From positions 664,156 to 728,155 of the forward strand of contig CAJFCJ010000013.1 of NCBI GenBank assembly GCA_904063045.1: 64,000 nt of DNA, read 5' to 3'. The notes below the pieces were generated by a model. That model did no database searches. It was not told the DNA's origin and saw nothing but the letters and a program-made list of their open reading frames with translations. This DNA comes from Dimorphilus gyrociliatus. Its lineage: Eukaryota > Animalia > Annelida. The translations under genes were made by a program, and so were the position numbers. Shown in pieces: positions 1 through 64,000 of this stretch (position 1 is the stretch's first letter; every line of letters begins with the position of its first letter).

Positions 1-1
1 A

Positions 2-283
2 CAAGACAAAAGCAGTACGGGTAAAGAGGACACAACACCCACCAACTCTTCTCCACCAAGAAACTCGCAAACTTCTCAGAGTAATGAATCAACACCGACA
101 AGACCGGTTCCAAGACCAAGGCCAAGACCAACTCCAGTTCCAGCTCCGAGATCTACCCCATCGTCGAGTTCGTCGGAATTGAACAAGAGTGACGAAACAA
201 AGAATAGGCCACCGTCGATTGACAAGAACAAGAATTTTCTAGCGGAAAAAAAGCTAAACAAAAGTCATGAAACTACTTTATAA
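2..283 (+). CDS. 3' end of a gene entering the window; Ser/Thr/Pro-rich low-complexity tail ending ...HETTL*
   Basis: The frame starting at nt 2 is open to TAA at 281-283 (QDKSSTGKEDTTPTNSSPP...RPVPRPRPRPTP...KSHETTL*) and is followed by AT-rich 3'UTR-like sequence. Confidence 0.7.
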   Translation, partial: QDKSSTGKEDTTPTNSSPPRNSQTSQSNESTPTRPVPRPRPRPTPVPAPRSTPSSSSSELNKSDETKNRPPSIDKNKNFLAEKKLNKSHETTL

Positions 284-581
284 TAATAATATTGATAATT
301 AAAAAAAAAAAACAGAAAAAGAATAGAAAAAAAAATTATAAAATAAAGTACGTTTCTCTTTTTTTTATTTTTTATTTCCTTTCTTTTGTCGCATGCTATT
401 TCATTGTTGCTTTTTACTGTTTTTTTTTGTGAATATTTCGCGTCTTAAGTGTATATACACTATGTATATATATATTTCCTATTTTTCTCTCAAATAATGT
501 TTCTTTACGACTATAAAAGATGCGAATTAAATCAAAAAAAACATAAAAACAAAAAATTATAATAACGTTTATTTGAGGTAT

Positions 582-1857
582 TTATTTGTCCTTATCTTCC
601 TCGAAACGACCTTTTACGAGGTAGTCTTTTCCAATTCTCATCATAATTAACAGCCAATAAACCTGCATATTATAAAAAAAAGACTCTTTTATAGATTCTA
701 TATATATTTGTATTTGTTTGTTTGTTTGTTTGTTTGTTTGTTTTTTTTTGTAGAGTTTTATTTAAAAAATAATTACCTGAAAAAGGAGTAGTGATATACA
801 ACCAAAGTTGCATATGTAGGGTATTTTTCGAACGGTTTCGTATAATGTAAAACCGGCATAGTTTGCGTAACGATGATAAATATAGAAGAATATTCCAACT
901 CGAAATATTGCAAAGTTTGCAATTGTAAGTATACTAATGATCAAATACAGTTTAGTGTCTTTCTTACGAAGCTGTTAGGAGGTAGAAAAAAAAATATAGA
1001 CATATAAGGATTTCATTATATAAAATTATTAAAAGAGAAATTATTTTTAGAACCTTTTGTAAAATAGAGCGAAAGGCTATGAAAATCACCGGAACTTCAA
1101 ATAAGTAGAGACAGCCTACAAAGAAATCTCCTTTTCCATTTCTATACCACTACAAGTTTTACATCAATAATTTATAAGTCATGCTAAGAATAACTAGGGA
1201 AACGTATGTAAACAAATTGATTATGATAGGTATTACCAAAATAAATGGAAGGTATATTAGGGGGCAGATTAAATGATGTAGAGCCATCATTTTGTTCTTG
1301 AATAAGAATTTCTTTATTGCTTTTGATCGACTCAGAGTTTCATTTGATGGATCGGCGTACCAAAATGTTGAGTACATAGCGTAGATATCGTAATAGAAAT
1401 AGGGAAAGCAGAAAACTGCCCAGGACTGAGGTAGCCAATACCTGAGAAAGTGTATGATAACTCATGTATATACATCATTAAGAGTTATATAATTGTTAAT
1501 ACATGTTGTGATAAAATGGGTTAGTTACCTACGTGTCATTTATAATGTCTTGACTGATATTTTTCATAGTTAACAAACCAACGCAACAACTCATCAAAGC
1601 TTGCCAGGCGCCAACAAGCCTATAATAGAAAATCAGTTTACAAACTATTATGCTCTTACAATCTTCATTATCGCTCATTACCTTTCTGAAATTGAGCTGA
1701 CTTGAGCCTTGTTTAGACTTGAATACTTGGACAATGTTTGCGTAGAAAGAATATAGCAGGAGGAGAAAAAAAAAGCTCCACAAATCGGTTTTAAAAACTT
1801 ACTATACCATTCTAGTGATTCTTCATTGTTTATATTTTGCAAGCCGGACTGCGCCAT
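582..1857 (-). CDS. TLCD3: TLC-domain membrane protein, FAM57/TLCD3 family (279 aa, 6 exons)
   Basis: Exons 1857-1682, 1619-1533, 1441-1237, 1149-1054, 971-777, 662-582; all GT-AG and phase-consistent. Motifs RLVGAWQA, YWL..W..FCFPYFYYDIYAM, MALHH, GDFFVGCLYLFE, FRV, IPYICN and QVYW match FAM57A/B as I recall them. Confidence 0.9.
714..741. repeat. (TTTG)n microsatellite in last TLCD3 intron
   Basis: tttgtttgtttg... run read directly from the sequence. Confidence 0.9.
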
Positions 1858-2159
1858 TTTACCATAGTAATTATGGCGACGCCAGGCGGAACAAGTTTTT
1901 CATCATTAACTTACAAGAAAATATTATCATCTATGCAAAACAATAGATTTTTACCAATATTCTAACAACTTTGCAGGGTATGGTAATAAAGATACTTGTC
2001 AAATATCCTCCTATCTGAAACAACCTACACTCTAATGACAACTTTCGCCTATTATCACTCAAATAAACAATATAATAAAGCTCTTTAGTTTTAACGTAAA
2101 TTTTACTTCTGCGCTTTTTGTTTTTACAGAAAAGCAAGTTGATCAAAGAACACTTTTCT

Positions 2160-2452
2160 ATGATGGATTGTAGAAAAGTTTGGACTGAGAATCACCTAGC
2201 AACGCATGGGGAACAAACGTCGAACTTAAAAGTGAACAAAAAAACAATAGTTGTAACTTGTCAGAAATCTCAATTGAAAACGCCCCAAAAACGATCAAAT
2301 ACGAATTTTAATAGAGAAGTAAGTTTCAATTAGTATTGTTTTTTATTTTTAAAAAAATGTTAAGCTTATTTAATTCATTTTTAAAGGATGATCATATTAA
2401 ACGAGCGCTTATCTCTTCTAAAAGAGTACCACCTTCTCTACATAATGGATAA
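2160..2452 (+). CDS. Possible two-exon small protein (74 aa), head-to-head with TLCD3
   Basis: ATG at 2160; exon 2160-2318 ends at a GTAAGT donor; 68-nt intron; exon 2387-2452 stays in frame to TAA. No recognisable homology. Confidence 0.3.
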
Positions 2453-3004
2453 TAAGAATTTTTGTAAAGGTGAAGGTTATGCCAACACCTATATACATTT
2501 ATTTATATATTAATATAGACTAAAGGAGTTAAAGAGGTCTAAAAATTGCATTATTTATTTTAATAGTCAGCCTATTTACACAAAAATGACACTGTACCGT
2601 TATAAAAAACGTTTTAATGTTCAAATAAATAATTAAGGAAAGTCAATATGACCCATAAAATTCGTATAATAATTTCTAAGAATTGATAAAACGATGAATA
2701 TTATAAATTAATTAGCAAAATTTAAAAAATTATAGTCGAAAGAAAGTCTTTGTAAAGGGATATTTTAAACTATCAAAACTAATATTCAACGTTGAATTAA
2801 GTGCTAAAATTTTACAAACTTCATAGAATCTTAAATTAAAACTTTCCTATTCCTTTAATTAGTTATTGCAAAAGAGAAAAAAATCGCATATTATACGTTA
2901 ATTAGGTAAAAAAAAAAAGAAAATAGAATTAGTAACCTTTAAAAAAATAGCACTGTAAATGTGTAAAATACTGCAGAGTTTGCAGTTTATGTATGGAACA
3001 TATA

Positions 3005-3007
<3 letters not shown>

Positions 3008-3051
<44 letters not shown>
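3008..3051. repeat. (TA)n microsatellite
   Basis: About 20 TA units. Similar tracts lie near 3214-3236, 42765-42815, 57180-57250, 61014-61067 and 61313-61351. Confidence 0.9.
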
Positions 3052-3056
<5 letters not shown>

Positions 3057-3924
3057 GCATAAAGAAGGCAAACTTAATTAAATAACTTTCATTGTATTCT
3101 TTTGAAATATATCACGCTCATATTTAAAGTTACTCTTGGCTACTGCATGAACATTTTCTTTTATGAATTTTCTTCTTTTCCATCTTTTTTTGTGCTTTTG
3201 TTAAGGTATATTCGATATATATATATATATATATATAGTACAAATGATAATAAACAAAAAGAACCAATAATTACGACGTCTACTGTAGATGTGACGCGCG
3301 ATAAATTGCGAGCTAATCGATAGCGATTTGAACGAATGACCAAATTTGAACAAGAGGAAAATGGAACTTGATGAAGGTAGAATCAATATTGTAACATTTT
3401 GTAGGAGAATTGTCCTACTTAACCGAATAATAGGACTCTAATTAAACGAAAGTGACAAACAACTACAAATTGATAATAGTCGCTTTAATTTTTTCAAGGG
3501 AGTTGATTTTCAAGAAGATTGAATAGATTTTTTTTTTAGTTTTTAACTTGAAGGAATTAACTTCTTTGAACAAAGTCATTGCTACAAGTACATACATATA
3601 TTAGTATGTATACTGAATATACTGTATATATAATAGAGATAAAAGGGTAAAAAAGCAATAGATGCTTTTTTATATATTCTCTTTTAAGATAGTCTTTTTT
3701 TTTATCAGCTTTTAGAGAATATAAAATATACACTATATATACTGTATATTGTACTATAGATTATTCGCTTTTGGTACTTTTAGACGCTAATTCCCTAATT
3801 GTACAGAGAAGTAATGCATGGAAATTTACCCTAGATTTTTATGAAATGATTACTAATTGCGATTTGCAAAGGGATAGCTTTAAATCAACCTTTAAACAAA
3901 AAACAGTTACATTTCTTTAGTGAG

Positions 3925-3995
3925 CCCTAGGGGGCGTGGAGCCAGCTTCTTGCTGATTGGTCGTAAAAGTTTTCCGTCATTTTTTTCCCGCCTTT
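3925..3995 (+). promoter_or_regulatory. Promoter-like GC island with ATTGG (CCAAT box) and TTTCCCGCC (E2F-like) motifs
   Basis: Motifs lie about 160-200 nt upstream of ATG 4154. Function is inferred. Confidence 0.4.
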
Positions 3996-4153
3996 AATAA
4001 AATCTAGTTGATCGTTTTCTCATTTATTTTGAGTCAATCGGTTGATTTTTCTAGTTGAGGTAACTCATCATTCGTCATTCTACCTTAGTTATCATTCCGA
4101 TAATATTTATCGTTTTTCGTATCCTAACAAGCTGATATCGATCACATTAACAA

Positions 4154-4680
4154 ATGGAAACTGCAATAGCCTTATTCATCTTCTTAGCATCCTTTATTAT
4201 TGGGAATATGATTTTGGCTTTGTCTCTATTTATTCCGCTCAACAAGTACTCGAATACTCAGGAGGAAGCTCTCCACAGGACCATTTTGGCTATGGCTGTT
4301 GTAGTTCTTGTCGAGGTAGTTGTATATTACTGAAATTTTCAACTTTTAAGAAACAATTCTCTCTTTCAGGGACTAATATGCCACTGTCCATGCAAAAGTA
4401 AATTATGATTTTTAATACTATGAAATTAACTATTCTATATTCTTAATCAGTTTACAACTTTCTTTTTTTTACTCTTTGCACAATCAAAGTTATCAAGTTA
4501 GTAAAACGCTTTCTAGGAAGAGAAGAGGGTAAAATTTTAAGTAATAAATAGTAAACCTAACAAAATCATATATATCATTTTGCACTTACAGAAATTGTTA
4601 TTGAAGCCGACCAGACAGTTGTTCTTACCGGAAAATCGAGCAAAGATGCCCCGGCTACCGTTAATGAAGACCGTCTGTAA
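4154..4680 (+). CDS. Orphan small membrane protein (92 aa) with two hydrophobic segments and a CHCPC cluster
   Basis: Exons 4154-4315, 4370-4397, 4592-4680; GT-AG, phases 0/1 consistent. METAIALFIFLASFIIGNMILALSLFIP...TILAMAVVVLVEGLICHCPCKKIVIEADQ...NEDRL*. Confidence 0.7.
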
Positions 4681-5470
4681 ATTACAACAAAAGGGTTTTG
4701 AATTCTAAAGAAGTCTTATGGTTTAACGTAATATTTTAGTTTAGAATAGACTAGACTCTTTTAATACTTTAAATTGTTATATATAATTATCTACAGTATA
4801 AAATTTATACTAATATATGTATATATATATATATACAGTATATTTATATAAAGACATATATATCGTGTGCTGATCGTAGAATATGAGTTACAAAGAAAAT
4901 ACACTTTCTAAAAATTAATTTCCTGTTTTTATCTCTAATCCTATTAAGACTGGATACAATTTTAAATTAAAAACTCTTCTATTTGTTGTATAATTCTAGA
5001 GACGGTACTAATTAGTTCTTGGGTGATAGCTGAGTTTTTTTCTATAAAACGAATTTCCATATTTCCATATGTAATGATAGAAAATCTCATCTTTACTCGG
5101 GAAACAAATGATTTAGAGTTTAGAACAAAAATTTTGACAGCTCTTATGTCAATTAGCTTTATTATTTTATATATTTGACCCAAACGTTCGTTCTGTATGA
5201 TTATTCTAAAAGATTTTCTCTCATCATTTTAGTATGTCAGTCCTTGACTTTTCTAATATTTTATTTATGCTATTTCACATACATTAAGAATAAAATTTTC
5301 ACATCTAATGTACTACATTCCTACAGTTTACAACAAGAACGTTCAATTCCTCTCTAATTACAGATAAATACGTTTTATATATACTGTACGATATTTTTGC
5401 ATATTGTTTTTTACACAATGGAGATTGATAGTTTTCTCTTTGAAAATAAAAATAAGAAAATTCGTCCTTT

Positions 5471-7732
5471 CTAACTCCTTTTCATGATCATCGAAACTTC
5501 TTCATCCTCGAAGTTATCGACTTCATCGATATAGTCATATTCGTTTTCGTAATCATAATCGTCATCAATTGTGGCTCTCTCCGGTATGTCATTATTTACA
5601 GCAATCGAATTCGATTCTGTAATTAGTTAAGAATTTAATAAGTTAATCCGCTTAGGAATCTGATACTTACGATTCTTTGTCTCAATCTCCGTACTCTTAG
5701 TGTTCGTGTTAGTTTCTTTGATAAATGAATTTAGATCTTCACGGCGGGGTAGAATATCAAAACTTCTTCGACGATGGATGGAAGTCTCTAAAACTCTTCT
5801 CTCTTCAAAGGCCGAATCTATTTTAAGTAAAATTTTGCATTTTTATTGTAAAAACCATTATCAAAGTAACAAAATTTTGCGTTGTAAACAAACCAGTTGT
5901 TGCCGAATTTTCTAATTTAACTATTTATATAAAATAAATAAAAAGTAATCAATTAATTAATAAATAAAAAAAATTCTTAACCATTCATATCTGATATTTC
6001 TGAATGAAAATCCTCCCACTTTCTTTCGTAACTTTCATCTAAATAGAAGGAATTTATTTATAGTTAGGGAATTGTTTATAGTAGCTATATTTTGTATATT
6101 TTACCAGAGAAATCAACTGAATTTAGGCTACCTGGAACGTATTTTTTCATATAATCTACGAAATAAAAATTCAAAATTTCTATTAGTTATGTTTTTTAAA
6201 GGGCTTTCATTAAAAAAAAGAAGAAAACCCGTCAATTTCACTCCCAATGCAATTGTTCTTCGGCGTTGTCCTTTTGATACTTTTCCTCCGGAAGTCAAGA
6301 GTATTAGTCCTATAGCAGAAAAAAAGATTCGTGTATTTTTTGTCAAAGTTTTTACAAATACTCTATCTCTTTAATAACCAGATGATTTTACGTAGTCGTC
6401 GAAGGCCTGGATTTTTTCAAGGATCTTCTCCTCAGTTGGATTCTGCTTTCCGGAAGCCGAAGCTGGAGAATAACGATGAGGAAAAGAATTTTTAACTTTA
6501 CAAGAATTTCTTATGAACGAACCTTTTGCATTGAATATTTCATGGCCGCTCTCTCTTCCTCCTTTCATTTCTTCATCAGCTCTTCTTTCTAAAAAGAAAA
6601 AGAAGTAAAATACGTCATGTCCCAAGAAATGCTATGTTTAGCTAACCGTCTGAAGGTGGCTTATATTCGAGATCACTTCTTCGTGTTGCAACTCTTTGAG
6701 CGTTCGTTACCTTTTTTAGAGGGATCGGACCTGTTTATAAAAGATGAAAAAAGTAACTATTTTATCCTTTTTTTCCTTTGCAACTTACAATGTATGATAT
6801 TTCGTTCTCGAGAGATGTTTAAGGGATTGTTTCTCATAGCTTTTCTCACATTTTTGTCATTCAATCTTCTATTTCCGTCTGAAATATTTGATTTCGGGTT
6901 ACGATCATGGATGCTTCCGATCATAAATGACGTACCTTCATCAGGAGCAAGTCTTTCTGACATTGCTGTTGCTTTTGTGTAACGTTCCTTATTGTTCCAT
7001 GAAGCTTTCATTATCTCATTAAAAAATTCCTTGTTGGGCCATACAGTTTCCGCAGAATTTTTGCGGCCGCCTTTCCCGACTGGTGAAAATATATTATATT
7101 CTCTAGCATTATTCGAAAGAGCCTGAATCGAAGTAGGGGTCTCGTATCGAGGATCAAAAGCGGATCTGATCGTTGTATTTGTCCTTCTGACAGTTGGATA
7201 CAGCGAATAATCTTCTCTACCCCTTCTTATAGCTCCATGTCTGCTCGTAAAGAACAGGCTTTAAATTAGGACATCTATAATGAGTTTTAAGTAATTACTC
7301 TCGAGCCAACGAAGAGGAAGAAGACGATGTCGATGACAATGACGAAGATGACGATGACAATGATGCAGAAGAAGGTAAGGGAAGAGGTAATTTCTCATCA
7401 ACTTTTTTCTTTTTCTGTTTTTCCTTAGCTAATAAAATTTACAAGATGAGATTAAGATTAGGGTCGAAAACTGATTATTCTTAATTAACATACGTTTGTC
7501 ATCTTTTCGAACTTTCAGCATGTAGTGGTAGGCAATCACCTTAAGAAGTTATAACAACATGTAAACCGATTACACGATTGTAATAAAGGATACAAACTTC
7601 AAGTGTCAAAGCCAGCAATAAACCCACTATTGTAACAATTTTTGAGCTTGAAGAACTATAGGATACCATATAGAAAATATATATAAGAAAGAAGTGTACG
7701 ATCAACCATGCCATGACACACATCACTCGCAT
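5471..7732 (-). CDS. Orphan multi-exon protein: two N-terminal hydrophobic segments, Lys-rich and poly-Ser stretches, acidic Asp/Tyr C-terminus
   Basis: About 11 phase-consistent exons traced (7732-7598, 7539-7494, 7428-7299, about 7240-6789 and onward to TAG at 5473-5471). The 5' end is uncertain because upstream spliced segments to about 8500 did not join in frame. Confidence 0.7.
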
Positions 7733-10700
7733 GATGATTTCCCTAGTATCTGTTTTAAAAAAGAAAAAAAATTAATTAATCGGTTTATCCAAAGTAAAAC
7801 TTAACTTGATCAACTAATCGATCAACAGAGTCCGAGTTCAATGACGTCTTCTTTTCGAAGATTCTATTCTTATTGTGACTAAAGCATGTTAAGATTATAT
7901 TGGAGATTATTTAAAATTATATATGAAAAAAATTATTTATCTTACGAATCTGTTTAAGATTGATCTTCACTTTCGAGCCGAGTAGACCTGAATGATATTG
8001 TCTTCGCTAATAGTCTTGACAGTTTCTAAGAAGGATAAGACGGAATCAAATTTATGATATTTTCTAAACCAATCACCAATTAGTTTGTAGCGCCACCATT
8101 CAACATTAATATTTATATTTTTGCGATATTATTGACAAGTTATAAAGCTATGTTCCCTCTATAATTTTTTAATTTTAAGTAAAATCTTTGTTATTTAGCA
8201 TTTCCTTCCGATTTCGTTTTCATCCTAGAAAAATACACTTTACTAATTGTTTTTATTATCACTTTTCCTCTTGTCGAATAGTTAATTACCTTAAAACACT
8301 AAATATACTTTACACTTTATATGGCTACAGTACTTTTTCTTTCGTAAAGTCAATATTTCTGTAAAACAAAAAGAGACAACTACAATATACACGTATTTAT
8401 ATATACCAATAATATAAAGACTAGCAAACAAGTCAACGTAATTTTTTGCGCGGGAAAAATAATAGAAGAAGAATAGATTTTCTATATTTCGAACATTCTC
8501 TTCTCTTTTACTTTTCACCTGACAAACGCTATCATTAACTAGAAAAAAACTTTTTTACAATTTATTAATCTTTATAAAAATATAAATGTTATCAACAATA
8601 TAGTTTTAAATTAGGAAGAATTATAATCTACAATAAATTTAGCCAATCACAACCGATACTATTTGCACGTGATCAGGAAACTTCTTTATTCGCATAGACG
8701 TTTATAAAATGAGAAAATTAATTTTTGAAACAAAATAAGTTTAAAAGAAGAATTTACTTTTTTTTAGAAACTGTAGATATTTCTAAGTTGGAATTGAGAA
8801 GATTTAATGATGACACGGAAATTGATATTTATGGAGGTAAGTTTTCAAGAATGTCGGTGACACTGCTCAGAGCCCTGTCATATGTGCATATATATACAGT
8901 TGATATAAAATATTCTATCCAATAAAATGACAGATAAAAAATCCCAAGCGGGATGGAATATAAAAGCGACAATAAATGGATTATCGGTGATGTCAAATAT
9001 CTGTTCACAGGTCAGAGAATCATAGTAAACGTTAATGAATACAAAAATAAGTTTCTAGTATGATTATCATCAAGGTCAAATATAGTAATTCCAGCAATTG
9101 TACAAAACAATGCAAATAGTAGATGACTGTGTTATAAGAATCGGTTAGATATAAAATATACAAATAGGATTACAACATATCTTTTGTATATAAGTGAAGA
9201 GAGAAAAAATTAAATACGAATATTAGATAATAATTTAATAAGACAATATAGTAACCTTTTTCCTAAAACAAAAAAAAATCATGTTAAATATCAGAAAATT
9301 TCATTTGTGTTTATTTAAATACGATTACTTTGTCAAATTATAAATTAGTAGGAATGAATATAAATTATGTTTAATAAAAAAGAGAAAGAGAATAATTGAA
9401 GAATAAAAGAATGTTCTTGTTCTTTATATTCTTATTATTAAAAAAAATAATTAATTGTAACACTAGATAGATATTTTTTCAGGTCATATCTAAATCAAAT
9501 AATTAAGAAAAATTAGCTTTTTGAGATTAATACCACGACTAATCCGATGTCTAATAAAGGAGAACTGTATGGAAAGCGTACAACAGCAATATATGCGTTT
9601 ATTATACAGTAGTTGTAAACCGTATATAATTTTCTTTAGAATGTTGTTTTATATCAATTGAGTATTTTACTTTGATGAATTATATCAAGATTATTCTTAA
9701 ACAGATGCTTAGTTATTATAATGTTTCAATAGTACTTGAAGAAAATTAAAAAATCTTTCGCCAATAAAATGTTATATAATTTAACCTTATTTCCCTATTT
9801 AAGGGGAGGGGAGGGGAGAGGAAGATGTTTCTCCTTGTTAAAAAGTTTTTCTATTCAATTACTTATTTAAAAAATTATCCTTTATCTTCTTACAATAACA
9901 ATAATAGATTGTAATAATCCTATTGTAAAGTCATATATATATATTGTCTAAAAATATAAAATATAAAATTTCCGTTTTTAAAGGGGAAAAATATTTTTAA
10001 ACTATTAAACTTTATAAAAAATTAAATATTTAATAACCATTGATAACTTGTTAAAATTTTCTTTTACTTAAATACTTAATTAAGCCTTATATTCAGCATA
10101 TATTGATATTTTGCCAAGCCAATACATAGAACTTTAATATTTTTGGAAAAAATTTTCTTTCAGAATAATGGTCTTTTAGTCTATTATATTTTCTATTCTC
10201 TTTAAAAGCTAAGCATATCTATTATCCTATTTCCGTATATTACTTACTGCATGCTAAAAAACATGTTTTCATTTACCGTTTCTTTTGTATGCTCACTTTC
10301 TATTTTTTTTTACATCATATGACGTATAGTTAGATGTAATTTTATGGGAAAAGAGAAAAAATGACCTTATAGAATTTTAGAAAATTAACTCTTTGGTGTC
10401 AAATATGATCACTTTTTGCAATTAGGTTAATTTTCTTACAGTTAATTTTCTTTTGAACTATTAAATTGGTCATGAAACGGCCTAAATATCGAGTAATTCA
10501 TTTTATTATTTAAAAAAAAGCTTATTCGACTGAAATCTATCAATAGATTTCTGCCAAGTAATCGAATTATGAAAATTATTGATCAAGTTTATGATTTAAA
10601 CCGACAGATGGAGCATATAGAATAAAAAGATAGTAAAGAGAAAATGAAAATAGGGATGGAAAACAAATAAACAGGTTCTGGTTGGGAGAAGGGAAATAAA

Positions 10701-12518
10701 CGTTAATACAAGTTTTGTTTAGAAGCTATTGTTATAAATAAGGGTATTGTATTACCGATTGATATATTGGAATTCGATGACAACCCGCAGCCCCATCTGC
10801 GAGAAGATACAAATCTGTAAAAACGGCTTGTGGTCTAATATTAATTAAAAAACAGCAGCGGTCAATAAGACATTAAATATTTCACAAACAAAGAAAAAAC
10901 AATATAGGACAAAGAATTTATTGTTTAAAAAATGTAAATTTCAATCTTCTACGATTATTCATTTGATCATTCAAAAAATTATTCTTGACATTTATTTAAA
11001 TTAAAAAACACAATATACTTATACTGTATATACACTAAAACATATACAGTAGCTCCAATTGGAAATGTTCACGTACAGTGAAATTAATCTTTTTTTAATG
11101 TTATTCAGGCCTGAATACGGTATATACAGTATGTTCCTCTCATTTTATGAATTTTAAGTACAATAATAATTACTATTTTTTTTTTATCTTTAAAAGAGTA
11201 TTTCTAAATTTGTTATTAATTGTTACGAAATTCAAGGAGCTAATAAATTGTACTCATAGATTATAGAGAATAAGGGCAAGGTTGTAATCAGTTTACTCTA
11301 TAGACTTAACTTCTGAGAAGTGTAAAAGAAAGTTTTTAAAGTTATGATAGCTGATAAAATAATAAATAACTTCGTTTCTGATATGTCTATTACACGACAA
11401 TCCTTAGAAGTGCATTTGACTAATTGTTTTTCTAAAAATATAATGCGGTATATCCCAGAATCAATTTATGTAATAATGCATATATACTTATCTATATATA
11501 CAGTATATAAATATATATACTGTTATAAATAGAATTTTTTATAATAATTTTGTGAAATCAACAGTATTTTCAAGATAATAGCGAAAAGCATAAACGCGTG
11601 CATTTAAGTGTATATTTTCTGAAGTATTTATTATGTAAGATGTAAAAAAGTAATAATATAACATCTATTGTTTCTTATGAGAGTATTAGATGAAGAGACT
11701 TATGTTAGAGGTATAATACGCTGTTGGGGAGGATAAATGTTCTTGTATATTATTTAGCAATTAGCTTTTTTTGTTTATGTACAGAGTCAATAGAGTGGAC
11801 TATGATATTGCGTCAAATATGATTACGTGTACATATGCTGTGTCCTTAGAATAGATTGCCTTCTTACTATGTTTGAGTTTAGAGCCAAGCCTATACTAGC
11901 TCTTATAATTACTCCTATAAAGCATTACCATTGTATGTAAGATAATACAAGAAAGCGTAAAATATCTGCTCTATATCGAGCAAATATATCGTCTGCTTTA
12001 GTCTTCTTCGTCTTCTTCTAATATACCTTTTCTATTTTATACTCTTTTTCCATAAAATTTACTCAATCATAGGCCGAATGTTTTTCACATTTATACTTTA
12101 GTTTAAAACAAAAAAGGTGACATTAAAGGTAAATAAATTAGAAAATAATAAAAAAGACGAGACAGGAACAAAAAGTTACAAACCAACTTTTAACGACAAT
12201 CGAACGTGTATATAAGAAAAAGGTGAATTGATTTATTAATTGTTTTTTAGTATACTGTATATAGGTATTTTTTCTCAAGTAAAATGTATGTATCTCTGTG
12301 CATACGCATAGAGAGTTGATATAAATATTATTTAAATGGGTACTTTTTCTCTTATGGACGGATAGTGATATATTATATAAAAACATCGGGATGTAATTGA
12401 TTACGTGCAAAATTTTTGCCTCTTCATAGTCGAATAAAACAAAGAAAAAATATAAAAAAGAAGCATCCTTATGCGGTTTCGAATATCATTCTAATTTATG
12501 TTCGAAATAGGAAGTTAA

Positions 12519-13478
12519 CTAATTTATTAGTTTTAATTCTTCGCTGTCTCTCGCCTCGTCCGTACTGATACAAACATCAGTTAAGAACTTGTCAAATTCA
12601 CTGCGAACACCCTCCGGATCGTTGTTCAAGTCAATAACAGTGCAACGAATCTTATTCATTTTATACGCTGAATATGTTAAAGAATACGTAAGTTAAAAAA
12701 ATGTATATTTCATGTATACATATATTTTTATATACTGACGTATGTTCGGTTCGATTGTTCGACCATCAATATTATTACCAAAAATAACGCACTGCTTGTC
12801 AGCTAAGCCTTGCTTGTCGGCGAAATTATTGTACCTGTTAAAAAACAACTTGACAGATAATAAATCGTATTATTTGTCTTAAACAAACCATCCTTCCATC
12901 TCCTTGGCATTTAAATTAGTGTCGGTTCTATACACAAACACTATGCCTGATGTGTCCTTGGCTATTGCCGGCCATCCACCGCTGAATCTGGAAAAGATAA
13001 CATTAATCACAATAAAAACAGATATATATTTTTTTAAAACACTTAAATAAAAACAGCTACGCTACCTAGGATCACCGCTGACATCCCACATTTCTACTTC
13101 GCAACTAACTTTCCGACCACTTTTCAACTTTAGGTCCTTCACCTCAAATTCTACAATACTATTAGAGATAAAATTATACATTTCTATATATAAATTATAT
13201 ATAAAGTATTTAGTGAAGTTAAATATAATATTTAGAGTATTTTTAAGAGCTTTAATTAATATTTTTAATTAATTAGCATTACCGGCACCCTTGAGTCGGT
13301 TTATACGTCTTAGGTTGACCAGTTTCAGCGACAGTTTCTGATAAAAAATTGGCGAGTGTTGATTTTCCTTGCTGTTTGGTAAATTTTAAAATTAAATTTA
13401 TTATGAATATTATTATACCATTTTAATAAAAAAATTAACCTCGCATTCTCCTAATAAGAGTAGCTTTGTCTTGATCAT
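12519..13478 (-). CDS. IFT22: Intraflagellar transport protein 22 (RABL5), atypical small GTPase, 6 exons
   Basis: MIKTKLLLLGECE|QGKSTLANFL...YKPTQGCR|IVEFE...EMWDVSGDPR|FSGGWPAIAKDTSGIVFVY...EGW|YNNF...|...EARDSEELKLIN* matches IFT22 motifs (PTQG, WD.SGD, WPA, terminal RDxEE). Confidence 0.92.
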
Positions 13479-13868
13479 CCTGATCGAAGTAGATTATCCT
13501 AAGTTTAATCTCTTAAATAGTTGAATCTACTGGATTTGAAAAAAATATTTTAAAATCATAATTATTTTAGTTTTGTTTCAAAAAACTTGAGTTTTTATAT
13601 TGTATCCTCTATTACATTTATTTTCTTGTATAATTTTGAGTCAGTCAATTGCCCAATTTGTCAAATTTAGTTCAAAAAGCTCAAGCCGAAAAAATGTTCC
13701 CTCTTTCGTCTGGCATGCGGATGTATTGATCTAAAGTTACTTTCGTATATTTCAACTATGTGGAATTTTTTTAAAAATTTCACAGATGTTTTTGAAAAAA
13801 ATTATAATTAATTTAATTCATAAAAATTATCCTTTATAATATGAGATTTCTTGTCTGCTATAGTCTTG

Positions 13869-13880
13869 TGCGCATGCGCA
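13869..13880. promoter_or_regulatory. NRF1-type palindrome TGCGCATGCGCA in the divergent region between IFT22 and the 14-3-3-like gene
   Basis: Exact palindrome followed by ATTGG. Confidence 0.55.
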
Positions 13881-14722
13881 ATTGGCTAATAGACTGTAAT
13901 CGAAGATAGACGTTTTATCTTCCTATTTATTTCCTCTGATTTTAATACTTTTAAAAAGAGGTGTTTAGTGAAATTTCAAACTGGAGCGCCTACCAGAATA
14001 CTTTCGGGACACGATGGATTGGTTTATGGGGTGAGTAGGGTGTTTAGTTGATATCGCCAAATTATACAAGTCTCTTGTTTACATTTCAACGCTCATGTAA
14101 CAGATGAAATTCAGGGCAGAATGAGAGCATGAAATGATAATATACAGTAAATAGTATAGTTTGTTATCATTTTCGTATTTGCTTTTCGAGCTGTTATCAA
14201 GTCCTTAAACAATAATCTATTTTGGAATGGCATCTGATATAAAAAGGGCCGAACTAGCTTCCAGTCAGTTAGAAAGCCTGTTTGTCACATGTGCACATCT
14301 AGGCCAATCGACAAAGCAGCGTTGCTCTTACATATACGCACAAGTGGTGCGCAAGTGCATCGTAGTAGAAATAACAAAGGAAAACTTTCTTCTTTTTGTT
14401 TTATTCAAATGTTCTCTTGGTATAATCGATTACGGTCGAGGATATCTTCGTCGTTTGAGTTAGAAAGGTTAGTAAGTTAAGAACTTTTAGAGAAGCACGT
14501 GTTAGAGTTGAAACTTTTGTATAAGAATATTTTTTTTACCGAGACTTCTAAAATATTATTAAAAACACCTAAAAGTTGTTCGGCTAAGGGTAATGATTAC
14601 GTACCGGAGTAATCATAATGAAATCCTATAATTATCGATTTAACGAGGCCTCGATCGTCGCCTTGAGCACCGACGCGTTATACGTCAGCCACCAATCAGT
14701 CAGATTAGAAATTAGATTGAAC

Positions 14723-15418
14723 ATGGCAGATTTGCGAGAGGCTTTACTATTCACAGCGAAAATAGCTGAAGGAGCTGAGCGGTTTGATGATATGTTGACT
14801 TTTATGGAGTCAATTGTAGACTTGGGTAATGATTTAACAGATGAAGAGCGAGGTTTACTTTCCTTGGCCTGTAGTGAGAAAACAATGTCTCCTATACGTT
14901 CGTGGAGAATTATTAAAGCTATACTTTCATTTGAATCTGAAGAGTCGCATGCTACTCTTGCTAACAACTATCTCAATGAACTGGCGGACGAGATTCGCAA
15001 TTTAACATCACAGACTATTTCAATGATCTGTAATAAGTTATTACCCAATGCCACGACAGCTGAGAATAAGGCTTTCTACTATAAGATGGCGGCAGATTAT
15101 AACCGCTATAGGGCGGAGATAGAGAAACCTAATAGCCAAGAGAGAAAGGAAGTGGGGGAAAAATGCTTAGCAGGTTATGCAATGGCTTCGGAAGCCGCTA
15201 AGAACCTACCGGCATACGATCCGGTGCGATTGGGAATAAATTTAAATTTATCGGTTTTGTATTCTGATATTCTTGACGATGAAAAAAGAGCGTGTGAAAT
15301 AGGCAGAGAAGCGCTTCGGAGCTCTTCAGCCGAATTAGAAAACGCCAATGAGGTCCATTACTCTTTGGCTTTACCAATAATGAGTATACTCCGGGAAAAT
15401 CTTGTGAAATGGGAATAG
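14723..15418 (+). CDS. Divergent intronless 14-3-3 family protein (231 aa from MADLRE)
   Basis: AERFDDM, LTDEERGLLS, SWRII, KAFYYKMAADYNRY, DPVRLGINLNLSVLY and IMSILRENLVKW align to the 14-3-3 helices. Single-exon ORF. An in-frame upstream ATG exists at 14618. Confidence 0.9.
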   Translation: MADLREALLFTAKIAEGAERFDDMLTFMESIVDLGNDLTDEERGLLSLACSEKTMSPIRSWRIIKAILSFESEESHATLANNYLNELADEIRNLTSQTISMICNKLLPNATTAENKAFYYKMAADYNRYRAEIEKPNSQERKEVGEKCLAGYAMASEAAKNLPAYDPVRLGINLNLSVLYSDILDDEKRACEIGREALRSSSAELENANEVHYSLALPIMSILRENLVKWE

Positions 15419-15758
15419 TTTTTTACAATCGAAGATCTGGAATAGCACTATTCACAAGACGTGCCATCTACTGGCCGTAGAGTTCTTTTTTGTTATTATT
15501 TTTTTTGTCCTTGTAGTGTTCTCCCTTAATCTCATAATACAGTATTTGCTATAGGCAGGTGGTAGGCCTATATTTTAGCGTGACTCACTTGAAATAAGAA
15601 GGCTTCGAAGGCCTAAATAGCCAATTGAGCTAAAGCGATCTAAGCAACAAACAGCTGATGGTAGATAGTCGCATTTGGTATTTTGCTTTTCGTTGATTGG
15701 CCATCTAAAAAGCGCGCGGTCATCAGTGATAGTTTGACTATGTGATTCAGTACATCGA

Positions 15759-17207
15759 ATGGATAGGTTATCGTCACCAGCAGCGGTAACGATGGGTGTA
15801 GAATGCCACCCGATTACATTTCAACCCGTTTCAGTTGTTCAAAGCACAACGAAGAAGAAATCGTTCAGACGAACCCCCTCTGTTCTTGCCAAGGTCTTTT
15901 CCACTGCTAGGTAGTATGTTATTATTGCGTATTTTTGTTTTGATACATTTAACGAACATAGCACAAAACAAAAACAAGAGAAAGGGGAAATTATATATTT
16001 GTGTATATCAAGAGAATGAAGGTAATACTTCTTAGAAAGTGACGAAATTCGATTTGTATATTACGAAACATGGCTAAATCATTTTTTATATATATATTTA
16101 ATTAATTGATTTTTTTTAATTAGTATTTTGTATTACGTTTTTTATTTTTATTTTAGGAAAGGTAAAAAGAAAGAAAAGGACGGTCTAAATGAGCGTGAAC
16201 AGCCTCCATATTTGGAAAGTGATTGGGCAACGCAAAAGTTGATTGACGTCAACATGAAGAACTTTGTTTACAGGCCAGAAGGTATCGATGTAAACGAATG
16301 GCTTGCAACACATAGTAAGAATTTTTTCTTTTAAAAAAATTATTAATTTTTTAATTCCAATCATGGATATGTTAGTCCTATTTCAATCTTTTAACTGTGT
16401 CTGTTTACTTTGCGGCTAGAAGACGTAGCAGATGTTCTTAAACTCTTCCACTCTGAGAGATAAAGTTTAGTGAGCAAATAAAAAAAATACAATACGTTAA
16501 AATTTTATGTTTTTCAATACTTGATAAGATAGAAAATAATAATAGATAAGACAACTTAATAAGATAATATATTTCTATTCACAGCCATTCATTTCTTCGA
16601 ACATGTCAATGTTTTCTACGGTCTTGTTGCTGAATATTGTACTCCAACTGATTGCCCATCCATGACTGGCCCGTCGAATATGAATTATCAATGGGTTGAC
16701 GATAAATCAAAGAAGAATAAATGCTCTGCTCCACAATATGTTGAATATGTAATGACTTCTATTCAGAGGACGATAACGGATGAAACGCTCTTCCCAACTA
16801 AATACGGACAACCTTTCCCGCAGACTTTTGATACAATCATTCGCAGACTCTTCCGTTTGTTGTTCCATGTTCTTGCACATATATATGCCGCCCATTTCCA
16901 ACATGTCGCTCAATTTGGCATGCATTCACATCTAAATACCCTCTTCCTCCATTTAATGAGTTTCGACAAGCTTTTTAAGATAGTTGATGAGAAAGAAACA
17001 GATATATTAACAGAGCTCTACATCAAACTGCAAGGCGACAGGCGCCCATCATCAAATGAGGATAATCAATCCCAATCGCCAAATAACTCTCAGTCATTCC
17101 AAGAAGACACTAAAAACTCTGAAGTTTCAAAAGTGCCGAAATCAACTGCAGACTCTACAGATACAAATACTTTAGCTGTTCAATCGCAAAATATGTGCCA
17201 AAATTAA
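15759..17207 (+). CDS. MOB2: MOB kinase activator 2, 3 exons
   Basis: Exons 15759-15910, 16157-16314, 16585-17207, phase-consistent. GIDVNEWLA, EYCTPTDCPSM, KCSAPQYVEYVM, FPTKYG and LFHVLAHIYAAHF are typical MOB2 segments. Confidence 0.93.
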
Positions 17208-17633
17208 TCCCCAATAGCAGAAGAAATCAGCTTATAAACAAAAGGTTCTTTTTGGAAATTATCGACATTATTCAAATATAGATCTAGTCAAACAAATGTT
17301 CACAACAAGTCTAATAATTATCGTTTTAAAATGTGTGTTTTCAAACAGTTTTACTCCTTTATTTAACCCATTCAAAATTAACTGTACAAATTTATTATAG
17401 AAAAAATATGAGAAACTTGTTTCAATCGAATTGGCGATTGGTAACCGTCATTCGTAAAACACTTAATACGAGTATTTAGGTAATGAAATTACAAAGAAAG
17501 GCATATAAATACAAAATGAATACATAAATTGAAAAATGTTTTAAAGTCTATATAGAATTTCTATATTTAGAGAGAAGTTGAGTTCTTCTAACTAATCTCT
17601 ATCTGTTCTCTTAATTAGGATGAAAAATATCCC

Positions 17634-18066
17634 TCATCCTCTTCCTCTGGCGCAGGGTTTATGGGATTGCCAAAGCGTTGTAGGATCATATTGATGAAAG
17701 CAGCTGAAATAATGATTAATTATTATATTATAAGACAGATGCAAACTTTCAAAGGAATTTTATTCTAAGTAAAACAGTTTATAGGTTTTTTTTTTAATTA
17801 GTGAAGCTCTTAAATCTAATTCTATTACGGACTTGGTGCAATATGATCAATTAACAAAAAAATGATGGGAACCTGAAGAGAAATGTCCATCAAGTTAAAA
17901 CTACACTATCGTTTAAAGACTATTTAATATGAAATATTACCCAAGCACAAAAAAGGCAATCGTCAATACCAGGAATACCTCCTTTACCCGCTGCAGCCAC
18001 AATGAACATTGATAGGAAGAAGGGAACTTTTTCAATGAAAAATAGCATTATCGTCTTGGGATTCAT
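17634..18066 (-). CDS. Orphan small hydrophobic protein, 3 exons, C-terminus ambiguous
   Basis: Exons 18066-17941 and 17872-17829, then either 17703-17634 (..PCFHQYDPTTLWQSHKPCARGRG*) or an acceptor at 17765 (..PIKFL*). ETS-like CCGGAAGT lies upstream near 18385-18392. Confidence 0.5.
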
Positions 18067-21000
18067 TCTTTAATTCTCCTCTCGTATTAACAATCTGTTG
18101 TTTTTTATTAAAAAAAAAACAAAAAAACAAAACAAAAATGAAGCTTTTAGTAGAGTATTTTTTTTTGTTTTCATACTAAATATAGAATAACAATCAAAAG
18201 TTATATAAAACAATAAAATAGCTAGAAAAATTAGATCATAGTATTCGTTTAATATTTCCCTATGAAATATGCTTTGGAATTATCTTAAATCTGATATTCT
18301 TTACTAAATCAAGCTGAGTATTCTTCACAGTCGAATATCTAAATTTCAAAAGAAAAGAACGAAAAATAACATGGCGACATTTCACTTCCGGTAAATTGAC
18401 TTTTATTTTTTTTTTGCGCTAAAAGTAAGTTGAAAATATGTTTTTTTCTATTGTTAAACTCCGTTATTAGTAAATCTGGTAAAATATAATTTAAAGAGGC
18501 TAATTAAAGGCGCTACAATTTCGCACAAGTAAAATTTACAGATATTTATTTGTGTGTAACTAGTTTCTTTAACAAAATAATCCAGGATCTCAGAATTGTT
18601 TTTGTACTGCAACTGTTTTCTACTATATTTAGATATGTTAAATAGTGCTGAATTGATAAATTCATTGTAAATTTAAGCTTTATTCACAACATTTTTTCCC
18701 GATTCGTTTATTTTTATCTAGTTTTTATTTAAAGTTAAAAAAGTGCATTTTTTCGTAGATAAAGAAAAATTTAAATTAAGAATAAAAAGTGTCATTAGGC
18801 TCAGGGTCACATTTTTATTCATTTATCAGATAATAGAATTGAACTTGAGATAAAGACTCTAATTGAATATTTTAAGTATTCCATTTTTATCCTTTAAAAA
18901 GTGAAAATATGAAGGGAATAATAATATTTAAAAAAAAACATTCCCTACTTAAAAAGGTTTTACCATGGCAACATGGTGTTGTTAATTACTACCAGGTAAA
19001 GAAGTTGCATAGCATTTCGTCCTGTAATAAGAATTATATCTATAAGCGCAACCTTAAGGGTAAATATAGAAGAATATCAGAAACTTAAGCAAATTAATCA
19101 TTTAAATTAGGTTAATTAATAGAAAAACGAACGCTAAAATTGGTTTACAGCATATTTTTCCATTTCATATCAAATTTCCCATTTTCCTTGACGAGTGAAG
19201 GTCTGTTTATAGAAGTTTTCCTATTCTCTTTTTTCTCTCTTTCACTCTTAGACTTCAATTATAAATGTAAATAATTATTTTACTGTTTAATAAAGGCGTC
19301 AGCAATTATTTTACAACTGTGAAAATGACTAAATTATAAATATACATATATATATATATATATATACAGTATATATAGTGTATATATAAATATAATTCGT
19401 TATTAATTAATAACTCAAGTTTCAGGATCATTATTAAGTCTAGAGTTAAAATGAGAAACACTCTATGTATATACAGTATGAGCATTTATTGTATATCGGG
19501 TTCCTCTTTCCTTCCTTTATATAAGGCGGACGTGTGGAGATAATTCCCAGTTTAATTTCTAAGATTAGATTACAAGGGCAGTAAAGTTTGCCAAATTTAT
19601 TAAAGACGGCTCTCCTTCCCGTATCGTAAGTGATACTATAATTATAAGTATTTTATCTATTTTTAAATATCCTACTATCTTTTTTTGACACAGCTATTTG
19701 TACTCTAATAATAAAAATTTAAAAAGCTGACGGAAAGAAATGCAAGATTCTGCTGTGAGATCTTTATTACAGTGAAAATAGATACATAAAATCCTTTAGT
19801 AAATTCCATACAAGATAAATATTTAATTATCATTTTTTCTATTATCTACAAATTTGGTACTTAATTTTTCTTTGAGCTGTCAAAATCATATGGAATTTTT
19901 GCATGTGTAGTATACCTTCGAGGGTAGCGTATTCTATAAAATCATAGATTATAGATAAAAGAATAGACTCTTCTCTCTAGGAAAATGACCTAGTATTTTT
20001 CCATCTTTTTCAATAACTAGACGAGAGCGTGGCAGTATTCCAGCATAGAATTTATTCTGCTTCCCTCTCCAGAGAGATGATAAAATAATTTGACAACTGA
20101 AATATTTCGTTTAGAATTCTTTTCCGATCAAATAGAGGAGCAAAAGAAAGCTGTTTACCCATTGTAAAATGATAGAAAGAGGAAAAAAAAGAGTTTGATT
20201 AGAATAAATCATAAGAAATAGCGAATATAGGATTATTTGATCAAACTTTTATTTTTCTCAAATATGAATCTCCTAATCCGATTAAATACTCTCTAAGACA
20301 ATTCTATGTACAAAGGTAAGAAATTAACAGACTTTCTACCCATAGAGTTTTTGATTAGACTGTGTTTGCCAAACAATGAAAGTAATTAAGATGAATGTAG
20401 CAAACGATTTTTCTATACTTGAGCTACAAACAAGTTGAAATAATCAGTGAGAATAGGACTACTTTTATAACATTTAAAAAGGTTTCTATATTGTATTTAT
20501 ATGGATTTTTAGAATGGGTCGAGTACTTTCTAGAGTTCTTCCTATTTAAAACTGCTTATGTATTATAAGATAAGTACATCAGTTAAATTTTGCGAATGTA
20601 ATAAGACTTAAATATTTTTATTAATTTTATTCTTCCTCTTATCCACTCTTCTCAATATTCCGCCCCTTTCACTCATTCTCTTTACAAAAGATGTAAAAAA
20701 AAATCAAATTAAACGCCTTAATTTAGTTATTCTCTATCCTTTTCTTTCAAAGATTCAACTATTTTTATATTAAACTTGATTAAGCGTGGAGAAGTTTACA
20801 AAACTAATCGAATATGGCCACATAAATTTCTCTCTCTGTCTCTCTATCTATCTGTCTCGCTGTCCGATATAAAGTAGCCATTAAACATTTGTAAACAGAA
20901 CGTTAAAGTTTCGTAGGACTGTTAAAACTAACTGTATTTATCAGAAATCTTATAGGGTTTATGTCAGATCTGTCTCTTGAAATGTGAATTAGTAAACAAA

Positions 21001-22616
21001 TAAGGAAGGAAGTTTTATTCTCAAACAGAGTACATAGATGCGTGCGTGTAAAATCTTTCTCTTTATCAATCATCTGTCTCTCTTATTTCTTTCCTTTTCT
21101 GATTATACAAAAGAAAACCCAAGAATAAACAAATGAAAAGAATATAAGAAGTTGATTGTTGTAACTCATTTTTTTTTATCTTTTAATCACTTTTCTTTGA
21201 ACCATTGTTATATATAATATTCTTTTTTGTCAATATATATATATATATATTTATATAACTAAAGTATATGTATGTAATTTATTCACAAATATTTTCATCT
21301 GACTTCATTTTAGTGTATCTTAGACTCTTTTCAAACAATTCTTAAGCCATTTGAAATAACATAAGTATCCAAACCAACGCCCATAGAACTTAAGAATAAA
21401 TATATGGCCAAGTTGATAGATAAGAATGATTAATATATCTATTAATTATTAATCCATCACTTTTACTTCCTATCATACTGACTATTTACATATCTATGCT
21501 TCTTAACACATATTTTATTAGACTTGGAAAATACTTGCAATACTTTATTTTTCCTTTTCCTTTTCTTCATGTTTTCTAGTTGTTTAACTTAGTTTTCAAA
21601 TATTTTTTAATTAAAATTATAAATTGCTTAGTGACAATAATTATTTTTGGTTTAATATAACATTGCAGTCAGTTTTTCCAGATTATATTCGGTTATCAGT
21701 TTCTCTCGACATTTTTTTTTTGATGTAGTTATACAAGAAAAAACGTTTTCGGAATTGATTTATTTTAGAGTTTTTGTATTAATCGATAATATATGCTATT
21801 TTAGCGAATTTCCTTTTTTAAAAATATTACGCTTTATTAGCGGTTGACAGGTATTTTTTCTACAAAGAGGGCTATACTTTAGTCTAGAGCTACTAGATGG
21901 CGCTTTCTTTTTCCGGACTGTTTTTATATTTCGTTTGGCGCCGCTTTTAATTTTACAACAAGGTAATTTTAATAATACATCATAAAAATATAGCCTAAAT
22001 ATATTAGATAAATACTTATTGAACCATATTTGCTACTTTTAGAGGAAATAATTGGAAAGTCTTTTGCCTGGAGCTCACCACCTCTTCCGGTATCAAGGAG
22101 ATTTTCTGATTGAATTTAATGGCTAGTAACAAAACCTTTGCTAAAAGATTTTAAAAGTGTTATTTAAGGAAGAATGATAAAAAAATCGAGTAGGATTAAA
22201 ATAGAAAGAATTGCGGCCCCTGCGAAAAGTTTGTTTGGATAGATTAGAAATGACCTCTTATCCACTATATATATTATTATTTTGTTTACAATACAATTAC
22301 ATAAGTATTTATTTACTTTTAAAGTATAATTTGCAATATAAAAACAATTAATTTATCTTAAGAGGTGTATTCCCGAAAGAAGTAAAGAGAAGAGAAGGGA
22401 ACAAAGGTCTATAGTTATCACTTTTCCCCCTCCTTCTTTCTCTCTCTCTCTCTCTATCTCTCTCTCTCCACGAAAGATGTTTAATTTTTGCACTCCGCCC
22501 CCGAGATATTTTTACGAAGGAACAAGAAATTCCGGGAGCAGCCGTTTGCAGTCTCTACTGCCTGACCTACTTTTAACTGTGTAGATTATTTTGTACTTCT
22601 CAGTAGCACTGCAAAA

Positions 22617-24535
22617 ATGGCTGATGGTAAGATGGATCTATCAAATCTAAACGAAATTGAAGATGAGGAAAAATTGCATAAAATGGTATTGCACAAAAAA
22701 TATTGTCCTTTTATAAAAAGTTCACGATTCGAACTTAAAGGAAAATTATTAATTATTCTAATAGATTAATGACACAAGCGATTTTGATGAGAGGAAGAAG
22801 ATTAGAGGAAGACTGAAGGAACTTCGAGAGAAGAGATCAGGTTCTATTTTAGTGTAGAGTATATTAAATTTATTAACAAAACTAACTTTTCTTTCCCTTT
22901 ATCGTTAAATTCTTTTGTTACCTCTGACCAAAAAACAAACATACTACGACCAATTGCAAACAACTTTTAGTCGAGTTTGAAAAACGACGCAAAGCTGCTG
23001 AAGAGGCCCGTGAGAACGCTATTAAAGAAAGGCAGAGGTTAGCGAACGAGGAGAAGGAGAGGAAATTAAAGGAATATAAAGAAAAAGCCCAACAACCTAG
23101 GATAGAAAGCAACTATGTTGAAGATTCTATTCGCAAAAGACAAAAGGAGGCAGACGAGCAAAAAGCCAAGAAACTTGCATCCTATTCCTCCCCTTCCACT
23201 ACAGGTTTTTTTTCTAATTATCCTACTCTTCCTTCCGATCTAACAGAGAGAAAATTCTCTATTTAAACTCTCTAGTCTAATGTTAGACGGGAAATTTATT
23301 ATTTATAAAAACTTGTCAGATAAAAAAGTTAGCGAAGAAACAGTCTCAAGGTCATCGAAGAGTGAAACAACAACCGATGGTAAAAAGAGAACAACTACAG
23401 TTACAACAACTACTACTCGTATCAAAGGTTACCTTCTTCCGCAAATAATTAATCGATGAGCTAATTTACTTATATGTTACGTAATTCTTTGTTTGTACAG
23501 GTGAAAATAATACTGTAACGAAGCAAACCAAACAAATAACTCAAGTGGGTGGAGTAGGTGGTACTGGATATAAAATGACAAAAGTCCAATCTCCAGGTTA
23601 GATTCTAACTAAAGAAAGAATAAAATTTATAAAAGAAAATTCTACCATTTTATTTTCATCTTTCCTTTATTAACCTCTGCGTATGTTTGGTGTGATACTG
23701 ACGTAGACGATGTTTTGGAGAAAATTACGAATAAGCTGGAAGAACATTCACTTCCCGGAACGCACGGAAGAGCCACGGTCCGGACAGAGCATTGGAATTG
23801 TCGTAAGGGGACAACCGTAAAGGATGAGAAGACGAAAATGTGGACAGGTGCATGTTCCTCCAGAAGAGAGATATACGATGTCCATGTTATTCTCTTTTTT
23901 TCTCTCTCTCTCTTTCTGTCTTTATTTTATTTTTATTAGTTATATTCTTTTTGTTCTTTTTAAAAATCTTCACCAGGTATCTGTATTAAAATTTCCTTCC
24001 TTTCTTTCCAATCACCCCTACAGCGAAATTAAACGATGGACAGGATGGCGCAGCAGGAGCGGCTGGTGGACCTGTAGTTCAAAGATCAGCCAGTACCATA
24101 AAACAAGTGATGCTTGAATGGTGTAAATCAATGACAAAGGATTATGAACATGTCGATATAAGAAACTTTTCTAATAGTTGGAATGACGGAATGGCTTTTT
24201 GCGCTTTAATCCATCATTTCTATCCAAGAACGTTTGATTTTAAAAGATTGAATCCAAAAGCCAGACGAGCAAATTTTACATTGGCCTTTACAGTTGCCGA
24301 AAAGGAGGCAGACATCGCTCCATTGCTGGATGTAGACGATATGGTCAGAATGAAAAATCCAGACTGGAAATGTGTGTTTACCTACGTTCAAAGTTTTTAT
24401 AGGCGTTTTAGAAATTGGGATGAGGAAAGCGAGAAGAAGAAGAGAGAAGAGGCGGAAAAGAAGAAGGAAGAGAAAAAAAAACAGGAAGAAAAGAAAGTAG
24501 AAGAAACCGATAAGAAAGAAGAGAATGAACAATAG
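22617..24535 (+). CDS. Smoothelin-like protein: smoothelin domain, coiled coil, C-terminal calponin-homology domain, K/E-rich tail
   Basis: Exons 22617-22685, 22765-22840, 22971-23204, 23320-23427, 23501-23596, 23707-23847, 24024-24535. DFDERKKIRGRLKELR resembles the smoothelin motif; LEWCK...NFSNSWNDGMAFCALIHHFYP...PDWKCVFTYVQSFY is the smoothelin/MICAL-type CH domain. Confidence 0.88.
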
Positions 24536-25202
24536 ACTATGTCTCTTTTGTAAATATATAAATATATGCATATGTGTATACATAAGGAAAGCAATAAGCA
24601 AATTCAATTCGGCTACATATAGAGTATAATCCCTTTTAAAACAATGAAAAGGCCTAGTATTTACATTTATAGTCAAATATTTAATAAAATAATGAATAAG
24701 CGTATAGTAAAGAGTAGCATTTATTAAATTGTTCCCAAACAATACAATAAAACTCTACTGAAATTATTTATACTCTTCCCCGACTATATGGTTTATAAAA
24801 ACGGCGTCGATTTCTCCCCTAACCTTCCCCCCCCCCAGTCACATGACTGCATTATTTATCTAACCAGATCGAAATAGGCTTAAATAGGAAAATGAAGAAT
24901 ATTTATACAAACATGTGTTTACAGTCGTACCAAACCTAGTTTGTCTGAATAATGGAGTAGATAAAAAAAAATAAGAGATTTTTATATAAATAAATCGAGA
25001 TTTTTATTTTTCATTCATATAAATAAAACATTATGATTATTGTGTTTCTATTTTTAAACTTTCCAGATTATTTGAGTTCTATTTTTAAATTAAAAAAAAA
25101 ACATTCTCTTCTTTAGTTCCATTCCTATTTTTCCAAGTATAAATATCGAAATCCATTTATCCATTTGTCCATTTTCATTTGATCCCGTTGTTGATTCCAC
25201 GT

Positions 25203-28200
25203 CTAAACTATACAGGGGATATGACGTCTATCGACACCAAGCCATTTTGCCAGTCTTGCAGTCCTGCTCTTAAAGTCGTTCTCTTCCAGTTGTACTGTGG
25301 AAGAAAGAAAGAAATTGTATTAGTTTCGTATATATATATAAAAAGTTAAATTTTCTTTAGTCCTCTTCCTTAACTCTAGATCTGTTCCCAACCGATTCGG
25401 CGACAAACAGCGGCAACTCCACAGTAAAGTGCAAATAGGGACTGAAAAAGATATACAAAAGGAGCATTAGTTAGGCTTAATGATTTATTTATTTTGCACC
25501 AACTAGAAGGAAGATAGGCCATAAAAACTTTCCAACGGGCCAATGTCCAAAAGTATAATTGGTCAGTGGAAGCACGAGGCAGACAGCAATTCCCATGACT
25601 TTGGGTCACAAGAGGTCAAATGAGGACAAACTATGTTAGCTTATTTGGGAAAAACCATCCAAGATGGCTGCCATCCTCATTTGATCTCTAGATGGGGATA
25701 CTTACTACAAGAATACATAGACAGCCTGCAAATTTAATAAAAATTTTTCTAATAATCTTATACACCACTCTTTAGAGATCATTATTTTTTACATGATTTG
25801 ACCATTTCAGTCCTATAAACTGCGTTTTAAGACCGAAAAAGAATTCGAACCGATAACAAAAATTCAAATTTTCCCTTACTGGCTACAAGAAATAGCACTT
25901 TTTTGTCATTTAAAGCTCGAATTCTAAAACTTTTTTGGCATATTTTAGAAAAATTTTTATTACTCTTCCAAGACGCCCATTTTGTCGTATGGGTAAGGTG
26001 TGATTGCTTCCGCAAATCTCCTAACTCTGCCTATTTCTAGAAATGGTCTGGTGGTCATTCTGACGTGCCAAAAAATGGTTGCCTAGGTGACTGGCATCTC
26101 TAAATTAGAGATAGAGTTGTAAATAGAGAACTGTATTGTCAGTCGATACCTTCAGTATAAAATTTCAGTATAAATATAACTAAAAGGTGGCTAAAATACC
26201 AAATTTTAACACATATAACAAATATATCTATAAGTATATTCTATTCGAAAGCTCATTAAACTTGTTTTAAAGTATAAATAAAGTCATTTCGCCAAATATT
26301 GTACACCCATCCGGAAATTAGCTATATTCAAAACACAACTGTTACTAGACAGTTTTGCCAATAGCAGACGAAATGGCGCTTGTTTACAAATTTAAACTTA
26401 CAACTAGCTTATTAAATTATTATCTGCAAATAAAAATGACTACAAAACGTATATTAAATATTAGTATGACTTTAATCAAAATATTTTACTATTTAAAATT
26501 TATTTTAAGTCTTTGAGAAATGATTTATCAAGTACCTTAAGAAATCGTCTGCTACATGATATAAACAAATATATCTGTATTGTATTATCTCTTATTTTCA
26601 AAACTAAATGACCGATTGAGTGTATCCAACTAATAAAAAAATAATAACATTGTCTGTAGAAGTTGTAATAAAGATCGGCTATATAAATAAATAAAGGATA
26701 TACTCTAAAATAACAATGGTACAAACTGTATTTGTAACATATGATTGATCATAATTAAAAAAAAAGGTAATAATAAATGTAAAAATAAAGAAATATAAGA
26801 TTGCATCTTCTATTAACAAAAGGTATAAAGTAGTGTAGAAATATCATGTAGTAGTTATTTTCTCCTTTGTCATATAATAATCCAAATATTCTGCAGCACC
26901 ATAACGAACGAATACTTAACAAAAAGAGATTATTATGCAATAGTAATATTAATTAAGAATACGAAAAGAAATGAAAAAGAAAGGAAGAAAAGAAGGAGAA
27001 GAATTAAGATACGCACATATCACAATTTGTTCAAATAGCAAGCGTGCAATAAAAGCATTGTTTTTGTTTTGGGTTGGAAAAAATTTTCCATACGGTGCTA
27101 TTTTTTCATACCCACACCTCTACTCGAATATTTTGGCATTTAAAAAGAAGTCCAAATATAAAATAGAGTTGAAGAAAAGAGAATAAAGGACTAAATAATA
27201 AATGGACGAATTGAATTATTTTTTTTGAAGCCCCTATTGTGCCCAAGCGCCATCGTATAATACATGAATATCAACGCCGGAATCGTAACGCCGAAGCTCG
27301 AAGTGCATTGGCATAGGAATTTTCGTCTTACCGGGACGGTCGTCCTTTCTTGGCTTAATTCTTGGATCTGGTGATTTAACAACGGCTAATTTTTCGCTTC
27401 TGCAGACTGACTGGGATCTTTGCCTTTGATAATTTATTGGTGGATTAACCGTATTAGACTGGGCCAGATCAAATCTATTTTGACTTTGACTACGATTGAA
27501 TGCTGGTTTTCTCGTTTGCCTTTCAGAAGTTCTTGAAGGTCGTTCATTCTGTTCAGGTTCTTTTGGCAAGGTTCTAGGTCTGGATGATCTGCCAACCACT
27601 GGGGTGATTGGTCGGGATTTAGGCTGGGTAAAGCTGCTCTGAGACGTAGCAACTGGCGTTGTGGATCGATTTCGAACTGGTGTCGAAGGTCTATTATGAA
27701 CTGGTGTCGAAGGTCGATTGCGTACAGGTGTAGAAGGTCTAGTAGTTTGAACCTTAGCGGCCGAGTTTATTGCAACAGGTTTCGATTGAGGGTTTTGACT
27801 ATGGTTTACTGGTGTTGAAGGTCTAGATGGAAGATTTTTTACCCCATTCGTTATATTTCTATTAGCCGAAGTGTTCAAAGGAGTTGACGACCTATTTCTT
27901 GTATTTTGTGTGGAATTAACTGGAGTCGACGGTCTATTCCTTGAACTCTGTACAGAATTGACCGGAGTTGATGGCCGACTTCTAGCTGAAGTTGTATTAT
28001 TAACTGGAGTTGAGGGTCGGCTTGTTCTTGTTGGAGTTGCATTCGCAGAGAAGACAGGAGTCGACGGCCGACTCCGAACTGAATTGGAAGCGTGAACTGA
28101 AGTAGTTGACCTATTAAGGGCTGGAGAGGATGGGCGAGCCTTTGCGGGTGCTGTAGAAGACAATGACTTTTGGCTCAGTATTTCCGGTGTGGATGTTCGT

Positions 28201-29935
28201 CGTGTACGATCTGCGCTAGCCGATCTCTCTCTTCTTCGCGACTTTAGATCTTCCGAAGAAGATTGACTCGATAGTCTCGATCTACTTCTGTCGCTTGACC
28301 TACTTGAAGAAACCGGTGACGGTGACATTAATCTTCCATTAACATCACCCATAGCTGAATTGGGCCTAATAGGTTGTCGTTGCATATATGCAGTTCTAGC
28401 TCCAACATCGGTTGCCCTAATAGGATTCGCAAGAGCGGAACTAGGCCTGTTTCCAATTTTATTTGGATTGATAGCTTCCTTTATTTTGTCAGCAATTTTA
28501 GATGTGTGTATCCCATTGATCTTTGGGTTACTTTTAATCTTAGGTTCATGTTTAGATGGTTCTTGGTTAATTTCCGAGTTAGACGACTTAAGACTCTCTC
28601 TATATTCCATAAAACATTTATTCATTTCATCGTTAATCTTCTCTAATTCTTCATCATTATCAACAAATTCGTCCATAGTTGCAACTGGTGTCAACAGAGG
28701 TCTAGGCTTGACGGTTTTAGCCGTCTTAGACGTCGTTGTTGAATCGATAATGGCGTGCTTACCAGACGAATCGCGGTTAATAGTAAACACATCTGGAGAA
28801 GAGGACTTGAGACTTCTCGATCTTACATCAGAATTCCTCATGCTTTGTATAGCCCCCTCAGAGCGTTTTCTTACAGGTTTATAACCTTCCATTCCCGTTT
28901 TATTACTCCTATCAAATGGTCATTTTATTACTTGATTATTGTCAATTATTTATTAGAAAAATATCTCACTTTTGAGAGTACGGGGAAACGTAATTCGATG
29001 TATCCGGTTTCCGATAAGCAGGATTTGTCACCGGTTTGGAACGGTGGGCTGTTGGATATTAAAAAAATTAATCCGATTACAGAAGACATAGACTTTTTAA
29101 TACAATCTCGCCCTTTTTGTTCTCTCTCTCTCTCTCTCTGTCTGTCAAGAGGAGATAGTTGGGCGATATCGAGAGAGAGAGAGAAGACTAAGAAAACGAG
29201 GTGGAAAAAAAAAAAAAAGATTAAACGTGCCCAATCAAGTTCTTTAAATAAAAAAAAACTATATAATAATAATAAAAAAACGCCATCTGTAATGTAACTA
29301 TGTTATTAATTAAGGGGAAAAGAGATGTATTAGAAACCTGAATCACGGAAGGATTCGTCTGGTATAGAGTTCGATCGGGAATCGATCGGATCCCTCCTGG
29401 CGTTGTTTAATTCGTGCTTACGTATAAAATTTACGACATCCATACTTGTATATTTTTCCCATAGTTCCTTCCAATCTGGTATACCACCCTCCATAGCCCT
29501 TATTCAAGCAATCTTCTCCTACTATTTTACTAAGCTGCTCCTACCCTTACTTCTCCTTCTTGTGCAAGATGGCTCTCTCCTTAACTAGTATACAATACAA
29601 TAGGCAAACTTAAACTTACCACCGTCTAAAGCGTTTAATGAACGACACCTGCAGAAGCATTCTAACTTCATTATCTCTCGTACAAAAAAGCGAAATAACT
29701 AAACGTTCGGTACAGAATGCTTTAATCGATCCAACTGCCGGCGTCTAGTAGTTACAAACCGTCTATTGAATATTCAATTCGCTTTAAACGATGGTTCTCG
29801 AACGTTCTTTTATCGTTAATTTAAATCCGTTGTTAGTTTTTGTTTTCAATTTAATTCTTAAGCATATTGATTGTATACTGGAGAGTCTGCAATACAACTA
29901 AACAAGCACACTGCAAAGGAAGGAGAAGAAGGCGG

Positions 29936-29970
<35 letters not shown>

Positions 29971-32256
29971 CCTCTGTCTGTCTGCTAAAATAGATTGCGC
30001 CTATATCAGGCGGTATATATTAAAAAATAACCTCAATTCTTCAAGCAAAACCTACCTCTCTATCCTAATTTTACTAGTTTTCCTCTTCCGCCCCATACGT
30101 TCCCCGCCTACATTTGCTAATTCCGCCCAAAATTTTAATACGTTTTCTTACCTATCTCAATTAATAAATTGGAAGAGATTTCTCCTTGTTCAAAAAAAAG
30201 AAATATCACGAATAAAAGCTACTATCGAAATAGACCGATATTTATCCGATAATATACAAAAAACACTTGGTACGACAAAGACATGCTATACCATTCAAGT
30301 TTAAACTCGTTCAACATATCGTAAATATCATAATAAAACACTAACGTTAAGAAAATGAAAGCTATTTAAGAATTATGCATATATACAAAATACAGTATAC
30401 TTACTTCCAGATATACAACGACAAGGATCGTGCTTATCCAAATAATGCTCAAGAGTATCCCAACCACCTCCAACTCTTACCATTACGCAATTATATAGAA
30501 TCTATTCATAAACAAGACAAAACAATTTATACATTTGTATATATTATTCACTTCTTTAATATTTTCATATGTTAATTAGATGCATACTCTTATGAATATT
30601 AATGAGTGTGAATTGCCAATTCTATACTTTCCATCAGATACCTTAATCATTTCAAACTGATCTGGACAAGTGCATCTTGCAACCATATGACGAACCTGGA
30701 AAATGATGAAAAGATAAGAATCTACAAAATAAAAAAATTGTGTTTGTATGCTTGTAAGTGTTAAAGGAAGAGAATAGTAAGAAAAGGCGGATAGTTGGTT
30801 AGCTAGAAGGAAGAGAGGGGAGAGAGATTAATTATATAACCAGCTTTCAATTTGGCCTACACGATTCTTGGATTATCTCTTAGATAAGAGAAAGAAATTA
30901 AAGGCTTATAAAAGATTATAAAGAGAAAGGAAGAATGAAAGAGATAAGAAAAAGGGAGTGAGGAGGGTGAGGGGAGAGAGAGAGTAAAGATAAGTTAAAA
31001 GTAAATCTATTTATCAAAATAAATATAGCACATTTTCATTCGTATAGGCCTTCATTAAAGGAAAATGTATAAATAACATATAGAAACGAGAGGATAATGG
31101 GAAAAAAGTTATATTTAAACAAGATATTTACTATCTACTTAATTTTTAGCTGTAAAGGAGGATAAGTAAACTATTACTACTGTATGTAACATTCCTTAGA
31201 AAGGAGAGAAAAAATCACTTGTCAATAGGCCTAATATGAGACTTTATATATAATATTTCTGTCATCTATCAACAAGATACGTGTTTAGATTACGAATTAA
31301 AAAAATAATTCTTTAAATGATAAATAATTCATAAAATGGACTATAGATGGCACTCGAATAGCTTTTTTTTCTTTTTTGTTTGTAACTGTTTAAACAATGA
31401 AAACACAATGGGGAGAGGAATTGAATTTTTAAATTAGCGGACAGGAAATTCCCTTACATACTACTCAATTTATTACTAATTACCCTTTGACAATAAGTAG
31501 GAAGCTTTACGGAGGCTAATTGATAAAATTATATAGGGACGAAAAAATAAATTAGAGAGAAAAGGGGGCGGAAAAGAGGGTGGGACGGAAAAAGCGAATA
31601 TTTTCCGTTACGTCTTCTTCCGCCCCCCTAGGAAAGGGAAAAAATTGACACGGATCAACTCCAGAACGTTATGATTGAATTATCGACGCGTTAAAGTCAC
31701 CACGTGTCGTTCAGCTGCGACGTTTCTTACAGCTGTTTCAGATCTTGGAATCGATAAAGTAATTAAGGAGAGAATATATCAAAGAGTTCATAAAAAGTTC
31801 ACAAAACGTCATTTTTCTGACGCTTTTAAAAATTTTAAGCCTATATACTATATATATATATAAACTGTGTAAATAGACTTAGAAATGGTAATAAATAACC
31901 TATCACGTAGAGAAGAGTATGACAATTAGAATAGAAATAAAATAATACTCTACTATATATAATTGTAAAATGCGCAAAGTAGATTAAAGGAACAAGAGTA
32001 TAAGAGAGGAAGAGAGATCAATTAGCAATCCGTTTAGAGCATTCCAATGACGTAATTAAAGTACGATATTTCCCACACTTTTTCTCTTCTTCCCTTCTAG
32101 CGTGCCTATGTTGTATACGTATTCTTTTGTATTTCGAATATACAGTATATTCTGTATATCCAGTATTACACACGACCCTCCCACACTTCTCCGCCCCCTA
32201 ACAACCCGCCTATCTCGTTTTATAATTTTTGTCAACTAGGCCATAGCTCCTGCCTC

Positions 32257-32290
<34 letters not shown>

Positions 32291-33291
32291 ATCTATCATC
32301 GAGTTCAAGTTGTCCCCAAAAAAGTCTATTTTGAACGATATATTTTCGCTATTCGTTAATAAATACATGACCTTACGCAGTTGTATCAAAAAAGAAAAAG
32401 AAGGTATCTTAAAGCATTCTTTAAAGATCAATAGTTTTTTACTAGTTTAGCTCCTAATCTTATCTTAAACGTGTTTTAGTTGAGGAAATATGTTCGTTAT
32501 TGTTTCTTTTTGTTTTTAATATTATCTTTTTCAATTATTTTTTTTATACTTACGATTTCGTCTAATCCTCTTAAATCCGCTTTCTTTCTTCTTGATTGCT
32601 GTTTAGGTTGTTCTATAACTGGTTCATTTAGGTCTTTTTCCAAATATTCAATACTATTATTAGATTCGCTTTCGTAATAACTGTCAATATCGTTATTATT
32701 TTCATTTTGAGCTAGGTTATTGTCGTTTTCATCTTCGTCAGAGTCTTCTAGTTCTCTATCAATTTCTTCCTCAAATTCAATAAGCTTTGGAGCTAACATA
32801 CCGAATTTGGAACCTCTTCTTGCTACCTCTAATAGGCATAATATAACTAAACGTTCGGAATGTTCCTTATTTCTTTCAACAAGGTCATTTGTTTCGAACA
32901 AAACGACATCGTTAATTCCTAAATCCCTGCAGAATTGTATAAAATTCGTTACATTATCTCTAGCTTGAAAGGATTTCCGTTCGACGTTTTCCCGGTACTT
33001 TAAATTATTATCGGGTAATGAGACGATCGGAAGTTTCTTGAGCCTACTCCACGGTATGAAAGCATCCGGGCTGTCGGCAACTTTTATTATATATTTCCTT
33101 AATTCATTGGCATGTTTACAAAGTACAACACCAGTTTCTAGTGCCTGGAAAAAGTTTTCTTCCGTCATTCCTATCTGATAGAGAGTATTGAACCAATTGA
33201 CAAGATCCTTTTTCATAGCGTACATGTACTCATTCTTCGTACGGAATGGTTGAACAGATTTATGTTCAATGGAAATAATTTCGTTCTCCAT
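25203..33291 (-). CDS. GAS2-like actin-microtubule crosslinker: CH domain, GAR domain, long S/T/P/R-rich tail; alternative ends at 27234 or 25203
   Basis: Exons 33291-32554 (CH: [39 protein letters not shown]), 30695-30588 and 30501-30405 (GAR: RCTCPDQF...DGKYRIG...[22 protein letters not shown]), 29048-28970, 28908-27234. An optional terminal exon lies at 25294-25203. Confidence 0.92.
25370..26110. mobile_element. Possible decayed transposon/MITE-like island in the GAS2-like last intron
   Basis: Locally GC-richer, with a 15-bp inverted repeat (25612-25626 / 25674-25688). No transposase ORF or target-site duplication was identified. Confidence 0.25.
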
Positions 33292-33521
33292 CGTCCTTCC
33301 TATCCTTTCTCTCTTTTTCAACTAGTTGAAGATCGATTTGAACGTTAAGAGCCTGCTTCTGAACATACTTAGCGGGCAAACGCCACCTATCGGAAGAGAA
33401 GCTGTAACATTAATATTATTAGTTTTATTAATACATTTATATCCAATTGAGTTAATAATAAAAAAATCTCTATAAATTTGGATAATACATGGAGAGATAG
33501 TATGTATGTATATATGTATGT

Positions 33522-33527
<6 letters not shown>

Positions 33528-33562
<35 letters not shown>
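33528..33562. repeat. (GA)n microsatellite
   Basis: Read directly. Other GA/TC tracts lie at 22438-22468, 29936-29971, 32261-32287, 33828-33852 and 34130-34166. Confidence 0.9.
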
Positions 33563-33565
<3 letters not shown>

Positions 33566-34127
33566 AATAGAGAAAGATTAAAGTATTCTCAAAATTGTAC
33601 CTCTTTTTTTTTTACATAAATAACATTCGTCATAACTTTTCTATGACTAAAAAAGTCTATAAAACAATGGTAAAATTATGTACTAATTACCGCTATCTTA
33701 TTAACTTAATCAGTTATATATTTAGGTCAATCAATTACATTCTTATTAATATTACAATAATAAATAAGTCATATATGGTATATACATGAAAAAAAATTCA
33801 AAGAGGAGTTATTACTTATTAGACTGTTTCTCTCTCTCTCTCTCTCTCTCTCTTCTTTAAAAGAATGAAGTAGAAGAAGAAGAAAAAAATTCAAAAGTTT
33901 CATATACATAGAGTATAAACACCGCAATTTCTTACTATAATTTTCTAAAAAAAAGAATTCATTAACTATTGCGAATAAACAGACCAATTTAATCCTTTAA
34001 CAATGCTTTTATACATTCATAATTGATCAAAAAAAAAGTCGGGAAAAAAATTACTGTTCAATTTATGCGACGAATGAAAATAGTAATATTCTCTTTAAAG
34101 AGTAAAATAGTAATTGTATTAGTAGAT

Positions 34128-34174
<47 letters not shown>

Positions 34175-35545
34175 AAATAAAGCGATAAAAATCATAGATT
34201 CTTTCTATCTTCAAGTTTAACTTACTTAGTGGAAAATCACTTTGCGAAATCTGTCGCATTGACCTTCCTAACGGTCGGGAAAGAGGGGGGTTGGAAGAGA
34301 GTTTTTTAGAACGATATAGAGCAGAATATCCCTGTTTTGATGAGTGAACTTGTTATTCTACTCAAAGGTAAAGAAGAACAAAATTCATTTATGCCGAATT
34401 AATGCGATCAGTACAATCAAAACCTCTTCAAATGCCAAAATGAGCGAATATAACAATAAATGCACACAAATCAGAAATATCAATAATAATACAATAGGCT
34501 CTAGTAAAAAAAATCTTTCCATTACTTTTTTAACGCCTTATTAGTTTAACCATTGAATACTAATTATCATTATATATATATATTTATATATCGTATTTAG
34601 CTACATTGTAAAAAAAAAAAGGTCTCTCTCTCACCTAACTTAAACTTTCTTCTTATAGGCTAAATTTCTGTTTATAAACAAGGTTTATAATTCATGTAAT
34701 AGTCTAAACATATAAAGTATACAGTATAGAAAGATTTTTCACTTTAGATAACTCTGCACCGTATCGAATGAATAGGCCGAGAACATTAATCATAAGAATT
34801 TTCACAGGTTCTGCTATAAAAAGGACAGCTAGACCGTTTCGTTACAATATTATACGGTAGTTTCATGTTATTAGAATACTACCGGAGTATTAAATATGGA
34901 TATTGATACTTAATTGACAAACCTCGTCCGTCTTGGGCTACATGTGTAATTCATCCACTGTTGACATTTTTCCAATTCATCTATTAATCGATGTTCCCCG
35001 CTTTTCCCCTTATATTCTAGTCATATTTTCCAGCTATAGAGCCATCCTAATCACTTCTATCACATTTCGGGCCTATATGTGTCCAATTGGTAAAAACATA
35101 TATACACATCATATTTGTTTCCAACTCGTCTGCTTCTTACCGGAAATCCGGTTAATTCGTGACATATGCGATAGGGGGAAGCACTATAAGTTGCCAACTA
35201 GTCCTAACTGCTTGAATAATTAAACCTACTAAACGCCTATATAAACAAGAAAACAACTTTCTTTGCCACGTTTCTTGTTTGTGGCGAATTTTTTAAGTAG
35301 TGTTAATTTTTTTGTATGTTTAAAAAGTTCTAATTTATCTAAAAGGTGTGAAAATTACGATTTTGAACTACTCATAAACAACTCGAATTGAGAACAACGA
35401 ATGGTATAAAAAGGGCGTCAAATTCTTGAAAAGTTAAGTAGTCGGCAGAAGACCGAGCTTGCTGGCGGAATTTTTCCTGCTACTTGTACGGACTGATTAG
35501 CGACTTTAAATACTTCAACTACAGTTCATTTCAAGATTTACAGAG

Positions 35546-37222
35546 ATGAAGGCAGTAATATTCAGGAAGGACTTGGTCGTTTTCCTCTGTTTTGGGCTAT
35601 TCGGTGAGCTTACCAACATTTGCATAGTAGTAAAGCGAATTCTATTTATTAATTACTTTTTCTCTCTATCCGTCCACGTCTCTCATCCTCTTCTCTCCTG
35701 TTAATCGTATATAGCCTTAGGCAAGAGTTTAGAAGCGATGACAGCTATCTTACCAGATAAAGACTTATTTGCAAGTTTGTCCTTCAACTTTGCGGCAAAG
35801 CTTGCCCACAGACTTTGTAGGTATATTATTACTTGACAGAACGTGGTTACTTGACAATTTGATCATCTATGACTGTTAGATCAACTACAAACGCTACTAA
35901 GACCGAAACCGATGCCCATTGCCTATCTTTTCACAAAAAATTACTGTTTAACGGGCCGTTAAATTCTTTTGATGTTGCCAATCAGTACAACTTGACAAAG
36001 AACGAATTTCTGGAGGATTTCGAAAGATTTAGCCTTATCGTCAGTTGTAATAGGAATGCGAATACACTGATTGGCATTGTCAATATTATTGACAACGATG
36101 AACTTGAATTTTTCCAATTTCCTAACGATGTATCATCATCATTATCATCATCATCACCGTCGTCGTCATCATCATCATCATCATCGTCATCGTCATCGTC
36201 ATTACCAATTGAGGAGATGAGGGTAGTCAAATTGTCCTATTATCTTGATCTTAGAAACAATGGTATAGAAATGGATAACTTATGTCAGTGAGTAGAGTAA
36301 ACACTTGAACTAGTTAAAAATGGACGAAATTCATACTTGTCTTTCGAACAGCATCTCAACCCATAATGATAAGAATATCATATTTAATATTTCATCGGTT
36401 GCTTCATCTATAAAGTTAGCAAATGCAAATCATTACAGTAGATCACTTTTCAGTCTAAGAGGTAATGATGATTGGTTTGCTCAACCCAGATTAGCGAAAG
36501 TGTTCAAGTCTTCTTTAATTGAAAAGCCTTGTCTGGACGAAATAAGGGGCTCCTCTTTAAATATTACGAATGGAACACTACGACTTCTTCGAACTTTGAC
36601 CGACGTTGTAACTGCTAAACGGCAATCAATTTGTTTCGTTATGCCGGCGGATAGGAACATGATTGTTGAAATCCTTACGGACCGCAAATTGAATCTAAAA
36701 ATCATTGGCTATTTGGAAAATGGGCTTATGACACGTTTTCTATTCTTTAGAAAGAATAAGGAAATATCCAGGATAGATACTAATAGTATTTTTTGCGGAG
36801 GTACCAAATTTGATTTCACCGGCAAGGAATTTTTATTCTTAGAACGAGATGATTTCAAAGCTTCAGCCGAAGATGGTACAGTTTACATAGTTTTAAAGGA
36901 TTTGGGTCGAAAAGTACAAATAAAAATTGTCCGATTGATAAACAGTAGCGGGATTGGCTTTAGCTTTGAGCTTATGAACATCGGTGGCGACTGGAGTTCG
37001 GACTGTTTAACTGGCGGACTAATGGGAACGATTGCAAACTTTTCAATCTACGAACAATCAGAATTGGTCACAGAGATGGAAGATATAAATAGAAGGGCAG
37101 TTGTTAACATTAATAATAAACCGACTGCCGCCTATCTAGCAGATGAGTCGGCGAGTTGTTGGCTATTGATGGATAACGATTTTCACTTTTCCAACCTCTT
37201 TGCTAATTTTGTTCACCTTTAA
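35546..37222 (+). CDS. Secreted protein with poly-Ser linker and a C-terminal domain resembling the inter-alpha-trypsin inhibitor heavy chain C-terminus
   Basis: Exons 35546-35603 (signal peptide MKAVIFRKDLVVFLCFGLFA), 35715-35820, 35880-36287, 36352-37222. The 64-nt intron 36288-36351 joins the two long ORFs in frame. SICF...ILTD...IIGYL...GGLMG resembles ITI_HC_C from recall only. Confidence 0.75.
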
Positions 37223-38118
37223 ACTGTTCGTTCATATATTCTTGCATTTACTTTCAATATTTTAGGTAAATAGGTGGGAATTGCAATAATACATTGTGTT
37301 GAAAAATGAACATTTGTAAGATTTCACTTGAAATTATAGACCAGCAATTGGGGACGCTAGGTACATCTGATAGAAAGGGATAATTTACCCTGAAAATGTT
37401 TAGACTAAATAAAACTTCGAAATTGAAGGATGGAATAAACTTTTGATATTTTTACGGCCAGACATGGATAATGCTATAACCAACTATCAAAGCAAACAGT
37501 TTTCTGAAGCAACAATCAATTTCAGTTCAGAATCTCGCTTTATAATTTACATCGTGTAGATTTGTACGGATTAATTTAGGATTCATTTAAGCTTTCTTTC
37601 AATGATTCTCTCTTGCGTTTTGAAACAGTAATAGTTTTTTATCTAAAAAAAAAGCAGTAAGACTATTGCAAAATATAATCAAACGCTTATTTAGCAGCTT
37701 TTCCATACGGAAAATCCTTTTTGTATTTTCCATTTTCTAAAGCATGTTCATAATCAATACATAAATATAACGTTACAAAAGACAAACTCAACAATGTTTC
37801 AACAAAATTCAGTTGAGATCGTATAAAATTAATAAAGCAAAGAATCAAAAAAATTAAGCTCTCTCTCTATTCGCAAAAAAGGAAAACCAATCAACCAACG
37901 TAGTGCGTTCGACCATTCGACCAAATTTTAAATATAAAATGTAACAAACTAAAGATACGTTTCTAAATTTATCGTATAAAAATGCAGCGGTAGCTAAATG
38001 ATAACTTAGTGATAGCATTTATGAAATTAGCAAGGAAATCAAATAGATTAGAAATATAATCATTCGACTCCTAAATGCAAGCGCAACCATATACATAAAC
38101 GTTAATCATCAAGATATT

Positions 38119-39169
38119 TTAAACACTATTATGCATATTATAATCGGCCATTTGATGAAATGGTCTAATTACACGTTGGGCGTCTGGTGTCTCCAAATCC
38201 AGATACTGAGAAGCTAACGATTGGGTTCCTATTCTAGATGCCATGGTCATATCAAGCTTTGCTAAATTAGCCTGTCGCCAACTCTTCTTCTTTCGCTTCA
38301 TCGGACCAATTGATTTCATACGGCCAATATGCTCTGGTCTCTCCTCCAATATCGCTGCAAAAGAAACATGAAATTAGTAATACTTGCTTAAATGTTTAAA
38401 GTCAGTATTACAAACCTGATAACATGTGCTGTTCTTCAGTAGGCTCTTCTTCCTCACTAGTTTCCATTTCTTCTATGTCCGTAGGCTCCTTCAGCTCTGT
38501 CTTCTCCTCAAAAATATCCTCTTCAGTTAATTCCATTCCTTCTTCACGAGCCTCTTCACATATTTCCATTTCACTTTCACAGTGACAGTGGCAATTGCAA
38601 TTATTGTTATCAGCGATATCTTCGGATTCCCCCAACATTTCTTCTTCATCAAGTGGCTTATCGTTTTCAATTCCTTCCATTGGTCCATCATGAGCATCGC
38701 TATCGTATACTTCAACCTCAACTCCCTCCTCATCGACATACTGCGAGTCCACATCAACGTTAGCTATAGTTAAAAAAAATGATCTTATAAATACTGTATT
38801 TCAAGTTATTGAACTACTTACACTCAATAAAAGATTCAAACTTCTTACCACCTGAAATGATAGAACGTAAATTTTAATATTAACATCTAATTAAATGTCT
38901 TTTGTTGTTTTTTTTTGTTTTACTTACAGCACGATCTTAGAATGATATGAGCATTTACTGAACAAACGAGAAAGGGCTGCAATAAAAAACGTTAATTGAA
39001 ATTAAAAAAAATTTACCGGGAAAATAAACATTTTACTACTTACGGTTAAGAGTAAGCACATTAAGCCCCATCGTCCACCTCCTACAGACCAAACAAGAAT
39101 ACAAAGAATGGATGATAGTGTAGCAACAACTAATGCAAAATAGAGTTGTAATCTGGTCTTAACTTTCAT
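38119..39169 (-). CDS. Orphan protein (262 aa): two N-terminal hydrophobic segments, CC, long acidic domain with CNCHCHC, basic C-terminus
   Basis: Exons 39169-39044, 38976-38928, 38851-38822, 38763-38416, 38354-38119; all GT-AG and in phase. TATA-like TATATAAA upstream near 39292-39299. Confidence 0.8.
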
Positions 39170-42100
39170 TTTTAAAGGATATTCTAAAGAAAAGAAATAT
39201 ATTTTACTATTTAGCTTTTAACAATTAGTAATGTACATATATATATATATATTAATTAAATATCGTCTTCGTGTCCATAATCTATGACATTTATATATCA
39301 CGGTCACGTGGCAAAAATTTTTTTCAAAGAATCGTGCGCTATTCTCTCATTTTGGAAAGAATTAAAAAGTATTTTCTTCAATTTAATAGAATATAATTGT
39401 CTTAAATATAAAGTGTTCCACATGACAAGCTAGTTATCGTTGGTATCTAGGTTGGAAAAAGAAAAACAACGAACTTCTCAACTTTATTTCACTTGCAAAG
39501 AAAAGTTTTAAGTATTAACAAACGTCTTTAGGTTATTTATTATCTGTCATTTTGAAAAGGTATAAATGATAAGCTAATTAAATAAGGAAAAGCAAACGTT
39601 CTAAAACTTACATCCGTCTTCAAAATTGTGGCTCTTATTGAGTACTTCTTACTTTAGCTTCTCGGCGCAAAAGGAAGAACCAAGATATATGCCAGTGTCA
39701 CGTGGTCACCAAGTGGAGAGCCCACGACTTTAAAACGAGGCTAAACAAGAATTTTTCATAAAAGTTAAAACTTAAAAATCTTTAGCTAAAACTTTAAAAT
39801 TTGAGAATAATCTTGAATTGAATATTTATTTCATAGAAATAATTAACGCCCTCTTAAGGTAAAAGTTGAGTAGTGTTAAAAAAATTAATGTAAAGTTATT
39901 GCTAATTGGATAGAGCCATCTTTGAAATTACACTGATATTATAGAAAGTTTTAGCAGCAATTGATATAAAGAAAAACAGTTAATTTTAAATAAAATACTG
40001 TTTATATACAATTCTATGGGGAATTTGCAACAAGTAGAAGATCCTGTTTACAGCTCAAACATCTGTATTACTAAAATGCTACTTGTTCCGATAAAATTGG
40101 AAGAGTCGTTGATGGATATGAAACCTGATTAAATACAATGTAAAATTGTTTTTTCTTTTTTTTTTTTTAAAATAAATCTATTCCATTTATCATCAATTTA
40201 AGTCTATTTATAAATTTATCATCTGTAAAAATTGTTACTCTAACCATAAGAATTTGTTGAATTGAAAGATATCAGAATGGAAAACCAGTTGGGTTCTTAT
40301 CGAACTTTAAATAAATACTTGATAAAAAGATTAAAATTTAATTTTTTATGTGTTTCGAAAGGTAATATACTAAACTAAAATGCTACTATTGATTAGATTA
40401 GAAATGTTATTTTCATCTTAAACTTACTTGAAGATTATCATCTTCTGTTAGAAACAAAGATGAGTGAATTGATTAAACGAACAAAACAACTGTAATAGTT
40501 CAATATATCTGAATTTATTTTATTTTTACAGATTAAAAAAAGACCAAGAAAATTTTCTTCCGATTCTATCTATCCATCTATCTATCTTCCTTCCTATCCA
40601 TCTACTCTATTCGATTTCTTTTATATATATTTTACAGACAGAGAGTCAATAATCAAATTAAACTATAATTATAACATAAAGTATAAATAGCTCGCCTGTA
40701 CGACTACGCTTACCGGTAGAAAAATATATAAAAAGATAACAAAAATCCAAAGGATTGTGTTACCATTTTTTCCTACTCATTTCAAAGGTTTTTAGCTAGT
40801 ATTTTCCAACAAAAGAACGAAAAAATTTGCAGTTTAAGTATGAATTTCATAAAATTATTAATAGTTTTTCTATTGATAGATTTCTAGCAAAGGTGGGTCA
40901 AATACACTAGTTTTAGTATAAAATAATATATTTAGAATAGGGAAAAGAGTGAGAGAGAGTGAGTGACTGGGATAAGAAAGGGTGGAACCTTCTTGAATCG
41001 ACCTACATTTTTTTCATTGTGGACTACAACCGTTTTAAAATAGCAAATATACATAATTTTTCTTATGAAACAAAAGAATAATATCTCTTAACTGCTGGCT
41101 GTTAAACGAAACTCGTAGGTTTTAGCCTTCAAGGTCACGCTTTTTCTCATGTGTAGATTAAGTATATAGGTTCCTTTTTTTTTGTTATATTGGCTTTTTT
41201 TCTCATCTCGAAACCTTCCCCTCATTAGTTAAAGTTTGTATACTAGGTTACGCGATAAAACAAACAATTACCAAATGTTGTGTAATCAATCATAAAATAA
41301 TGTTGTTTTGGATAGAAATGATCAAAACTAAATTAAAAGGAAAAAGGGAAAAATATGTATTAATTATCATCATCATTATTATCATCATTATAGTCATTTT
41401 TACGATATTTAAATAGAAATTATATATATATATAAATATATATATATATTACGAAAATTTGCATTTTAATCATAAAATAAATAAGAAAAAACACAAAATG
41501 AATTATAATTTATGTAAAATTCTTAAAATTTATTCAACCTTCAATTTGCCACGAGTCGAAAAAAGCGAGCTGAAGCTAAACAGTTATAATCGTTACCAAC
41601 ACACTCCTATAGAGCAGAGTTTTTAAGAACTTATTTACATATAGACGTGCGTTAACAGAACTATACGAAAGCAATGAGGAATGCAGGGGATACTGTATTT
41701 CTAGAACGATATTTTTTTTGTGCATTTGAGTTGATTTGTTGACACTGAGATTACATACATCTTGAGCAATATACATTATGGACAGGATCACACCTATTGC
41801 TACTTTCCGATTATCCAGAATTTTTTAGGGGAACAGCGACACACCTTTTTTCTTTACTTTTCCTTCATTGGATCTTCGGCGATGCCGGCTGTGCATTTGA
41901 CAGACAACGTTTAATTAAACGTCAATTTTTTTAAGTGTGTTGATAGAAAAGGTTGAGGTAAAATTATACCTTAGAAACAACGGGTAGACAACACATTTAA
42001 AATGCACATGCAACTAAATCTTCCGGCAATATATCAATTTGCGTAAGATGTTGGATCCATCAACATATATTAGTATTTGGATCAGGTAGCAACTATTGAT

Positions 42101-42569
42101 TTTAAGTATTTTTTGAACAAGAGGCATATATCTATCTTATTAGTTTTAAAAGCAGGGAAGGATCTTGATAGTTTTTTTTTTGCTATTTAATATAAAATTG
42201 CTTATATATGATGTGAAAGAAAAAAAACAAATGCTCTTTTTCGTTTGCCATCAGATTAATGTTATATGCATTAAATTTTTAAAAAAATATCTAAAAATTT
42301 TGTTTTTGGCATCTAAGCTAACTTTTTTTTAATGGCTAGCTAAATATGTTCACATATTGACTTTTTAAAGACAAGACATTCTTTAAAGAGCAAAGTACCA
42401 AAATGCAAAACAAGTTGACTGTGTCAGATTACAACGATTGTCAAATAAACGGACGCCTTGCATAGAAAAGTTTGCTATTAAAAGATGAAATTTTTTTTTA
42501 TCCGGCGTGTGGTAGAGAGCATCTAGAGACTGAGTATATATATAGATTGTTTAGAAAAAAAAACCTGTT

Positions 42570-49472
<6,903 letters not shown>

Positions 49473-50455
49473 ATTCTAACGAGCTCTCTTTTCGGCAACG
49501 ATCACAAATTGGACGATTATGCTAAACAAGCCCACAAAATAAACTTCGTCTCTTTCGATCTCTCTCTATCTTTTTCTTCTCTTCTCTTTTACTCGATCGC
49601 AAGCTAAAAAAAATGCCGATTCATTAGTATAGAGTAAAAACGTTGAGATCTGTCCATGCTGCATATTTATTATAAGTAATCAGACTCATAAAAAAAAGAA
49701 CTAAATAGTACAAAAATCGTAATAAAGTTTAAAACAACCCTAAGATTATAGAATAGAAAAAGAAAAGAAAAATCGACCAGAAACAGTGCTCCTGGTCTCA
49801 AAAAATTACATGAAGTTCTGCTGCGAGAGCTTCTACTTCAATGATTTATCGATGTGGAGTCCACACATAGTAGCGTATCGTATCGAAGGAGATATGACTA
49901 ACGATTCATTATCGGTAATATACGATCATAAAACTGATACTTGGTTATTCTTGTACCTCATCATTAAAAAATTTTATAACTAATTTGCATATTATGACTT
50001 TTATAAATTAAAGAGATAATTATCAAATCATTTAATTGGATTTTAATTTAAATTTTATTTTGGTGCAAAATTTCATATATCGAATAAAAAATCGAATTTA
50101 ACGATAAGCGCATTTTCAAACAGAACACTCTATCGATTTAATTTTTTGACGATTCGATGAGCATTACGGAAGGGATGGCGGCTTCACTCTTACAGCATGT
50201 GGGGGTGGCAAGTTTTTTAGCAGACGAATTTTTAACAGAATTTAAAAAAACATGATTTTTATTAACTATAAATGTAATATTTTTTATATATACAATCTTT
50301 ATTGATTTATTAGAGAATGTTGGTTTCGATGCAATATCTACAAACGACTTCTTCTAGAAAATTTTGTGAAAAAACTTTAAAAAATCTAAAATATTTCCTC
50401 TGCATAAAATCAACTCATCCGAGATGTGGCCATTTTCGTCGTGTGTTTGTAGTTG

Positions 50456-50480
50456 ATTGGTCGCAAGAAAGTCACGTGAC
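50456..50480. promoter_or_regulatory. ATTGG plus palindromic GTCACGTGAC (CLEAR/E-box) between divergent SERCA and neuferricin
   Basis: Exact motifs at 50456-50460 and 50471-50480. Confidence 0.45.
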
Positions 50481-51592
50481 AAGAGCAATCCCGATTTGGT
50501 CATCTAAAATATTTTCTAGGCCTCTAAGCTCGACGTAAATAGTTATTGGTGCTGTAATACTGAATATTCACCTCAGTACGCATTTCAACTTTTATATTTT
50601 ACAAAGTTTTCTTACTTTTTTTTTATTTCACCAACTTATTACAATCTTAAGTAAGTGACTATCCGGTTATTTGAATTGGGAAAATTGGAAATTTGCACTC
50701 TATTTTCAGCCTGTAATAAGTTCAATGACTTTCAACTTCGTTATTTTTAAATGGCTGAAATGTTCTAAAAGAAGTAACACTTCCTTTCTATTTCTTTTAA
50801 ACAAAGAAAATTAACTTGGAGCCAACTTTAGTGGCTTTTCAATGGTTAAAACATTTGTTGTATAGCATTTCCGATCATCTATAAACAAAGATAAGGTCAT
50901 TAATCATCCTGGAACTTCAGAAAATATCAATAACCTTGTTCCAAGCCAACTTACATATTAAGTTTCAGGATAAAATTTAGTTCAAATTGTTTTAAAGAAA
51001 AATCAAGTATATTAACGAAATTATAGGAAAGAACTAGTTCATCTTCTCTATCTTCCTATTTTTAAACTGAGAAGAAAGCATTTCTTTATTAACATTTTCT
51101 ATATACATTGTAAACTAATATCTCTAATCGCCTAAACATATATAATTTATATACCTAATTAAAATTATTGCAAAATTAAATGACATAGAAAATGGGTACT
51201 GCGGGCGGAGTTATTCCTCCCGAAACGTTTTGCGGACGGTGTTCTTAACCTATAAGAGAATGACCTGACTTCTCTACTCAGTACTTGGCAAAGATGTATG
51301 TATTATTTAAGGTTCAGCTGGTAAAATAAATAAATGCGCAAAGAGCTAAATATAACTAAACGGCAATCGAATTTACGAACCCATAAAAATTTTTAGGTAC
51401 CACGAATTCTATTTAAATACTTTATTCAAACGGAATACCACAAATAAAGAGAGACCTCTAAATAGAAGCACTACATTCCCTTACATTCCTTTGCATAAAC
51501 TTTTGGATATAGCTATAGGTTTTATAAATAATATAACAGATTTGAACTCAGACAAGTTGGCGCCATTTAATCGTGACGGTAATATCGCTCAA

Positions 51593-52521
51593 ATGGCAAT
51601 GGGAAGGTCTCTTGGTACGACTTTTGTCGTATTAGCTATCTTTGGTGTTCTTCTTTCCTTATATTTCGACCAAAATCTAGTGTCTGAAATTCTTAGTAAG
51701 TTCAGCGTGTCACTATTAGTTGTTCAAAGTCCTGCAACTCGAGTTTTTACTATAGAAGAGTTAAGGTGTGTAAAACTTTTTTGTAAAATAGAATAATTAA
51801 TTCATTTTACCCGTAGTAAATATGATGGAAGTGAAAATAGTTTGGGCCTATACTTATCCATTATGGGTGAAGTATTTGATGTAAGTAAAGGTGCCAAATT
51901 TTACGGACCAGGGGGCGGTTATCACTTTTTTTCAGGTTAATTAAATACCCTATAATGAGTATTTTTTCTAAAAATATAATCAATTTACTAGGAAGAGATG
52001 CTTCTAAAGCTTTTATTACTGGAAAATTTGAAGATGGTCTGACAGATAATGTCGATGAACTATCGCCAACGGATTTAGTAGCGCTAGTGGATTGGAAAGA
52101 CTTTTATCATAAGGAGTACAAATATGTCGGAAAGCTTGATGGATGGTTTTTTAATTCTGACGGCCAGCCGACCGAAAATTACAAAATGGTGAACGAAAAA
52201 CTAGAAATAGCAAAATTGGAAAAACACAGTGATAAACTTGATGAACAGATGTTTCCCCCTTGTAACTCCGAGTGGTCTCAAGCTGATGGTGGCTTTGTTT
52301 GGTGTTCAAAATCGTCTGGTGGAATTGAAAGAAATTGGGTAGGAGTTCCGAGAAGATATTTCAGATCTGGAAAAACTGAACCTCGTTGCGCGTGCGTCAG
52401 AACAACAGGTCCACCCTCTGACAATAGAGCAAGCAAATCAAACAACGGAGATTTGGACAACCCCAACCTTAGGGAATATCAAAATTGTGATAGACTATCT
52501 GAGAGATGTAGAGTTATGTAG
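51593..52521 (+). CDS. CYB5D2: Neuferricin (cytochrome b5 domain-containing protein 2, MAPR family), 3 exons
   Basis: N-terminal hydrophobic anchor, RVFTIEEL|SKYDG...[29 protein letters not shown]|[11 protein letters not shown], and the C-terminal [14 protein letters not shown]...WVGVPRR..RCACV typical of CYB5D2. Confidence 0.93.
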
Positions 52522-52578
52522 ACTTTAAGATTTGACTATCTTTTTCATTCAGCATTTCAATCATTCCAATTAATTTCT

Positions 52579-53902
52579 TTATTCTTTATCAAGTTCTGAA
52601 TGCATTTTCATGATAATATTTAAGCATAAATCATCTTCTAGTATAGCTCCAGACTCTTTATGGAATACTAACGAGTGTGATTGTTTCTTTGCCAAATCGA
52701 TGTCTAATAAACAAAGAGTATTGGCATAAAATGCTTAATAAATAATCATAATTAAGGAAGATATATATTTGGAATATATTACCGTTGTAGCATTCAATAT
52801 GTGTAGTTTGTGGAAGTTCTAAATATTGTTCCAGTTTTTCTTTAGTCTTTTTTGATTCACTGTCATTAGAAAACACAAAGAGGAAGGGTAGATGATTGTG
52901 CCTTAGCAGGAAATAAGAGCCAGATGACTAAGAGGATTAAAAAGTTTATTAAAAAGTGTTTGTCGTGGTAAATTAACATCAGACATTGTTCATATTGATT
53001 CCTGACACAAATTGTGCTACTGCTAATGACTGCTGTTTGCTCATATTTCTACCATACAAAAACTTTATGGACGGTTTTAGGATTAAGGTAGATAAAACTT
53101 GTTGTAATATGGATCCGTTGTTATTCCAATCAGTGTAGAATTTCGAAATTTTTACTTGTCTATAGCGTAAATCATAGTAAGTTTTGATTTATTGCAGCAA
53201 TAAATTTACCTATCATCGAAAGAAAATATATTTGGTGGTAAAATGGATGTAAATTGTTTTAATCGCATTGAATTCCTAATTTGAGTTGCAAGTGTTAAAC
53301 CAGCTGCTATTGCATTTCCATGACAAACAATGGAATCTATCCTGAAGAGTTTATAAAAGAAATATAGTTTAAACATTGAATTTAAATTCTCTTTATTTTG
53401 AGCTCACCTATCAATGGATATATTGTTCAGAAAATTTAACACGTATAGTGCTAGTTCTTCGGTTTCAAAGTTGAAAAATTTCCTATCTATTCTACTTTCT
53501 ATCCGTGACCCTCCGAACACTATTAGTGGATAATTACTCAAAAACAGAATCGAAAGATATATTTGGAGACATACAAGGCCAATCTGGGATAATAACTCTG
53601 CAGTGATTTTCATGAAACTTTTCTGCCAACCTTCTTAAATCCGATTTATCACCGGGGATGTTTGGAAGGAGGAGCACATTTGGGTGTTTCAATTTAACCC
53701 CGACTGGCAGTTCATGGCCAGTGTCGATATATTTTGCGTTAATTTTTATAGGATTGGGTCTCTCCTGCCACATATCATTATTGGTAAGTAAATGTACATT
53801 TAACTCCTTCCAGCAAGACCCGCTATAAGAAGTTTTCAAAATATTATAGATTTTCTTAGCATGTCGATTTATAATGAGTGATCGAGTTAATTGGTGAATC
53901 AT
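52579..53902 (-). CDS. Alpha/beta-hydrolase fold protein, DUF1057-like, probably catalytically inactive
   Basis: Five to six phase-consistent exons. INAKYIDT, VLLLPNIPGDKSDL, CRVIIPDWPLFGGS and FETEELALYVLNFL..IDSIVCHGNA parallel DUF1057 segments (HGSPGSHNDF, INYPGFG, GHSRG) as I recall them. Confidence 0.75.
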
Positions 53903-54369
53903 AATTTCCAGATTAAATTTGTACTATCGTAAAGTTATCTACATTTTATGAATAATTACAGCATTCACGAAGTTTTTGTTGGAAGTTACACTTTCAAAAC
54001 AGACCAACACGTGTTCCGGTTTCAAACTTCCGGTGAAAAAATGGTTCTCAATAGATTAATATATATAGTTTAATTAAAAAGTATATTATACAATAAGAGA
54101 TATTTTAAATACACTTTTAAAGCGTTCCAATGTACTTTTATAGAACAACGAATATGAAAAAGTCTTAATTAGATGTGACAGGATGTAGAATCATCTGAAA
54201 TTTTCTCGCGCCTGCGCAAAGTGCGGTAACAAGGCTGCGAAATATTAAAATTTTATTGATTATTGCTTATTTTAGTATGATTTCGCTATCTTGGTATATC
54301 CTTGATTTAAACTAAACACAAATCACGGATTTCTTACGTATTTTCAATATATGAACCTTAAAATACAAG

Positions 54370-57198
54370 ATGAAGGATCGTTTACAAGCAATTAAAGCTG
54401 TAAGTACAATATCGCTCCCCTACTGAATGTTTCTTTTAAATAAGTCGTTTAAGAGCTGATCCGTAGTAATGAATTAACATGACTTATACCGAACTATAAT
54501 AACCTTTGTCAGTACTGTAAATTATTTTATTATCTTTTTTAATCAGAATAATTAACGAATTAGAGAAATAGCTTTTTTGTCATTTGTGGGCGTTTGAGGT
54601 AATTGAAGATCTATATTTGGCCCGTTATCTCTTTGGATTACTAATAACGACGCTGACAAATGAGCGTTTTAACAATGTAAAGAGGTTTATCGAGCATAAT
54701 TGTTGCTCTCCATCATTATGGAAAATTATTGTAAAGAAATTAAGCAGAGTTGTAACTTTGTAACGATACACGGTGCACTTTGTCTTAATATAAAAAAAGC
54801 TATTTTATTCTTTTCACGACAGTCAAACTGTAATTGTCCTTAATTATATACTATCGAATTGACAAAAATGAATAACTTTTGTTTCTTATAGGTCCAAAGT
54901 GATGATGACGATGCACAAGATGAAACAACCGTACACGCAGATAACCGAAATGGTTTCATGGATGAATTTTTCGAACAGGTAAACTTTTGTAGGCGTTAAT
55001 TCTGTTAATCAATTACTTCTATAAAATTTGTCGAAAGCATTCAGAGAATCAATAGGTATAATTCATATATAAATGATTCATCTTTGAATCATTTATAAAT
55101 GCGTCAACGATGAACGATTGAGTAACAGCAACACGATATAACAATTTTTTCATTTTAGGCCAAAAAATAAACTGAATATTCGATAATAAATGTAATGGTG
55201 ATTACAGATGTCAATCTATTTAAGGCTGGTCTCTCTGATGTTATCCTCTTTTAAGTACTAATAAGATCATAGACTAAATTGGTGGAAATTAGCGTTGAAA
55301 AAAAAATAGTGCCGTTTTTGTGTTCCTTAAACCCATCTGAAATGTAAAATTAACGTATAATTGTTCTCCAGTTGTTCATTAATTGCAACGCTCTATTGAT
55401 CTGATACTGTGCGTTGTTTGTCGAAGCGCTCTGAAAACGACAATGTTTCACTCATTCCTTTTTACCGCGTTTTTTTTAGAGCTTTACATATGAAAATTAC
55501 GTCAATAAGTTGGCAATTGATTACCTACTGAATTTTTATTGTTTGTAGGTTGATGACATTAGGCAGATGATTGAAAGAATACAAGCAAATGTAGATAATG
55601 TAAAGAAAATGCACAGCGATATACTTGCAGCACCTAACAATGATGAGTCTTGTAGTAAGTAATTTTTTCTTTAATGATAAATTAAGGGTATTAATTTACG
55701 AATGCCTGTGCAGAGATGAAGACCGAATTAGATGAATACATGGCAGATATAAAGAAAAATGCAAACAAAGTCCGAAATAAGCTAAAAAGTAAGTATATAT
55801 GTAATGTTTTAAAAGCTAATAATATTATTTTCCTGTTTGAAGTCAATACTTTGTGTGTGGTGCAGGAAACGTAAGCGAATACGATATAATTTGCTATATT
55901 GAATAGATATTTACGTCCCAGGTATCATACAAGCGCACAGAGAGACATTCTAATAATTTTTTCCATCTATACAATATAAATCGTAAATCTTTAATCAGTT
56001 ATTACAGAAAAGGATACAATAACACTGGCGAATAAAGCCTTGATTAGCGTTATAAGTTTATACGATCAATTATAGTGTCTAGAATGAAAATCATTTAGAC
56101 CCTTACTTTGAATGATATTAACTTTGTCCAATGATTCTCTTCCTTACAGCCATAGAGCACAATATAGAACATGATCAGCAAAGTACAACTCAATCAGCCG
56201 ACTTGCGGATACGGAAGACTCAGGTATGCTCATATTTTGTTTCGAATGGGCTTAGGTTTCACCGACTACACTATTTTCTCGGATATCACTTCTTGTATTA
56301 ATATAGATTCTCTTATATGTAAGCTTAGAACAATAATTTGCCTGCTAAATTGAACTAATAGACTCGTGTATTTTAGTTTAGTTAATTTTTGATCTTTCAT
56401 CACGACTTTTCAATATCTTAGATTTATTATTATTCAATTGAATCTAGATTACTTTAGTCAATAGGTACTATTATATTCTTAAACATCTAATTTCTTTAAA
56501 CTTTTTCTACTTTTTTCTTCATCAACAACCTGGTGATTGATTTATACTTTGTTATCTAAGAAGAAGAAACTTTAATTAATTCATTTCGTCTAAATGTTTC
56601 AATTGTTACATTAATTTTGTACTTTTTTTTTATTATTTTTTTTGAATTTAAAAAAAAAAAGAAAAAAGAACATTTTGAAACTAAACCAACCTTTCAAATT
56701 AAATTATTATAATATTTAATTTGCATATGCAAATATATTTATATATATGTATATATATATATATATATGTATTTGTATAATATTATTACATATTATTAAT
56801 AAGTTGAAGAAATTTTTTCAATTTTATTTTTGAAAAGAAGAGGAAAATTTTGTCTTTTTTGAACTTTTATTTGGTTGAAAATTTTTTCTTGAGTTAATTC
56901 TTTATTTATTGATTATTCTAATTTAAGTTATTATTTATCTATTAAAATATCATCTATAATAGCTAAATGCATGTAGTGAATAATTATTTGGCACTTTGAT
57001 ACGTTTTTTTTTATATTACCTCTACCCCTATCCTTTCCCCCGCTACTCCCTACGCATGCAATTTTAATATAAATATATAAATTTATACAAATATATAAAT
57101 AATCGGGAGTTTATTTAATATTTATATGTTTATATTTATATACCCACTTAAACAAATATACATATATGTATATACTGCAAGATATATATATATATATT

Positions 57199-57229
<31 letters not shown>

Positions 57230-60200
57230 ATATTTTAGTATATATATATATTGTTGCGAATGAATCTAGCTAGTAATTGAAGAGAAAATGCTAATTGTTA
57301 AAGATCACGCAAAATATTTTAAGAAAGCGTATTTGGGAAGTATTTGTCATTTCATGTTGTTCTCTAGTACTCGACGATTTCTCGTAAGTTCATAGAAGTG
57401 ATGAACGACTACAATAAGGCGCAAATCGAATACAGAGAAGGGTGTAAAAAAAGAATTCAGCGTCAAATGGAAATTAGTAAGAAAATTATTTATTACTTTT
57501 TTATAACTTTTTGCTTCTTTTTTTTACTTTGATTTGAATTTTTTTTATCTTTTTTTTTTAAAAAAAAAAAAGTTGATTTAAATTGCCTCTTACCTTGTAC
57601 ACGCCATCGGTTTACGACTATTAACTCATGCGAAAAATATAATGGTGACATATGTAGAATAATAAATATCTAATATTTTATGTATATCCTTGACTATTAT
57701 ATTACTTAACTACTATATATTTAAATTTTAATCGTTGGGTGAATGCGTATATGATTATGAAAAAGAAACACGTTGTAAAATAAGCTGTAGCATGACGATC
57801 GTTGTTTGAAATATTATGCGTGAATTTAGCTCTCGGTATAAGTATAAGGAAATGTGCCCTCTTCAAGAAAACCCAATCCAATTAAGGGTAATAAAATTTG
57901 CAAAATTATTACTAAGAAGTACTAAGTTGAAATACGAATATGAAAAGAATATTAACAGAAAATACAATAAGGAATAAATAAATTTAGGATTGATTCATTG
58001 ATTCAAATTGTGTCTACCACCAGGTTGTTATGATAGAGATGCTTCTCTTATGAATATTTATTATAGCAAGTTTCATTAATTCCAGAGTTACCAATATTGT
58101 TTATTGAAACAATACTTTCATATATATACAAATTTGTTTGTATATATGCCAAATTTACTTAAAATACATATATATATATATTTATATATGTTGATTCGAA
58201 GGATAACTTTGCAGCATGCCACATTGTCCCGTAAATTCGTGGAAGTGATGAATGACTACAATGCGTGCCAGATTGAATACAGGCAAAAGTGCAAAAAGCG
58301 TATTCAACGTCAGCTCGAGATTAGTAAGGACAACGTTTACATATTGCTAAGCATTTCACAAAAAATACTGTTGTTGTTAGCTGGTGAAAGATGCTTTCTT
58401 TTGAGTACAGCCCGTACTATTTATATATGCTTATAGCCCTTAAATATTTATCATCCACCATCTAGCAACTAAGGTGGTTTGTAAAAAAAACCGCGTTGCT
58501 CGTTGGATATCAATGTATTTGTTGTACAACGCGATTTTTGATTACTAACAAGAACGGATGAAGATTTCAGTAGTTTTTAATTCCTCGTACATATCATTCG
58601 ATGGTTTTAACTTAAAAGGCTTTGTTTGGGGCGTGTTGTGAACGCTTTGAAAAATTATGTTGTGTGACTGAGTCGGAGTATTTTGGAAATCGCATGACAA
58701 GCGCGTCCTATGACTCCGTTGAGCCGTAGATGTATGTTTCCCTAAAACTTTAAATCATCTCTTTTTTTCTCTCTCTTTCTTTCTCTCTCTCTCTCTTTCT
58801 CTTTATCTTTTTCTCTTTTTCTCTCGCTATCTACAAAAACTTTTTTTAAATTTTATTTTAAAAGTCGGCTGAACGGTTTCTTCGGACTAATCTAGGTGGC
58901 GTGTCATTGATATTGTGTTGCCTAAATATCATTATATTATTATTATTATTTTCATTATTATTTCTCTTTTTTTTTCCTAACACCGATTAAGTGAAATTTT
59001 GTAAAAGTGTTGTTCTAAAATATAGCCGGAAAGGCAACGACGAACGAAGAGCTAGAAGACATGTTAGAATCTGGAAATCCAACTATATTTTCCCAAGGCA
59101 TAATTATGGAGACGCAACAAGCTAAACAATCTTTGAAAGACATCGAAGCTAGACATAACGATATTATTAAATTAGAAAACAGTATTAAGGAATTACACGA
59201 TATGTTTATGGACATGGCCATGTTGGTTGAAAGTCAGGTGCTGTCAATAACGGATTTTAATTTAATTAATATCCATTATCACATTCCTTTTTCATATCAA
59301 CTTTTTAGGGAGAAATGATTGACAGGATAGAGTATAATGTGGATCAATCTGTCGACTACATAGAGACGGCCAAAAAAGATACCAAAAAGGCTGTCAAGTA
59401 TCAGAGTAAAGCAAGACGGGTACGTATTATTTTCTATATAGATATTCTTTAAATTTTGTCCTGCAAGAATATTACTATTAGATATGCATTGCAAAAACTT
59501 TCTATTAGATAAACAGATAATGTTGTAAATATTTTTCTTTTTTTTTTTAAATTCAATTTTTATTCCAAATTTTTTTTTTTTAAATAACTTTAGTATTAAA
59601 ATTCTTTATTTTTTTTTATTACCCACTCTGTTATATTTTATACATATCCTCCTTCATTAGATGAAGATATGTATTATAATTACTGTTTTGGTTGTTCTTG
59701 CCATAATCGCACTTATTATTGGTCTTTCTGTGAGAAAAAGAAAATAACAATATTAACCATATAATAAGGTATTAACAGTGTATAAACGCTTTAAAACATA
59801 ATTTTTGCTAATTTTGATCATAAATTAATTTCGTTTTTAAATAATTATGTTGATCAGTATCGAAGAGAATAATTGATTTTGTTTCATAAAAAAGAAATCA
59901 GAAATAACTGTTTCTTTTCGCTTTAAAATGCCTAGAAAGAAAGAAAAAAAACAAATTTATTAAAACATTAAAAACAAAAAGTAATCACTTAGCTAAGCTA
60001 AAGTAGATTTTTTGTTTTGATAGAAAAAGGAAAATTCTTAATTGAGAAAGTTATTTTTTTATTTCAATATTCTTTTTATTTCTTTTTCAGAAGCTGATTT
60101 GTATTATCGTCTTAGTTATTGTCATATTAGCTATAATAGCAATTATTCTGGCCGTCTCACTATCATAAATCTCTTCCCCCCCCTCACTATTGGTCAAGAG

Positions 60201-60497
60201 ACAGTTATAGGAAGAGTTTTTTTCTCTATTTTGTATTGTATTATCATGCGTTTCCCGCGCGTGATTGACAGCCAATTTTTTAATATCCTATTTACCTTTT
60301 CTATTCGTATCTTATTTCCTTATGCTGTTAAAATATACACTTGCCTGTGTTTGTCAAAAGAGGCCTATAAAGCAACAATGCCTCTTTAAAAAAAAAGCGA
60401 CTCTCTATGCGTTCTTAATTCAATTGACTGCACTATTTTTTTTACTTTTCTTAAAGTTATGTTGTCTGCCAGCTTTAAACTACTGCATCATATATGC

Positions 60498-60532
<35 letters not shown>

Positions 60533-61015
60533 AAAGCGTATTGTGAGATTGCCAAGTGTAAACTTTAAAGCTTTATATGCTTAAAATAATATGGATTATT
60601 ATTTATAATTATTTTTTATAGGTTATCAATTTTGTAATGTTCATATAGGTTGTCAAAGGTTATTAATACCATTGTAGGCTAGAGGTTGTTTGACAGTGCC
60701 ATGACTTTTTCTCGGCTATTAATAGTTAAAGAATTTTTAGTAATATATACATATAACGAAACCAAAAATCTACTATTTACTTAGTATTCTTTGTAACTAC
60801 TTAAAGAATTTCTCTTTTCTTTTTCTATGAAATGTAGATAATAGATAAAAAAATTTAATTATGCAAATTTATGCGAAAGAAAGAAAAAGCTAATAACAGT
60901 AAATTGTAGTTTTTTCTAAAAGTAAAAAAAAAAGGAAGGTTTTGGTTACTGCTTGAAAAGTGCGTGATACTTAATATACTTGGCTTCTACAATACGTATT
61001 AGTAATTTTTGTGTA

Positions 61016-61046
<31 letters not shown>

Positions 61047-61311
61047 ATATATATGTATATATATATATCGACCGACCTTTATAAAAATGTGAATTATTAT
61101 ATACTATATATTTAAATATTTATTTGGATTGCCTGGAGCTTTCGTTGTTTTTTTTTTTTTTTTGGTATAATTAAGAACGTGTGTTAAGTTATTTTCGAAT
61201 GCCAAATTCACGTATTGTGCACATGTATACATTCCCTGAAAAAAAAAATTTAGCAGGAAACTGTATAGCCTAGGAAATTTTTTATAGTCGGAGCGCTTTG
61301 TTTTATATTCA

Positions 61312-61352
<41 letters not shown>

Positions 61353-61723
61353 ACCGTATTTTATAAACGAATACGGCATTTAACCGTTAATATTTGTTGA
61401 TTTGTTTACTGAATAAACTATTATTATATGGTCACAATATATTCAATTTTTTTTATATAGATGTTTCAATCATTTTTTGTTTTGTTGTTATTATTTTTTT
61501 CGCATGACGAATGCATCATCGTATTTTAGAAACTTACTGTCTTCACTTTTCCCTTTTTGAGGTAAAATTTGAATTAAATGTTTTACGGGTTTTTCATTAA
61601 CTTTACTAACAAACGTTTTGTTTATTATTTGTCTTTTTACAGAAGAAAATTTTGATTTTAATCTGCTTAGCGGTGTTGGTTGTAGTAATTTGTGCTACAT
61701 TCGGAGGTGTCTTCGGAGGCTAG
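54370..61723 (+). CDS. STX1: Syntaxin-1 with a duplicated mutually exclusive Hc exon and three alternative TM terminal exons
   Basis: Exons 54370-54399 ([10 protein letters not shown]), 54892-54978 (FMDEFFEQ), 55549-55654, 55714-55788, 56150-56223 (ADLRIRKTQ), [57368-57476 | 58215-58323], 59026-59237 ([32 protein letters not shown]), 59309-59419, [59661-59747 | 60091-60168 | 61643-61723]. Confidence 0.97.
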
Positions 61724-63774
61724 AAGATCTCAAGTGCTTGCATGGACATTGCGCTCAAAACTAAGTGAATCTTCTTTCCTGTATTCTGTTCACTATAAAT
61801 GCACAAAAATGTTTCTCTCTTGCTCGAAACTTAAACGGGGGCAGTATTATAAAGGAAAACGTTCTTTTTAACGTGCCTTCGTTTTTATCATGTCTCCTAC
61901 AATTATTCGAGCAAGATTGAAAAAAGACTTTAGGAATTTGGTAGTAGTTTGAGCAATTCAAAGTAGCAAATTTTTTCTGTGAACCAGTCATCGATTTAAT
62001 TTTTTCTTTTTATAGAGCAATTTCTGCCTACAACATGCAATGCTGTAGCAATACTTAACCTTCTTAGGATTTTACTTGTACATACTATTGTGTGCTGTTT
62101 GAATGTAAATAAGTTTCTAATTAATGTATTAACTGTACTTAGCTGTGTATAACTTTTCTAGAACTTGCGAATTAGATATTTAACGGATTTAAATTTAAAA
62201 ACAAATAACAAAAAAAACGAGTGAAAGCTAATAAATTTTACTTATTAGCTTTGACTGTCTGAAGCACACTTCTTAGGTCTTAGCTTCTGCAAATATGCTA
62301 AACAGAAAAAGAATTGTACATACATTTGTTAATGTCATATGCACTAAAGTTAGATACCTCATTTTTACCTTATACTTTTAATTAATAATTTGAAATTAAG
62401 TAAAGATTAGAGAAAATTAGAATAAGAAATCCATTGTCAAAAAAAAAAAACAAAAACACTAAAAAGATGAAAAGTATAATATTACATATTCATAGAAATC
62501 TTGGAAAATAACTTAATTTGTTCTTTTCTTTTTATGTTTTGCTTCATAAAGATATTATTCATTTGTTATGTACCATAGATACTTCAAGTTAAAGAAATTA
62601 TTCAGTTTTTAACCAGTATATCTGTGGTATATTTATTTTCAAAGTCTGTGATAGAGCGGTTTATTTTGTTATTAAAGATGTATCAGTTTAATCAAATGTA
62701 TTCCAAAACCTGTATACTATTATACAATTTCATGCATACTAAAAACTTTGATCTGTTTTATGATTTCTTTTTGTTTGTTTGTTTGTTTATCAATCTATCA
62801 AATCAAAATCTATCTCGTTATGAAGTGTAAAAAGTGAAAAAAGAGTGTTTTTATTTTTTTTCTTTTTTAGTGTCAAAGTATTCTTTTTTAACGATTCTGC
62901 TTTGTTTATTCGTTCGCTAGCTAATCTGTTTATTTGTTTGTTTCCTTTTACTCTGCAAAGATGCTTTCAGTTCGGGCAAAAACCTTTGTTTTTTTTTTAT
63001 TTTTTGGATTCCTTTTTACTTCAAACTTATAACCGAAAGAAAATAATGCACACAAAACACAGTAATATATACACATAAAAAGGGAAGAAAAGCTATTTTC
63101 TTCCTTTTTTAAGTCAGAATACATGGTCATAAGCTAAAAATCTCTTATCTATCTTTAATGAAAGGTTTTAGCTATCTGAACTGGTTTATCGTTTCTCCAA
63201 AAAAAAAAAAAATAATGGTCAATAACCGTGTTTATTATCCACGTTTTATTCTTACTATGATTATTATTATTTTTATTATTATCTCTTTTTGTATATTGTG
63301 TGGGGGACAAGTAGAAATTTAGCAGTTCAACGTATTCCCTATGCCTTTAACTTTCAAATAAAGGAAATCTAGAATACGCAGCTTTGAAAAAGAAAATTAC
63401 TAAACGTTTATTATTTTTATTTAGCATTTAATATATTCAATAATACGAAAGTTGAATAGGTGAAACTATATACTATGGAATGTAAATCTCTGTTAATCAT
63501 TACGTGACGGATTGCGAATTGATTATATTTTGACAGCCTATATTTTCTGATGCAATTCCTCTGGACGGAACCTTTTTTTATATTATTACGACGAGGAATT
63601 TATTTATCTAATAAATTGACTATAATAACTTAAATAATTTTTTCCCAATTATTATAAATTATTAAATGTATATAATGGTCGAGTTTTCCCCATATTTTGC
63701 TGAATATAAGTTAGAACTATTTTTCGGAATTCCGGAAGTACGTCATAATAACCTTTCATGAGTCATTTTCAAGA

Positions 63775-63961
63775 ATGAACGTAGAAGGAAAAGGACATGT
63801 TACATTAAAATCATCTGATATGGCTTTGTTTGGTGAAGAAATAGCAAAATATATATTAGTTAATCCTGATTGTACAACAAATAAACCTTATTTTGAAGAA
63901 TTAATCGAAAAATTTGCCGAGGATCCTGATTTCGTCCAAAATCAAATACGTCATCAGCTTG
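63775..63961 (+). CDS. First coding exon of an unidentified gene running off the window
   Basis: ATG 63775, MNVEGKGHVTLKSSDMALFGEEIAKYIL...IRHQL, probable GT donor at 63961. ETS-like CCGGAAGT and AP-1-like TGAGTCA lie just upstream. Confidence 0.65.
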
Positions 63962-64000
63962 GTTGGTTTTAATATGACTACATTTATAACGACTTTGTTT

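What the first reader, a model, noticed from the sequence alone, without database searches (positions are those of the whole stretch)
57368..58323. Syntaxin-1: duplicated mutually exclusive exon encoding the Habc Hc helix
Seen: two 109-nt exons (3n+1) with the same phases: [36 protein letters not shown] (57368-57476) and [36 protein letters not shown] (58215-58323). Synonymous sites have diverged heavily while both frames stay intact, which suggests both are used. Known: Hc and the following linker control the closed conformation and Munc18/Munc13 gating. A TGCATG lies upstream at 56968-56973.
Basis: partly seen in the sequence, partly recalled or inferred. Interest (0 to 1): 0.7.

Follow-up and report, generated by a model that had tools for sequence, protein, structure and literature searches.

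The report
Ancient swappable exon pair in syntaxin-1
The worm's nerve-terminal fusion protein syntaxin-1 has two intact alternative copies of one 109-base exon; the same pair is kept in annelids, brachiopods, ribbon worms and molluscs, where RNAs carry one copy or the other, so it is an old and apparently undescribed way to make two syntaxins differing beside the protein's open/closed switch.

Summary
Two 109-nt exons lie at 57368-57476 (A) and 58215-58323 (B). They share the same phase and have AG/GTAAG sites. They are 71% identical in DNA and 75% in protein, with synonymous sites saturated. The window is Dimorphilus gyrociliatus gene DgyrCDS9419, a syntaxin-1. The deposited model uses exon A only; B is unannotated.

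The exon encodes rat Stx1A residues 120-155, which is the Hc helix up to its junction with the linker.

The pair is ancient. Tandem A-then-B exons, each 109 nt, occur in Owenia, Lingula and seven metagenome contigs. RefSeq isoforms of Lineus, Octopus, scallops and Dreissena differ only in these 36 residues. Intronless transcript contigs carry either A or B. All A-type exons form one clade (95/94). Outgroups have a single, B-like exon. The leech lost A and flatworms lost B.

Including both exons, or neither, shifts the frame into an early stop.

I obtained no RNA evidence for exon B in Dimorphilus itself. The functional effect, tuning of closed/open gating, is inferred. I found no paper describing the pair. 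Earlier scan notes report similar exon pairs in other genes of this genome, but not this one.

The parts
54370..61723 (+). Syntaxin-1 gene (Dimorphilus gyrociliatus DgyrCDS9419): start codon to the stop of the last alternative membrane-anchor exon
   Evidence: P0015 maps exon by exon onto the window. Pfam Syntaxin and SNARE hits.
56150..56223 (+). Constitutive exon upstream of the pair (end of Hb, loop, start of Hc); ends in phase 0 (CAG|gtatgc)
57368..57476 (+). Exon A, 109 nt. This is the 'A-type' Hc exon (Y1, I4, A18, M34) and the one used in the deposited gene model. It has a strong pyrimidine tract at its acceptor.
58215..58323 (+). Exon B, 109 nt. This is the 'B-type', ancestral-like Hc exon (H1, L4, C18, L34). 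It is unannotated in the deposited model and has a purine-interrupted, weaker-looking acceptor tract.
59026..59237 (+). Constitutive exon downstream of the pair (linker with the LE motif, first half of the SNARE motif); enters in phase 1
56968..56973 (+).

Best explanation
Exons A and B are a tandem-duplicated, mutually exclusive exon pair of the single syntaxin-1 gene. Each mRNA takes one of them. This gives two syntaxin-1 proteins that differ at 9 of 36 residues in the Hc helix (rat numbering 120-155). The duplication happened once, before flatworms, bryozoans, nemerteans, brachiopods, molluscs and annelids diverged. B keeps the ancestral sequence and A is the derived copy. Exclusivity is enforced at least by the reading frame. 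Each exon is 109 nt (3n+1), so including both or neither creates an early stop, and such RNAs would be expected to be degraded. What is shown: the anatomy, the conservation, the single origin, and one-or-the-other use in relatives. What is inferred: that B is spliced in Dimorphilus, and that the swap tunes how firmly the linker helix locks syntaxin closed and how Munc13 and Munc18 act on it. The residues known to hold the linker (R142, K146) and to bind Munc13 (R151, I155) are invariant in both forms. The A/B differences lie beside them (143/144, 147, 150, 153) and at 120, 123 and 137.
For: Anatomy and frame. Including both exons gives a stop 6 codons into B; skipping both gives a stop 9 codons into the next exon. 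Identity of the gene. Tandem A-then-B 109-nt exons with AG...GT occur in Owenia (L013), Lingula (L015) and metagenome contigs L003-L009. RefSeq isoform pairs differ only within the 36 residues in Mizuhopecten, Pecten/Argopecten, Dreissena, Octopus and Lineus X5 versus X2. Intronless transcripts carry one form: L011 has A; L001 and L002 have B. P0006 (A, Logan contig L020) and P0256 (B) are identical in the 100 residues on each side of the exon, as are squid-like P0017 (A) and P0219/P0220 (B). Single origin: all 20 A-type exons form one clade (95/94) and Dimorphilus A pairs with Owenia A (94/80). Outgroups have one B-like exon (Gordionus locus; hemichordates, insects and a vertebrate). Purifying selection on B: Dimorphilus B versus Owenia B is 31/36 aa identical with third-position identity 0.33, dN 0.094 and dS saturated. 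Fixed A/B differences and invariant functional residues. Roles of R142, K146, residue 150, R151 and I155 come from PMC10895456 and PMC13398699.
Against: There are no RNA reads for this species. The only Dimorphilus syntaxin-1 protein in the collection uses A. The acceptor of B has a poor pyrimidine tract. The leech has only B and flatworms have only A, so either form alone suffices for life and a lineage can drop one. RefSeq isoforms are computed models. No biochemical difference between A and B has been measured.
Confidence: 0.85

Rival explanations
1. Exon B is a leftover in Dimorphilus. The ancestral pair was functional, but this miniaturised worm now splices only A, as the deposited model shows, and B has not yet decayed.
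For: The deposited CDS uses A only. No B-containing Dimorphilus protein is on record. The pyrimidine tract before B is weak. Other lineages did lose one copy.
Against: B keeps its frame, both splice sites and every B-specific residue (H1, A2, L4, V9, C18, L34). It is 31/36 identical to Owenia B while synonymous sites are saturated. In the lineages that lost a copy, no recognisable remnant is left. A long-unused exon in this fast-compacting genome should therefore have gone.
Confidence: 0.08
2. The two exons arose by independent, lineage-specific duplications, or are kept alike by gene conversion, and the cross-phylum similarity of 'A-type' exons is convergence.
For: Rotifers have their own tandem pair that is not A-type. 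Both Dimorphilus exons share two unusual residues (E21, K28), which could hint at exchange between the copies.
Against: All A-type exons from six phyla form one clade (95/94) apart from B and the outgroups. The order (A upstream of B), the size and the phase are the same everywhere. Within each species A and B are only 66-72% identical in DNA, with no long identical tract.
Confidence: 0.03
3. The pair mainly serves dosage control. Regulated double inclusion or double skipping makes frame-shifted RNAs that are degraded, and the protein difference between A and B is neutral.
For: Both aberrant patterns give early stops.
Against: The A- and B-specific residues have been fixed over more than half a billion years in many phyla. 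This is not expected if the protein difference were neutral.
Confidence: 0.04

Closest known systems
SNAP-25a/SNAP-25b (vertebrate Snap25 exon 5a/5b)
   Same: It is a tandem-duplicated, mutually exclusive exon pair in a plasma-membrane SNARE of the same fusion complex. The exons are closely spaced and 9 of 39 residues differ (here 9 of 36). The variable part spans the end of a helix and the start of a linker. The pair is ancient and conserved (PMC2581893).
   Different: It is a different protein and region (SNAP-25 N-terminal SNARE motif and palmitoylation linker, against the syntaxin Hc helix). It occurs in bony vertebrates, not Spiralia. Its physiology has been tested in mice; this pair is untested.
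Syntaxin 3A/3B (vertebrate STX3) and C. elegans unc-64 A/B
   Same: These are alternative exons within a plasma-membrane syntaxin gene that give cell-type-specific isoforms.
   Different: [quoted passage not shown] The pair here changes the regulatory Habc domain instead. The Dimorphilus gene additionally has three alternative anchor exons.
Squid s-syntaxin (PDB 1S94) and rat syntaxin-1A (e.g. 3C98, 9OJZ)
   Same: Exon A is most like the squid protein (shared Y1, I4, M34). Exon B is most like rat Stx1A residues 120-155 (shared H1, L4, L34).
   Different: The crystallised squid protein is only the A form. Squid-like transcripts with the B form also exist. Vertebrates, insects, hemichordates and a nematomorph have only the B-like exon.

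Membership tests
Tandem-duplicated mutually exclusive exons | Two adjacent homologous exons of equal length and phase within one gene | tested here: met
   Both are 109 nt, both enter in phase 0, they are 71% identical in DNA and lie 738 nt apart
Tandem-duplicated mutually exclusive exons | Both copies have usable splice sites and open frames | tested here: met
   AG acceptor and GTAAG donor at both; no stops. The same holds in 9 other genomic loci.
Tandem-duplicated mutually exclusive exons | Mature RNAs contain exactly one of the two (in relatives) | tested here: met
   Intronless contigs L011 (A), L001/L002 (B), L020 (A), and the pairs P0006/P0256 and P0017/P0219. RefSeq isoforms differ only in this exon.
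Tandem-duplicated mutually exclusive exons | Mature RNAs contain exactly one of the two (in this species) | not testable with these tools
Only an A-containing protein is on record.
Tandem-duplicated mutually exclusive exons | A mechanism that penalises joint inclusion or joint skipping | tested here: met
   The 3n+1 length means that both patterns give early stops. No convincing competing RNA pairing was found: the (TA)n tracts before both exons are complementary, but such tracts are common in the window.
Syntaxin-1 (Qa-SNARE of the plasma membrane) | Habc domain (PF00804), SNARE motif (PF05739) and a C-terminal membrane anchor | tested here: met
   Exon-by-exon Pfam hits; anchor exons; the full-length deposited protein P0015 carries PF00804 and PF05739.
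Syntaxin-1 (Qa-SNARE of the plasma membrane) | Closest solved relatives are neuronal syntaxin-1, with the known switch residues conserved | tested here: met
   Best PDB hits are rat Stx1A and squid s-syntaxin. R142, C145, K146, R151 and I155 are invariant in A and B.

The most novel reading that the evidence does not exclude
Across Spiralia the A/B choice is a cell-type switch that sets how tightly syntaxin-1 stays closed and how readily Munc13 opens it. Examples would be neuronal versus other secretory cells, or synapses with different release properties. On this reading the switch is a splicing-based counterpart, over 500 million years old, of the vertebrate split into STX1A/1B/2/3. Classic squid and Aplysia/Lymnaea work would then have used different forms without knowing it.
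Probability: 0.3. Interest if true: 0.75.

Novelty: new member of a known kind. Interest (0 to 1): 0.6.

Why it matters
The open/closed switch of syntaxin-1 is central to how synaptic vesicles are primed, and it is studied mainly with artificial mutants such as the LE mutant and R151A/I155A. Here nature offers two conserved versions of the helix that carries the docking residues for the linker and for Munc13. They are kept side by side in one gene across many phyla and were dropped in opposite directions by leeches and flatworms.

This gives directly testable natural variants. It may also matter for interpreting work on squid, Aplysia, Lymnaea and Schistosoma syntaxin, where one form was cloned or is the only one left. 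It also corrects the Dimorphilus and Owenia gene models, each of which misses one exon. Combined with the three anchor exons, it shows that one Dimorphilus gene can encode six syntaxin-1 forms.

Tried and rejected
A local tblastn inside a script used window 52001-64000 as subject. Later scripts masked or skipped the place.

2. Rbfox idea. There is a single TGCATG, with no positional conservation in 8 other loci. Rejected.

3. Competing RNA structure. The (TA)n tracts before both exons can pair (30 nt, 90%). Such microsatellites are common throughout the window, so this is not taken as evidence.

4. A Dimorphilus B isoform in the protein collection. None was found.

5. Share of k-mers in RNA-like runs. 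This cannot separate A from B use.

6. Literature. Ten searches found no description of an Hc exon pair in syntaxin-1. The library holds only open papers.

7. Lineus X5 and Saccoglossus loci were not on record.

8. Joined model. I did not build or search a joined exon-B protein. One local script translated short exon ends joined together, only to check the frame.

Full report
**Observation.** The two stretches are exactly as described.
- Exon A (57368-57476) follows ...ttctctag and is followed by gtaaga.
- Exon B (58215-58323) follows ...tttgcag and is followed by gtaagg.
- Each is 109 nt, enters in phase 0 and leaves in phase 1.
- They share 77/109 bases and 27/36 residues. Of the 27 identical residues, 13 use different codons. 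NG86 gives dN 0.197 with synonymous sites saturated.
- Each exon alone passes the Pfam gathering score for the Syntaxin domain, at profile positions 95-130 of 157.

**The gene.** The surrounding exons give a complete syntaxin-1 on the + strand.
- Start codon at 54370.
- Exons at 54892, 55549, about 55713, and 56150-56223.
- The A/B pair.
- 59026-59237 (linker and first half of the SNARE motif).
- 59309-59422 (second half of the SNARE motif).
- Three alternative membrane-anchor exons ending at 59747, 60168 and 61723.

The deposited protein DgyrCDS9419 of Dimorphilus gyrociliatus (P0015) contains the exon A peptide exactly. It maps onto the window exon by exon, using A and the third anchor exon. 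The window is therefore D. gyrociliatus. Exon B and two anchor exons are missing from the public model.

**What the exon encodes.** Searches against solved structures place both exons on rat syntaxin-1A residues 120-155 (native numbering in 9OJZ). This runs from within Hc to the point where the linker starts (residue 157 according to PMC10895456). Exon A is most similar to squid s-syntaxin (1S94). Exon B is most similar to rat Stx1A. This was the first hint that the two types are older than this worm.

**Relatives: genomic arrangement.** A pattern scan of metagenome contigs with the A/B alignment gave 12 loci. A local tblastn with the window's exons showed that seven genomic contigs (L003-L009) carry an A-type exon 480-1140 nt upstream of a B-type exon, followed by the next exon.

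Loci of named species were fetched through their proteins.

| Species | Locus | Exons found |
|---|---|---|
| Owenia fusiformis (deep-branching annelid) | L013 | A at 47667-47774 and B at 48215-48322; its annotated protein uses B |
| Lingula anatina (brachiopod) | L015 | A at 20962 and B at 21345 |
| Helobdella (leech) | L014 | B only |
| Schistosoma (flatworm) | L016 | A only |
| Macrostomum (flatworm) | L017 | A only |
| Gordionus (nematomorph, outgroup) | L019 | one B-like exon |

In every locus the exons are 109 nt with AG...GT at the same codon positions.

**Relatives: use in RNA.**
- Three metagenome contigs are intronless. L011 encodes a full 291-aa syntaxin with A. L002 (292 aa) and L001 carry B.
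- A search with the A-type region returned 60 proteins; every one that carries a source name is spiralian. They include RefSeq isoforms of Lineus, Octopus, Argonauta, scallops, Dreissena, Mercenaria and Watersipora, and proteins of Lottia, Macrostomum and many parasitic flatworms.
- A search with the B-type region found B isoforms of the same species on the same contigs.
- Pairwise alignment shows that the paired isoforms have equal length and differ only inside the 36 residues. This holds in Mizuhopecten, Pecten/Argopecten, Dreissena, Octopus, and Lineus X5 versus X2.
- Among unnamed proteins from 1-1.5 kb contigs, which must be spliced RNA, two pairs are identical over the 100 residues on each side of the exon but carry A versus B. 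These are P0006/P0256 and squid-like P0017/P0219-P0220.
- P0006 sits on a 1039-nt Logan contig whose ORF translates without interruption (L020).

**One origin.** A maximum-likelihood tree of 48 exon peptides gave these results:
- All 20 A-type exons fall in one clade (95/94). They come from annelids, a brachiopod, a nemertean, molluscs, a bryozoan, flatworms and metagenome contigs.
- Dimorphilus A is sister to Owenia A (94/80).
- The outgroups separate (88/77).
- B shares its states at positions 1, 4, 9, 25, 31 and 34 with the outgroups. B is therefore the ancestral-like copy and A the derived one.
- The alignment has only 36 columns, so finer branching is unresolved.
- Rotifers have two tandem 109-nt exons of their own, but neither is A-type. 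I treat this as a probable separate duplication.

**Is B alive in Dimorphilus?** This could not be tested directly. No B-containing Dimorphilus protein is in the collection. The indirect evidence is as follows.
- B keeps its frame, both splice sites and all B-specific residues.
- Against Owenia B it is 31/36 identical, while third codon positions are only 33% identical (dN 0.094, dS saturated).
- In lineages that lost a copy, no remnant is detectable.
- Both Dimorphilus exons carry E at position 21 and K at position 28, states that are rare in the other species sampled. There is no long identical DNA tract between them. This fits both copies adapting to the same partner surfaces, although old gene conversion cannot be excluded.
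- The acceptor of B has a weaker pyrimidine tract than that of A. This fits a regulated or minor exon.

**Mechanism.**
- Shown: with 3n+1 exons, including both gives a stop six codons into B, and skipping both gives a stop nine codons into the next exon (a local frame check on short joined exon ends, not searched anywhere).
- Inferred: such RNAs are removed by nonsense-mediated decay.
- No specific regulatory element was identified. The lone TGCATG is at chance level and is not positionally conserved. The (TA)n tracts upstream of both exons can pair, but they are generic in this genome.

**Likely function (inference).**
- R142 and K146 hold the linker helix through E166 and L165, and residue 150 also contacts L165 (PMC10895456).
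- R151 and I155 dock the Munc13 MUN domain (PMC13398699).
- All of these, and C145, are invariant in both A and B in every species examined.
- The fixed or near-fixed A/B differences sit at 120 (Y/H), 123 (I/L), 137 (A/C) and 153 (M/L), and more loosely at 121, 128, 136, 143/144, 147 and 150.
- On an ideal helix, the C-terminal differences fall on the face opposite the hydrophobic core and between the two functional patches (angles).
- The most economical reading is that the swap adjusts the stability of the closed form, or its opening, without touching the core machinery. No measurement exists.

**Comparison with what is known.**
- The closest analogue is the SNAP-25 exon 5a/5b pair: tandem, mutually exclusive, 9 of 39 residues different, ancient, and physiologically important in mice (PMC2581893).
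- Known alternative splicing within syntaxins changes the C-terminal SNARE half and the anchor (STX3A/3B, PMC11476516; unc-64, PMC4946901). It does not change the Habc domain.
- The A/B isoforms are present as computed RefSeq models. Ten full-text searches found no paper describing them.
- I therefore file this as a new member of a known kind (tandem mutually exclusive exons), not a new mechanism.

**Limits.**
- There are no reads for this species.
- RefSeq isoforms are predictions, although independent transcript contigs agree with them.
- The tree rests on a short alignment.
- The organisms behind the metagenome contigs are unknown.

Noticed in passing
window 59661-59747, 60091-60168, 61643-61723: There are three alternative last exons, each encoding a membrane anchor and a stop. 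The deposited model uses only the third. With the A/B pair, the gene could give six proteins. An earlier first-reader note (s1-084187) covers them.
   Followed up: partly
L013 50984-51097 and 51156-51269 (Owenia); Lineus isoforms, alignment columns 236-263; L001 988-1029: The exon for the second half of the SNARE motif is also duplicated in tandem in Owenia, varies between Lineus isoforms, and appears as a second copy behind a retained intron in L001. Dimorphilus has only one copy. This may be a second mutually exclusive pair in spiralian syntaxin-1, reminiscent of STX3A/3B.
   Followed up: partly
L018 1864-1971 and 2083-2190 (Rotaria sordida): Rotifers have two tandem 109-nt Hc exons separated by 110 nt. 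One is B-like and one is strongly diverged; neither is A-type. The deposited proteins (343-376 aa) contain both copies, which looks like a mis-annotated exclusive pair.
   Followed up: partly
L014 (Helobdella), L016 (Schistosoma), L017 (Macrostomum): The losses run in opposite directions. The leech keeps only B and flatworms keep only A, with no detectable remnant of the other copy.
   Followed up: yes
window 59026-59237: This exon is one piece in Dimorphilus but is split by an intron in Owenia, Lingula, Helobdella, Macrostomum, Schistosoma, Gordionus and the metagenome contigs. This is an intron loss, in line with the compact genome.
   Followed up: no
window 57118-57263 and 58124-58195: (TA)n-rich tracts lie upstream of both exons and can pair with each other (30 nt at 90%, 57208-57237 with 58160-58189). 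Similar tracts occur at many other places in the window, so their significance is unclear.
   Followed up: partly
L015 14861-14932 / 20469-20540 and 20962-21452 / 22913-23403 (Lingula): The block holding the upstream exon and the A/B pair appears twice with identical peptides. It is either an assembly duplication or a recent segmental duplication.
   Followed up: no
P0061 (Anopheles dirus, 461 aa), P0325 (Blomia tropicalis, 431 aa): These are over-long syntaxin models that contain the Hc segment twice, about 165-170 residues apart. They are probably fused tandem genes or assembly repeats, not exon pairs.
   Followed up: no
I worked beside it and sent none of its letters to any search tool afterwards.
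   Followed up: no
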